The position numbers were made by a program, and so were the translations under genes. A DNA stretch of 64,000 bases, taken from assembly GCA_977020255.1 (NCBI GenBank), contig CDROCS010002834.1, positions 310,001 to 374,000 of the forward strand, written 5' to 3'. Source of the stretch: Obrimoposthia wandeli. Taxonomy: Eukaryota. Below, in pieces: positions 1 through 64,000 of this stretch. Within the stretch, counting starts at the first letter, position 1; each line of letters starts with the position of its first letter. Under the pieces are notes generated by a model. The model did no database searches. It saw nothing but the letters and a program-made list of their open reading frames with translations, and was not told the origin of the DNA.

Positions 1-93
1 CTACACACCCTTCCTCACGACTGAAAGTACTTTACAACCCGAAGGCCTTCTTCATACACGCGGCATGGCTGCATCAGGGTTTCCCCCATTGTG

Positions 94-176
<83 letters not shown>

Positions 177-185
177 GGGATCGTT

Positions 186-221
<36 letters not shown>

Positions 222-463
222 CCACCTGGGCTAATCTTAGCGCGAGAGGCCCGAAGGTCCCCCTCTTTGGTCCGAAGACGTTATGCGGTATTAGCTATCG
301 TTTCCAATAGTTATCCCCCACACTAAGGCATATTCCCAGGCGTTACTCACCCGTCCGCCGCTCGTCAGCAAAGAAAGCAAGCTTTCTTTCTGTTACCGCT
401 CGACTTGCATGTGTTAGGCCTGCCGCCAGCGTTCAATCTGAGCCATGATCAAACTCTTCAATT
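1..463 (-). rRNA. rrs: 16S rRNA, 5' part (continues past the left window edge)
   Basis: Reverse complement reads AATTGAAGAGTTTGATCATGGCTCAG (27F site) and ACTCCTACGGGAGGCAGCAG (338F site); V1 helix AACAGAAAGAAAGCTTGCTTTCTTTGCTG. Confidence 0.99.
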
Positions 464-614
464 AAAGTTCTGTTGGTCTTTCGACCGGCTCAATGATTTT
501 TACTGATATTCTTGTTTCATCTTCTTGCGAAGAATGAAGCATAAATTGACTGTGTCATCTTGCGATGATTAAGGTCACTCAGTTCATTGATAAATCTTTC
601 GACTTAAAATTTCA

Positions 615-656
615 CGAGTGCCCACACAGATTGCATGGTCAAATTGTTAAAGAACA
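615..656 (-). promoter_or_regulatory. rrn leader antitermination boxA and boxC
   Basis: Minus strand TGTTCTTTAACAA (644-656, boxA-like) followed by TCTGTGTGGGCACTCG (615-630, boxC). Confidence 0.9.
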
Positions 657-712
657 ACACTTAAACTCAAAATTAATGCCTTAGCATTAACTCATCATTG
701 AAGTGGACGGAC

Positions 713-740
713 ATTTTATCCAAATACATTATCGTGTCAA
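713..740 (-). promoter_or_regulatory. rrn P2 sigma70 promoter
   Basis: TTGACA (735-740), 16-bp spacer, TAAAAT (713-718), GC-rich discriminator. Confidence 0.88.
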
Positions 741-805
741 GCACTTTATAATGATTCTTTATCCGTGCATCGATTGACCGGCTGTTCACCGTTTCGATGG
801 GCCGC

Positions 806-833
806 ATTATAGAGAATCAAATACTATTGGCAA
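806..833 (-). promoter_or_regulatory. rrn P1 sigma70 promoter with A/T-tract UP element upstream
   Basis: TTGCCA (828-833), 16-bp spacer, TATAAT (806-811), discriminator GCGGCCC; A-tracts at 837-854. Confidence 0.9.
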
Positions 834-977
834 GGAGAAAAACACGAAAAAAAACCATCTGATTACTTATTCCGCAAAGGTGTCACTCTCAAACCAATCC
901 GAACAATTTAAACACTCTTGTTAGGGCTGCCATGTCTAAAGCTATCAAATAACTTAATACGAAAATTATGTGCATTG

Positions 978-993
978 TGGCATCAAGATTGTA
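978..993 (+). promoter_or_regulatory. candidate sigma54 promoter upstream of the EPS locus
   Basis: TGGCATCAAGATTGTA: GG-N10-GT spacing, good -24 element, variant -12; about 300 nt upstream of the first ATG. Confidence 0.4.
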
Positions 994-1300
994 TGGCTAA
1001 TAAGAATGAAGCTGACTTAATCAATACTATGACAAAAGAGCAAAACGAAATGCAATCTGCACATGTCTGCTTATTTTACATTTTAAAGTGGATTTATTTC
1101 TAAATGAGCAACCATCATTCTTAAAGAAAGCAGTTTGTAAAAGAACACCTAAAATATTGGGGCTTATATAAAAGGAATACTAGTATGACGTTATCGCAAT
1201 CATACGCTTTAGAAGAAAACAGTCGTTGTCCATATCTAGCATTAAAACCAAACCACTTTAGTCACCATATACCACAGTATATAGAGAGAGCCTAAGCACG

Positions 1301-2632
1301 ATGAAACGATGCAATCAATTATGGATAGCATTTGGCGGATGTATTTTTACCTATGTAGCATGGGCTCAACTGAGCGTTGATAGCTTATTGCTTTGCGCAA
1401 TCATTCTTTTCCCATTTATCATCAACCACTCATTTACTGTATGCATCCTCTTTATTCTCTTTTCTTATTTTCGCCTACATGAAGCTTTCCCTATTTTAAT
1501 GCCATTTCACATCCCCCTTCTACTCGCAACGTTTAGCATTGCAGGATTATGCATCCATCTATGGCTAAAACGTGACGAGATTCATTGGCACTCGTTGCAG
1601 ACATTTTTTTTACTGTTCAGTTTTTGGGTCTTTATCTCATGCTTGTTTGCTACAAATCGAGCCGAGGCATTCGCAACATTTAACAATAGCTTTATTAAAA
1701 TAATCATTATGGTTTTTGCTATTAGCTGGCTACCGACTAAACAACAACAATTAAAGCCGATACCTATTTTATTAATACTCTGCGGCGTCAGCCTCTCTAT
1801 TGTAGCTTTATATAATCGGATCAACGGTATTGGGTTAGTCGAAGGTACTCGCGTCACTATTGGTCGAGATATCGGATCAATTTTGGGTGATCCAAATGAT
1901 TTATCTCTTGCTCTTCTATTCCCTCTTTCTTTTGCATTAGCCAATGTTTTTCAAGGCAACAAAGCACAACGTACTATGACCACTTTATTTTTAATCATTA
2001 TGATCAGCGGCATCATTGCGACTCAGAGCCGAGGTGGGTTACTTGGTATTACTTCCGCAGTATTCACTTTAATGTTGTTACGGAGCCGCTCAATTGTCAT
2101 GCCTTCAATAATCAGTGGTATTGGATTATTACTCCTTGTGGCATTTGCAGGTATAAGCGACCGATCGTCAGGAGGAGCAGGAGAAGAAGGTATTGACGAG
2201 TCTTCAATGGGCCGCTTATATGCGTGGCAAGCAGCATTTAGAATGGCACTAGCCAATCCTTTTTCAGGGGTTGGACTTGATAACTTTTATTTTAACTACT
2301 TTTTTTACTCTCCCCACTGGGATGGCAAAAACCACGCTGTACACAGTACATGGTTTCAAATTTTAGGTGAAACAGGCTTTATTGGCTTTCTCTTGTTTAT
2401 TTGCTTACTCATCGGCACCTTTACGCTGAGCTACCGATTACTGAGCCGCCTACGCAACCATGAAATGAAACCGATGGCTGAAGGATTATGGATAGGGCTA
2501 ATCACTTTTTGTGTTAGTGGCACCTTTCTCACTCAAGGAACAACATGGCCTTTATATATCTTAATTAGCTTATTAATCGCCTTAGACAGACTAACGAGCA
2601 ACGACACCATTGCACGCCCAATATTGAGGTAA
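1301..2632 (+). CDS. O-antigen ligase/Wzy-like polysaccharide polymerase (SypL-like)
   Basis: About 12 hydrophobic segments; motifs GDPNDL, TQSRGG, GVGLDNF, HAVHSTWFQILGETG. Confidence 0.85.
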   Translation: MKRCNQLWIAFGGCIFTYVAWAQLSVDSLLLCAIILFPFIINHSFTVCILFILFSYFRLHEAFPILMPFHIPLLLATFSIAGLCIHLWLKRDEIHWHSLQTFFLLFSFWVFISCLFATNRAEAFATFNNSFIKIIIMVFAISWLPTKQQQLKPIPILLILCGVSLSIVALYNRINGIGLVEGTRVTIGRDIGSILGDPNDLSLALLFPLSFALANVFQGNKAQRTMTTLFLIIMISGIIATQSRGGLLGITSAVFTLMLLRSRSIVMPSIISGIGLLLLVAFAGISDRSSGGAGEEGIDESSMGRLYAWQAAFRMALANPFSGVGLDNFYFNYFFYSPHWDGKNHAVHSTWFQILGETGFIGFLLFICLLIGTFTLSYRLLSRLRNHEMKPMAEGLWIGLITFCVSGTFLTQGTTWPLYILISLLIALDRLTSNDTIARPILR

Positions 2633-2674
2633 TGACAACCTTTACAGCAGAGCTCATCCAATTGAAGGCTTAAA

Positions 2675-2694
2675 TTGCAATTTGCAATTTGCAA
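2675..2694. repeat. (TTGCAAT)x2.9 tandem heptamer
   Basis: TTGCAAT TTGCAAT TTGCAA in the intergenic region 31 nt upstream of the 2726 ATG. Confidence 0.8.
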
Positions 2695-2725
2695 AAACGA
2701 AAGTACAACAACCTAAGGAGTATTT

Positions 2726-3862
2726 ATGGAATTTCTTGTATTTGGTGAAGATTGGGGACGGCACCCTTCAAGTAGCCAGCACTTACTTTCAGTACTAATG
2801 CGTGATCATTCTGTAACTTGGATAAACTCCATAGGGTTAAGGCAACCCAACTTTACAATGCGAGATTTTAAACGCATTAATGAAAAAATCACTACAGCCC
2901 TCACTAATTATGAACCACCAGCATTATCCATTCAGCCAACAAAAATCATCAAACCTTTAGTATGGCCTTTAGCAAAAGGTTCTAGCACCCGAAAAATAAA
3001 TCAGTTTTTATTGAAAAAACAAATTCCAACCAAGCGATACCAACGAATTATATGGGCAGCATTACCTACCGCAATTGACTATCTCGATATAAGTGACAGT
3101 GATTTGGTGATTTATTATTGTGGCGATGATTTTTCTGCCCTTGCCGGTGTTGACCATCAATATGTCGTTGAAGCTGAAAAACGTCTTGTTCAAGCATCTG
3201 ATATCATTCTTACTGCTAGCTCAACGTTACAACAAAAATTTCCACAAGATAAAACTTGGCTTCTGCCTCATGGTGTGTCTATAAATAGCTTTAAACAACC
3301 AAGCCCTAAACCTCTTAATATATGCACAGAACAACCTAGCATTGGTTTTTATGGCAGCATTAACAATTGGTTAGATATAGAACTACTCAAATGTTTAGCG
3401 AAATCTCGTCCAAATATAAATTTCTATCTAGTTGGTAGAGAAGATATTGATACCCTTTCACTCAAGAAACTCTCGAATATCCACCTTTTACCTGCCTGCC
3501 CCCACAATCAACTGCCTGGGTACCTGCAACATTGGTCTGCCGCCATTTTACCTTTTATTGATAACCCTCAAATACACGCTTGTAACCCTTTAAAGCTAAG
3601 GGAGTACCTCGCTTCTGGATGTCCGGTCATTAGTTCCAATTTTCCAGCAGCAGCCGAATACCAACCACTGGTCACCATTGCAACGAATGTTAATCAATGG
3701 CTGGAAGCAATCGATAAATTAATCTTATTATCAGTTTCAGAACGCCAACATTATGCAATTAGAGCACAAGATAAAGTAAAAGATGAAAGCTGGGAAAATA
3801 GAGCTCAAGAAGTACTCCAATTAATTTCATCTACATTAAATCACAAGAAATCTTCGACTTAA
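2726..3862 (+). CDS. GT-B glycosyltransferase (family 1/4, SypN-like)
   Basis: VFGEDWGRHPSSSQHL N-terminus; IGFYGSI and NPLKLREYLASGCPVISS donor-binding motif. Confidence 0.85.
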   Translation: MEFLVFGEDWGRHPSSSQHLLSVLMRDHSVTWINSIGLRQPNFTMRDFKRINEKITTALTNYEPPALSIQPTKIIKPLVWPLAKGSSTRKINQFLLKKQIPTKRYQRIIWAALPTAIDYLDISDSDLVIYYCGDDFSALAGVDHQYVVEAEKRLVQASDIILTASSTLQQKFPQDKTWLLPHGVSINSFKQPSPKPLNICTEQPSIGFYGSINNWLDIELLKCLAKSRPNINFYLVGREDIDTLSLKKLSNIHLLPACPHNQLPGYLQHWSAAILPFIDNPQIHACNPLKLREYLASGCPVISSNFPAAAEYQPLVTIATNVNQWLEAIDKLILLSVSERQHYAIRAQDKVKDESWENRAQEVLQLISSTLNHKKSST

Positions 3863-3870
3863 TCCCACAT

Positions 3871-3887
3871 TCGGCATTTTTTTTGCT
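3871..3887 (+). promoter_or_regulatory. candidate sigma54 promoter with T8 tract
   Basis: TCGGCATTTTTTTTGCT: GG(3873-74)-N10-GC(3885-86); predicted +1 near 3898, SD AGGGAG and ATG 3926 follow. Confidence 0.65.
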
Positions 3888-3925
3888 ACACCTTTCTATA
3901 CGCCATCAATAAAAGGGAGATAAAG

Positions 3926-4264
3926 ATGAAATGGATTGGGTACTTTATTTTGACATCATTCTTATGGGGCTGCGCAAGCTCTCCACAAACAAGCCAAGAA
4001 CTAGAGCTCTTTTTTAGTCCGGAACAAATTTCACTGACGGCAGAACAAACACGAAAGATTAACGTTTTTTTAGAAAATAACCCTTATAACCAACTCACGG
4101 TGTATGTTGGGCCTGCAAATTTAGACGATAAATTTAAAGCATTATTACAAAGTCAAAAGCGTATTAAAGCTGTCAACAAATTATCACAAGTTAAAGATAT
4201 ACCAATGCGGTTGGAATTTGCACCACAACAAGCAGCCGATACGCTGTTAATTCAGAGTCAGTAG
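3926..4264 (+). CDS. small lipoprotein of unknown function (possible degenerate OmpA-like fold)
   Basis: Good SD; hydrophobic signal peptide with lipobox LWGC; ends 1 nt before the next gene. Confidence 0.75.
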   Translation: MKWIGYFILTSFLWGCASSPQTSQELELFFSPEQISLTAEQTRKINVFLENNPYNQLTVYVGPANLDDKFKALLQSQKRIKAVNKLSQVKDIPMRLEFAPQQAADTLLIQSQ

Positions 4265-4265
4265 T

Positions 4266-5693
4266 ATGCGCCATTTGGTCTTTGCCCGGCTCTACCCTTT
4301 ACTCCATGCTTTATGGCGCTATCGGTATTTGATTTTAATTCCAATCATTATCATGCCGATTTTAATGACTTCTGGCGGTTTATTTAAAGCTAAGCGTTAC
4401 TATTCAGAGACAACAATCTTGGTGCAAGAATCAGCAATGCTTAATCCATTTTTGGAAGACCTCTCAATCTCTGTCAACTTAAAGCAACGAATTAAAGCAT
4501 TACAAGTCATCATTCATAGCCGAAATATTTTAGAACAAGTCATCCATGATTTAGGCCTAGCACCTCCCGATGATTTACTTCTAACAGATAATATGATCCA
4601 CATACTGCGTAAAAACTTATCTCTTTCACTACTTGGTAATGATCTTGTTCAACTTAGCCTAACCTGGTCAACACCATCAGAAATGCCTTTAATTTTAAAT
4701 ACAGTATCTGATGTTTTTAAAGAAAAATTACGCGCGCCAGGACGAGCATCTGTTGATGGTTCTGAACTGTTCTTACAACGACAATTAGATACAACCCAAT
4801 TAGATCTCGAATTAGCAGAGAGTGCTCTTGCGAAATTCAAAACAGCTAACGCCAATAACCTACCTCAATTACAAGGTGCAAAAGCACAAAATGATCTCCA
4901 GTTAGCCAATCAAATCCGTGAAACTGAACTGAACTTACTACAGGCTAAAAGCAAGCGAGCCAATCTTTATCAGAGGCTAGCCAGCACCAACCCTGTTGTT
5001 GGTATCTTAGAGCAAGAGATCGTCAAAGCTGAGGCTGAACTGGCCATATTACGCGCAAGCTACACTGACCAACACTCATCCGTTAAAGGTGTGATCCGAC
5101 GACTTAAACGTTTAAAGCAGGAAAGATCTCGTCTTGTTGATGAACAACAAGCTTTGAGTTCACAGGAAATAAATCAACTGTGGCAGCGAATTGCAAACAG
5201 CAATCAAAGTAACGACCCAACTAAGCAACCGATCTTATTAAGTCAATTTGAAAAGCTACAACATGCAGAAAGCCAAATTCAAGCATCAAGCGAAGAACTC
5301 TCCCTGTTAAAAAAACAAACCAACGAACTATCAGAAAAACGAATGGAATTTGCAGGTTTAGAAAAGCAGCTAAAAATATTACAACGAAACTACGATGTTA
5401 AATCAAGTATTTACAATCAGCTATTTGAGCGTTATGAAATGGCCAAGATAACAGGACACCTTGGCCGTTTTGAAGAACCCGAAAAATTAAAAGTGATTGT
5501 GCAGCCAATAGAACCTAAGAGACCACTGAACTGGCCATGGTGGATCAATTTTTGCTTAGGTATTGTTGTTGGTTTTGGATTAGGGACCTCCCTTGTAGGA
5601 GTCGTCATCCTATTTGATACACGTCTTTATCAAACCGACCATATTGCCAAATTAACACAATCACAGGTACTGGTTCGAGTACCTCTGTTTTAG
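4266..5693 (+). CDS. polysaccharide co-polymerase/chain-length determinant (SypO/GumC/Wzz-like)
   Basis: N- and C-terminal TM helices flanking a long coiled coil; YYSETTILVQ and P-x-x-P-x-x-P before TM2; no kinase domain. Confidence 0.85.
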   Translation: MRHLVFARLYPLLHALWRYRYLILIPIIIMPILMTSGGLFKAKRYYSETTILVQESAMLNPFLEDLSISVNLKQRIKALQVIIHSRNILEQVIHDLGLAPPDDLLLTDNMIHILRKNLSLSLLGNDLVQLSLTWSTPSEMPLILNTVSDVFKEKLRAPGRASVDGSELFLQRQLDTTQLDLELAESALAKFKTANANNLPQLQGAKAQNDLQLANQIRETELNLLQAKSKRANLYQRLASTNPVVGILEQEIVKAEAELAILRASYTDQHSSVKGVIRRLKRLKQERSRLVDEQQALSSQEINQLWQRIANSNQSNDPTKQPILLSQFEKLQHAESQIQASSEELSLLKKQTNELSEKRMEFAGLEKQLKILQRNYDVKSSIYNQLFERYEMAKITGHLGRFEEPEKLKVIVQPIEPKRPLNWPWWINFCLGIVVGFGLGTSLVGVVILFDTRLYQTDHIAKLTQSQVLVRVPLF

Positions 5694-5703
5694 GGGTAAT
5701 CCA

Positions 5704-6777
5704 ATGAAACACATCACATTACAAGTTGTTCAACATCTACAACCAGGAGGAATAGAAAAACTGGTGCTGAATCTCGCTCGGTTTGCCTCCCCTTGCCACC
5801 AAGTTTATATCGTCGCACTCGAAGGGAATAAAGAAACAGCCATAATGCAGTGGCCTGAATTACGCACTTTCGAATCACAATTATTTTTCCTCAATAAACC
5901 TACGGGTATGAATATTTCAACCATTATCAAGTTAAAAAAACTGATAGCAAAACTGAATGTAACCATGCTTCATTCACACCATATCGGTCCTTTATTATAT
6001 AGCCGACTAGCATTATTGGGGCATAACGCAACACACATACATACTGAACACGATAGCTGGCATCTAGCCGATAAAAAGCAGTGCCGCATGACACGTTACT
6101 TACTGAAAACTAATAGAGTAAAACTCATTGCTGATGCACCAAGAGTTGCCTATCAACTAGAAAAAATATTATTACTCCGCCCAGATCATGTAATTTGTAA
6201 TGGTATTGATACCCAGTATTTCACCCCAGGAAATCAGCTCATCGCACGTAAACAATTTAACCTTCCATTGGATAAAAAACTGATCGGTTGTGCCGGTCGA
6301 CTGGTTAAAGAAAAAGGGATTGATACATTAATAAGGGCGCTTCATGACCTACCTGAAGATCACCACCTTGTTATCGCTGGTGATGGTTCTCAATCTCTAC
6401 AATTACGCGCAGAAGCACATAAATGGCTGGTTACTGATCGTATACATTGGCTTGGTTATTGCGCTCAAATGCGTAACTTCTACCGTGCTATTGATGTTTT
6501 TTGTATGCCGTCTCGTCAAGAGGGCCTTCCTCTTGCATTATTAGAAGCGCAATCTTGTGGTAATAGTATTGTTGCAACGACGGTAGGCGCAATCCCTGAT
6601 CTTATTTGCCCGCAAACAGGAATTTTAGTTCCGCCAGATGATGAAACAGCGCTAACAAAGGCATTAATACAAGTATTAGATCAAGACCCAAATACAGTGA
6701 ATCAAACAGTACAGTTCATTCAACACCAAGCAGACGTGAGAGCCATGACTGCTGCATATGAAGCATTATCCTGTTAA
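5704..6777 (+). CDS. GT4 glycosyltransferase (SypP-like by position)
   Basis: QPGGIEK, HSHH, GCAGRLVKEKG, PSRQEGLPLALLEAQ. Confidence 0.9.
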   Translation: MKHITLQVVQHLQPGGIEKLVLNLARFASPCHQVYIVALEGNKETAIMQWPELRTFESQLFFLNKPTGMNISTIIKLKKLIAKLNVTMLHSHHIGPLLYSRLALLGHNATHIHTEHDSWHLADKKQCRMTRYLLKTNRVKLIADAPRVAYQLEKILLLRPDHVICNGIDTQYFTPGNQLIARKQFNLPLDKKLIGCAGRLVKEKGIDTLIRALHDLPEDHHLVIAGDGSQSLQLRAEAHKWLVTDRIHWLGYCAQMRNFYRAIDVFCMPSRQEGLPLALLEAQSCGNSIVATTVGAIPDLICPQTGILVPPDDETALTKALIQVLDQDPNTVNQTVQFIQHQADVRAMTAAYEALSC

Positions 6778-6801
6778 ATAAACCTTACACTCGAGGCTGT
6801 C

Positions 6802-8595
6802 ATGATTTTAGGATGGATCATTTTATTTGTAATAACTGCCGTTATTATCTATCACCACTTTGTTTATACCGCAGCATTAGTTTGGTTGGGAAAAAAAAGA
6901 AAAAATGAGATAAAAGAAAAACACAAAGATCCATTAACTTTCCCCCGTATCTCTCTCATCATGCCCGCTCATAATGAAGGGGCTTACATTGAAGCCAAGC
7001 TCGCGAATATATTAATGCTCGATTATCCGGCTGAAAAATTACAGGTTTTAATCTGCTGTGATGGCTGTAGTGATAATACAGCTGAAATTATTGCACAGTA
7101 TGAATCGCAATTTACCGCTGCTGGAATCAGTCTTAAATGCTGGGTTAAAAAAAACAACCGAGGAAAATTAGCCCGCCTCAATGAATTAATGACTTATGCA
7201 AAAAACAAAACCGACATTATTTCTCTTACCGATACCTCAGCCTTAATATCAATTGATGCATTAAAACAAGTTGCTAGAAATTTTGAAAATGAACAAACAG
7301 GTGCAATTACTTGTAGCTATTTACTGGCCTCTCCTTCTGACGGTGAAAAACAGTATTGGCAATGGCAGAATAATATCCGTTCTGCTGAGTCTCAATTGGG
7401 CAGTGTTATCGGAGGAAATGGTGCATTTTATGCCATGAGATCTCACCTCTACTCTCCTCTTCCCGAAGATACGATCAATGATGATTTCATTTTACCTATG
7501 ATGGTATTAAAGCAAGGCTTTAACGTTATCTTTAATCAAAACATCAACAGTGTTGAAATTGCACCAACAAGTCAAAATGAAAATCATCAAAGACGACAAA
7601 GAATTGGAGCCGGTAATCTACAACAATTAATCCGTTGCCAATTTGTCTTTACACACAAAAGCCTGGGAGTCCGTTGGTTGTTTACTTCAGGTAAAGGCCT
7701 GCGCACAGTGATGCCATTCCTATTCGTGGGTTATTTCATTACTTCAGTATTAATGGCATTACAAGGATCGATATTGGCCTTGGGCATGGTGCTTACTCAA
7801 TTATTGATATACGGTGTTGCATCTCTACCGCTAATCAATATCCATTCAAAGGTTATCGATAAAGTTCATTACATTATCGGGTCATACTATTCCTCTTTAC
7901 TCGGCATGCTGCGTTATTGCAACGGACAATTTACGCAAGGGTGGCGCCATTTACCGCCCCTGAGTAACTATCAAACACAATCAACCCAAACTATAAAGCG
8001 ACTGAGCGATATCATTTTTAGCTGCATAGGCCTTACTCTTACATTGCCGCTATGGCCATTCATCGCCTTCGCCATTAAATACGATTCTTCAGGTCCTATC
8101 TTTTATCGTCAAATACGAGTCGGCCAAATAAGTGAAACAAAAGTAGAGTTATTTGAAATATTTAAGTTTCGTACCATGACAAATGATGCAGAAAAAAAAT
8201 CTGGCGCGGTATGGGCGACAAAAAATGACCCTCGAATAACCCATATTGGTCGCTTTTTGCGTGCAACACGCTTAGACGAACTCCCACAATTCATCAATGT
8301 AATAAGAGGCGACATGTCTTTAATTGGTCCTCGCCCTGAACGACCAGAAATGTGCGGTAATTTGCAAAATGCATTGCCATTCTATTTAGAAAGAACAACG
8401 GGGCTTCGACCAGGCCTAACAGGTTTAGCGCAAGTTAACAGTGGTTACGACAATGATCTTGAAGATGTCAAAAATAAAATAGCTTGGGATCATGCTTATG
8501 CCATCGCATTAAGCTCACCAATACAGTGGCTTAGAATGGATTTATATATTCTATTTAAGACATCTTACATTATGTTTGCCAAGCGAGGGCAATAA
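6802..8595 (+). CDS. GT2 glycosyltransferase fused to a priming phosphoglycosyl (sugar) transferase (SypQ+SypR-like)
   Basis: N-half: PAHNE, CDGCSD, GGNGAFYAMR, INDDF; C-half: KRLSD, KFRTM, DPRIT, DELPQ, DMSLIGPRPE; single uninterrupted frame. Confidence 0.88.
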   Translation: MILGWIILFVITAVIIYHHFVYTAALVWLGKKRKNEIKEKHKDPLTFPRISLIMPAHNEGAYIEAKLANILMLDYPAEKLQVLICCDGCSDNTAEIIAQYESQFTAAGISLKCWVKKNNRGKLARLNELMTYAKNKTDIISLTDTSALISIDALKQVARNFENEQTGAITCSYLLASPSDGEKQYWQWQNNIRSAESQLGSVIGGNGAFYAMRSHLYSPLPEDTINDDFILPMMVLKQGFNVIFNQNINSVEIAPTSQNENHQRRQRIGAGNLQQLIRCQFVFTHKSLGVRWLFTSGKGLRTVMPFLFVGYFITSVLMALQGSILALGMVLTQLLIYGVASLPLINIHSKVIDKVHYIIGSYYSSLLGMLRYCNGQFTQGWRHLPPLSNYQTQSTQTIKRLSDIIFSCIGLTLTLPLWPFIAFAIKYDSSGPIFYRQIRVGQISETKVELFEIFKFRTMTNDAEKKSGAVWATKNDPRITHIGRFLRATRLDELPQFINVIRGDMSLIGPRPERPEMCGNLQNALPFYLERTTGLRPGLTGLAQVNSGYDNDLEDVKNKIAWDHAYAIALSSPIQWLRMDLYILFKTSYIMFAKRGQ

Positions 8596-8596
8596 C

Positions 8597-8612
8597 TGGC
8601 ACAGGCTTTGTA
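8597..8612 (+). promoter_or_regulatory. candidate sigma54 promoter of the sypABCD-like operon
   Basis: TGGCACAGGCTTTGTA: perfect TGGCAC -24 element, GG-N10-GT; starts 2 nt after the upstream stop and 41 nt before ATG 8653. Confidence 0.65.
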
Positions 8613-8652
8613 TTACTCCTTATAAGTCCAAACATTTATATAAGGCGGTTAT

Positions 8653-8964
8653 ATGTTAGCTCTTTCCCAACCAGCAATTGCACTTTCTTTAGACCATGAA
8701 TTCGATGTCCAGAGTGCTAGGCAGCTAGAAGTTGAATTTGAAACTTTAAGTAATACAGAAAAAAATGAGCTAGTCATTGATATGACGCAAGTACAATTTA
8801 TTGACTCTTGTGGAATCGGTGCCATTGTTTTCTTATACAAACGTCTAAAAAGCCGTGATAAAAATTTATGTCTACTCAATGTCAATGGTCAGCCTCGAAA
8901 GCTTATGCAAATGCTACGAATTGACAAAGTTATCCCCCTGATCACTTCTGCGGAGTTTTTATGA
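8653..8964 (+). CDS. sypA: STAS anti-sigma-factor antagonist (SypA-like)
   Basis: 103 aa; VIDMTQVQFIDSCGIGAIVFLYKRL matches the STAS phospho-Ser loop. Confidence 0.85.
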   Translation: MLALSQPAIALSLDHEFDVQSARQLEVEFETLSNTEKNELVIDMTQVQFIDSCGIGAIVFLYKRLKSRDKNLCLLNVNGQPRKLMQMLRIDKVIPLITSAEFL

Positions 8965-9743
8965 TATGGAGACTAATCTGTTTGCTAACACCATTAATCC
9001 TAGGAGGTTGCACTTTATGGCCACCTGTAGAGGATAATGACCCAGATCCTCCCGTTCAAGTACAGCTTCGCCAACTAGAGCATCACGATTTTGAACTACA
9101 AATATTAGCAACTCGTGGTGCTAAGCTTTGTTTGCCGGGCCAATATCAAAAGCTTGAGTATCTTTATTTAAAAGCGCGCGACGAGGCAAAAGCAGGGTTT
9201 GATAAAGATGCTGAAATCACCTTACTTCAATACCAAACTCAACAAGCTGTCATTCAAACTCAAATGGATTGGCTTGAATATCACACTACATGCTTTGACC
9301 ATAACTATTCAGAAGTTGAGCTAAAAGAAAAACTCCTTCTTTTTATGGCACTTGATAATCAATTTGCGTTAAACCGTGCAGAGCTATTACCTGATTATCA
9401 ACAAGCATTACGCTATGCCGCAACAATATTGAAGCGACAATCTCATTGGCACCTTCAACTTACAGGTCATACCGACTCATTAGGGACTAGTGACAGCAAC
9501 ATCCAACTAGGAATGAAAAGAGCCTCAGCAGTAAAACGCTTTCTGATCGAGCAAGGGGTTAAATCAAACCAAATAGCGATATTCAGTGCAGGAGAAAGTA
9601 TGTCTATGGATGACACTCACTCACGAACCCAACGCCTTGCTAATCGAAAAGTTGAGGCACAAGTTCTTGTTGAACATCACACGCAATCTTTACACCGTGT
9701 GTACTCACTAAAAGACTGGAACGCAGTAAGAGAATCATTATGA
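8961..9743 (+). CDS. sypB: OmpA-domain lipoprotein (SypB-like)
   Basis: Lipobox LGGC; LTGHTDSLG, LGMKRASAVK, NRKVE OmpA motifs; ATGA overlap with sypA. Confidence 0.85.
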   Translation: MIWRLICLLTPLILGGCTLWPPVEDNDPDPPVQVQLRQLEHHDFELQILATRGAKLCLPGQYQKLEYLYLKARDEAKAGFDKDAEITLLQYQTQQAVIQTQMDWLEYHTTCFDHNYSEVELKEKLLLFMALDNQFALNRAELLPDYQQALRYAATILKRQSHWHLQLTGHTDSLGTSDSNIQLGMKRASAVKRFLIEQGVKSNQIAIFSAGESMSMDDTHSRTQRLANRKVEAQVLVEHHTQSLHRVYSLKDWNAVRESL

Positions 9744-12694
9744 GAAGAATGCTCCTACTTCTTCTACTAATAATGCCTTTTTCTTACGTATGGGGAGATA
9801 CATTAACACCCGGCGATCGGGTTTTTTTACAACTTCCGGGTGAGGCAGCTTTTGATGATCCCTATACGATTGATGACCAAGGACAATTACGGTTACCGGA
9901 AGTAGGGTTAATCAATGTTGCAGGGTTAACCGTAATAGACGCCGAACAGCGTATACGTCAAAAACTCGCATCGATATATCGCAACCTTGATGAATTCAAA
10001 CTCACGATTATGGAGCAACTTATTCGAATTAAGGTGCTTGGCTATGTAGAAAAACCCGGAACCGTATCACTTAAACCTGGAAGTAATGTTCAAATGGCTC
10101 TTTCCGCCGCTGGCGGGGCAAGGCCTGGGGCACAATTAGATAAATTCAAGTTACTGCGTAATAGCAATACCAAAATATTCAATTATAAAGCTTATCTGGA
10201 TTCTGGCGATCAGACTCTGCTACCCAGCCTTAAGGGTGGTGATACTATTTTCATTCCTGCATCTCCACTATTAGGCAACATCGAAATGAATTTTGATGAT
10301 ATGTCGATACATGAAAGAGGAGATGCCGACGAGGCACAAGGCATAACTATTTTTGGGGAGTTACGCAATCCAGGCACCTTCAGCTTCAAGCCTAATATGA
10401 CGGTTGTCGATGCATTAATGCGAGCCAACGGTGTTACCCGTTATGCCGATGTAACGAAAATACGTGTGATTACCGATGGGATGTCTTATCGTTTCAATTT
10501 AAGTACTTATCTTGAAACTGGAGATACCAGTAACCTTCCTCCGATAAAACCAGGCACAACCATCTTTGCCCCAATTGAAGCACCTGAAAAAACGAGTACC
10601 GACGATACTCAAGGTGTCACCATTTTTGGTGAATTACACAAACCCGGCACCTTCAGCTTCAAACCGAATATGAACGTCGTCGACGCACTAATGCGGGCAG
10701 AAGGTATTACCCGTTATGCTGATGTCACAAAAATACGTGTCATAACAGATAATGTTCCCAGCCAATTTGATTTAAAAGCCTACCTTGATACTGGTAAAAC
10801 AGACAACATGCCAGAAGTTAAACCAGGCACGACCATTTTTGTTCCTATTGAAGTAAAAGATATCAACACAACCTCACGAACCATCTACGTGATGGGCGAG
10901 GTAAAAGCCGCGGGGCCCTATGAAACATCACCAGGTACAAGTTTTATCGATGTTCTTGCCAATGCAGGAGGGCCAACTCGTTTTGCTGATACAACGAATA
11001 TAAAAATATTAAGTGATACAAAGGCTCCCATCGCAATTAACTTGGTTCAATATGCAAAAAACCCAGCCAAGTATTCTCTCCCAACAATGTCCCCTGGTGA
11101 TGTGATTTTCATACCTGAAAAAGTAGACCTTAATGAAAAGTCATGGCTAAAAGTCACCAATGATCGTGCAATCAAAATCATGGGGGCGGTCTATAAGCCT
11201 GGTCGCTATGAATGGCATGACAGTATGACATTTCTAGATTTACTCGCTCACTCTGGTGGCCCTAGGGAAAAAGCTAATCTCAGTAACATTCGAATAATTA
11301 AAGAATCTACGGCTGAAAATAAAGGCCATGAGGTTCAGTTCTTCGACTTACAAGCGTTTACTAAACAGGGAAGCCCAACAAATTTACTGCCTAATTTAAA
11401 TGCCAGCGATACAGTCATCGTCGATGAGTTGCCTCATGATCCTACCGATAATAAAGCTGGCTGGATTAGACAGTCAGCAAAAGATTCCATTTATATTTTT
11501 GGTGAAGTAGGAGCTCCTGGTCGCTATGCTTTTAACCAAGAACTTGGTTTTTTAGATATCCTTTCCGCTGCAGATGGTCCAAATAGTGAAGCTGATATTC
11601 AAGAAATTTTAATTAGCCACAGAAACGGCAAAACGAGCCGAGTGACACGTTTTGATTTAGCTCGATACTTTGAAACAGGCAATGAAAAAGTGTTGCCAAA
11701 AGTGAGTGCTGGCGATGTTATTTATGTGCCAAAAACTGAGAGTGTCGCCGATACCAAAGCCGTCAAAGTCATTGGTGCCGTCAATACTCCTGGACGCTAC
11801 AAATGGAATAACCAGATGTCCTTTCTTGATTTACTCGCGATGGCTGGCGGCCCAAAGCAGGAAGCCAATATTAGTAATATTCGCATAATTAAAGAGAGCC
11901 GAATTGGGAAAGAAAATGTCATTTATTTTGATCTCGAGAGCTTTATAAATGAAGGGGGAAATTTTGCAGGCCTTCCTCGATTAGAAGCTGGCGATACTAT
12001 TGTTATTGATGAATTACCTCACGATCCTACCGATAATAAGGCAAGTTGGATACGCCAATCATCAGATGATTCGATTTATGTATTCGGTCAAGTTGGCGTT
12101 CCTGGTCGTTACGCTTTTAACCACGAATTAGGGTTTCTCGACATCTTATCCGCAGCCGATGGCCCCAACGGTGAAGCAGACTTACGTCAAATTAGAATAA
12201 GTCATCGTGATGGCAATAAAACCAAAGTGACTCAATTAAATCTATCGCTATACTTTGAAACAGGTGATGAATCATTAATCCCTAAGGTCGTACCCGGAGA
12301 TGTGATATATGTCCCTCGACGTCAAGGTGATTGGCTAGATAAACCCGCAGAACGCGTTGTTCGATTAATGGGGGCCGTCAATAAGCCGGGGCGCTATTCT
12401 TTCAATACACAAATGAATATTTTAGATTTACTTGCTGAAGCCGGTGGACCAACAGATAACGCTTATATAGATAGAATCATGATCGTAAATACATCGTGTT
12501 GCGGTGATAAATCACAAACATTTAGCTTAAGAGATTATGTTAATGATCCCAGTGGTAGCCCACTGCCCCTACTCCGCCCTGGTGATACGGTGTACGTCCC
12601 AGATCAAGATGACTCAGTAACAGAGCAGTTCCGCCAAGGGGTAAGGGATGCACTAAGTATTATCACGTTAATTGTATTAGGGGCTGCCTTATGA
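9740..12694 (+). CDS. sypC: OPX polysaccharide export protein with nine SLBB/beta-grasp modules (SypC-like)
   Basis: Poly_export domain (LTPGD, IDDQGQLRLPEVG) followed by repeated GxVxxPG...GDxIxVP modules. Confidence 0.88.
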   Translation: MRRMLLLLLLIMPFSYVWGDTLTPGDRVFLQLPGEAAFDDPYTIDDQGQLRLPEVGLINVAGLTVIDAEQRIRQKLASIYRNLDEFKLTIMEQLIRIKVLGYVEKPGTVSLKPGSNVQMALSAAGGARPGAQLDKFKLLRNSNTKIFNYKAYLDSGDQTLLPSLKGGDTIFIPASPLLGNIEMNFDDMSIHERGDADEAQGITIFGELRNPGTFSFKPNMTVVDALMRANGVTRYADVTKIRVITDGMSYRFNLSTYLETGDTSNLPPIKPGTTIFAPIEAPEKTSTDDTQGVTIFGELHKPGTFSFKPNMNVVDALMRAEGITRYADVTKIRVITDNVPSQFDLKAYLDTGKTDNMPEVKPGTTIFVPIEVKDINTTSRTIYVMGEVKAAGPYETSPGTSFIDVLANAGGPTRFADTTNIKILSDTKAPIAINLVQYAKNPAKYSLPTMSPGDVIFIPEKVDLNEKSWLKVTNDRAIKIMGAVYKPGRYEWHDSMTFLDLLAHSGGPREKANLSNIRIIKESTAENKGHEVQFFDLQAFTKQGSPTNLLPNLNASDTVIVDELPHDPTDNKAGWIRQSAKDSIYIFGEVGAPGRYAFNQELGFLDILSAADGPNSEADIQEILISHRNGKTSRVTRFDLARYFETGNEKVLPKVSAGDVIYVPKTESVADTKAVKVIGAVNTPGRYKWNNQMSFLDLLAMAGGPKQEANISNIRIIKESRIGKENVIYFDLESFINEGGNFAGLPRLEAGDTIVIDELPHDPTDNKASWIRQSSDDSIYVFGQVGVPGRYAFNHELGFLDILSAADGPNGEADLRQIRISHRDGNKTKVTQLNLSLYFETGDESLIPKVVPGDVIYVPRRQGDWLDKPAERVVRLMGAVNKPGRYSFNTQMNILDLLAEAGGPTDNAYIDRIMIVNTSCCGDKSQTFSLRDYVNDPSGSPLPLLRPGDTVYVPDQDDSVTEQFRQGVRDALSIITLIVLGAAL
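10337..10882 (+). repeat. intragenic tandem duplication, 273-nt period (one SLBB module)
   Basis: QGITIFGEL..PGTTIFAPIE versus QGVTIFGEL..PGTTIFVPIE; 60/81 aa identical by hand count. Confidence 0.92.
11165..12316 (+). repeat. intragenic tandem duplication, about 585-nt period (two SLBB modules)
   Basis: DELPHDPTDNKA at 11423 and 12008; GDVIYVP at 11711 and 12296; LGFLDILSAADGPN occurs twice. Confidence 0.92.
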
Positions 12695-13386
12695 AGCCGT
12701 GGCTAAGCCAAGAATATGACCAATTATTCCAACAAATTCATCAACAAGAAGCCCGGGTTATTAGCTTTACTGGTGCAAGTCCACAATGTGGAAGTTCTAC
12801 ACTGTGCTATTGGCTGGCTAGACGTTGTGCTGAGGACAACAATAAAGTTTTATTGATCGACCTTGATCTGTCGGGATCAGGGCAAGGAAATCACAACGCA
12901 GATTGGGAAACGGACGGCTCGGGTGAAATAGACGCTATTATTCATAAAACCCCCCAACTTGATATTCTTCCCCCTCCTAAGAATCAAGAAACCACAATGG
13001 CTCTACGACAGCCACAAACACTATTAAATACTATCCAGCGATGGCAACAAACCTATCACTACATTATTTTTGATGCAGGTACTATATCAGCGGCTAACTG
13101 GCGTAACCTTCCAGCAGCAAACATTTGTCATGCTAGTGATGCTGCAATCTTATGTATAGCAGCAGCAAGAACAACAGAAAGTGAAGTACTTACAAGTATC
13201 GATAGGCTAAAGCAAGGAGGTGTAAATTTATTAGGGAGTATCGTGAATGACCAAAATAACCCATCATTGGCCTGTGAACTATTACGCATCTTAGATACAA
13301 AAGCGTCATGGCTTCCCCAAAAGGTTAAAAAATGGCTCACCCACTATCTGAATCAAAATTCAATGCTACAAGGAAAGTATCAATAA
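12691..13386 (+). CDS. sypD: CpsD/CapB-like P-loop protein (SypD-like) with degenerate Walker A
   Basis: ISFTGASPQCGSSTL, VLLIDLD, IIFDAG, LLGSIVN; ATGA overlap with sypC. Confidence 0.8.
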   Translation: MKPWLSQEYDQLFQQIHQQEARVISFTGASPQCGSSTLCYWLARRCAEDNNKVLLIDLDLSGSGQGNHNADWETDGSGEIDAIIHKTPQLDILPPPKNQETTMALRQPQTLLNTIQRWQQTYHYIIFDAGTISAANWRNLPAANICHASDAAILCIAAARTTESEVLTSIDRLKQGGVNLLGSIVNDQNNPSLACELLRILDTKASWLPQKVKKWLTHYLNQNSMLQGKYQ

Positions 13387-13424
13387 ATGATGCAAATATA
13401 ATTTTAAAACAATCTGATGCATTA

Positions 13425-14405
13425 TCACAATTGATAGGCTTTCTCTATTTGCTCCCAACGACTTTCACCACTGAAATCATCAACAATTTTGGCATGCGAA
13501 TCTTTTGAAAGCGCTCCCCACTCGATGTTATCGTAAGCACTCAACTTACCAATTAAAATCGATAAATTTTTCCAATCCGACTCTGCAACAATCCAATCAC
13601 TCGCCACTAATTTAGAAAGATCACCCACATTTGTCGCGATAACAGGAACACCATATGCCATCGCCTCTAACGCCGCCATTGGCAGCCCCTCAGCGCGAGA
13701 ACTAATTACAAGCACATCAATCAAAGACCAATATTCATCCATGGCGTCAACTGCGCCATACCACTGAATGTTTTTTTTATTAATGAGTCGCGATTGTTCA
13801 TCTCCATCACCAAAAACATGAAATTGGCAGCTGGTAAGCACATCACTCAACTCAATAAAGCGATCAATCCCTTTTTCATGACTAAGGCGACCAACAAAAC
13901 CAACTTGTAGAACCTCATGTTTAGATCGCATTTTGAACTCTGGTAATTGCATAATGAAATTATTTAACAAATGACAACGAAAAGGGATGGTACGCTTAAT
14001 CCTAGAGCTGACAGCAAAGTTATAGGATAGAAAACTTGTTACTCGATTTAAATACTCATAAGAAGCCAATTTTCCACTTAACTTTTCTCCCGCATGAAAA
14101 CTACTGATTGCACGAAATGAGTACCTAAGCCGATAAAATCGAGAGAGTAAAGAGGCTTTATAGCCATGGGCATGAATAACATCAGAGGGTAAAAGTAGAC
14201 GAAAGAATGAAGAAGGGCCCATATCAGATAAGAAACGATACTTTATGTTATTTGCATAGAGACGTTGATACAGAGGGTGATCGGGATAATGGTCAACAAA
14301 CAAAACTTCAACGTCTCTGTTTTGTCGTTTAACCAGAAGAGCAAATTGCAGTATATGACTTTCGATACCACCAAAGCCTGAACTATCGATAAATAAATAA
14401 ATCAT
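13425..14405 (-). CDS. GT4 glycosyltransferase (SypI-like)
   Basis: FIDSSGFGGIESH, HAHGYKAS, GFVGRLSHEKG, SSRAEGLPMAALEA; ATG 14405 preferred because GGAG lies 6 nt upstream. Confidence 0.87.
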   Translation of the reverse strand: MIYLFIDSSGFGGIESHILQFALLVKRQNRDVEVLFVDHYPDHPLYQRLYANNIKYRFLSDMGPSSFFRLLLPSDVIHAHGYKASLLSRFYRLRYSFRAISSFHAGEKLSGKLASYEYLNRVTSFLSYNFAVSSRIKRTIPFRCHLLNNFIMQLPEFKMRSKHEVLQVGFVGRLSHEKGIDRFIELSDVLTSCQFHVFGDGDEQSRLINKKNIQWYGAVDAMDEYWSLIDVLVISSRAEGLPMAALEAMAYGVPVIATNVGDLSKLVASDWIVAESDWKNLSILIGKLSAYDNIEWGALSKDSHAKIVDDFSGESRWEQIEKAYQL

Positions 14406-14435
14406 GTCATTCTCCATACGATGAAGAATATTACA

Positions 14436-14452
14436 TGCAAAAAAAAAGCCGA
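14436..14452 (-). promoter_or_regulatory. candidate sigma54 promoter with T9 tract, overlapping the rplQ terminator
   Basis: Minus strand TCGGCTTTTTTTTTGCA: GG-N10-GC; 15/16 identical to the 3871 site; predicted +1 near 14425. Confidence 0.55.
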
Positions 14453-14470
14453 GTTTAAAAACTCGGCTTT
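14439..14470 (-). terminator. intrinsic terminator of the alpha operon
   Basis: Stem AAAGCCGAGTT/AACTCGGCTTT with T9 tail, just after the rplQ stop. Confidence 0.9.
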
Positions 14471-14496
14471 CTCTTAATTTAGCAAACTAAAGCTTA

Positions 14497-14877
14497 TTAA
14501 GCTGTAGTAGCTTCCTGAGCAGGACGATCTACTAGCTCGATGTAAGCCATTGGGGCTTTATCGCCAGTACGGAAACCGCATTTCATAATGCGCGTGTAAC
14601 CACCTGGACGCTTAGCAAAGCGTGGACCTAATTCAGTAAACAATTTCGCTACCACTGCGTTATCACGCGTGCGGGCGAAAGCAAGACGACGGTTAGCAAC
14701 ACTGTCTGTCTTTGCTAGGGTAATCAATGGCTCAATTACGCGACGTAGCTCTTTTGCTTTTGGCAAAGTAGTCTTGATAATTTCGTGACTTACCAAAGAG
14801 CTAGCCATGTTGCTGAACATCGCTTTACGATGGCTGCTGTTGCGGTTGAGTTGACGACCACTCTTACGATGGCGCAT
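14497..14877 (-). CDS. rplQ: 50S ribosomal protein L17
   Basis: [17 protein letters not shown]. Confidence 0.99.
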
Positions 14878-14910
14878 GACCTAATCCTTCTAACTAGATA
14901 TCAGTAACTA

Positions 14911-15900
14911 TTAATCTTCAGCGATTGATGCTGGCGGCCAGTTTTCTAAGCGCATGCCTAGAGAAAGACCACGTGATGCCAACACATCTTTGATTTCTGT
15001 CAAAGACTTCTTACCAAGGTTTGGAGTCTTTAGAAGCTCCACCTCAGTACGCTGAACGAGATCACCGATGTAATGGATCGCTTCTGCTTTCAAACAGTTA
15101 GCAGAGCGAACAGTTAGTTCAAGATCGTCTACAGGACGCAGTAGGATCGGATCGAACTCTGGCTTCTCTTCTTTCTCTTCAGGAACTCGTACATCACGAA
15201 GATCTACAAATGCATCCAATTGTTCAGCAAGAATAGTTGCTGCACGACGGATAGCTTCCTCAGGATCAAGTGTACCGTTTGTCTCCATATCGATTACTAG
15301 CTTATCAAGGTCAGTACGTTGTTCAACGCGAGCTGCCTCTACAGCGTAAGCAATACGGTCAACTGGGCTGTAAGTTGCATCAACTAACAGACGACCAATT
15401 GGACGCTCATCTTCTTCAGTGTGAATACGAGCTGATGCTGGTACATAGCCACGACCACGTTCTACCTTGATGCGCATGCTAATTTCAGCATGATCATCAG
15501 TAAGGTGGCAGATTACGTGCTCTGGGTTCGCAATCTCAACATCACCATCATGGGTGATGTCACCTGCAACAACAGGGCCTGCACCAGACTTGTTCAGAGT
15601 AAGAATAACTTCATCTTTACCCTCAACCTTAACGGCAAGACCTTTAAGGTTTAAAAGGATTTCGAGAATATCTTCATGAACTCCCTCTTTGGTGCTGTAC
15701 TCATGTAACACACCATCGATTTCTACTTCAGTTACAGCACAACCTGGCATTGAAGATAATAGAATACGACGAAGAGCGTTTCCTAGCGTGTGACCAAAGC
15801 CACGCTCTAGTGGCTCTAGAGTTACTTTTGCGTGCGTCGAGCTCACTTGTTCAATATCAACAAGACGCGGCTTAAGAAATTCTGTTACAGAACCCTGCAT
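14911..15900 (-). CDS. rpoA: RNA polymerase subunit alpha
   Basis: [12 protein letters not shown]; [14 protein letters not shown]. Confidence 0.99.
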
Positions 15901-15923
15901 TGTGTCCTCTCTTAACTATAGCT

Positions 15924-16544
15924 TTACTTAGAGTAAAGCTCGACGATCAAGTGTTCGTTGATGTCGGCAGACAAATCAGAACGTTCTGGAAGGCGCTTGA
16001 AAGAACCTTCTAGTTTGCTGTTATCTACTTCGACCCAAGTCGGTAGTTCACGCTGTGTAGCAACTTCAAGAGCTGCCTTAATGCGTGCTTGGTTCTTAGC
16101 TTTCTCACGAATGCTAACAACGTCGTTTGCCGCTACCTTGAAAGAAGGAACGTTTACGACTGTACCGTTAACTAGAATCGCTTTGTGGCTTACCAGTTGA
16201 CGTGATTCAGCTCGTGTAGAACCAAAACCCATACGGTAAACTACGTTATCTAAACGACCTTCAAGAAGCTGAAGCAGGTTTTCACCTGTGTTGCCTTTAA
16301 GGCGAGCAGCTTCTTTATAGTAGTTACGGAATTGTTTTTCTAATACGCCATATGTACGACGAACTTTCTGCTTCTCACGAAGCTGAACACCGTAGTCAGA
16401 CAGACGACCACGTCGAGCACCATGTTGGCCCGGCGCGTTATCAATTTTACACTTGGTATCAATCGCACGTACGCCTGATTTAAGGAATAAATCAGTGCCT
16501 TCGCGACGGCTAAGCTTCAGCTTAGGACCCAAATATCTTGCCAT
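15924..16544 (-). CDS. rpsD: 30S ribosomal protein S4
   Basis: [16 protein letters not shown]; LIVELYSK. Confidence 0.99.
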
Positions 16545-16571
16545 GTTCTTTCTCCAATATTCCTAGGAACG

Positions 16572-16967
<396 letters not shown>

Positions 16968-16980
16968 CTACCTTATCCGA

Positions 16981-17337
16981 CTATCTTTTGATCGGCTTGC
17001 GCGGACCTTTGCGGGTACGTGCGTTGGTTTTAGTACGCTGTCCACGTAGAGGTAGACTGCGACGGTGACGGATTCCACGGTAACAACCAAGGTCCATAAG
17101 ACGCTTGATGTTCATAGAAACTTCACGACGTAGATCACCTTCTACAGTGTATTTAGCTACACCATCACGCAGTAGATCGATCTGTTCTTCAGATAATTCA
17201 CTGATCTTAACATGTTCAGCAATACCCGCTTCAGCTAAAACAGCCTTAGAACGAGTTTGACCGATTCCGTAAATCGCTGTAAGTGCGATAACAGAATGTT
17301 TTTGATCAGGAATGTTAATGCCTGCAATACGGGCCAC
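16981..17337 (-). CDS. rpsM: 30S ribosomal protein S13
   Basis: [11 protein letters not shown]; [14 protein letters not shown]. Confidence 0.99.
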
Positions 17338-17466
17338 TATTCACTCCTAGTACTTTACAAGAATAACCACTGCAGAGCCCGTTTAGGATACGCAGTGGCG
17401 GTACAATTCTTTTGCACACACAAAAGATTGGTTGGCTAATTTAGCCAACCTACCTTCAATTTGCAA
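17338..17466 (-). promoter_or_regulatory. alpha-operon promoter and S4-regulated leader
   Basis: TTGCAA (17461-66), 17-bp spacer, TAAATT (17438-43), closely resembling the E. coli alpha promoter; leader resembles the rpsM pseudoknot leader. Confidence 0.8.
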
Positions 17467-17482
17467 GAAATATTTCTGCTAA

Positions 17483-17596
17483 TTAGCCTTGGCGTTGCTT
17501 ATGCTTTGGCTCAATGCAAATTATACGCACAACACCGTTGCGCTTAATAACTTTACAGTTACGGCAGATTTTCTTAACGGAAGCACGAACTTTCAT
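17483..17596 (-). CDS. rpmJ: 50S ribosomal protein L36 (not in the ORF track)
   Basis: Hand translation [37 protein letters not shown]. Confidence 0.98.
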
Positions 17597-17632
17597 TGCT
17601 AAACTCCGTAAAGGTTACCTAACTTCAAGGAC

Positions 17633-18949
17633 TTAGCCTTTGAGGTTAGCCTTTTTCAAAACAGACTCATATTGTTGAGACATCATGTGTGTCTGAACTT
17701 GAGCCATGAAATCCATAATAACTACAACTACAATAAGTAGCGATGTACCGCCAAAATAAAAGCGTACATTCCATGCAATCATCATGAACTCGGGGATCAG
17801 ACAGATAAAGGTAATATACATCGCACCCGCTAAGGTTAAGCGAGTCATAACTTTATCAATATATTTCGCAGTCTGTTCGCCCGGACGAATACCAGGTACG
17901 AATGCACCAGACTTCTTCAAGTTATCAGCTGTCTCACGAGGGTTAAACACCAACGCGGTATAGAAGAAACAGAAGAAAATAATCGCAGCTGCATAAAGCA
18001 TTACATAAAGCGGTTGACCAGGGCTAAGTGCAAGCGAAATATCGCTTAACCAACCAAGGTTTTCGTTCTGTCCAAACCACTGAGCCAGTGTGCCTGGAAA
18101 CAGAATAATGCTTGATGCAAAAATCGCTGGAATTACACCTGCCATATTAATTTTCAATGGCAAGTGAGTGCTTTGCGCTGCGAAGACACGACGGCCTTGT
18201 TGGCGCTTGGCATAGTTAACGACGATACGACGCTGACCACGCTCCATAAACACTACAAAATATATTACAGCGAAAGATATAACCGCAATTAACAGTAGAA
18301 GAAGTACGTGCAATTCACCTTGACGTGCTTGCTCAACAGTTTGTCCGATAGCTGGTGGCAAACCCGCTACAATACCAGTGAAAATAATCACTGAGATACC
18401 GTTACCGATGCCACGTTCAGTAATTTGCTCACCTAACCACATTAAAAACATGGTACCAGTAATCAAACTCACAACCGCAACAAAGTAGAAACCAAGACCT
18501 GGATTAATGACCAGACCAGGAATCATACTTGGTAACCCTGTAGCAATACCAATTGCTTGGAAAGTTGCCAAAACAAGCGTGCCGTATCGGGTGTACTGGC
18601 TAATCTTACGACGACCAGATTCACCTTCTTTCTTCAACTCGGCTAATGCCGGATGAACTACCGTTAGCAACTGTACGATAATCGATGCCGAAATATACGG
18701 CATGATACCCAGTGCTAAGATAGAAGCACGCTCGAGTGCACCGCCAGAGAACATGTTAAACAGTTCAATGACGGTACCTTTTTGCTGTTCGAACAAATCG
18801 GCAAGTACAGCAGCGTCAATACCAGGGATAGGCACAAAAGAACCCGCTCGGAAAATTAAGATTGCACCTAATACGAATAAAAGGCGTGTCTTAAGCTCTG
18901 CTAGGCCACCTTGTGCACTACGAAAATCTTTTCCTGGTTGTTTAGCCAT
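17633..18949 (-). CDS. secY: preprotein translocase SecY
   Basis: [13 protein letters not shown]; [11 protein letters not shown]; [10 protein letters not shown]. Confidence 0.99.
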
Positions 18950-18971
18950 CTGTACCTCATCCTCGAGTTAA

Positions 18972-19406
18972 TTATTCCTCGATTTTACCGCCGGCAGCTT
19001 CGATTGCAGCTTTAGCGCCTTTAGTCACGCGAAGACCTTTAACTGCTACTGTGCGAGCAATCTCACCAGAAAGGACAACTTTTACAAACTTGATGTCTTT
19101 AGTGATAAGGTTTGCTTTTTTCAGTGTAGCTAGATCAATCACGTCACCTTCGACTTTCGCCAGTTCGCCTAGACGAACTTCAGCTGTTACCAAGCTCTTA
19201 CGAGAAGTAAAACCGAATTTTGGTAGACGCTGTTTCAAAGGCATTTGACCGCCTTCGAAGCCTGGACGGACAGAACCACCAGAACGTGATTTCTGACCTT
19301 TGTGACCACGGCCACAAGTTTTACCCAGACCAGAACCGATACCACGGCCTACGCGCTTCGCAGAAGGCTTAGAACCCGGAGCCGGTGATAGAGTATTCAA
19401 ACGCAT
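18972..19406 (-). CDS. rplO: 50S ribosomal protein L15
   Basis: [20 protein letters not shown]. Confidence 0.99.
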
Positions 19407-19411
19407 ACTGA

Positions 19412-19591
19412 TTACTCCTCTATTTTAACCATGTAGTGAACTTTATTGATCATGCCGCGTACGCAAGCAGTATCTTCAAGTTCAACAGTGTGGTTGATAC
19501 GGCGAAGGCCTAGACCACGCAAACAAGCTACATGCTTCGGTAAACGACCGATAGAGCTCTTTGTTTGTGTTACTTTAATAGTATTTGCCAT
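19412..19591 (-). CDS. rpmD: 50S ribosomal protein L30
   Basis: [15 protein letters not shown]; ATG at 19591. Confidence 0.98.
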
Positions 19592-19596
19592 GTCGA

Positions 19597-20094
19597 TCAC
19601 CCCAGAATTTCTTTAACAGAAAGGCCACGCTTTGCAGCGATCATTTCTGGAGAGTTCATTCCACTTAAACCAGCAATTGTTGCGCGAACAACGTTGATTG
19701 GGTTAGTAGAACCGTATGCTTTAGCTAGTACGTTACGGATACCCGCAACTTCTAGCACTGCACGCATTGCACCACCTGCGATGATACCAGTACCTTCTGA
19801 AGCAGGTTGCATGTACACTTTAGAACCAGTGTGGCGACCTTTAACAGCGTGGTGAAGAGTACCTTCGTTTAGCGCAACTGTAACCATGTTACGACGTGCT
19901 TTTTCCATAGATTTCTGGATTGCAGCAGGAACTTCACGTGCCTTACCGTAACCGAAACCGATGCGACCGTTACCGTCACCAACTACTGTTAGTGCAGTAA
20001 AACTGAAAATACGACCACCTTTAACCGTTTTTGAAACACGGTTAACAGCGATTAGCTTTTCATTCAAATCTGATTGAGTCTTTTCGTTAGCCAT
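19597..20094 (-). CDS. rpsE: 30S ribosomal protein S5
   Basis: [16 protein letters not shown]. Confidence 0.99.
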
Positions 20095-20107
20095 CTTTCC
20101 GCCTACC

Positions 20108-20461
20108 TTAGAATTTCAGTCCAGCTTCACGAGCAGCTTCTGCTAGAGCAGCTACACGGCCGTGGTATTGGAAACCAGAACGATCGAAAGCAACATTAGA
20201 AATGCCTTTTTCAATCGCGCGCTCAGCAATAGCTTTACCTACAGCTGCAGCAGCGTCTTTGTTACCGGTGTTCGCAATTGACTCACGGATCACTTTTTCT
20301 AGGGTAGAAGCGGCAGCGATAACCTCAGAGCCGTTCGGTGCGATTACCTGAGCATACACATGACGCGGAGTACGGTGTATTACTAGGCGAGTTGCACCCA
20401 GTTCAGAAATCTTGCGACGTGCTCGGGTCGCACGACGGATACGAGATGCTTTCTTATCCAT
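20108..20461 (-). CDS. rplR: 50S ribosomal protein L18
   Basis: [12 protein letters not shown]. Confidence 0.99.
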
Positions 20462-20470
20462 AGTGTTACC

Positions 20471-21004
20471 TTACTTCTTCTTAGCTTCTTTAGTACGCAC
20501 GACTTCGTCGGCGTAACGAACACCTTTACCTTTATAAGGTTCAGGGCTACGGTAAGCGCGAATGTCCGCCGCTACCTGTCCAATTACCTGCTTATCAGTA
20601 CCGGTAAGTACGATTTCAGTTTGTGATGGACATTCAGCTTTAACACCAGTTGGCAATTCATGCGCGACTGGGTGTGAGAAGCCCAAAGTAAGGTTAACAG
20701 TATTACCAGCAACATTTGCACGGTAACCTACGCCTTTAAGGGTTAGCTTCTTAGTAAAGCCTTCAGTAACACCAACAACCATGTTGTTCACTAATGCACG
20801 AGCAGTACCTGCTTGTGCCCAAGCTTTATCAAAGCCTTCGCGTGGACCAAATGTGATGGTGTTTTCTTCCTGAGTTAAAACTACTGCTTTATTGGCAATA
20901 AGAGTTGATTCACCCTTAGGACCTTTTACAGTAATTTCCTGACCGTTGAGTTTAACTTCTACGCCAGCAAGAAGTACTACAGGTGCTTTTGCAACACGAG
21001 ACAT
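20471..21004 (-). CDS. rplF: 50S ribosomal protein L6
   Basis: MSRVAKAPV; [11 protein letters not shown]. Confidence 0.99.
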
Positions 21005-21016
21005 GTCCTACTCCTA

Positions 21017-21409
21017 TTATGCTACGTAGCAGATAATCTCACCGCCAAGACCCGCTTTACGAGCAGCGCGGTCGGTCATAAGACCCTTGGAAGTGGATAC
21101 AACAGCAATACCAAGGCCACCCATCACTGACGGTAGCGCATCTTTTTTCTTGTAGATGCGTAGGCCAGGACGTGAAACACGTTGGATTTGCTCAATAACT
21201 GGGTTAGCTTCGAAGTACTTAAGAGTAACTTCTAGCTCTGGCTTAACTTCACCTGTAACAGTGAATTCAGCCACAAAACCTTCTTCTTGTAAAAGAGCTG
21301 CAATTGCAACTTTTTGCTTAGAAGATGGCATTTTAACAGCAACTTTTTTAGCTGTTTGACCGTTACGAAGACGGGTCAGCATATCCGAAATCGGATCTTG
21401 CATGCTCAT
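21017..21409 (-). CDS. rpsH: 30S ribosomal protein S8
   Basis: [11 protein letters not shown]; GGEIICYV. Confidence 0.99.
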
Positions 21410-21444
21410 AGTCAATACTCCGTGATTCTAAATTGGTAACTAAA

Positions 21445-21750
21445 TTACCAGCTGGCTTTACGTAGACCCGGAATCTCGCCTTTCATGCAAGTTTCACGAA
21501 CCTTGATACGGCTTAAGCCGAACTTACGTAAGTAACCGTGTGGACGTCCAGTCTGGTTACAGCGATTACGCTGACGAGATGAACTAGAATCACGTGGTAG
21601 AGACTGAAGCTTAAGCACTGCATTCCAGCGGTCTTCTTCAGACGCATTCACGTCACTAATAATAACTTTTAGCGCTGCACGCTTTTCAGCGAACTTAGCT
21701 ACTAGCTTGGCACGTTTAGCTTCGCGTGCCTTCATTGATTCTTTAGCCAT
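21445..21750 (-). CDS. rpsN: 30S ribosomal protein S14
   Basis: [16 protein letters not shown]. Confidence 0.99.
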
Positions 21751-21765
21751 ATGTAACCCTTACTT

Positions 21766-22305
21766 TTACTTACGGAATGGGAAGTTAAAAGCAGATAACA
21801 GAGCTTTTGACTCATCATCAGAAGCAGCAGAAGTCGTGATAGTAATATCAAGACCACGCACTCGATCTACTTTGTCGTAGTCGATTTCTGGGAAGATGAT
21901 CTGCTCACGAACGCCCATGCTGTAGTTACCACGACCATCGAAAGAATTCGGGTTTAGACCACGAAAATCTCGAATACGAGGAACAGCAATTGAAATTAGA
22001 CGTTCAAAGAAATCCCACATACGTTCGCCACGTAGGGTTACTTTACAGCCAATTGGGTAGCCCTCACGGATCTTAAAGCCAGCAACAGACTTACGAGCTT
22101 TAGTAATTAACGGCTTCTGACCTGCAATAGCAGTCATGTCAGCAGCAGCATTTTCTAAAAGCTTTTTGTCGTTGATCGCTTCACCCACACCCATGTTAAG
22201 TGTGATTTTTTCGATCCTTGGGACTTGCATGATACTCTTGTATTCGAACTTTTCAGCAAGCTCTTTTACAACAGTCTCTTTGTAGTAATCATGCAGTTTC
22301 GCCAT
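21766..22305 (-). CDS. rplE: 50S ribosomal protein L5
   Basis: MAKLHDYYK; [10 protein letters not shown]. Confidence 0.99.
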
Positions 22306-22325
22306 AGTGTACTACTCCAAAATTA
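22270..22325 (-). promoter_or_regulatory. S8-binding translational operator at the rplX-rplE junction
   Basis: TTTTGGAGTAGTACACTATGGCGAAACTGCATGATTACTAC is nearly identical to the E. coli spc operator region. Confidence 0.7.
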
Positions 22326-22637
22326 CTTAATAGTTAAGCTATTAGATTTAAAGAAACGAACTTTTTTGTCGTCTTCAAATCGAAAGCCTACACGGTCTGC
22401 TTTGCCGGTTTCAGCATTGAAGATTGCAACGTTAGAAACATCAATAGCTGCTTCTTGTTCAACGATGCCACCTTGTACACCCATTGCCGGTACAGGCTTC
22501 TGGTGTTTTTTCACAAGGTTAATACCTTCAACGATAACTTTACCGGTTGCTAGAACCTTAGTTATTTTACCTTTCTTACCTTTATCTTTACCGGTAAGAA
22601 CGATAACTTCGTCGTTGCGACGGATCTTAGCTGCCAT
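22323..22637 (-). CDS. rplX: 50S ribosomal protein L24
   Basis: [20 protein letters not shown]. Confidence 0.99.
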
Positions 22638-22648
22638 TTTGTTACTCC

Positions 22649-23020
22649 TTACAGTACTTCTGGCGCTAGTGATACGATTTTCATGAATTTCGTATTACGA
22701 AGTTCACGTGTCACTGGGCCAAAAATACGAGTACCGATCGGTTGCTCTGTAGTATCGTTCAATAATACGCAAGCATTACGGTCGAAGCGAATGACAGAGC
22801 CGTCTTGGCGACGAACGCCTTTACGGGTGCGTACAACCACCGCCTTCAGAACATCACCTTTCTTAACTTTACCGCGAGGAATTGCTTCTTTCACAGTAAT
22901 CTTGATGATATCACCGATGTGTGCGTAACGGCGGTGAGAACCACCCAGAACCTTAATACACATTACGCGACGAGCGCCGGAGTTATCGGCTGCGTCAAGC
23001 GTACTTTGCATTTGGATCAT
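22649..23020 (-). CDS. rplN: 50S ribosomal protein L14
   Basis: ADNSGAR; IVSLAPEVL. Confidence 0.99.
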
Positions 23021-23092
23021 GTTAGTGCTCCGCTTATTTTAAAACATCTAGACCCACTACGGATCGATATGCCTTTTCTTCAAAGGCGGCGA

Positions 23093-23159
23093 ATAATAAC
23101 ACCATTTTCGACCGATGGGTAGACAAAAAATAAACGGCCCCAATATTTCTCAGGGCCGT
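23093..23159 (-). terminator. S10-operon terminator overlapping the spc extended -10 promoter
   Basis: Hairpin ACGGCCC..GGGCCGT plus TTATTTTTT (23125-23159), then GGTGTTATTAT (TG-N-TATTAT, 23093-23101), as in E. coli. Confidence 0.8.
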
Positions 23160-23184
23160 CTAATCATTTAGTTGCTAAGTTCGC

Positions 23185-23439
23185 TTAAACGCGAGCTTTT
23201 TCAACTATGCGTACCAATGTCCAAGACTTAGTCTTAGATAGTGGACGACATTCACGAACTTCAACAGTGTCACCTAGGTTACACTCATTGTTTTCATCGT
23301 GTGCATGAAGCTTAGTCGTACGCTTAATGTACTTACCGTACATTGGGTGTTTCACCATGCGTTCGATAGCAACAACGATAGACTTGTCCATCTTGCTGCT
23401 AATTACACGACCAAGCTGGATACGAGTTTGTTCGCTCAT
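23185..23439 (-). CDS. rpsQ: 30S ribosomal protein S17
   Basis: KMDKSIVV; RPLSKTKSW. Confidence 0.99.
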
Positions 23440-23630
23440 TATGCGCCAGCCTTCTCAGTAAGAACGGTTTTAACACGTGCGATATCACGACGTACAGCTT
23501 TCAGGTTATGAGTCTGCTGTAGTTGACCAGTTGCAGCTTGCATGCGCAAGTTAAACTGTTCACGTAGTAGGCTCACAAGCTCAGCATTTAGTTCTTCAAC
23601 GCTTTTCGCGCGTAGATCTACAGCGTTCAT
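23439..23630 (-). CDS. rpmC: 50S ribosomal protein L29
   Basis: [16 protein letters not shown]. Confidence 0.99.
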
Positions 23631-24040
23631 CACATTACCGCCTTAATTACAAATGTTGTCTTGATTGGTAGCTTACATGAAGCAAGTTTAAATGCTTCAC
23701 GTGCTAGTACTTCAGGAACACCATCCATTTCATAAAGAACTTTACCTGGTTGGACTTGGGCAACCCAGTATTCTACTGAACCTTTACCCTTACCCTGACG
23801 AACTTCCAACGGCTTGCTTGTAATAGGCTTGTCGGGGAAAACTCGAATCCAGATTTGGCCCTGACGTTTCACATGACGAGTCATGGCACGACGAGCAGCT
23901 TCAATTTGGCGAGCAGTCAAACGACCACGACCAACAGCTTTAAGACCAAATGTACCGAAGCTTACGTCAGTACCGTTCGCTAGACCGCGGTTACGACCTT
24001 TAAAAGTCTTGCGGAATTTAGTGCGTTTTGGTTGCAGCAT
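23630..24040 (-). CDS. rplP: 50S ribosomal protein L16
   Basis: [11 protein letters not shown]; RQGKGKG. Confidence 0.99.
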
Positions 24041-24051
24041 CAATAAACTCC

Positions 24052-24741
24052 TTATTTACGGCTTTTGCGCTGCTTCTTAGGCTTGTCAGCCTTAGGCTCT
24101 TCAATTGGCATGCCGCCTAGAACTTCACCTTTGAAGATCCAAACTTTAACGCCGATTACACCGTATTGGGTGTGAGCCGAAGAAGTTGCGTAATCAATGT
24201 CAGCACGAAGAGTGTGTAGAGGTACACGACCTTCACGGTACCACTCTGAACGTGCGATTTCAGCGCCGCCTAAACGACCACCTACTTGAACTTTGATACC
24301 CTTAGCGCCAAGACGCATAGCGTTTTGAACTGCACGCTTCATAGCGCGACGGAACATAACACGACGTTCAAGTTGAGAAGCGATGCTATCACCAACTAAT
24401 TGAGCGTCTAGCTCTGGCTTACGTACTTCAGAAATATTGATCTGAGCTGGAACACCCGCGATCTTTGAAATATGAGCACGTAATTTTTCTACATCTTCGC
24501 CTTTCTTACCGATAACGATACCAGGACGAGCAGTGTGAATAGTCACACGGATGCTCTTCGCTGGACGCTCGATAACAACACGAGATAAAGAAGCTTTTTT
24601 CAGTTCTTTTATAAGAAACTGACGTACCTTGAAGTCGCCATCTAGATTGTCAGCGAATTCTTGGCTATTAGCAAACCAAGTGGTATTCCAAGGCTTAACG
24701 ATGCCTAGACGAATACCATTAGGATGTACTTTCTGACCCAT
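24052..24741 (-). CDS. rpsC: 30S ribosomal protein S3
   Basis: [13 protein letters not shown]; [10 protein letters not shown]. Confidence 0.99.
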
Positions 24742-24756
24742 TGCTTTCTCTCCTAG

Positions 24757-25089
24757 TTAGCGATCTGCTACAACAACAGTGATGTGGCTAGAACGCTTCA
24801 AGATGCGATCGGCACGGCCTTTAGCACGAGGCATAATACGCTTCATGGTAGGACCTTCGTCAACGAAGATTTTTGCAACATTAAGATCATCAATGTCTGC
24901 ACCTTCGTTGTGTTCTGCGTTAGCGATAGCTGAATCTAGAACTTTCTTGATTAACTCAGCAGCTTTTTTGTTGCTGAAGTTAAGAATTTCTAGAGCCTGT
25001 GCAACTGGCTTACCGCGCAGTTGATCTGCTACCAAACGTGCTTTCTGAGGCGAAATACGAGCAAAACGATGTTTAGCAATAGCTTCCAT
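24757..25089 (-). CDS. rplV: 50S ribosomal protein L22
   Basis: [18 protein letters not shown]. Confidence 0.99.
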
Positions 25090-25099
25090 ACCCTACTCC

Positions 25100-25381
<282 letters not shown>

Positions 25382-25395
25382 TTATCCTCTGATAA

Positions 25396-26223
25396 TTATT
25401 TTTTATTACGACTACGTACAATGTACTTGTCGGTGCGTTTGTTCGAACGAGTCTTGTAACCCTTAGTTGGTACGCCCCAAGGGGATACCGGGTGACGACC
25501 GCCTGATGTACGACCTTCACCACCACCGTGTGGGTGATCGACTGGGTTCATTACAACACCACGTACAGTTGGACGGATACCACGCCAGCGTGAAGCACCA
25601 GCTTTACCAAGCTCACGCAGCATGTGTTCCGAGTTACCAACTTCACCAAGTGTCGCACGACATTCAGAAAGAACTTTACGCATTTCACCAGAACGTAGAC
25701 GTAGAGTCACATAAGTGCCTGTACGTGCAATGATCTGAGCGTAAGCGCCAGCTGAACGAGCCAACTGAGCGCCTTTACCTGGCTTAAGTTCAACACAGTG
25801 TACTGTTGAACCTACAGGAACGTTGCGCATTGGTAACGTGTTACCAACTTTGATTGCAGCATCTTCGCCAGACTGGATCATATCACCAGCTGACACACCC
25901 TTAGGTGCGATGATGTAACGGCGTTCACCATCAGCATAAAGTACTAGTGCAATGTTTGCACTACGGTTTGGATCATATTCCAAACGCTCTACTTTTGCTG
26001 GGATACCATCTTTAGTACGCTTAAAGTCGATTAGACGGTAATGTTGTTTATTACCACCACCGATGTGACGTACTGTGATACGACCGTTATTGTTACGACC
26101 ACCAGACTTAGAGTTTTTCTCTAAAAGTGGTGCGTACGGCTTACCCTTATGCAGGTCAGAGTTAACCACTTTTACTACGTGGCGACGACCCGGGGAAGTC
26201 GGCTTACATTTAACAATAGCCAT
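25396..26223 (-). CDS. rplB: 50S ribosomal protein L2
   Basis: [14 protein letters not shown]. Confidence 0.99.
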
Positions 26224-26241
26224 TCTTCTTTGCTCCTAGCC

Positions 26242-26544
26242 TTACTCTGCACTACCAGCGAAGTCGATGTCTTGACCTTCTTTCAAGATAACGTACGCTT
26301 TCTTCCAGTCACTACGACGGCCTTGGCGTGCACCTTGACTTTTGGTCTTACCCTTAGCAACAAGAGTATTTACAGACTTAACTTCAACCTCGAACAGTTT
26401 TTCAACTGCTGCTTTAATCTCTCTTTTTGTCGCAGTAATCGCTACTTTAAACACGATAGTATTCGCGTTTTCTGCAGCCATTGTTGCTTTTTCAGAGATG
26501 TGCGGAGCACGTAGAACTGTTAAAATACGCTCTTCAGTGATCAT
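26242..26544 (-). CDS. rplW: 50S ribosomal protein L23
   Basis: APHISEKA; WKKAYV. Confidence 0.99.
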
Positions 26545-27143
26545 GCTAGCATCTCCTCAACTTGCTTAACTGCTGCTGCAGTCATCACAATTTTGTCAAA
26601 AGCGATCAAGCTAACTGGGTCAATTGTCGCTGCATCACGAACGTCTACCTTGTAAAGGTTACGTGCTGCAAGGAATAGATTCTCATCTAATTCGCCAGTT
26701 ACGATAAGAACGTCAGACAGATCAAGCTCTTTAAGCTTAGCTGCTAGTTCTTTTGTTTTTGGTGCTTCTACAGAGAAGTTATCAACAACGATTAAACGCT
26801 CTTGACGAACTAACTCAGAAAGAATGCTCTTCATTGCACCACGGTACATTTTTTTGTTAACTTTCTGGCTATGGTCCTGTGGACGAGCTGCGAAAGTTAC
26901 ACCACCGGTGCGCCATAAAGGACTACGAATAGTACCTGCACGTGCACGGCCTGTACCCTTCTGGCGCCATGGTTTTGCACCACCGCCAGAAACGTCAGAA
27001 CGAGTTTTCTGAGCACGAGTACCTTGACGAGCACCTGCTGCGTAAGCAACAACTACCTGATGTACTAGAGCTTCATTGAAATCACGTCCAAAAGTAGTTT
27101 CGGAGACAGTTAGCGCATCAGCGCCTTTGACTACCAATTCCAT
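26541..27143 (-). CDS. rplD: 50S ribosomal protein L4
   Basis: [14 protein letters not shown]. Confidence 0.99.
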
Positions 27144-27158
27144 TACTAACTCCTCGAC

Positions 27159-27788
27159 CTACGCTTTAACAGCTGGTTTAACGATCACGTTGCCGCCGAT
27201 TGAGCCTGGTACTGCACCTTTAATAAGAAGCAGATTGCGCTCAGCGTCAACACGTACGATCTCTAGGTTCTGAGTCGTAACACGCTCAGCTCCCATGTGA
27301 CCAGCCATTTTCTTGCCTTTAAATACGCGACCTGGAGTTTGACATTGGCCAATTGAACCCGGTGCACGGTGAGACAAGGAGTTACCATGGGTCATATCTT
27401 GAGTACTGAAGTTCCAACGCTTAATTGCGCCTTGGAAGCCCTTACCTTTAGATGTGCCAGTAACGTCTACTTTTTTAACTTCGTTGAACAGTTCAACATT
27501 TAGCTCAGCGCCAACTGCAAACTCTTCACCATTTTCTAGACGGAATTCCCAAAGACCGCGTCCAGCTTCAACACCCGCTTTCGCGAAGTGACCAGCAGCT
27601 GGTTTAGATACACGGTTAGCTTTCTTAGTTCCAGTAGTGATCTGAATTGCGTTGTAACCGTCAGTCTCAAGAGATTTAACTTGAGTTACACGGTTAGCTT
27701 CAACTTCAACCACTGTTACTGGGATAGAAATGCCTTCTTCGGTAAAGATGCGGGTCATGCCCACTTTACGACCGATTAGACCAATCAT
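27159..27788 (-). CDS. rplC: 50S ribosomal protein L3
   Basis: KGKGFQG; KKMAGHMG. Confidence 0.99.
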
Positions 27789-27800
27789 TTCTTACTCCCC

Positions 27801-28371
<571 letters not shown>

Positions 28372-28475
28372 GCCTTGTGCGGAAAATAATCAAACATCAG
28401 TGCTAAAGAGTTATTTAAAAGTATGATTGAATATCAAAAAATGCTTCACCATCACTCTAATTCATTGATAAATAA

Positions 28476-28846
28476 CTAATCACTCTCGAAAATTTGAGCC
28501 TGATTGTAGTTCGCGATACCCACGTTATCAATCAAACCTAATTGAGTTTCCAGCCAATCGACATGTTCTTCTTCATCTTCCAAGATATCTTGAAATAAAT
28601 CATCTCGAACCTCTTTTGATTAGCATCACGTGGTATTCAATCATTATCTGCGAGGTAAATTAGGGAGCCTTTAAAAATAAAATACAACTCATGCCCATCG
28701 ATTGATTCGTGGTATTCCTTATCTGCGAGGTGTTTTAATCCCCAGTCTTTATACATTCTGGCATGAAGGAAATACTGGTTTATCGCAACAAGCTCATTAC
28801 CTAATATTATATTTAAGTGTCGAATGATTTTTGGATCGGCTTTCAT
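28476..28846 (-). pseudogene. bfr: bacterioferritin pseudogene (intact ends, deleted middle)
   Basis: Codons 1-50 read ..[27 protein letters not shown]; a separate frame at 28607-28476 reads RDDLFQDILEDEEEHVDWLETQLGLID..QAQIFESD*; total 371 nt versus about 480 nt expected. Confidence 0.92.
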
Positions 28847-28876
28847 TGGGGACGTACTCCTCTATCGGTTCATCTA

Positions 28877-28904
28877 AGAATAGAGCCGATTTTAAGAGTG
28901 TCAA
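28877..28904 (-). promoter_or_regulatory. sigma70 promoter of bfr
   Basis: TTGACA, 16-bp spacer, TATTCT; SD GAGGAG before ATG 28846. Confidence 0.6.
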
Positions 28905-29093
28905 AAATTGCGGGATGGTTTGCGCGGCGGACTAACTGACTTCTTCAAAGCAAACCGCAATTGTTTGCACTTCTATTCCTGATGAAAAATAAATTGATGA
29001 TTTAGTCATTGAAAATAATTATGCGAGAAGGTTTGGATTCAATAATGGAGAAAGAGAAGGGAGTTATCGATCTGTAAGTGAAATTCAGGCATT

Positions 29094-29120
29094 AAAAAAG
29101 GGAGCCTAAGCTCCCTTTTT
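29094..29120 (-). terminator. str-operon terminator
   Basis: AAAAAGGGAGC TTAG GCTCCCTTTTTT after the tuf stop. Confidence 0.9.
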
Positions 29121-29141
29121 GGGTTGTTCAATTATTGCTAA

Positions 29142-30326
29142 TTAAGCAATGATTGTTGCAACAACACCAGCACCTACAGTACGGCCACCTTCACGGATAG
29201 CAAAACGTAGACCTTCATCCATCGCGATAGGAGCGATTAGAGTAACAGTCATAGAAATGTTATCACCAGGCATTACCATCTCAACGCCTTCTGGCAATTG
29301 GATAGTACCCGTTACATCCGTTGTACGGAAGTAAAACTGTGGACGGTAACCTTTGAAGAAAGGAGTGTGACGACCGCCTTCATCTTTAGAAAGAACATAG
29401 ATTTCTGAAGTGAAAGTAGTGTGTGGAGTGATTGAACCAGGCTTAGCAAGAACTTGACCACGTTCAACTTCATCACGCTTAGTACCACGTAGAAGAACAC
29501 CAACGTTCTCACCAGCACGGCCTTCGTCAAGAAGCTTACGGAACATTTCAACACCAGTACATGTAGTAGTGATAGTCTCTTTGATACCGATGATTGCAAC
29601 TTCTTCACCAACACGTACGATACCTTGCTCAATACGACCAGTTACAACTGTACCACGGCCTTGAATTGAGAAAACATCTTCGATTGGAAGGATGAATGGA
29701 AGATCGATTGCACGCTCTGGCTCTGGGATGTAGTTATCTAGAGCTTCAGCTAGTTCAACGATTTTCTCTTCCCACTGAGCTTCACCGTTAAGTGCGCCAA
29801 GTGCAGAACCCATGATTACTGGGCAGTCATCGCCTGGGTAATCGTATTCAGAAAGAAGTTCACGAACTTCCATTTCTACTAGTTCTAGTAGCTCTTCATC
29901 ATCAACCATGTCACATTTGTTCATGAATACGATGATGTAAGGAATACCAACCTGACGACCAAGAAGGATGTGCTCACGTGTTTGTGGCATAGGACCATCA
30001 GTTGCAGCAACAACTAGGATACCACCATCCATTTGAGCAGCACCAGTGATCATGTTTTTAACATAATCGGCGTGTCCAGGACAGTCAACGTGTGCATAGT
30101 GACGAATAGGAGTATCGTATTCTACGTGAGACGTAGAAATTGTGATACCGCGCTCACGCTCTTCTGGAGCATTATCGATAGAAGCGAAGTCTTTTGCATT
30201 ACCACCGTACACTTTTGCAAGTGTAGTACAGATAGCAGCAGTTAGAGTTGTTTTACCGTGATCGACGTGGCCGATTGTACCAACGTTAACATGCGGTTTT
30301 AGACGTTCAAATTTTTCTTTAGACAC
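29142..30326 (-). CDS. tuf: elongation factor Tu
   Basis: [17 protein letters not shown]; GTG start. Confidence 0.99.
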
Positions 30327-30396
30327 GATCGTGTTCCTTCCTAGTTAAGATGCGCCCCCCACTAGGTTAGGGGACGCGTCCGAAGTTTGTATTTTA

Positions 30397-30418
30397 TGCG
30401 TCTACAGCTGTAGACGCA
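30397..30418. repeat. perfect 22-bp palindrome in the fusA-tuf spacer
   Basis: TGCGTCTACAGCTGTAGACGCA equals its own reverse complement. Confidence 0.95.
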
Positions 30419-30427
30419 ATATTGAAA

Positions 30428-32524
30428 TTATGTTCGCTCTGCGATTATACGATTAGCAACATTCTTTGGTACTTCAGCATATTTGCTAAATTCCATCGAA
30501 TAAGACGCGCGGCCTTGAGTTGCTGAACGTAAATCAGTTGCGTAACCGAACATTTCAGAAAGAGGTACTTGAGCACGAAGAATCTTAAGATTCGCCGGTC
30601 CATCATCCATACCTTCGATCATGCCGCGGCGACGGTTAACGTCACCTACAACATCACCCATCCAATCTTCAGGTGTAGTTACTTCAACTTTCATCATTGG
30701 TTCAAGGATAACAGGGTTTGCATTTAATGCACCGTCCCTGAAGGCCATAGAACCAGCGATTTGAAACGCAATTTCGCTTGAATCAACATCATGGTAAGAA
30801 CCATCGAAGAGTGTCGCTTTGACATCAAGAATAGGGAAGCCCGCAAGCACACCGTTATTCATTTGCTCTTCAACACCTTTAGCGACTGCACCAATAAATT
30901 CTTTCGGTACAGAACCACCCACGATTTCATCAACGAAAACAAAACCTTCATCAGGTTCTGACGGTTCGATCTTCAGCCAAACATGTCCAAACTGACCGCG
31001 TCCACCAGATTGACGTATGAACTTGCCTTCAGATTTAGTTGTACCACGAATTGTTTCGCGATAAGCAACTTGGGGGTTACCCACGTTGCAATCAACACTG
31101 AATTCACGTTTCATACGGTCAACAATGATCTCAAGGTGAAGCTCACCCATACCAGAGATTAAAGTCTGGCCTGATTCATTATCGGTTTCTACTCTGAAAG
31201 ATGGATCTTCTGCCGCTAGTTTACCTAGTGCAATCCCCATCTTATCTTGATCAGCTTGAGATCTTGGTTCAACCGCAATCTGGATTACTGGTACAGGAAA
31301 TTCCATGCGCTCTAAAATAATTTTATTATTTAAATCACACAGAGTATCGCCAGTAGTCACGCTTTTAAGGCCAATTGCTGCAGCGATATCACCAGAGCAA
31401 ACTTCTTTGACCTCTTCACGCTTATTTGCGTGCATCTGAACGATGCGACCTAAACGTTCACGTTTTTCTTTTACAGAGTTGTAGACAGTATCACCAGATT
31501 TTACAACACCTGAATAAACACGCATGAATGTCAATGTACCTACGAACGGGTCAGTTGCGATTTTAAACGCAAGGGCTGAGAACGGTTCGTCATCATCAGA
31601 ATGACGCTCTGCAGCATTACCCAGTTCGTCTTCACCAGTGATAGCTTTCACTTCAGTTGGCGAAGGTAAGAAATCAATAACAGCATCTAGTACAGCCTGA
31701 ACACCTTGGTTCTTAAATGCTGAACCACATGTTGCCAGTACGATTTCATTATTCAATGTACGTTGACGAAGACCTGCCTTGATTTCTTCTTCAGACAGCT
31801 CACCTTCTTCAAGGTATTTTTCCATTAGCTCGTCATTTGCTTCTGCAGCCGACTCAACTAAGTTCATGCGCCATTCATCAGCCAGGTCTTGCATATCTGC
31901 TGGAATGTCTTCATAGGTAAAAGTCATACCTTGATCTTCAGAAGACCAATTAATAGCCTTCATCTTGAGCAGGTCGATTACACCTTTAAATTCTTCTTCA
32001 GCACCAATATTAAGCTGGATTGGTACTGGGTTCGCACCAAGACGGGTTTTGATCTGGTCAACAACACGAAGGAAGTCAGCACCAGCACGGTCCATCTTGT
32101 TTACGAAAACCATACGTGGTACTTCATATTTATCAGCTTGACGCCACACAGTCTCAGACTGAGGCTCAACGCCTGAAGAACCACAGAAAACTACAACAGC
32201 ACCATCGAGTACACGTAGAGAACGTTCAACTTCGATTGTGAAGTCAACGTGTCCTGGGGTATCAATGATGTTTATGCGATGCTCTGGAAACTGGGCTTCC
32301 ATACCACGCCAAAACGTAGTAGTAGCAGCAGAAGTGATAGTTATACCACGCTCTTGCTCCTGTTCCATCCAGTCCATTGTAGCAGCGCCATCGTGCACTT
32401 CACCGATCTTGTGAGATAGGCCTGTATAAAACAGAATACGTTCGGTAGTCGTTGTTTTACCAGCGTCAACATGAGCACAAATACCAATATTACGGTATCG
32501 CTCGATAGGTGTTTTACGAGACAC
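30428..32524 (-). CDS. fusA: elongation factor G (str-operon copy)
   Basis: [23 protein letters not shown]; GTG start. Confidence 0.98.
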
Positions 32525-32602
32525 GGTTGTATCCTCTTACTAAGGGGAACCTTAGAGTATGGTTTAGATGCAACAGGAAACGCCTGCTGCATCCATTCGC
32601 TA

Positions 32603-33165
<563 letters not shown>

Positions 33166-33540
33166 TTAAGACTTAGGACGCTTAACACCGTACTTAGAAC
33201 GACCTTTCTTACGGCCATTTACGCCTGCACAGTCAAGTGCACCACGAACGGTGTGGTAACGCACACCTGGTAAATCTTTAACACGACCACCACGGATAAG
33301 AACAACTGAGTGCTCCTGAAGGTTGTGACCTTCGCCGCCGATGTATGAAGTAACTTCAAAGCCGTTAGTTAAACGAACACGACATACTTTACGTAATGCT
33401 GAGTTCGGTTTTTTAGGTGTAGTAGTGTAAACACGAGTACATACACCACGCTTTTGCGGGCACGCTGCTAGTGCAGGCACGTTGCTTTTTACAACTTGCT
33501 TTACACGTGGCTTGCGAACCAGCTGGTTAATAGTTGCCAT
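33166..33540 (-). CDS. rpsL: 30S ribosomal protein S12
   Basis: [13 protein letters not shown]; RVKDLPG (wild-type streptomycin positions). Confidence 0.99.
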
Positions 33541-33610
33541 TAAATAGCTCCTGAAATATTACTTTCGTAAAGTGTGAAAAATCTGCCTCCCAACAACAGG
33601 AGGACGCGAA

Positions 33611-33639
33611 ATTTTAGGCGTCGCACATTAGGGTGTCAA
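33611..33639 (-). promoter_or_regulatory. str operon promoter
   Basis: TTGACA, 17-bp spacer, TAAAAT, then TTCGCGTCC, like E. coli Pstr. Confidence 0.88.
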
Positions 33640-33719
33640 GATGTATACAACGATCAATCAGGTGAACATTTCTTAAACAATCATGAAAATTGACAGTTCA
33701 CCCTATCTAAAGCGGGATT

Positions 33720-34013
33720 TTACTCCCATTTCATCTGTACTTCATGTTGAACAGACAGAGAAACAAACCCTGAATAATCAATAACTTCAAAGTATCCATC
33801 AACTTTATCTGCAATTCCTCTCGCCAAGAGATCTTCTTTCAGTAAATATATTTTTACACCTGAAAATTTTATTGTTTTAGACCAAATATTTTCTCGTAAT
33901 CCGGCAAAAACTGCATCTTGAAGCAATAAAATCTCATCATCTTGGCTTATATAGCGTAGACAGCTTTGCAAAGACTGGGTATGAAAAGGGGATGTGGTGA
34001 CGGTATGAAGCAT
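33720..34013 (-). CDS. tusB: sulfur relay protein TusB/DsrH
   Basis: MLHTV..SPF; LLLQDAV; EDLLARG. Confidence 0.93.
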   Translation of the reverse strand: MLHTVTTSPFHTQSLQSCLRYISQDDEILLLQDAVFAGLRENIWSKTIKFSGVKIYLLKEDLLARGIADKVDGYFEVIDYSGFVSLSVQHEVQMKWE

Positions 34014-34020
34014 AAAATCC

Positions 34021-34377
34021 TCAGAAACTTAGAACACGGTGACAATGCTGTAATTTTGTTTTTATGCCAATATCATCGAGGGTAATAGCCTCGATGATAA
34101 AATCATTTTTGGTTAATCCACGTATGTCCATTGAATGCTGGCAGACGTAAATATTTTCAATGTCGTATAACTCAAGCATTTTAAACGTCGCGATATAATC
34201 ACGTGATAAAACGCGATCTGGCTGTTGATTTTTTAATAGTTGAAATACACCATCATCCATAAAAAATAAATGCAGGTCTTCACTGTAAGCCGATGTCGCC
34301 AATACCGCATCTAGCCCTTCTCGACCATTGCTTACCCCATGAGGTGCAGTACGAAATACAAAGCCTAATGGTTTCAT
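34021..34377 (-). CDS. tusC: sulfur relay protein TusC/DsrF
   Basis: APHG..GREGLDAVLA; FMDDGVFQL. Confidence 0.95.
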   Translation of the reverse strand: MKPLGFVFRTAPHGVSNGREGLDAVLATSAYSEDLHLFFMDDGVFQLLKNQQPDRVLSRDYIATFKMLELYDIENIYVCQHSMDIRGLTKNDFIIEAITLDDIGIKTKLQHCHRVLSF

Positions 34378-34414
34378 GTTGCTCTCTTAAAATGCCGCTT
34401 AAACACAGTTTTAT

Positions 34415-35541
<1,127 letters not shown>

Positions 35542-35646
35542 TGCAAATATCCATTACATTCATAATCAGCCTAATGTGCATTAAGAGATAATCAATAGAA
35601 TGGACATAAAATCAAATCCTGTTTGTAAGTTTATCAGAATATATAT

Positions 35647-35675
35647 AAAAAAAGACCCGACATGAGTCGGGTCTT
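35647..35675 (-). terminator. fkpA terminator
   Basis: AAGACCCGAC TCAT GTCGGGTCTT followed by a T-run. Confidence 0.85.
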
Positions 35676-35716
35676 ATCAAACTATATGCTAATAAAACTA
35701 GCTTTGATTACACAAA

Positions 35717-36535
35717 TTATTGCGTTTCAAGCTCTGGAGCTGGTTTATCCGCTTTAACAATCTGCAATAATTCAACTTCAAAGACTAAAGTAGAGTTTGC
35801 AGGAATGCTTGGATTTGCTTGCGAGCCATATGCTAGTTCAGGCGGGATAACAAACTTAAACTTAGAACCAACAGGCATTAATTGAACGCCTTCAGTCCAA
35901 CCAGGAATCACCTGGTTCAGAGGGAATGTTGCTGGTTGATTACGTTTGTATGAACTATCAAATTCAGTACCGTCAGTTAATGTTCCTTTATAATGAACCT
36001 GAACAGTATCTGTTTCTGCTGGTTTTTCACCCTCAGTTGATTTTTCTACTTGGTATAGTAGGCCTGATTCAGTCTTTGCTACGCCTTCTTGTTTTTCGAA
36101 TTCGGCACGGAACGCTTCACCCGCTTTAATGCTTTGCTCTGAATCTACTTTTGCTTTCTCAGCAACAATATCAGATACGCGCTTATCAAGGTCTTGAAGC
36201 GCTTGTTGTGTTTCTTCTGGCGTCATACGACTCTTATTAGCGAATACATCGCTCACGCCCGCAAGTACATCATCACTATTTAACTCTAAACCAAGCTCTT
36301 TCTGCTGGTCTAAGTTCGCTGATAAGTATTGTGCAAGTGATGCACCAATCGCATACGCTGATTTTTGATCTTCAGATGCAAACGCTTCTGGTGCTTGCTC
36401 AGAGGTTGCTTCAGCTGCTACCTGCTCTACTTTTGCAGGCTCTGCAGGTGTTGTTTCCGTCGTTTTTTCATCTTGGCAGCCAACCGCTAGTAAAATAGTT
36501 GCAGCCAAAAGAGACATCTTTAGAACAGGTTTCAT
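35717..36535 (-). CDS. fkpA: periplasmic FKBP-type PPIase
   Basis: AYAIGAS; VHYKGTL; FDSSY; VIPGWTEG; lipobox AVGC; ATG 36535 with SD GGAG. Confidence 0.96.
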   Translation of the reverse strand: MKPVLKMSLLAATILLAVGCQDEKTTETTPAEPAKVEQVAAEATSEQAPEAFASEDQKSAYAIGASLAQYLSANLDQQKELGLELNSDDVLAGVSDVFANKSRMTPEETQQALQDLDKRVSDIVAEKAKVDSEQSIKAGEAFRAEFEKQEGVAKTESGLLYQVEKSTEGEKPAETDTVQVHYKGTLTDGTEFDSSYKRNQPATFPLNQVIPGWTEGVQLMPVGSKFKFVIPPELAYGSQANPSIPANSTLVFEVELLQIVKADKPAPELETQ

Positions 36536-36715
36536 GTATTTCTCCGTCATTCGATGAGGCTTACCCTCATTTCTCGCTTTGCCTTTCACTGTAGATGTGA
36601 AAAACTTGCCATATTAATATACTAATACCAATCTGATTAAATTGCTGCTTAGTCAGTACGTTAATCAGATTATATTTTCTTACATGTTAACAAAGTGAAG
36701 CGGAACCAGACCTTA

Positions 36716-37693
36716 ATGCGCAAAGTTTTCCATATAGTTAGCTTCATTTTGGCACTCATATCACTCAGTGGCTGTTTTTTTTCATCATCAGAAATTAACC
36801 GTTGGGTATTAGCCTCTGAGGGTGCCACCAGTTTTAGCCTCAGTCGTAATGGTCGCTTCGCTTTATTACACTCAGCCAAACAAGGTATCTTGCTGTGGGA
36901 CTTACAGCAAAACAAAAAGTTAGCTGACTTTGGTTCTCAAGACCCACATCACAATACCGTTATTTCTAGTAGTATTTCTGATAACAATCGGTTCGCCATC
37001 ACCGCTACAGCCCAAAATTTTGCAGTATGGGATTTAGCGTGGGGGAAATCTGACGGGTTATGGTCTCTTTCTGATGGTGTTATTCGTGATGTTGATATCG
37101 CTAACAATGGTCAGCATGTTGTATTGGCTTTATCTAACGGTAAAGCCTTATACATCGACTTGGGCACTGGACGACGCTTAGAGTTCCTTGCTCATCAAGA
37201 AAAAGTGAACTCTGTCGCGATTTCGGCCAATGGGCAATATGTTCTATCAGGCGGGAATGACTACTTTGCTTACCTATGGGATACCCGTTCAGGGCAGATC
37301 ATTCATACTTTTGAGCATACTTCGCGAATAAATCGAGTCGCCCTTCAGCGTGATGGCAAATTAGCGATGACCGCTGATGGGGGGAATGATATTTTTATTT
37401 GGGATTTGCAAACAGGAAAGAAACAAACAGCGCTTTCCATTCATTTACGTCAACAAAATTTATCCAGCGCGCGCTTTTCTGATGATGGAACAATGTTAGC
37501 AACAGGTACCCCTTCTCGCAGGGTGGAACTTTGGGATACCACAACAGGTAAGAACATCGGCCGATGGGAAGCGGCACCACTACAAGATGCTCGACCACCG
37601 TCGGCAGTGGTGTATGATGTTGCTATTACGCCTTCAGGGCAGGTAGTCTCTGGTACATCAGCTGGTATTGCCCAAACCTGGACAACAGATTAA
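36716..37693 (+). CDS. WD40 beta-propeller lipoprotein
   Basis: Lipobox LSGC; repeats ending in WD (LLWD, AVWD, YLWD, FIWD, ELWD); AHQEKVNSV. Confidence 0.88.
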   Translation: MRKVFHIVSFILALISLSGCFFSSSEINRWVLASEGATSFSLSRNGRFALLHSAKQGILLWDLQQNKKLADFGSQDPHHNTVISSSISDNNRFAITATAQNFAVWDLAWGKSDGLWSLSDGVIRDVDIANNGQHVVLALSNGKALYIDLGTGRRLEFLAHQEKVNSVAISANGQYVLSGGNDYFAYLWDTRSGQIIHTFEHTSRINRVALQRDGKLAMTADGGNDIFIWDLQTGKKQTALSIHLRQQNLSSARFSDDGTMLATGTPSRRVELWDTTTGKNIGRWEAAPLQDARPPSAVVYDVAITPSGQVVSGTSAGIAQTWTTD

Positions 37694-37744
37694 ATCCCAT
37701 CAGAGTATTCTCTGATCGGTATAACATTTTTGGTACCTAACCTC

Positions 37745-37966
37745 ATGACTGATATTGAAAAACTACAAGCTCAAGTTGACGAGCTAGAAATGAAGCAAGC
37801 TTTTCACGAACAAACAATCGATGATCTAAATGAAGCACTCACTGATCAGCAGTTTCAATTTGATAAAATGCAGGTTCAGCTTAAATTCTTGGTGGGTAAG
37901 GTTAAAGGCTTCCAATCATCAAATATGGCCGAAGAATCGGAAGAGACGCCTCCGCCACACTACTAA
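37745..37966 (+). CDS. slyX: SlyX family protein
   Basis: ELEMKQAFHEQTIDDLN; EETPPPHY. Confidence 0.95.
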   Translation: MTDIEKLQAQVDELEMKQAFHEQTIDDLNEALTDQQFQFDKMQVQLKFLVGKVKGFQSSNMAEESEETPPPHY

Positions 37967-38157
37967 TACCAACCTAAATAAGTATCTGATCATTCTTGCT
38001 GGTTAAAATCGATAATAACTACGTTAGAAATTTTATAATTAGAACGACTAGTTATTTCAATTTCTGTCTTGTTCTTACCGATTTTCCCTGCGCAAATTTA
38101 TGACCATTTACTTATCCAGATTGGTATAACTGTTCTTGTAAGCCAAATTCAAATTAT

Positions 38158-38191
38158 AAAAAAACGGGAAGCAAGAGCTTCCCGTTTTTTT
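38158..38191. terminator. bidirectional terminator between slyX and slyD
   Basis: A7-CGGGAAGC AAGA GCTTCCCG-T7. Confidence 0.88.
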
Positions 38192-38228
38192 GTTATTTAT
38201 TAAGAGTAATACTTAACAAATAAAGCTA

Positions 38229-38837
38229 TTAGTGAGAACAGCCACAGCCGCCTTTTTCTTTTTCTTCTGCGTGATCGCCACAGCTACCACCACCGCCACA
38301 GCAGCCGCCTTCTTCTTTTTCTTCTGCGTGGTCGTGATCGCCACAGCTACCACCACCGCCACAACAACCACCACCTTGGTGAATGTGACCGTGTTCAATT
38401 TCTTCTTCTGTTGCAGCACGAACAGCAACAACTTCAGCAGTGAAAGTCAGTGTTTGACCTGCAAGCATGTGGTTACCATCAACAACAACTTCGTCGCCAT
38501 CAACTTCAGTTACTTCAACAGGAATTGGACCCTGATCAGTATCAGCTAAGAAACGCATACCAACAGTAATTTCATCAACGCCTTGGAATACGTTTGCAGG
38601 TACACGTTGTACCATTTCATCTTCGTGTTCACCGTATGCATCTTCAGGAGCAACAGTTACTTCAAATTTGTCGCCAGCTTCACGACCTTCCAATGCTTTT
38701 TCTAAGCCAACGATTAGGTTGTCATGGCCGTGTAGGTAATCAAGTGGTGCTTCAACAGTTGACTGATCAACTACAGCGCCTTCTTCAGTTATTACTTGAT
38801 ATGCCAAGCTTACTACGATGTCTTTAGCGACTTTCAT
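38229..38837 (-). CDS. slyD: FKBP-type PPIase/metallochaperone SlyD
   Basis: YLHGHDNLIVGLE; DGNHMLAG; His/Cys-rich tail. Confidence 0.97.
   Translation of the reverse strand: MKVAKDIVVSLAYQVITEEGAVVDQSTVEAPLDYLHGHDNLIVGLEKALEGREAGDKFEVTVAPEDAYGEHEDEMVQRVPANVFQGVDEITVGMRFLADTDQGPIPVEVTEVDGDEVVVDGNHMLAGQTLTFTAEVVAVRAATEEEIEHGHIHQGGGCCGGGGSCGDHDHAEEKEEGGCCGGGGSCGDHAEEKEKGGCGCSH
38270..38363. repeat. 31-bp exact direct repeat (63-nt period) in the slyD tail
   Basis: CGTGATCGCCACAGCTACCACCACCGCCACA at 38270 and 38333. Confidence 0.95.
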
Positions 38838-38916
38838 GTTTACTCCGAAAATTTGAGCTAGGTGTTAAGGCTGCATGATACCGAATTCTTGTACCAAGAT
38901 GCTAATCATAAGCGAT

Positions 38917-39126
38917 CTATTCAGGTTTAAAAATACCAATAACCTGCTGGCCTTTATCTTCAGCAAGGTGTTCACTTTGCTCTACAGATTTAGGAAGACG
39001 ACGATCTACGTGATGACACTCTACGCATTCGACGATCTCGATTTCATTTTCTTTCCACCAGCGCAGGGTATCTTGCTTGCTACAAGCAGGACATACCGCG
39101 CCAGCAATAAATCTTTTTTTTACCAT
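38917..39126 (-). CDS. yheV: YheV family zinc-ribbon protein
   Basis: KRFIAGAVCPAC; ECVECHH. Confidence 0.9.
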   Translation of the reverse strand: MVKKRFIAGAVCPACSKQDTLRWWKENEIEIVECVECHHVDRRLPKSVEQSEHLAEDKGQQVIGIFKPE

Positions 39127-39228
39127 ACTATTCATCCCTTTTTTACACGCCTCTTCGCCACAATTCGCTGAATAACAACGATTCTACATTGAGTATGGTG
39201 TGTTCCTTGTTATGAACCAAGCAACGCA

Positions 39229-41031
39229 TCAATCCCAGCCATTGTGTCTATCTCGTTCGCCACGCATTTCTCGATCAAAAATTTCTTCAAGTTCTTTGCG
39301 TGCTTCTTTAGAACGAGAAGCAAGGTGAACATCTTCAGAATGCTGCGGCAATAAATCTCGTAATGCTGTAGCGTCTAGTTTACGAAAGTGTGCTTCAGCG
39401 CGCTTGGCTTTGTATGGGTGCATGCCTAAAGATATGAGGGCTTGTCGACCTAAATCAAGAGCGCCAGCAAAAGTTTCCCGCGAGAAATTATCAACACCAT
39501 GGCTCAGTAACTGATGTGCCTCTACTCGGCTTCGTGCACGAGCCAGTACTTTCAACTTAGGGAAGTGCTGCTGACAAAGGGTAACAACTTCCATCACTTC
39601 ATCAGGCTCATCAGTACAAATTATGATAGCTTCCGCTTTATCTGCTCCAGCCGCCCGCAATAGATCCAACTGGGTAGCATCGCCATAATACACCTTGTAA
39701 CCAAACTTACGTAAAAACTGAATTTGACTCGGATCACGCTCTAATACCGTGACGCGTATTTTATTGGCAAATAATAGTCGCCCGACGACTTGACCAAAAC
39801 GGCCAAAGCCAGTGATGATCACTCGAGGTTCGCGATCAATCACATCCGTTTCTAAGGCTTCATCGTCTGATTTAAAGGTATGAATGAACCATCGGTCTTG
39901 CAGTAATAATATTAAAGGCGTTGTCATCATTGAAATACTGACTACCACTAAAAGGAATGACGACAATTGCGTCCCTAATAACCCTTCCCCCTGAGCGGCG
40001 GTAAATAAGACAAAAGCAAATTCACCCCCTTGACTTAAAATTGCCGCCATCTGGCTACGTGATTTTGCCCGAATACCAAACAGTCGAGCTAACCCATACA
40101 AGAGTAAGCCTTTCACTATCACTAAGGCAGCAACCGCAGCTAAGATTTGTAAAGGGAACTCGAATAACAGCCCCAAATTAACGGCCATACCGACAGAGAT
40201 AAAAAACAGCCCTAGCAATAACCCTTTGAACGGTTCGATCGCAATTTCTAATTCATGGCGGTATTCACTTTCAGCCAATAACACCCCAGCTAAAAATGTC
40301 CCTAATGCCATGGATAGACCCAGAGACTGCATACCTAATGCAATGCCAATAACCAACAAGAGTGCCGCGACATTAAACAGTTCACGCACTCCACTAAGTA
40401 CCACCCAGCGAAATAATGGACGCAGTAAAAAATGACCGCCGACTAATAAAGCCGCAATGCCACCGATCATCCAAGCAAAATCAAGCCAACTGCCCCCTCC
40501 GCCTCCCGCTAAAATAGGTAATACCGCCAGCATAGGGATAACAGCAATATCTTGGAATAATAAGACGGAAAAGCTGGATTGACCGGTTTCGCTACCGTCG
40601 AGACTTTTCTCTTCAATAACCCGTAATGCAATTGCAGTAGAAGAAAGCGCCAACCCCATACCAATAACCAAGGCATCTCGCCAAGTGATGGAAGGCATCA
40701 TGCTACTGCATGCCATAACAATGCCTGCAATCACTAAACTAGTCACCAGTACTTGCCCGCCACCCAGCCCTAATATTGGGCTACGCATCTGCCAGAGCTT
40801 TTTGGGGTTTAGCTCTAAACCAATCAAGAACAGCAGTAATACGACACCAAACTCAGAAAAGTGCAGTATTGCTTCAACATCAGAAATTAACCCTAGCCCC
40901 CAAGGACCAATCGCAATACCCGCGATGAGATAACCCAATACCGACCCTAACCCTAAACGTTGAGCAATGGGCACGGCAACGACGGCAGCGGCAAGGAAAA
41001 CAACCGTGATAGACAACACATCATTCGCCAT
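39229..41031 (-). CDS. kefB: glutathione-regulated K+ efflux antiporter
   Basis: CPA2 membrane domain (LALSSTA, LFQD, QGGEFAF) plus KTN domain GFGRFG; kefB versus kefC assigned by the adjacent kefG-like gene and synteny. Confidence 0.88.
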   Translation of the reverse strand: MANDVLSITVVFLAAAVVAVPIAQRLGLGSVLGYLIAGIAIGPWGLGLISDVEAILHFSEFGVVLLLFLIGLELNPKKLWQMRSPILGLGGGQVLVTSLVIAGIVMACSSMMPSITWRDALVIGMGLALSSTAIALRVIEEKSLDGSETGQSSFSVLLFQDIAVIPMLAVLPILAGGGGGSWLDFAWMIGGIAALLVGGHFLLRPLFRWVVLSGVRELFNVAALLLVIGIALGMQSLGLSMALGTFLAGVLLAESEYRHELEIAIEPFKGLLLGLFFISVGMAVNLGLLFEFPLQILAAVAALVIVKGLLLYGLARLFGIRAKSRSQMAAILSQGGEFAFVLFTAAQGEGLLGTQLSSFLLVVVSISMMTTPLILLLQDRWFIHTFKSDDEALETDVIDREPRVIITGFGRFGQVVGRLLFANKIRVTVLERDPSQIQFLRKFGYKVYYGDATQLDLLRAAGADKAEAIIICTDEPDEVMEVVTLCQQHFPKLKVLARARSRVEAHQLLSHGVDNFSRETFAGALDLGRQALISLGMHPYKAKRAEAHFRKLDATALRDLLPQHSEDVHLASRSKEARKELEEIFDREMRGERDRHNGWD

Positions 41032-41035
41032 TGTT

Positions 41036-41620
41036 TTACTCCTTACCTTTGCTATCAACGGGTGGGGTTTGCTCGTTATTCACTAACGGATGCTGTAACC
41101 ACGCTCGATAATCTGCAGAATGTTGCTGACGCTCTTCAAACGGAATGCGCCTAGCCCAGTGTAAAACCAAAGGTTCCACCCATGTCATTTGACATAACTC
41201 AGCGGTTAGCTCGAACGGTCGTAAGATTTCAGCAATGCTGCAGCGGTTATAACCATCAGGGGTATATGCTTCTGCCGCCCCACCGGTTGTCACCACTGAA
41301 CGCCAATATTTCCCTTTGGTAGATACCCCTTCACCGTGGGCGTAACCTTTGCTTAGCACGACATCAATCCATTCTTTCAATAAAGAGGGGCAAGAATACA
41401 TATAGAGCGGGTGTTGGAAGACTATGATGTCGTGTTGCTCAAGCAGCTGGTGCTCGAAAACCACATCAATAAAGAAATCAGGATAAGCGGCATACAAATC
41501 ATGGACAGTTACATGCTTCAGGTCGGCAATACTGGCCAACATCTCTTGATTCGCCACCGATTCTTGGGGGTCTGGATGCGCATAAATCACCAGAATTTTT
41601 GGCTGTCCTTGTGTGGTCAT
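41036..41620 (-). CDS. kefG: Kef ancillary flavodoxin-fold protein
   Basis: YAHP; QHPLYMYSCPSLLKEWID; TTGG. Confidence 0.9.
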   Translation of the reverse strand: MTTQGQPKILVIYAHPDPQESVANQEMLASIADLKHVTVHDLYAAYPDFFIDVVFEHQLLEQHDIIVFQHPLYMYSCPSLLKEWIDVVLSKGYAHGEGVSTKGKYWRSVVTTGGAAEAYTPDGYNRCSIAEILRPFELTAELCQMTWVEPLVLHWARRIPFEERQQHSADYRAWLQHPLVNNEQTPPVDSKGKE

Positions 41621-41860
41621 AACATTCCTTGCTACATCCTTGAATAAAAGTGTTCATCTATATAGCCAAAATATTCTTAACTAATATGCACATAATACAT
41701 AATTATGACTTGTACGGGATATTGATCCTGAGATTCCCCAATACTTCTTACAAGATTAGGCCGCATAATTATTACGGTGTTAGCAGTCAATGACGGTTTG
41801 GTATAGACTGCCGCTAATTTCGAGCACTTTTTTGCGGAGCGGGCTACCCCGACACTATCG

Positions 41861-43786
41861 ATGATTACCTTTTCGGACATGCAACTTTTACGAGGCGGTA
41901 AAGTCCTTCTCGATAACGCCACGGCAACGATTCATCCCGGTGACAAAGTCGGGCTAGTCGGTAAAAACGGCTGTGGTAAATCCACCTTATTTGCTTTATT
42001 AAAAAATGAACTGAGTCTAGATGCCGGTAATTGCCAATTCCCGTCTAACTGGGAGTTAGCCTGGGTAGCACAGGAAACCCCGGCACTTGAACGCAATGCG
42101 ATTGACTACGTTATTGATGGTGACCGTGAATACCGTCAACTTGAACGTGAATTAGCCGCCGCTGAAGAGAGTAATAACGGCATTAAAGTGGCCGAACTGC
42201 ATGTCAAATTAGATACCATTGGTGGCTACACTATCAATGCCCGCGCGTCTGAATTACTCGACGGCCTAGGTTTTTCCCAGGAACAAATGCAATGGCACCT
42301 AACCCAGTTTTCGGGTGGTTGGCGTATGCGTTTGAACCTTGCCCAAGCACTGTTATGTCGATCCGATTTACTCCTGCTCGATGAACCGACTAACCACTTA
42401 GATCTCGATGCCGTTATGTGGTTAGAAAAATGGTTACAAAGCTACCGTGGCACCTTACTACTGATTTCTCATGACCGTGATTTTCTTGACCCTGTAATTA
42501 ATCGTATTGTGCATGTAGAAAACCAAACGCTAAACAGTTACACCGGTAACTATTCATCGTTTGAAGTGCAACGCGCAGAAAAGTTGGTGCTGCAACAAGC
42601 CATGTATCAGAAACAGCAGAAGCAAGTTTCTCACATGCAATCGTATATTGACCGCTTCCGTTACAAAGCAAGCAAAGCACGCCAAGCACAAAGCCGAATT
42701 AAAGCGCTCGACCGAATGGAAAAAGTGTTGCCAGCTCAGCTTGATAACCCATTTTTGTTTGAATTCAGAGAGCCACAAGCGTTACCGAATCCAATTTTGA
42801 TGATGGACCAAGTCGCAGCGGGTTATAGCAACAACCTTATCTTAGAAAAGATCCGCCTGAACCTTGTACCCGGTAGCCGTATTGGCTTATTAGGGCGTAA
42901 CGGTGCCGGTAAATCGACCTTGATTAAGTTATTGTCGGGTGAGCTTCCAGCACAAGCTGGCGATTTAACCTACTCACAAGGCGTAAAGATTGGTTACTTT
43001 GCTCAGCACCAACTGGAAACACTGCGCCTTGACGATACGCCATTGCAGCATTTAGCCCGACTGGCACCGCAATCAACCGAACAACAGTTGCGTGATTACC
43101 TCGGTAGCTTTGGTTTTAATGGTGAAAAAGCCCTTGATAAAGTGGGTCCGTTTTCTGGTGGCGAAAAAGCACGTTTGGTATTAGCTTTGCTTGTATGGCA
43201 ACGCCCTAACCTATTGCTACTCGATGAACCAACCAACCACCTTGATTTGGATATGCGCCAAGCCCTAACGTTTGCACTGCAATCTTATGAAGGCGCAATG
43301 GTCATTGTCAGTCACGACCGTTACCTATTACGTGCGACAACGGATGATTTGTATCTGGTCCATGATCGCCAAGTAACGCCATTTGATGGTGACCTATCGG
43401 ATTACCATAAATGGTTAACCGAACAACAACGTAATGAGCGCCGAGAATTACAAGCTGCAAAACCTGACGTTGGCAAAGAAAACAGTGCCGCATCACGTAA
43501 AGAGCAGAAACGATTAGAAGCCGAGTTACGTAAGCAAACAGCACCACTACGAAAAAAAATCACGCAACTTGATAAGCAGATGGAAAAGCTCTGCGCTGAT
43601 ATTAGCGATGCTGAAGAGAAACTAGCTGATTCAACTATTTATGAAGCAGATAACAAAGCCCTACTGCACAAGCAACTTAAACGTCAAGGTGATGCTAAAT
43701 CAACATTGGAAGATGTTGAGATGGAGTGGATGGATCTGCAAGAAGAGCTTGAATCAATGGAAGCTGCGCTGAATGCAGACAGCTGA
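41861..43786 (+). CDS. yheS: ABC-F family ATPase
   Basis: Two ABC cassettes (GKNGCGKST/FSGG/LLLDEPTNHLD and GRNGAGKST/FSGGEK), no TM segments, C-terminal coiled coil. Confidence 0.93.
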   Translation: MITFSDMQLLRGGKVLLDNATATIHPGDKVGLVGKNGCGKSTLFALLKNELSLDAGNCQFPSNWELAWVAQETPALERNAIDYVIDGDREYRQLERELAAAEESNNGIKVAELHVKLDTIGGYTINARASELLDGLGFSQEQMQWHLTQFSGGWRMRLNLAQALLCRSDLLLLDEPTNHLDLDAVMWLEKWLQSYRGTLLLISHDRDFLDPVINRIVHVENQTLNSYTGNYSSFEVQRAEKLVLQQAMYQKQQKQVSHMQSYIDRFRYKASKARQAQSRIKALDRMEKVLPAQLDNPFLFEFREPQALPNPILMMDQVAAGYSNNLILEKIRLNLVPGSRIGLLGRNGAGKSTLIKLLSGELPAQAGDLTYSQGVKIGYFAQHQLETLRLDDTPLQHLARLAPQSTEQQLRDYLGSFGFNGEKALDKVGPFSGGEKARLVLALLVWQRPNLLLLDEPTNHLDLDMRQALTFALQSYEGAMVIVSHDRYLLRATTDDLYLVHDRQVTPFDGDLSDYHKWLTEQQRNERRELQAAKPDVGKENSAASRKEQKRLEAELRKQTAPLRKKITQLDKQMEKLCADISDAEEKLADSTIYEADNKALLHKQLKRQGDAKSTLEDVEMEWMDLQEELESMEAALNADS

Positions 43787-44246
43787 TCGTGTAATACTGA
43801 ATCCGCAGGATTTTTGGCAGTTCAGCCTGAGTCATTATGCTCAGGCTGGGGTGCAACCTGCGAGTCTCACATTGCAAGATACCTATCAGGGCAACGTCAA
43901 TCTTGCCCTGCTATTGCATTGGCTTGATACACAGAATATTCACCTAAGCGATGCTGAGCTATACACTCTCAAGGCAAGTGCTACATCAAGTGATATTCGG
44001 CTACATCAGTACCGAGCAATGCGTAAGCAGCTTAAATCACAATTAGATATCGCGGGTTACAAGCAGTTACTGGAATTTGAGCTTAATTTGGAACAAGACC
44101 AGCAGCTTGCACTTATCACTCAGTTCAATCTATTTACCGTACCGCAGCCAAAAGTAATCTCCCCTTCACTGCTTACCAATAATTTAGCACGGTACTGCCT
44201 GCAACAAAAAGCCACGGCATTACTCTCTAAGCTCCAAGCCGCATAA
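43773..44246 (+). CDS. TIGR02444-type conserved protein
   Basis: FWQFSLSHYA; LQD..QGNVNLALLLHWL. Confidence 0.8.
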   Translation: MQTADRVILNPQDFWQFSLSHYAQAGVQPASLTLQDTYQGNVNLALLLHWLDTQNIHLSDAELYTLKASATSSDIRLHQYRAMRKQLKSQLDIAGYKQLLEFELNLEQDQQLALITQFNLFTVPQPKVISPSLLTNNLARYCLQQKATALLSKLQAA

Positions 44247-44268
44247 CTGTCTTACGACAATAAGTGCC

Positions 44269-44877
44269 TTACCAAATCATCACCACACAGCTAGCAGTTA
44301 ATATACCCATCGCAATATTAAAGACACGGCGTGTTTGAGGGCTATTGAGCCATCTGCCAATCAAAGTACCAAAGCTTGCCCAAATAGAGACACTCGGAAA
44401 ACAGACTAAGAAAAAAATCACTGCAATCAAGCCTGCAGATTGCCAATAATACTCACCCGCCATGGTAAAGGAACTGATAGCCGTTACCGACATCATCCAT
44501 GCTTTTGGGTTTACATACTGAAACATCGCCGCAGCCATAAACGTCATGGGCTCACCATCTTGCTGATCCGTTCGAATGCTTGATTTTGCCGATGCAATTT
44601 TCCACGCAAGATATAATAAGTACGCACTACCAGCCCAACGTAAAATTTCATGCAAAATAGGAAAACGGGTAAACATAACGCCGAGCCCAGCCGCAACCAA
44701 TACAATCATCGAAACCAAACCTGAGCCGATTCCCATCATGTGCGGTAACGTGCGCCAGTAACCGAAATTAGCCCCCGATGCCGTTACCATCAAATTGTTC
44801 GGACCTGGTGTGCCGGTCATCGTTGCCGCAAAAGCCGCTAAAGACATAATAAATTGCCATTCCAACATCACTGTCAC
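44269..44877 (-). CDS. LysE/RhtB family exporter
   Basis: TPGPNN; GSAYLLYLAWK; QYVNPKAW. Confidence 0.92.
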   Translation of the reverse strand: MTVMLEWQFIMSLAAFAATMTGTPGPNNLMVTASGANFGYWRTLPHMMGIGSGLVSMIVLVAAGLGVMFTRFPILHEILRWAGSAYLLYLAWKIASAKSSIRTDQQDGEPMTFMAAAMFQYVNPKAWMMSVTAISSFTMAGEYYWQSAGLIAVIFFLVCFPSVSIWASFGTLIGRWLNSPQTRRVFNIAMGILTASCVVMIW

Positions 44878-44911
44878 CCTCCTGATTTATGACTCATTGC
44901 AAGTCAATAAT

Positions 44912-45022
44912 ATTGTACCGATACAATTTGTATGGTTTTTGTGTTTTGATTGTTTTTCATGCACAATCAACCCTAACAGTTGGCTTAACAGTGATCAAAA
45001 GGTTTATTGTCACCATGACAAT
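44912..45022. promoter_or_regulatory. paired inverted-repeat operators, probably bound by the MocR regulator
   Basis: ATTGTA-CCGA-TACAAT (44912-27) and ATTGTCA-CCA-TGACAAT (45006-22). Confidence 0.65.
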
Positions 45023-46415
45023 TATGAATATTGTATTAGTACCTAATACCAGTGAGCACAAAAGTGATCCTATCTACCGCCAAGTTGCCGATGCAATTGC
45101 ACAGCAGGTTGACTCAGGGCAATTACAGCCTGGTAGTAAATTACCCACCCATCGCGCATTAGCGGATCAGCTCGCTGTTACTGTTGGAACAGTTACCCGT
45201 GCTTATGCAGAGGCTGAACGGCGGGGGCTGGTCGAAGCGCGCGTGGGGGCTGGCACCTATGTGTGTCAGGCGAATCAGCCAAGCTGGGTTTACAACTATT
45301 CAGAACAAGAAGAAGAGGAATGTAACTTCGGCTACAACATCCCCCCGCGCCTTGATCGATCTGACATGCTCAAACAAGCGATGGCAAATATCGCCGCACA
45401 TCCTGATCAGCTGAATCAAATGATGTTGTATCAAGACCCGCAGGGGTTAGCCGAGCACCGTGACATTGTGTGTAATTGGTTACAGCAAAAAGGATTTAAA
45501 CTTGACCCACAACGTGTACATTTTACATCAGGCGGGCAACATGCTGCCCAACTAGTACTCGCTGCCTTTTGTCGTAGTGGTGATACGGTATTGGTTGAGC
45601 ACGTTTCATACCCCGGATTTTTAAGCTTGGCACGCCAGCAACAAATATCGATAAAACCCGTCGAAATGGATGAAGAAGGACTCATACCTGCAAGCTTAGA
45701 AGCCGCTTGCCGTTTGTATCAACCGCGTATTATTTACAGCACCCCAACCTTACAAAACCCAACAACAGTAACGATGGGTGAGCAACGCCGCCAAGACATC
45801 CTCGCGATCTGCCAACAGCATCAAGTATTATTTGTTGAAGACGACGTGAATGGGCTATTGCCAACTGAGCGCCCCACACCAATGGTGAACATCGATTCAG
45901 AGCAAGTGATCCATATTGGTGGGCTATCTAAATGTTTGGCACCTGGATTGCGCCTTGGTTATATTCAAGTACCCACTCGATTGCAGAAACGCTTAAACGC
46001 AGCCTTACATAATCACAGCTTAATGATCAGCCCTTTACTGACAGGCATCGCCTGTGAATTGATTATTAGCGGGGATGCTGATCGTATCTTGCACCAAATA
46101 CGTACTGATATCTGTCAGCGTCAGCAACTCGTGGCTCAACACCTTGGACGCTTTGATATTCGACATAGCCCTCACAGTTTTCATGTTTGGCTAACATTGC
46201 CCGACTATTGGCTCTTAAGTGACTTTGTTCAAGCAGCTAATCAACAAGGTGTCGTGGTGAAGTCGGGAGAATTATTCTCACCACCAGGCAGTACTATTCC
46301 GCCAGCCATTAGACTTGCCATTAGTGCACCGTTTACACATAGGAAGTTGGAGCAAGGATTGCTTATACTCTCTGAGTTACTTGGAAAAGATCCCATACAC
46401 GATTTCACGCTCTAA
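45015..46415 (+). CDS. MocR/GabR family PLP-dependent transcriptional regulator
   Basis: GntR HTH (KLPTHRALAD, GTVTRAY, VGAGTYV) plus aminotransferase domain (TLQNPT, EDD, LSKCLAPGLRLG); start chosen at ATG 45015. Confidence 0.92.
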   Translation: MTIMNIVLVPNTSEHKSDPIYRQVADAIAQQVDSGQLQPGSKLPTHRALADQLAVTVGTVTRAYAEAERRGLVEARVGAGTYVCQANQPSWVYNYSEQEEEECNFGYNIPPRLDRSDMLKQAMANIAAHPDQLNQMMLYQDPQGLAEHRDIVCNWLQQKGFKLDPQRVHFTSGGQHAAQLVLAAFCRSGDTVLVEHVSYPGFLSLARQQQISIKPVEMDEEGLIPASLEAACRLYQPRIIYSTPTLQNPTTVTMGEQRRQDILAICQQHQVLFVEDDVNGLLPTERPTPMVNIDSEQVIHIGGLSKCLAPGLRLGYIQVPTRLQKRLNAALHNHSLMISPLLTGIACELIISGDADRILHQIRTDICQRQQLVAQHLGRFDIRHSPHSFHVWLTLPDYWLLSDFVQAANQQGVVVKSGELFSPPGSTIPPAIRLAISAPFTHRKLEQGLLILSELLGKDPIHDFTL

Positions 46416-46465
46416 TCTAATACGAGCTAATGTATTATATAAACAATGGATAAACGGAGAGCACT

Positions 46466-47428
46466 ATGCATTTTAAGCCAGCGAGCGGCCTTAAGAACGC
46501 GCACCTTCAAACCCTCTTGCCACGTTTTATTCGTCGCAAGCCATTGTTTACACCTGTCACTCAACGCATCGAAACACCCGATGGGGATTTTTTGGATTTA
46601 GCATGGACAGAGCAACCCAATAACGATCACCAGCAACCCTTGATGATCCTGTTTCATGGTTTAGAGGGCAGTTTCTGTAGTCCGTATGCCAATGGTTTAT
46701 TACATGCGGCAAAACAACAAAATTGGCTAGGGGTGATGATGCACTTTCGGGGCTGCAGCGGTGAGATTAATCGTCAGCCTCGTAGTTATCACTCAGGTGA
46801 AATTAATGACGCCACATTTTTTATCCAATGGCTAAAACAACAGTTCCCTAACCGACCCTTTTTTGCTGTTGGGATCTCGTTAGGTGGCAATATGCTGGTT
46901 AACTATTTAGCCGCCACAGGTAACCAGTCTGGACTCACCGCGGTACAAGTTATTTCACCGCCATTAAATTTAGCGTCATGTTCAGAGCGAATTCAACATG
47001 GATTTTCGAAGGTTTATCAACAATATTTATTGAATTCGATGAAGAAGAATCTGGCCATAAAAATCACAAATCTGCCTGATGAAATGCCGATTGGTCCACA
47101 GCAAGTCGAAAAAATTCAGTCGTTATGGCAATTTGATGAACTGGTCACCGCCCCTTTGCATGGTTTCAAAGATGCGGCTGATTACTATCAGCAATGCAGT
47201 GGTATTGATAAATTACAGCACGTTAAAATTCCACTTCGAGTTATCCATGCCAAAGACGATCCCTTCATGACCGAAGCGGTTATTCCTGCACAACCACTGC
47301 CCTCTCATGTGGATTACCACTTAACATCTAATGGTGGGCATGTTGGCTTTGTTTCTGGTTCGTGGCGAAATCCTGATTTTTGGTTAGAAAAAACAGTGCC
47401 AGAATGGTTTCATCGACATATAAACTAA
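46466..47428 (+). CDS. yheT: YheT family alpha/beta hydrolase
   Basis: HGLEGS; GISLGG nucleophile; AKDDPF; GGHVGF. Confidence 0.92.
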   Translation: MHFKPASGLKNAHLQTLLPRFIRRKPLFTPVTQRIETPDGDFLDLAWTEQPNNDHQQPLMILFHGLEGSFCSPYANGLLHAAKQQNWLGVMMHFRGCSGEINRQPRSYHSGEINDATFFIQWLKQQFPNRPFFAVGISLGGNMLVNYLAATGNQSGLTAVQVISPPLNLASCSERIQHGFSKVYQQYLLNSMKKNLAIKITNLPDEMPIGPQQVEKIQSLWQFDELVTAPLHGFKDAADYYQQCSGIDKLQHVKIPLRVIHAKDDPFMTEAVIPAQPLPSHVDYHLTSNGGHVGFVSGSWRNPDFWLEKTVPEWFHRHIN

Positions 47429-47507
47429 AACCTAGCGCTGAAGCCTAACAGCTGACTAAAACAACTGATAAAATAGTCAGCTTAAATTACTCTTTTTTGT
47501 GCGCATT

Positions 47508-47723
47508 ATGATCATACCTTGGCAAGACCTTACCTCAGAAACACTCACTAGCTTGATTGAACATTTCGTTCTACGTGAAGGCACCGATTACGGTGATAAT
47601 GAACTCACGATGGAACAAAAAGTACAGCATGTTCGCCAACAATTAGATGCAGGCGATATCGTGATCGTGTTCTCTGAATTGCATGAATCTGTTGATATAA
47701 AATTGCGAAGCGAACTGGGGTAA
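47508..47723 (+). CDS. yheU: YheU (UPF0270) family protein
   Basis: MIIPWQ; [10 protein letters not shown]. Confidence 0.93.
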
Positions 47724-47845
47724 CCATTGTTCAACTCAAGATATGCGACTGATAGCACTTTCGATATTTGAGTTCGACTTTACCTTGACCTAGACTTAAC
47801 ACCCTGTTAATAACTTGTAGCGTAAACTTAACGACAGGATATTTC

Positions 47846-48715
47846 ATGTCTGCAAAACACCCCATTATTGCAGTGACAGGGTCGTCTGGTGCGGGAACCA
47901 CCACCACCTCTGAAGCTTTTCGTAAAATGTTCAATATGATGAACATCAATGCCTCGTGGCTTGAAGGCGACAGCTTCCACCGTTATACCCGTCCAGAAAT
48001 GGATGTTGAAATTCGCAAAGCGAAAGAGCAAGGTCGTCATATCAGTTACTTTGGTCCTGAGGCCAACGACTTTCCGCAACTCGAAAAGTTCTTTCGCCAA
48101 TATGGCGATGATGGTAGCGGCCAATTCCGACGTTACTTGCACACATTCGATGAAGCCGTACCGTACAATCAAATGCCGGGATCTTTTACCCCATGGCAAA
48201 AGCTACCTGAAAATACCGATGTCTTATTCTATGAAGGCTTACACGGTGGCGTGGTTGATGGTGAGGTAAATGCAGCTGAACACGTTGATTTACTCATCGG
48301 CATGGTGCCGATTGTAAACTTAGAGTGGATTCAAAAAATCGTTCGCGATACCCGTGATCGCGGTCATTCACGTGAAGCGGTGATGGAATCTATCGTCAGA
48401 TCGATGGATGACTACCTTAATTACATCACCCCCCAATTTTCTCGCACTCACATTAATTTTCAGCGTGTTCCCACAGTAGACACATCCAACCCATTTAGTG
48501 CTAAGGGGATCCCTAGCCTAGATGAAAGTTTTGTGGTGATCCGTTTCCGTGGTATCGAGAATGTCGATTTTCCTTATTTATTGTCGATGATCCAAGGCTC
48601 GTTCATGTCGCGACATAATACTTTGGTTGTGCCGGGCGGTAAGATGAGTTTTGCGATGGAGCTCATTGTCCGTCCACTCATCCAGCAACTGATTGATACT
48701 GGAAAAGTCGGCTAA
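47846..48715 (+). CDS. prkB: phosphoribulokinase-family kinase
   Basis: AVTGSSGAGTT; EGDSFH; FYEGLHG; FQRVPTVDTSNPF. Confidence 0.93.
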   Translation: MSAKHPIIAVTGSSGAGTTTTSEAFRKMFNMMNINASWLEGDSFHRYTRPEMDVEIRKAKEQGRHISYFGPEANDFPQLEKFFRQYGDDGSGQFRRYLHTFDEAVPYNQMPGSFTPWQKLPENTDVLFYEGLHGGVVDGEVNAAEHVDLLIGMVPIVNLEWIQKIVRDTRDRGHSREAVMESIVRSMDDYLNYITPQFSRTHINFQRVPTVDTSNPFSAKGIPSLDESFVVIRFRGIENVDFPYLLSMIQGSFMSRHNTLVVPGGKMSFAMELIVRPLIQQLIDTGKVG

Positions 48716-48804
48716 ACGACGTAGAGCAAGCAACATCGATAACACACTGACAGAAACAATAGCTAAAATGAGTAACGAGAATATCAGCCCGTTACTCGAT
48801 TTTT

Positions 48805-49209
48805 TTAGGCATTAACGACCTCATAGGAATGGGTTAATTCAACCCCTTTCCCTAACATTAAGCACACTGAGCAATATTTTTCTAATGAATCGCTAACCGC
48901 TTTAGCCACCAGCGACTCATCCAAATCATAGCCTGTTACAACAAAATGCAGATTCGCACCGGTAAATAATCGAGGGGATTGCTCTCGGCGTTCGGCGTCA
49001 ATTTGTGCTTCACAGGCTGTAATTTTTTGTCCTGCAGATTTTAATCCGTCGACAACATCTACCGAGCTACACCCACCAGCGGCCATCAAAACAAGTTCCA
49101 TTGGGCTTGGTGCTTTTTCGCCACCATTACCGTCCATCACAACACTATGACCCGAATTTGATTGAGCAAGAAAAGTCATTCCCTCTACCCATTTCACGCG
49201 TGATTTCAT
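48805..49209 (-). CDS. yhfA: OsmC family protein YhfA
   Basis: SPMELVLMAAGGCSSVDV; KYCSV. Confidence 0.92.
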   Translation of the reverse strand: MKSRVKWVEGMTFLAQSNSGHSVVMDGNGGEKAPSPMELVLMAAGGCSSVDVVDGLKSAGQKITACEAQIDAERREQSPRLFTGANLHFVVTGYDLDESLVAKAVSDSLEKYCSVCLMLGKGVELTHSYEVVNA

Positions 49210-49235
49210 CGCATTCTCCAATTAACTAATGACTG

Positions 49236-49251
49236 TGTGATCATGTGCACA
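49236..49251. promoter_or_regulatory. CRP site in the yhfA-crp divergent region
   Basis: TGTGA-TCATGT-GCACA, 9/10 match to TGTGA-N6-TCACA. Confidence 0.75.
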
Positions 49252-49458
49252 CTTATGAGTACTAAATGACGGCTCCTGATAGATCAATATCAAGAAATGC
49301 CCGCCGAAAAAAGATAAACTCAAGGGTAATTATTCAGGTTAGCTTGCAGCATAGCGGCTGAATGAATATCCTAATCAGCGAACAATACTATTGTTAGGCC
49401 CACCGTCAAACTATAGGGATGTCGTTGTTGGGCAACAAACGCAGAGGAAGTTAGTAAT

Positions 49459-50091
49459 ATGGTACCAGGTAAACCTCAAACAGATCCTACTCTAGAGTGG
49501 TTTCTTTCCCATTGCCACATCCACAAGTACCCGTCAAAAAGTACTTTGATTCATGCTGGCGAAAAAGCAGAAACGCTTTATTACATCGTGAAAGGCTCTG
49601 TTGCCGTATTGATTAAAGATGAAGAAGGTAAAGAAATGATCCTTTCTTACCTTAATCAAGGTGACTTCATCGGTGAGCTTGGCTTATTTGAAGAAGACCA
49701 AGAGCGTACTGCATGGGTACGTGCTAAATCACCTTGTGAAGTTGCTGAAATTTCTTTCAAGAAATTCCGTCAACTTATTCAAGTTAACCCTGACATTTTA
49801 TTGCGTCTATCTTCTCAAATGGCAACTCGCTTACAAGTGACAAGCCAGAAAGTAGGTGACCTTGCATTCTTAGATGTTACGGGCCGTATCGCACAGACAT
49901 TGCTAAATCTTGCTAAGCAACCTGATGCTATGACTCACCCAGACGGTATGCAGATTAAGATCACTCGTCAAGAAATCGGCCAGATCGTTGGTTGTTCTCG
50001 TGAAACAGTCGGTCGTATTCTTAAGATGCTAGAAGAGCAGAACCTTATCTCTGCTCACGGTAAAACTATCGTTGTTTACGGCACTCGTTAA
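49459..50091 (+). CDS. crp: cAMP receptor protein
   Basis: FIGELGLF; RTAWV; [18 protein letters not shown]. Confidence 0.99.
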
Positions 50092-50115
50092 ACAACCATG
50101 AATTACCATTCTAAT

Positions 50116-50140
50116 AAAGCCGCTTTAAGCGGCTTTTTTT
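50116..50140 (+). terminator. crp terminator
   Basis: AAAGCCGC TTTAA GCGGCTTTTTTT. Confidence 0.9.
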
Positions 50141-50281
50141 ATATCTAATTTTTATATCGACTCTCGGTACTGTGATCAGATACTTGTCTAGATTGGTCTC
50201 AATCCCTCAAAGGTATATATTTGTCGTTCTCATCACAATCAATTCACTTGCCATGCCATGAAAGAATGCTACATTATGCAT

Positions 50282-50500
50282 ATGAATTATCTTGAGACGT
50301 CTGATATGGATATCGAACGCTTTGCGCCAAATACTCACCTACCAACACCAACCATCTTTACTTCGTTACCCGCGACGGTTGAAATGACAGGGTTCAGTGA
50401 CCAACGCCATTACCTCGAGCAACAAACCAATTTCAGCCGACGTCATCGCAGTGCGTATGACGGTGAACTATGGGTAAACACCTTAGATAGCGACAATTAA
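50282..50500 (+). CDS. small hypothetical protein, possibly leaderless (72 aa)
   Basis: Stop-free for 80 codons, flanked by its own promoter-like and terminator-like elements; no recognisable motif. Confidence 0.45.
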   Translation: MNYLETSDMDIERFAPNTHLPTPTIFTSLPATVEMTGFSDQRHYLEQQTNFSRRHRSAYDGELWVNTLDSDN

Positions 50501-50526
50501 AAAAACAGCGACCAAAGTCGCTGTTT
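50499..50526. terminator. bidirectional terminator
   Basis: A-run AAACAGCGAC CAAA GTCGCTGTTT. Confidence 0.8.
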
Positions 50527-50566
50527 AATAAATACTAATGATTGACCACTGCTGACCGTTTAGCGG

Positions 50567-51358
50567 CTAGTTGGTGCTCTCAAAAATCTTATCGGCAGAG
50601 GCTTGAACAAACCCGCTATACAGCTCGCCATCAACTTGCGGATAGCGCTTAGCAAATTCGTAAAAACCACCCGGAATATGTTTTACACCATCAAGAAAAC
50701 CCACAGCAACTTTATCAGCCATGGTCGCTGACTGTTCAAGCATCACCTCAGGATCGCCTTTCACTTCCCCACCGGATTCATTAATCGCAAAGCCGTTATG
50801 ACGCAGTAGATGATTCACGTCACGTACTTCCGTAAATTGCTCGAGCTGATTAATGCTAACCGTAAAGTGATTGGCACCAAAACCATGCGCGGCTACCCAG
50901 CCTGCATATTCACTTTCAGCCGCGAGCATCTCATACGTCTCAGAGTCAATATCCCATAACCGCCCACCATAGAGGAAGGACGGGTCACGCAATGCCGCTT
51001 CAGGTGCTTGGTTGACTAACTCGCGCAGTGCTTGTTGTAATTGCGCTGAACACTTTCCTACCATCAACTCACTAATAAACACCTTAGGGGCTGCTGGATT
51101 GGGATGTTCAAAATGCTCGGCATATAATTTCTTGGCTTCAAAGCGGTATTGTCCACAAGGTTTGTAGCCAATAGCAATGAAAGGGGCCGCCAGTTTATCT
51201 AGCCCCACCTTCGGTAAGTTAAAGGTACGCAACGCAATATGATCATTGAGTAAAGGCTCATCTTCGGTTAATAGTGCATGTACTTGCGCTGCAGATGGAC
51301 AAAGACGCTGGGTATAGTCTTGCCATAAGGCGTTAAACAATTGTTCCACTCTTTCCAT
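50567..51358 (-). CDS. DUF1338 family VOC-fold metalloenzyme
   Basis: NDHIALRTF; HFEHP; KVFISEL; NHFT; GFYEFAKR. Confidence 0.88.
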   Translation of the reverse strand: MERVEQLFNALWQDYTQRLCPSAAQVHALLTEDEPLLNDHIALRTFNLPKVGLDKLAAPFIAIGYKPCGQYRFEAKKLYAEHFEHPNPAAPKVFISELMVGKCSAQLQQALRELVNQAPEAALRDPSFLYGGRLWDIDSETYEMLAAESEYAGWVAAHGFGANHFTVSINQLEQFTEVRDVNHLLRHNGFAINESGGEVKGDPEVMLEQSATMADKVAVGFLDGVKHIPGGFYEFAKRYPQVDGELYSGFVQASADKIFESTN

Positions 51359-51445
51359 GATGAATCCTTCCCCTTTGCTGAATTAGTCTTATGTTGATTA
51401 ACGTGCCAATTGATTACGGTGCCAATTTATTAAGCTGCAACTCGA

Positions 51446-52954
<1,509 letters not shown>

Positions 52955-52981
52955 TTAAATAATTGAATGCCGTAGTGGCTG

Positions 52982-53998
52982 TTACTGCTCGATTAAACGA
53001 ACATGATCACCATTTTTCACTTGCAACGCAGCTGCCATTTCAGTGGTTATCAGCGCGATATTGTTCTGTTCATCAACCTTCACTTTACCCACGACAGCTC
53101 GGAAACCATCGAATGAGCCATTGCTGATAATAAAATCTTTCTCACTCGTACATTCACCAATCTCAACGGTACACGTGGTCGAGTGGCGTACCGATTCAAT
53201 ATTACGTACGTCACATTCAACCGTTGGACCGGCATCAAAAATGTCGACATAACCGCGACAACAGAAACCTTCTTTTTCTAATAAACGCAGTGCTGGGCGG
53301 GTTTTTTCATGTACCTGTCCGATCACTGCTTGTGCTTCTGGGCTCAATAAGCTGACGTAAATCGGTAGCTTTGGCATAAGATCAGCAATGAAACCTTTGG
53401 CCCCAATACCTGTTAGGTAATCAGCATGCGTAAAATCAATAGAGAAGAAATGCTCTTTTAGCCAATGCCAGAACGGTGAATTACCCTCGTCATCGGATAC
53501 GCCACGCATTTCTGCTAATACGGTTTCAGAGAAGCGATGACGATGTTCTGCCAGCATCAAGAAGCGACTTTTAGACAGCAAACGACCATTCAAACCTTGA
53601 CGCCACTCAGGGCGAAGGAACAAGGTGCACAGCTCACTGTTACCCGTATAGTTATTACCAAGCGTCAGCACTTTCACAACGTTATGCACGCCTAAACGAC
53701 GTGAGGCATGAACAACCGTGCTGAGGTGATAGGTATAGAAAGGATTATCAAGACCAATTGCAGCCTCTATTGCCGTTGTTCCTGCAACCTCACCCGTTTC
53801 TGTGTCTTCTGCAACCATCAAGTAGCCTTCCGTTCCCGGTTCGGTTACTTCTTTGCCGAAGCTTTCAACTGAGTGTGCAATCCTGTTACGCAGCATTTCT
53901 TCGTTAACAGGTAATGACGTGAAACCATGGCCAGATTCTTCCGCACAGCGCATAAGCGCCGGGTAATCGGCTTCGGTAATAGGACGAATAACCAGCAT
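52982..53998 (-). CDS. astA: arginine N-succinyltransferase
   Basis: GFTSLP; SELCTLFL; VDIFDAGP. Confidence 0.96.
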   Translation of the reverse strand: MLVIRPITEADYPALMRCAEESGHGFTSLPVNEEMLRNRIAHSVESFGKEVTEPGTEGYLMVAEDTETGEVAGTTAIEAAIGLDNPFYTYHLSTVVHASRRLGVHNVVKVLTLGNNYTGNSELCTLFLRPEWRQGLNGRLLSKSRFLMLAEHRHRFSETVLAEMRGVSDDEGNSPFWHWLKEHFFSIDFTHADYLTGIGAKGFIADLMPKLPIYVSLLSPEAQAVIGQVHEKTRPALRLLEKEGFCCRGYVDIFDAGPTVECDVRNIESVRHSTTCTVEIGECTSEKDFIISNGSFDGFRAVVGKVKVDEQNNIALITTEMAAALQVKNGDHVRLIEQ

Positions 53999-54223
53999 CG
54001 AACTCCCTCCTGATGCAGGTAGCGACAGGGTCGCTATCTATAAATTGAATGGGTAAACCTACTCACTCCCCCTCTCTCGCTTTTAAGATAAACAAGAAAA
54101 ACAGGGAAACACAGCAGGCAGTTATCCGCTGTGCCGAGTAAGCAATAGTGGCCAAGCTCCTGCTAGCCACCGTATAAAGCAGTTAGGTAAATACCCTAAT
54201 TGCGATAAATGTTTCTCTACTAT

Positions 54224-55441
54224 TTACTTATTATAAAGCTTAGCAATAGCTCGTTCTAAACGCGCCATGCCTTCATCAACATCCGCTTTATCAATCACCA
54301 GTGATGGTGTGAAGCGAACAACGTTAGTACCAGCAACCAATACCATTAGTCCTTCTTCAACAGCAGCAAGTAATACATCACGTGCACGCCCCTGCCATTC
54401 TTCATTTAACGCAGCACCGAGTAATAGGCCTTTGCCGCGCACTTCAGCAAAGATTGGGTACTTAGCATTGATCTGCTCAAGCGCATCACGGAACCACTGC
54501 TCACGCTCTTTAACGCCCGCTAATACTTCCGGTTTCGATACTTCATCAACCACCGCTTCAGCAACAGCACACGCCAATGGGTTGCCGCCATACGTTGAAC
54601 CGTGGGTGCCGACTTTCATGTGTTCAGCCAATGCTGTCGTTGTCAGCATTGCACCAATTGGGAAACCGCCACCTAAAGATTTGGCAGTGCTTAAGATATC
54701 AGGCGTTACACCCAGACCTTGGTAAGCATAGAAATCACCAGTACGGCCATTACCCGTTTGTACTTCATCAAAAATTAATAGTGCGTTATGTTTATCACAC
54801 AACTCACGAACACCTTGCACAAATTCAGAAGTTGGCGAGATGATTCCACCTTCCCCTTGAAGCGGCTCCATCATGATTGCACACGTGCGATCTGACATAA
54901 TCTCAGCCAATGCCGAGAGATCATTATATGGAATATGGGAAATAGCTTGCGGTTTAGGACCAAACCCATCGGAATAAGCCGTTTGACCGCCAACAGTTAC
55001 TGTAAAGAATGTACGACCATGGAAACCTTGATTGAACGCGATAATTTCTGATTTTTCAGGACCAAATTTATCCACAGCATAACGACGTGCTAACTTCAAT
55101 GCTGCTTCGTTAGCTTCTGCACCTGAGTTTGCAAAAAATACTTTTTCAGCAAAACTGTGCTCGGTTAATTTTTTAGCAAGACGTAATGCTGGCTCATTAG
55201 TCATCACATTACTTAGGTGCCATAGCTTTTCAGCTTGCGACTTAAGTGCGTTAACCATCACTGGATGACAATGCCCCAAACAACTCACGGCAATACCACC
55301 TGCAAAGTCGATGTATTCGCGATCGTCTTGATCCCAAATTCGAGCACCTAGCCCCTTTACAGGAATAATCTGCATCGGGGAATAACAAGGCACCATTACC
55401 TCATCGAATAATTTACGTTCTACTTTATGTTCCATTGTCAT
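54224..55441 (-). CDS. astC: succinylornithine/acetylornithine aminotransferase
   Basis: DFAGGIAV; ANSGAEANE; FDEVQTG; STAKSLGGG; HGSTYGGNP; equivalent to argD/astC; start uncertain. Confidence 0.92.
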
Positions 55442-55795
55442 CACATTATCCTTCTGTGCATGTCGCCCTAAGCATAGTATTTACATTTTATTAACCAATT
55501 CCAATAGCAGAATATTTTTTTATCTGACGCTGAAAATAATTAAATGGGAATAATGTACATATTTATGCGGGTTATAGGAAAGTTTATTAACCCAAGCTCA
55601 GCTAAAGCTGTCTTTCCATATAGGAAATAACGCAAACAGTGAAATGTGCTAGTGAATAAGATCGCTCAAAATACCCAGCAAAAAAAGATAATAAAATGTT
55701 AAATAAAGTGATGAGGATCGCGGTTATGAGACAGAGGAAATGAGAAAAAATCCAGAATGACACTTTTCATTTCATTTTGTAGGACAAAAATACCT

Positions 55796-56374
55796 TTAAC
55801 GACGGGTTAAAAAGTTGGCTAATAGCTGGTGACCTTGCTCTGTCAGAATGCTTTCAGGATGAAATTGCACCCCTTCAATCGGTAAGGTTTTATGGCTAAT
55901 ACCCATGATTTCATCAAACTCACCGTCACGTTCTGTCCATGCTGTTACATCAAAACACTCCGGCAATGTATCGGCTTTTACCACCAAAGAATGGTAACGC
56001 GTTACCGTTAATGGGTTATTAAGCGCGTGGAAAACACTGGCATCGGTATGAATGATTGGCGATGTTTTGCCATGCATAACCTGACGAGCACGCACCACTT
56101 GTGCACCAAATACCTGTGCTATCGATTGATGGCCTAAACAGACACCAAGAATGGGTAATTTACCGGCAAAGTGTTCTATCGCTTGTAACGAAATACCTGC
56201 GTCATCAGGTGTACAAGGGCCCGGAGAGATAACCAAATGAGAGGGGTTTAATGCTGCAATGCCAGCAAGATCGATTTCATCATTACGTATAACTGTAACG
56301 TCTGCACCTAGCTCACAGAAGTATTGGTACAGGTTATAAGTAAAAGAGTCATAGTTGTCGATGATTAGCAGCAT
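55796..56374 (-). CDS. pabA: aminodeoxychorismate synthase glutamine amidotransferase subunit
   Basis: IDNYDSFT; SPGP; GVCLGHQ; QFHPES; pabA rather than trpG by context. Confidence 0.9.
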
Positions 56375-56423
56375 AGCAAGTACCCAGTATGGTTCGGCGC
56401 TCTATTTTGCTATAGGAAATAAG

Positions 56424-56459
56424 AAAGGCAAGCCCAAGATCGCTTGAGTTTGCCTTTTT
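56424..56459. terminator. terminator-like hairpin after the nuclease gene
   Basis: AAAGGCAAGC..GTTTGCCTTTTT. Confidence 0.65.
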
Positions 56460-56481
56460 AGCTTAAATCATTAAACGATGT

Positions 56482-58827
56482 TTACTGAATACGACACGAA
56501 TCGCCGTTATAAACCGCTTTTAACTTTCCTTCTAAAATCAGAGGCGTGAAAGTACAAGGTATGTCATACACCCCATACGCAAGAATACTAAGATCGACAA
56601 CGTCACCCGCTTTGATACCAACGTGTTTAAGGAAACGATCTTTTTCAGTATACGTGCGCTTATCTCCACCCATCATCCATGGCTGAGTACTGTCCCAAAA
56701 CCAAGTATTGAAAACCGGATAAATAGGCTGTCGACTTTTATTCTGAATTTTCAGCGTAAAACCCAGCTTTTTCATTTTATATTTCAGGCTAATAATAACG
56801 GGATCATGATCAGACGCTGAATACGGTCCTTCAGATTTAGCCAGTGAGCCACTGTACTTAGCTGAATATTCAAACAATGCGTTCTCGACCGAGTTAATGT
56901 GCCAATCTTCAATCCCGACCACTTTTTTCTTTAAGCTTTTATTCGCTAATGCATGATCTAGGCTGCCTAGCTCACCGCCATAGCTGTATGAATAACTATC
57001 ATCACCATGCCATTCGGATGCTAAGTTAACGAGCCCCAAGCCTTTACCGGCTTCTACACCGGTTGCGTGCAACGGCAGCTCAGCAATCGACGTGCCTGAT
57101 GCCGACATAATTTTACGTTCTGCTTTTTTCGGTTTGTAGTCTGTTAATACACGCACCGGATCTTCCATCCCATACGCATTCATGTCACCCATGACTAACA
57201 GATCACCTTTCACTTTTTTCAGCTCTTGGCTTAATGTCATCGCACCTGATACACGGAATGCATTACAGTGCCCCTGAAGATCCGCAGGATCATCTTCATA
57301 TTCACCGTTAATCCAATCTTCGTAGCAACCAGAGCCCTTTGATTTCAGGTGATTCACAACAACCGAAAGGGTTTCTTTCTTTTTCTTGGAGCCTACAATT
57401 TTAAATGTCTGCATCAAACTATCTCGTTGATACTTATCTAATTGCTTCGCTTCACCGTCAGGGTTGTTACCAGTAATGTGTTGTTCAGGCATGCGGATAA
57501 CTTGAGCATCATCGACAGGTGTCACCTTGGCTGGGCGATAAATCAATGCAACCATAATGGCATCACTACCAAGGTACTGACCTTGATTTTTATCTTCATC
57601 AGCAATTTCAATATACGCGTAATGATCAGCGCTATCATTAAATTGCAAATTCAATTCAGTGACTAAATTGGCAATCGCACTATTCGCCCCAAAGCCATTA
57701 TTTTCCATTTCCATAATGCCAAGAATATCGGCATCCATGGCTTTCAATGCATTAACAATTTTGGTGCGTTGTAATGAAAATTCACTTAAGGTTTTAGCGC
57801 CACGATTACAACCTTTCGCAGCATCGGCATCCGCTTGGTCGCTACATGTAGCATTCAAGTCTCCGCCAACTTCACTAGCACTGGTAAATAAATTCAGTAC
57901 ATTGAAACTGGCGACTTTTATATTGCCGTCGATGTAATCAACAGGGGCTGCTGTACGATCGTTTTGATGAATAAAGTCTGCGGGTTCAATACTGTTGGTT
58001 GGAATTAAGCGGTATTGACCGTAACTAAAGCCAATCACACCTTCGAGATTCACGAGCTGATCGCCCACTCGAATATAACCTTGCTCTGCATCTAAACCAG
58101 GGAAATAAGGGATGACACCATTTGGTGTTTTTTCATCAGTATCGATGTAAAGTTTGTTTTCTGCATTTTGCTTGGCAAGGGCTGTTGCATCTTCACTACC
58201 CGCAACATAAAGCTGAGTCGGTTTGATCAATGGCGCTTCATGCGATAACAACATGTTATTACGATAAGAGCCGTAATCAAAACCAAAATTACGGGTGATC
58301 TGCAAGTCACTATCAGGTGCTAGACGAACCAGCATGCCTTCATAACGCTCCATTGCCTCAATCAGTGTTTCGCCATCTCTCACTGTAATATTCGTCGCGA
58401 TGATCGGACTGACTTCAGGCCCAATTTCAACTTTGTCTTTTTGAGCAACAAGCTGAGTCATGCCGTAGTGCTCTTTCACTTTGGCTTCGATACAGACTTC
58501 TATACCCGGCTGTATATCAGCACTTGGGGCAGAGCCGGTATAAACAAAAATACCATCTGATGTATCTTCGTTGTCATCACCTGTCGCATCCTGAATAAAG
58601 AACCCTTTATACAAGCTACTCATCGATTTAGTGACAACACCTTTAACGAAATATGCATTAGGGCTAATGAACTCACCATTCGGGATCAAGGGGCTAGAAC
58701 TGCCATCACCTTGAATAGAATAAATGGGTGTTAATGTTTGATCGTTACAAGAAAAGTCTGACGCGTGTGAGGTTACGCTAACCAACGCAACCGCGATGGC
58801 TAAAGGACTTAATTTAAGCATGCGCAT
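56482..58827 (-). CDS. xds: ExeM/NucH family extracellular nuclease (Xds ortholog by synteny)
   Basis: Signal peptide (SHA-S); OB domain (GFFIQD, EHYGMTQL, ERYEGMLV); EEP domain (SFNVLN, NHLKSKG, GDMNAY, SLDH, SDHDPV). Confidence 0.9.
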   Translation of the reverse strand: MRMLKLSPLAIAVALVSVTSHASDFSCNDQTLTPIYSIQGDGSSSPLIPNGEFISPNAYFVKGVVTKSMSSLYKGFFIQDATGDDNEDTSDGIFVYTGSAPSADIQPGIEVCIEAKVKEHYGMTQLVAQKDKVEIGPEVSPIIATNITVRDGETLIEAMERYEGMLVRLAPDSDLQITRNFGFDYGSYRNNMLLSHEAPLIKPTQLYVAGSEDATALAKQNAENKLYIDTDEKTPNGVIPYFPGLDAEQGYIRVGDQLVNLEGVIGFSYGQYRLIPTNSIEPADFIHQNDRTAAPVDYIDGNIKVASFNVLNLFTSASEVGGDLNATCSDQADADAAKGCNRGAKTLSEFSLQRTKIVNALKAMDADILGIMEMENNGFGANSAIANLVTELNLQFNDSADHYAYIEIADEDKNQGQYLGSDAIMVALIYRPAKVTPVDDAQVIRMPEQHITGNNPDGEAKQLDKYQRDSLMQTFKIVGSKKKKETLSVVVNHLKSKGSGCYEDWINGEYEDDPADLQGHCNAFRVSGAMTLSQELKKVKGDLLVMGDMNAYGMEDPVRVLTDYKPKKAERKIMSASGTSIAELPLHATGVEAGKGLGLVNLASEWHGDDSYSYSYGGELGSLDHALANKSLKKKVVGIEDWHINSVENALFEYSAKYSGSLAKSEGPYSASDHDPVIISLKYKMKKLGFTLKIQNKSRQPIYPVFNTWFWDSTQPWMMGGDKRTYTEKDRFLKHVGIKAGDVVDLSILAYGVYDIPCTFTPLILEGKLKAVYNGDSCRIQ

Positions 58828-59037
58828 TGTGCAACCCTTTACATTTATGTGTTTTATGTCTTAAAAGATGTGCATTATTTAACAAAGTTGCATGCCATTA
58901 ATGTGACAAAACCAACAAACAAGTATCATATTGGAATGCAATTAATCGCAACTAGACATTGATGCAATAAATTCATTCATTTTCAACAGCGTGTAAAGCA
59001 ATCGTTTAACGAATATACAGCTAGATATAACAGGTAT

Positions 59038-59070
59038 AAAAAAAGCCATGAATCACTTCATGGCTTATTT
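59038..59070 (-). terminator. trpS terminator
   Basis: AAGCCATGAA..TTCATGGCTT followed by a T-run. Confidence 0.85.
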
Positions 59071-59089
59071 AGGCATACATGCGGGTCAA

Positions 59090-60109
59090 TTATGGACGTG
59101 CAACAAAACCCACGGCTTCGTAAACTTTCTTTAATGTTACTGCAGCACGTGCAGAGGCTTTGTCAGCACCCGCTTTCATGACGGCATCCATGTAGGTACG
59201 ATCTGCTCGAATACGCTTGTATTCTGCTTGTACGGGCTCAAGCATTGCAACGATGGCTTCACCAACGTCTTTCTTGAAAGGACCATACATTTCAACACCG
59301 GCATATTGTGCTTCGATGTCAGCAAATGTTTTACCTGTTGCGCCTGAGTACAGACCCATAAGGTTAGCGATACCGGCTTTATTTTCTACATCATGAATAA
59401 TGCTTGGTGGATTCTGTGCATCTGTTTGGGCTTTATTGATTTTCTTCAGAATCGATTTAGGCTCTTCAAGAAGAGTAATAACGTTTTTACGGTTATCGTC
59501 TGATTTAGACATCTTCTTTGTTGCATCTTGCAGGCTCATTACACGTGCATTCACTGCTGGAATGTACGGTTCTGGCACTTCAAAAATCGGCTGTTCTTCG
59601 CTACCGTATAAGTTGTTAAAACGGTTGGCGATATCACGTGCTAGCTCAAGGTGCTGCTTCTGGTCACTGCCTACAGGCACTTTATGCGCACCGTAAAGTA
59701 GAATGTCGGCCGCCATTAATACTGGGTAACCATATAAGCCAACATTCACATCATTCGCGTGACGTGCTGATTTATCTTTAAACTGCGTCATACGGTTTAG
59801 CTCACCCATTTGGGTGTAGCAATTTAGAATCCAACCTAACTGAGCATGCTCTGGTACATGAGACTGAACAAACAACGAACTCTTCTTTGGATCAACACCA
59901 ACAGCAAGACAGATAGCCAATGCATCTAACGTTGCTTCGTGCAGTGCTTTGGGATCTTGGCGAACGGTAATGGCATGCAGATCGACCACACAGTACTGGC
60001 AATCAAAATCATCTTGCATTTGTTCCCACTGACGCAGCGCACCCATGTAGTTACCAATACTCAATTCACCGGAAGGCTGCACGCCACTTAAAACAATGGG
60101 TTTACTCAT
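59090..60109 (-). CDS. trpS: tryptophanyl-tRNA synthetase
   Basis: [11 protein letters not shown]; [10 protein letters not shown]; KMSKS. Confidence 0.98.
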
Positions 60110-60213
60110 TATGGGGATCCTTTGTTACCTAAAATATTCAGCGACATTCAAGCCGCTGACAGAATTCAATATGTTTATCTGGGTACTAGTTTAACCGGAA
60201 CAAACCAGCAGTA

Positions 60214-60903
60214 CTAGTAAGCTAGTTTAACCACATCCAGTAATTGACTGAACTGATCTAACACAACATCTGGGTTACTAGCACTGATAGGTTGACCGTA
60301 ATTGTAACCGTAAGTCAGACCAACAACACGACATGTTGCTGCCTGTGCTGCCAGAATGTCATTACGTGAATCACCGATCATCAGCATTTCGCTGGCGGCT
60401 ATTTGATGCTTTTCCATCAACCAGTGCAGTGCAAACGGATCAGGTTTTTTCAAGGGGAAGGTATCGCCACCTATCACATCAACAAAATACTCACTAATAC
60501 CGTGCTGCTCAAGTAAATGAGGCACAAACTGAGCGGGTTTATTGGTCACGATTGCCATCGGAATATTGGCGTTGTGGAATGCTGCCAATGTGTCTTTTAC
60601 ACCTGCATATAAGTGACTTTGCTTATGGCCACCTTCATCGTAAAAGCGATCAAATAATGCGCGCGCTTCTTGATGAAGTGCAGGATCAAGCTCTGGGTCA
60701 AGTTCAAGGCTCTGGCTAAGCGCACGACCAATAAGAATATCAGCCCCGTTACCTATCCACGTTGTTACCTGCTCGACGGTCACTCTATCACGACCTAATG
60801 CCTGCATCGCTTTATCGGCGGCTTCTGCCAAATCAGGAACGCTATCAAGCAGCGTTCCATCAAGGTCAAAAGCAATAAATTTAATGCCTTCAAATTGTTT
60901 CAT
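60214..60903 (-). CDS. gph: phosphoglycolate phosphatase
   Basis: FDLDGTL; TNKP; KKPDP; GDSRND. Confidence 0.95.
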   Translation of the reverse strand: MKQFEGIKFIAFDLDGTLLDSVPDLAEAADKAMQALGRDRVTVEQVTTWIGNGADILIGRALSQSLELDPELDPALHQEARALFDRFYDEGGHKQSHLYAGVKDTLAAFHNANIPMAIVTNKPAQFVPHLLEQHGISEYFVDVIGGDTFPLKKPDPFALHWLMEKHQIAASEMLMIGDSRNDILAAQAATCRVVGLTYGYNYGQPISASNPDVVLDQFSQLLDVVKLAY

Positions 60904-60905
60904 GC

Positions 60906-61580
60906 TTAACGTTCAACCTTTGCAAGCTCTGCACGCATTTCATCGATCGCCGCTTTGTAATCTGGCTGGTTGAAAATTGCAGAACCAGCAACAAACATGT
61001 CTGCGCCCGCTTCAGCGATTTCACGAATATTATCAGCCTTCACGCCACCATCAATTTCTAAACGAATGTCGTAACCTGATGCATCGATACGTTGACGTAC
61101 TTCACGAAGCTTATCTAATGTATTTGGAATAAATGATTGACCACCGAAACCAGGATTAACTGACATCAGCAAGATCATATCGATCTTGTCCATTACATAA
61201 TCAAGGTGATGAAGTGGCGTTGCTGGGTTAAATACGACACCCGCCTGACAGCCACACTCTTTAATTAACTGCAAAGTACGATCCAAATGCTCTGTTGCTT
61301 CGGCATGGAAAGTAATCATTGTTGCACCCGCTTTAGCAAAGTCAGGAATAATACGATCAACTGGCTTTACCATTAGATGAACATCAATCGGTGCAGTAAT
61401 GCCGTAGTCGCGTAATGCTTTACATATTGGCGCACCAAACGTCAGATTGGGCACATAGTGATTATCCATCACATCAAAGTGCACCACATCGGCACCGGCA
61501 GCTAATACTTTCTCAACGTCTTCACCAAGACGAGCGAAATCTGCAGATAAGATAGATGGAGCGATCAAAAAGTCCTTCAT
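60906..61580 (-). CDS. rpe: ribulose-phosphate 3-epimerase
   Basis: APSILSADF; HFDVMD; [10 protein letters not shown]; EIDGG. Confidence 0.98.
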
Positions 61581-61731
61581 GTTCAGCCTCTATACGTTAC
61601 ATACGATACGGTCGTAAAATCGGCGCAATTCTACCCGATCCTGTTAACGATGTCTTAACCGATCGAGTTCGGTTTTGTGACTATGCTTAAAAGAATAAAA
61701 TGAGATCGCGTGTATTAAGAGGAAACGTTGA

Positions 61732-61947
61732 ATGGATTCAGAGAAAAAAACACCAGCAAAGAAACGGAAAACCAGCATAGCAATCAGTGTTATCGCTGCT
61801 TTATTTGGGGTGCAATCAGAAAGGAACCGCCAACAAGACTTTAATCAACAAAGTCCTCGACCATTTATTATTGGCGGTATTATAGCTATTGGGATTTTTG
61901 TCGCATTGCTTATTATGATAACGCTATTGGTTACGGCAAAACACTAA
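61732..61947 (+). CDS. DUF2970-type small membrane protein
   Basis: SVIAALFGVQSERNRQQDF followed by one TM helix. Confidence 0.85.
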   Translation: MDSEKKTPAKKRKTSIAISVIAALFGVQSERNRQQDFNQQSPRPFIIGGIIAIGIFVALLIMITLLVTAKH

Positions 61948-61955
61948 CCAACGAA

Positions 61956-62792
61956 TTAGCAGTTAGGCGATCTTTCTTCTGTCTTAAATAACGCTAATAG
62001 CTCATCCACTTTATTGCGTCCACTGCCATTACGACTGATAGTTCGTCTTACTTTCACGACGGACAAATCTGCACCATGGTACAAACGACGCGTTAACTTG
62101 GTATCGTGATTAGAGATAAGCACAGGAATTTCGCGTTCCGTTGCGGCTTTTTCTGCCACATCTGCCAAATCAGCTTGATCATCAAGACTGAAGCCATTCC
62201 CCGTATAAGACGTAAAATTAGCCGTAGAAGATAATGGCGCATAGGGTGGATCGCAGTACACGACACAGCCTTTACGGGCGCGAGAAAACGTCTGCTGATA
62301 CCCTTCACAAACAAATGTCGCTCGCTTTGCTTTCTCGGCAAAAAAGTACATTTCTTTTTCAGGGAAATAAGGCTTCTTATAAGAGCCGAATGGAACGTTA
62401 AAGCCCCCTTTTTTGTTATAGCGGCATAAGCCATTAAAACCATGGCGATTCATGTACAAGAAATACAACGAACGCACATAAGGGTCTTGGGTTTTATTAA
62501 ATTCTTCGCGGATTTTTAAATAAACTTCTTTCTGATTAAATTCAGGCGTAAAAAACTTTCGTACATCTTCAATATACTTTTCTGGGTCATCTTTAAGGAT
62601 GTTATACAGGTTGATCAGATCTGGATTGATATCTGCCAATAGATACTGTTCAAAATCAGTATTCAGAAATACCGACCCCGCCCCAACAAAAGGCTCTACT
62701 AATTTACGCGCAGGTGGCAGGTGACGTTGAATTTCCTCGACTAGAGAGTACTTACCCCCAGCCCATTTCAGAAATGCACGATGCTTCTTCAT
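61956..62792 (-). CDS. dam: DNA adenine methylase
   Basis: LKWAGGK; EPFVGAGSV; DPPY. Confidence 0.98.
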   Translation of the reverse strand: MKKHRAFLKWAGGKYSLVEEIQRHLPPARKLVEPFVGAGSVFLNTDFEQYLLADINPDLINLYNILKDDPEKYIEDVRKFFTPEFNQKEVYLKIREEFNKTQDPYVRSLYFLYMNRHGFNGLCRYNKKGGFNVPFGSYKKPYFPEKEMYFFAEKAKRATFVCEGYQQTFSRARKGCVVYCDPPYAPLSSTANFTSYTGNGFSLDDQADLADVAEKAATEREIPVLISNHDTKLTRRLYHGADLSVVKVRRTISRNGSGRNKVDELLALFKTEERSPNC

Positions 62793-62906
62793 TCAGCTAA
62801 CCTACTACCAATACCACCACGAAAGGTGGCGGATTGTACCTCATTTATTACCTTGTCTGTACCCATTAACACAAATAACTACGGCCAAACAGCAAGGATA
62901 TTACGA

Positions 62907-64000
62907 TTATTTAGCTTGATCTATTTCACGATGAATTTGTGCATACGATTTAACCCAAGGTTGTACCGCTTGAACACTATCAGGCAATAACCGCTCAGCA
63001 CGTCTTGCCGTCACAATATCTTTATAATCACCCGTAATAACGATAAACCAGGCCTCACCCTTTCGGCGGGTTTCATACAGGGTCGCTATATTTTGAATCT
63101 TATGTTCTGCAACAAATTTCTTTGCGGTGCTGAGAGATTGTAATGCTGCAAGCTGCAAGGCGTAATGACGAGAATTAACGTCTTTAAGCTCTTCACCTAA
63201 TACATTAACTATAGGTACTGATGTTTTTTTCTGGGTCGGTAATACCGGATCTGCAGTTTGAGCTTGAGGAATGACGGGAGTATTCGCATTTACATCAGCA
63301 TTGCTCTGCATTGTTTGGGATGTATCTGCTTGTTGAGCAAACGTGTCTTGCCCACTCGTCCCTAAGGCTTGCCCGCTTAACATCGCATCAACCACTTGCG
63401 AAGGCACTACAACACGCTGACTATCGTCATTACGCCCTACTGTTAGCCCTTCACTTGATATCTCTTGCGGTAACACACGGACGTCATCTATCGCCCTATC
63501 TGACGAACTCAACGCGACTTTTTCAGCCTGTTGTGCAGCAATGGTCGCTGATTGAGCGGTATCATCTTCATCATAATACTCCGTATTCAGGTTTTCTTTT
63601 ACAGTATCAGTAACAACCGGGTTATTTGCACTTGGTGCTGAATCATCATTTGCCGGAAAAAACCAAAAGACGACACCGGCAGTTAATATTGCTAACAAGA
63701 CGACAAGTAATGCCAGCGGAGAAAGAGTGCGTGATGAAGAATTAGCCATGTCGTTATTATCCGTATTGTTCAGTTGCATCAACGCACGAGGTTTGGGTTC
63801 AGCCAAGGCGGCTTTTTCCTTTAACTCACGTCTTCCATTTGCATCTAACACCGTGCTAGACAGCACTACTTCGACAAAGGTTTGTACTTCTTGTTCCGTT
63901 AAATCAGAAATTTCGAGTTCAAGTGGCATTTGTCCCTGCCCATGAGAGACCTGATCTAAGTATTTATTTAACCGTCCTGTTTGGCTAAAGAGTAATACAT
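62907..64000 (-). CDS. DamX-like SPOR-domain cell division protein (5' end outside the window)
   Basis: TM helix, low-complexity linker, SPOR domain (YALQLAA, WFIVITGDY, QPWVKS); the frame stays open by hand translation up to 63998. Confidence 0.85.
   Translation of the reverse strand, partial: VLLFSQTGRLNKYLDQVSHGQGQMPLELEISDLTEQEVQTFVEVVLSSTVLDANGRRELKEKAALAEPKPRALMQLNNTDNNDMANSSSRTLSPLALLVVLLAILTAGVVFWFFPANDDSAPSANNPVVTDTVKENLNTEYYDEDDTAQSATIAAQQAEKVALSSSDRAIDDVRVLPQEISSEGLTVGRNDDSQRVVVPSQVVDAMLSGQALGTSGQDTFAQQADTSQTMQSNADVNANTPVIPQAQTADPVLPTQKKTSVPIVNVLGEELKDVNSRHYALQLAALQSLSTAKKFVAEHKIQNIATLYETRRKGEAWFIVITGDYKDIVTARRAERLLPDSVQAVQPWVKSYAQIHREIDQAK

What the first reader, a model, noticed from the sequence alone, without database searches (positions are those of the whole stretch)
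3871..3887. Sigma54 promoter whose fixed spacer is a T8 homopolymer: candidate slipped-strand ON/OFF switch for EPS synthesis
Seen: TCGGCATTTTTTTTGCT has exact GG-N10-GC geometry, starts 9 nt after the upstream stop and lies about 40 nt before an SD and ATG that head the lipoprotein-SypO-GT4-GT2/PGT genes. Eight of the ten spacer bases are one T-run (3877-3884). Known: sigma54 does not tolerate even a 1-bp change in -24/-12 spacing, V. fischeri syp operons are sigma54/SypG-driven, and homopolymer tracts slip. Inference: T8 to T7/T9 would silence the genes that include the priming transferase, giving heritable phase variation of the polymer. I do not know of sigma54 spacer phase variation being described for a syp-type locus.
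Basis: partly seen in the sequence, partly recalled or inferred. Interest (0 to 1): 0.78.

Follow-up and report, generated by a model that had tools for sequence, protein, structure and literature searches.

The report
Conserved sigma-54 promoter with fixed T-run
A short DNA motif in front of four sugar-polymer (biofilm) genes of a deep-sea Photobacterium is very probably a real sigma-54 promoter, but its run of eight T's has the same length in almost every relative, so it looks like a fixed part of the promoter and not an evolved on/off switch.

Summary
Alone it is not beyond chance: sigma-54-like sites and T8 runs both occur at chance rate in the window.

Comparison rescues the promoter reading. 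A 16-nt block, GGCAY-T7-GCTA, is kept at 52-56 nt from the ATG in four mutually divergent Photobacterium lineages whose intergenic DNA otherwise differs. Shuffles give at most 8 nt. A second sigma-54-like site before the STAS gene is also conserved, and Vibrio fischeri has a sigma-54 site before its GT4 gene.

The phase-variation reading is mostly not supported. Of 43 non-redundant copies, 40 have T8, two have C+T7 with unchanged spacing, and one has T9. The T9 copy is a food-metagenome contig that looks genuine. This is the pattern of an ordinary homopolymer mutation, not a contingency locus. A T-tract before the -12 GC is a known sigma-54 affinity feature.

No SypG-type enhancer and no activator gene were found near the promoter. 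Within-sample tract heterogeneity and the transcription start could not be tested, because only contigs were available. The scan had noted this locus before, on this same window.

The parts
3872..3888 (+). Candidate sigma-54 promoter P1: -24 element CGGCAT, 5-nt T spacer, -12 element TTGCTA (GG 3873-3874, GC 3885-3886)
   Evidence: Sequence read. The 16-nt block is conserved in all related copies. Shuffle test.
3877..3884 (+). T8 homopolymer filling most of the -24/-12 spacer. It includes the consensus TT of TTGC and a T in place of the consensus C of GGCAC.
   Evidence: Length census: 40 T8, 2 C+T7, 1 T9 among 43 non-redundant copies. T8 runs occur at chance frequency in the window.
3897..3898 (+). 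Predicted transcription start (inferred only), giving a 5' UTR of about 28 nt
   Evidence: Inferred from the usual 11-12 nt between the -12 GC and +1 in sigma-54 promoters. No transcript data were available.
3914..3918 (+). Shine-Dalgarno GGGAG for the lipoprotein gene
   Evidence: GGAG is conserved in relatives.
3926..4264 (+). 112-aa predicted lipoprotein (lipobox LWGC), first gene after P1. It was found only in Photobacterium and is absent from the V. fischeri syp locus.
4266..5693 (+). Wzz/GumC-type chain-length determinant, SypO-like (39% identical to the Aliivibrio fischeri homologue)
5704..6777 (+). GT4 glycosyltransferase, SypP-like
6802..8595 (+). GT2 glycosyltransferase fused to a Bac_transf priming sugar transferase (SypQ-SypR-like fusion)
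   Evidence: These are separate genes in V. fischeri.
2726..3862 (+). Upstream glycosyltransferase (SypN-like). Its stop is 10 nt before the GG of P1, and no terminator follows it.
8597..8612 (+). Second sigma-54-like promoter P2 (TGGCAC-N5-TTGTA) before the STAS/SypA-like gene, conserved in distant relatives
2675..2694 (+). Two overlapping perfect LuxO-type enhancer-like sites (TTGCAWWWTGCAA) about 1.19 kb upstream of P1. A link to P1 is not shown.
   Evidence: Motif definition from PMC10162802.

Best explanation
The motif is a genuine, conserved sigma-54 (-24/-12) promoter inside a compact syp-like exopolysaccharide locus. It drives, or boosts, transcription of the lipoprotein, SypO-like, GT4 and GT2-PGT genes when an unidentified enhancer-binding ATPase is active. 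The T-run is a fixed sequence feature of this promoter, not a length-variable switch. A T-tract just upstream of the -12 GC is a known feature that strengthens sigma-54 binding, and in two species the first T is the consensus C, with spacing unchanged. As a T8 homopolymer, the spacer is also a modest mutational hotspot. Rare +1 or -1 alleles, such as the single T9 allele found, should inactivate the promoter. These are ordinary, sporadic loss-of-function mutations, not a programmed reversible switch. Shown here: the motif, its geometry, its conservation and fixed distance to the ATG, the near-invariant length, and one T9 allele. Inferred: sigma-54 dependence, the start site, the T-tract affinity role in this promoter, and inactivity of T9.
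For: Geometry and position were read. The block GGCAY-T7-GCTA is invariant in the window clade, the SS9/indicum/frigidiphilum clade, the L031 haplotype, the L041-44 lineage, P. jeanii and P. pectinilyticum, while flanking intergenic DNA diverges and varies in length from 63 to 116 nt. The GG-to-ATG distance is 52-56 nt in all of them, and the shared 16-nt block compares with a maximum of 8 nt in 1000 shuffles. The distant species have GGCAC, closer to consensus. No sigma-70-like promoter, terminator, hairpin or Rfam element explains the block. A second conserved sigma-54-like site lies before the STAS gene. The V. fischeri syp locus has TGGCAT-N5-CTGCA before its GT4 gene sypP, and PsypA and PsypP are SypG-dependent there (PMC10162802). 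The T-tract upstream of the -12 GC as a sigma-54 binding feature is stated in PMC3844500. Length census: 40 T8, 2 C+T7, 1 T9. Another strain has an unrelated 1-nt insertion early in the sypO-like gene, which shows sporadic disruption of this operon by other routes.
Against: There are no transcript, start-site or rpoN data. No enhancer was found within 240 nt upstream that is shared with P2 or resembles the SypG enhancer. No activator gene lies in the locus. At two mismatches to the consensus, the motif is a chance-level match on its own. Strict conservation of all five spacer T's is stronger than sigma-54 promoters usually show, and the affinity explanation for it is inferred, not tested. Assemblies show only the majority allele, so low-frequency switching within populations is not excluded.
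Confidence: 0.62

Rival explanations
1. The T8 spacer is an evolved slipped-strand ON/OFF switch: T8 to T7 or T9 breaks the sigma-54 spacing and reversibly silences the priming-transferase operon, giving heritable phase variation of the polymer.
For: One natural T9 allele exists in a strain about 98-99% identical to the window (L020, from run X3). It is the only length change among the nine homopolymer runs of 7 or more that I compared over about 6.3 kb, and all genes there are intact, so it is unlikely to be a platform-wide homopolymer error. All five spacer T's are conserved across divergent lineages, which would also fit selection to keep a tract. In Vibrio mutation-accumulation lines, homopolymer indel rates rise with run length, and hypermutable tracts were enriched in biofilm genes, mostly in mutS mutants (PMC5854121).
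Against: 42 of 43 non-redundant copies keep GG-N10-GC, taken from isolates, MAGs and metagenomes of many studies. Real contingency loci show many tract lengths among strains. Two species shorten the run to T7 by substitution with spacing kept, so spacing is what is conserved, not tract length. T8 runs are no more frequent than chance in the window, and T8 is short for an A/T contingency tract (my own knowledge). With no terminator upstream, read-through could keep the genes on. No paper describing sigma-54 spacer phase variation was found.
Confidence: 0.1
2. The conserved 16-mer is a functional cis element but not a sigma-54 promoter. It could be the operator of an unknown DNA-binding regulator, or an A/T-tract plus TTGCTA -35-like element of a sigma-70-family promoter.
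For: No enhancer or activator was found for it. TTGCTA resembles a -35 hexamer. The full invariance of the spacer is unusual for sigma-54 sites.
Against: No -10 element is conserved at 16-18 nt downstream in the divergent lineages (sequences), and the sigma-70 scan found nothing. The block matches the sigma-54 consensus at every critical base (GG, TTGC) with the exact spacing, and it moves closer to consensus (GGCAC) in the distant species. The homologous V. fischeri system uses sigma-54 promoters.
Confidence: 0.2
3. A chance match with no function, in which the T-run is just AT-rich intergenic DNA.
For: Motif and T8 frequencies in the window are at chance level.
Against: The block is conserved across four divergent lineages at a fixed distance from the ATG, and none of 1000 shuffles came near it.
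Confidence: 0.03

Closest known systems
Vibrio (Aliivibrio) fischeri syp locus promoters (PsypA, PsypI, PsypM, PsypP), sigma-54 and SypG dependent
   Same: The gene families are homologous: Wzy, SypN-like GT, SypO-like Wzz, GT4, GT2, priming transferase, STAS, OmpA-like and Wza-like. Both have internal sigma-54-type -24/-12 sites between biosynthetic genes. The V. fischeri site before sypP also reads GGCAT at -24.
   Different: V. fischeri has a perfect TTCTCA-N3-TGAGAA enhancer about 65 nt upstream of -24 at the two promoters I read. Here no such site exists, and there is no sypE/F/G in the locus. The V. fischeri spacer is AAACT, not a T-run. The promoter here precedes a Photobacterium-only lipoprotein gene placed before sypO, whereas in V. 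fischeri the promoter precedes sypP.
Sigma-54 promoters with a T-tract upstream of the -12 GC (for example rhizobial nifH-type promoters)
   Same: A run of T's directly 5' of the GC of the -12 element. This feature is reported to let sigma-54 bind even without core polymerase (PMC3844500).
   Different: The T-run here extends through the whole spacer up to the -24 element. Its effect on binding has not been measured for this promoter.
Promoter-spacer phase variation by homopolymer slippage in sigma-70 promoters (for example meningococcal and Bordetella surface-protein genes; my own knowledge; related case PMC2791445)
   Same: In principle the logic is the same: a repeat tract between two promoter elements whose spacing is critical.
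   Different: Known cases have longer tracts and show many tract lengths among strains and within cultures. Here the length is the same in 42 of 43 copies. I found no described sigma-54 -24/-12 example.
Campylobacter flagellar phase variation through homopolymers in flgR/flgS/rpoN coding sequence
   Same: It is phase variation of a sigma-54 regulon by homopolymer slippage (papers listed).
   Different: There the tracts lie in the coding sequence of the regulators, not in the promoter spacer.

Membership tests
Sigma-54 (RpoN) dependent promoter | GG and GC dinucleotides separated by exactly 10 nt | tested here: met
   GG 3873-3874 and GC 3885-3886. The same spacing is found in 42 of 43 non-redundant copies.
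Sigma-54 (RpoN) dependent promoter | Match to the extended consensus TGGCAC-N5-TTGCW | tested here: met
   Two mismatches in the window. One mismatch in P. jeanii and in P. pectinilyticum.
Sigma-54 (RpoN) dependent promoter | Conserved at the orthologous position and at a suitable distance from the start codon | tested here: met
   A 16-nt block lies 52-56 nt from the ATG in four divergent lineages, while shuffles give at most 8 nt.
Sigma-54 (RpoN) dependent promoter | Upstream enhancer bound by an AAA+ activator | tested here: inconclusive
   No motif is shared by the regions upstream of P1 and P2 above shuffle level, and no conserved palindrome was found. Perfect LuxO-type sites lie 1.2-1.7 kb upstream, but their target is unknown.
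Sigma-54 (RpoN) dependent promoter | rpoN-dependent transcription with a start about 11-12 nt after the GC | not testable with these tools
   All runs were held as contigs only, and there were no raw RNA reads.
SypG/syp-enhancer regulated promoters of V. fischeri | Enhancer TTCTCANNNTGMDWN upstream of the -24 element | tested here: not met
   The best sites upstream of P1 and P2 have 2-5 mismatches and are not conserved. As a positive control, perfect sites occur at both V. fischeri promoters.
SypG/syp-enhancer regulated promoters of V. fischeri | sypG (with sypE and sypF) encoded within the locus | tested here: not met
   The locus runs from Wzy to the tyrosine-kinase-like gene plus a reverse GT, and is flanked by rRNA and ribosomal-protein genes, with no activator gene. 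The same is true in strain SS9.
Simple-sequence-repeat contingency locus (phase variation) | Tract length polymorphic among strains | tested here: not met
   40 T8, 2 C+T7 at the same spacing, and 1 T9 among 43 non-redundant copies. Runs X2, X4 and X5 also show no indel.
Simple-sequence-repeat contingency locus (phase variation) | Length heterogeneity within a clonal population | not testable with these tools
   No raw reads were served, and contigs show only the majority allele.
Simple-sequence-repeat contingency locus (phase variation) | Tract unusually long or over-represented for the genome | tested here: not met
   T8/A8 runs: 12 observed against 13.8 expected in the window.
Simple-sequence-repeat contingency locus (phase variation) | Reversible ON/OFF phenotype linked to tract length | not testable with these tools
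   This needs culture work.

The most novel reading that the evidence does not exclude
The T8 spacer could work as a low-frequency slipped-strand OFF (and back ON) switch of a sigma-54 promoter. The T9 allele in the food-metagenome strain would then be a natural OFF state. This would be the first case of phase variation acting through the rigid -24/-12 spacing of sigma-54, and it might matter mainly in mismatch-repair-deficient subpopulations.
Probability: 0.1. Interest if true: 0.65.

Novelty: new member of a known kind. Interest (0 to 1): 0.3.

Why it matters
The result gives a well-supported internal promoter for a compact, regulator-less syp-like polysaccharide locus in the Photobacterium profundum group. 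It shows that this locus does not use the V. fischeri SypG enhancer, so an unknown activator, possibly of the LuxO type, must control it. It also removes most of the support for an attractive but unproven idea, sigma-54 spacer phase variation. One concrete, testable lead remains: a natural T9 allele. If T9 proves promoter-dead, it would be a clean natural experiment on the spacing rigidity of sigma-54 and on how this polymer is lost in food-associated strains.

Tried and rejected
1. Motif statistics alone: sigma-54-like sites and T8 runs are both at chance level, so they cannot decide the question.
2. De novo search for an enhancer shared by the regions upstream of P1 and P2 (k-mers of 12-16 nt on both strands, and palindromes): nothing above shuffles. 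The best hits reflect coding conservation of the upstream genes.
3. The V. fischeri SypG enhancer pattern occurs at chance level in the window (36 matches against 35.5 expected) and is not conserved upstream of P1.
4. Terminator, hairpin or RNA-element explanations for the block: none found.
5. Sigma-70 reading (TTGCTA as a -35 element): no conserved -10.
6. Within-sample heterogeneity and start-site mapping: not possible.
7. The exact-protein look-up of the window's own lipoprotein found nothing, so I used relatives' sequences instead.
8. The primary papers on the syp promoters (Yip 2005, Ray 2013) are not held. I took the motif definitions from PMC10162802 and verified them on the V. fischeri locus itself.

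Full report
OBSERVATION. The 17-mer lies at 3871-3887, with GG at 3873-3874 and GC at 3885-3886. Exactly 10 nt lie between them (C, A and eight T's), and the T8 run is at 3877-3884. The upstream glycosyltransferase gene (2726-3862) stops 10 nt before the GG. An SD (GGGAG, 3914-3918) and an ATG (3926) follow, 39 nt after the motif. The downstream genes are a 112-aa lipoprotein with no family match, a Wzz/GumC-type SypO-like protein, a GT4, and a GT2 fused to a Bac_transf priming transferase. After those come STAS, OmpA-like, Wza/SLBB and tyrosine-kinase-like genes, and a reverse-strand GT. No enhancer-binding activator gene is present.

IS IT MORE THAN CHANCE? Not on its own. The pattern TGGCAC-N5-TTGCW with up to 2 mismatches occurs 53 times in the window against 38.7 expected. 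T8/A8 runs occur 12 times against 13.8 expected. The case therefore rests on comparison with other genomes.

COMPARATIVE EVIDENCE FOR A PROMOTER. The SypO-like protein found five species loci: P. indicum, P. profundum ATCC BAA-1252 and P. frigidiphilum at 93% identity, and P. jeanii and P. pectinilyticum at 65-66%.
- In the three close species the intergenic region shows scattered substitutions, but GGCA-T8-GCTA is untouched.
- In P. jeanii and P. pectinilyticum the intergenic DNA is otherwise unalignable (64 and 116 nt long), yet both carry GGCAC-T7-GCTA. That is the same GG-N10-GC spacing, with the consensus C in place of the first T.
- A further divergent lineage (L041-L044, lipoprotein about 65% identical), strain SS9 (L045) and a third close haplotype (L031-L036) also keep GGCA-T8-GCTA.
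- The GG-to-ATG distance is 52-56 nt in all of them.
- The 16-nt block shared with at most 1 mismatch by four divergent lineages compares with a maximum of 8 nt in 1000 shuffles.
- No sigma-70-like promoter, intrinsic terminator, stable hairpin or Rfam family explains the block. No -10-like hexamer is conserved downstream of TTGCTA.

SUPPORT FROM THE REST OF THE LOCUS AND FROM V. FISCHERI. A second sigma-54-like site, TGGCAC-N5-TTGTA at 8597-8612, sits just before the STAS gene. It is conserved in SS9, P. jeanii and P. pectinilyticum, with TTGTA or TTGAA at -12. I fetched the Aliivibrio fischeri syp locus through its SypO homologue. It shows TGGCAT-AAACT-CTGCA before sypP and TGGCAC-N5-ATGAT before sypM. 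PsypA and PsypP are SypG-dependent in that organism (PMC10162802). So internal sigma-54 promoters are the norm in this gene-cluster family.

WHAT IS NOT LIKE V. FISCHERI. Both V. fischeri promoters have a perfect TTCTCA-N3-TGAGAA inverted repeat about 65 nt upstream of -24. This matches the published SypG enhancer motif TTCTCANNNTGMDWN (PMC10162802). In the window that pattern occurs only at chance level (36 matches against 35.5 expected). The best sites upstream of P1 and P2 have 2-5 mismatches and are not conserved. A de novo search for any motif shared by the P1 and P2 upstream regions found nothing above shuffles. The 'SypG-driven' analogy is therefore unsupported, and the activator is unknown.

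A possible lead is two overlapping perfect LuxO-type sites (TTGCAWWWTGCAA) at 2675-2694, in the Wzy-GT gap. A single perfect site lies at the syntenic place in the close relatives, and inside a sypM-like gene in P. pectinilyticum and in L042. All four sites in the window with at most 1 mismatch lie in this 13-kb locus. They are 1.2-1.7 kb from P1, so I do not claim that they serve it.

THE T-RUN: SWITCH OR FIXED FEATURE? I collected every copy I could:
- the species loci;
- a pattern scan of JGI metagenomes that allowed spacers of 5-11 nt, which found two contigs, both T8;
- exact-protein look-ups of eight lipoprotein variants in NCBI, JGI and Logan assemblies;
- four independent sequencing runs laid on the window.

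Among 43 non-redundant copies, counting the window and removing three duplicate records, 40 have T8, two have C+T7 with identical spacing, and one has T9. Runs X2, X4 and X5 add further contigs without an indel. One of these is about 87% identical and has no gaps.

The single exception is L020, which is the contig of run X3, from a food metagenome, at depth 15.9. It reads GGCA-T9-GCTA, that is GG-N11-GC. Of the nine homopolymers of 7 or more that I compared between that contig and the window over about 6.3 kb, the promoter tract is the only one that differs in length, and all genes there are full length. I did not tabulate indels outside those runs. The T9 is therefore probably a real allele and not a platform-wide homopolymer error.

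INTERPRETATION. A contingency locus is expected to show many tract lengths among strains. Here the spacing is the conserved quantity. It persists across lineages that have diverged to about 65% protein identity, and the run shortens to T7 by substitution without any length change. A T-tract immediately upstream of the -12 GC is a recognised feature of strongly binding sigma-54 promoters: sigma-54 binds such promoters even without core polymerase (PMC3844500). This gives a reason unrelated to slippage for conserving the T's.

In Vibrio mutation-accumulation work, single-base indels concentrate in homopolymers and scale with run length, chiefly when mismatch repair is lost (PMC5854121). So a T8 is a mild hotspot, and an occasional T9 allele is expected without any adaptive switch. 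Another strain (L037) carries an unrelated 1-nt insertion near the start of the sypO-like gene. This shows that the operon is sporadically disrupted in nature by other routes as well.

T9 need not silence the genes. No terminator separates them from the upstream Wzy and GT genes. These have their own candidate sigma-54-like site at 978-993, which is conserved in the profundum group.

LIMITS.
- All sequencing runs were available only as contigs, which show the majority allele. Low-frequency switching inside a population, the transcription start and rpoN dependence remain untested.
- The rule that sigma-54 does not tolerate a 1-bp change in spacing comes from my knowledge of the classical nifH deletion work. 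I did not find it stated in the papers I could read.
- The literature search found no case of sigma-54 -24/-12 spacer phase variation. Known sigma-54-related phase variation acts through homopolymers in regulator coding sequences in Campylobacter.

VERDICT.
- The sigma-54 promoter reading is well supported by conservation (about 0.75 for sigma-54 itself, 0.62 for the whole explanation).
- SypG control is not supported.
- An evolved slipped-strand switch is unlikely (about 0.1). One natural T9 allele is a concrete lead.
- This is a new member of a known kind, a T-tract sigma-54 promoter in a syp-like locus, and it is of modest interest.

The scan had noted this locus before, on this same window (s1-208543, s1-208538, s1-208651). 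I saw no follow-up of those notes.

Noticed in passing
window 2675-2694: There are two overlapping perfect LuxO-type enhancer sites (TTGCAATTTGCAA twice) in the Wzy-GT gap. The window has one extra 7-nt TTTGCAA unit compared with SS9, L020 and P. indicum, which have a single site, so this is a small tandem-repeat copy-number polymorphism in a putative activator site. A perfect site is also kept inside the sypM-like gene of P. pectinilyticum and L042.
   Followed up: partly
window 2675, 2682, 8362, 13947: All four matches in the 64-kb window to the LuxO-type motif with at most 1 mismatch fall inside the 13-kb polysaccharide locus (4 found, 1.26 expected). This hints that a LuxO/SypG-family activator controls the locus. 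The 8362 site lies in conserved coding sequence, so its conservation tells us little.
   Followed up: partly
window 8597-8612: A sigma-54-like site, TGGCACAGGCTTTGTA, starts right after the stop of the GT2-PGT gene and before the STAS gene. The -24 half is conserved in SS9, P. jeanii and P. pectinilyticum, but the -12 element reads TTGTA or TTGAA instead of TTGCA.
   Followed up: partly
window 978-993: TGGCATCAAGATTGTA lies 323 nt upstream of the Wzy start and is identical in all profundum-group copies that reach that far. In SS9 an IS1595-family transposase gene sits just upstream of it. It is a possible first promoter of the locus, with the same TTGTA-type -12 element as the site at 8597.
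   Followed up: partly
window 14436-14470 (minus strand): A GC-rich hairpin followed by T9 and then GCAT again gives GG-N10-GC (CGGC-T9-GCAT), ahead of the reverse-strand GT gene (13425-14417). The hairpin plus T-run is a classical intrinsic terminator for the converging operon upstream, so the T-run has a trivial explanation there. Conservation was not checked. Another reader has already noted it (s1-208538).
   Followed up: no
L037:440-445 (Logan SRR19548104), equivalent to window about 4285: A 1-nt insertion and neighbouring substitutions near codon 7 of the sypO-like gene shift the frame, and the gene is called from a later start (446 instead of 475 aa). This is a natural disruptive variant in the same operon, and it is not at a homopolymer.
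   Followed up: partly
L004, L005, L042 versus window 2633-2725: The more distant Photobacterium loci carry a 231-aa hexapeptide acetyltransferase (sypM-like) gene between Wzy and the GT, and a flippase gene upstream. The window clade lacks it and keeps only a 93-nt gap that holds the LuxO-type site. That gap may be a remnant of the lost gene's 5' part.
   Followed up: no
window 1-470 (minus strand): The 5' part of a 16S rRNA gene abuts the polysaccharide locus. The findings index labels pieces from clearly different organisms (for example an Oleispira-like bacterium) as the 'same genome', so the source may be a mixed assembly.
   Followed up: no
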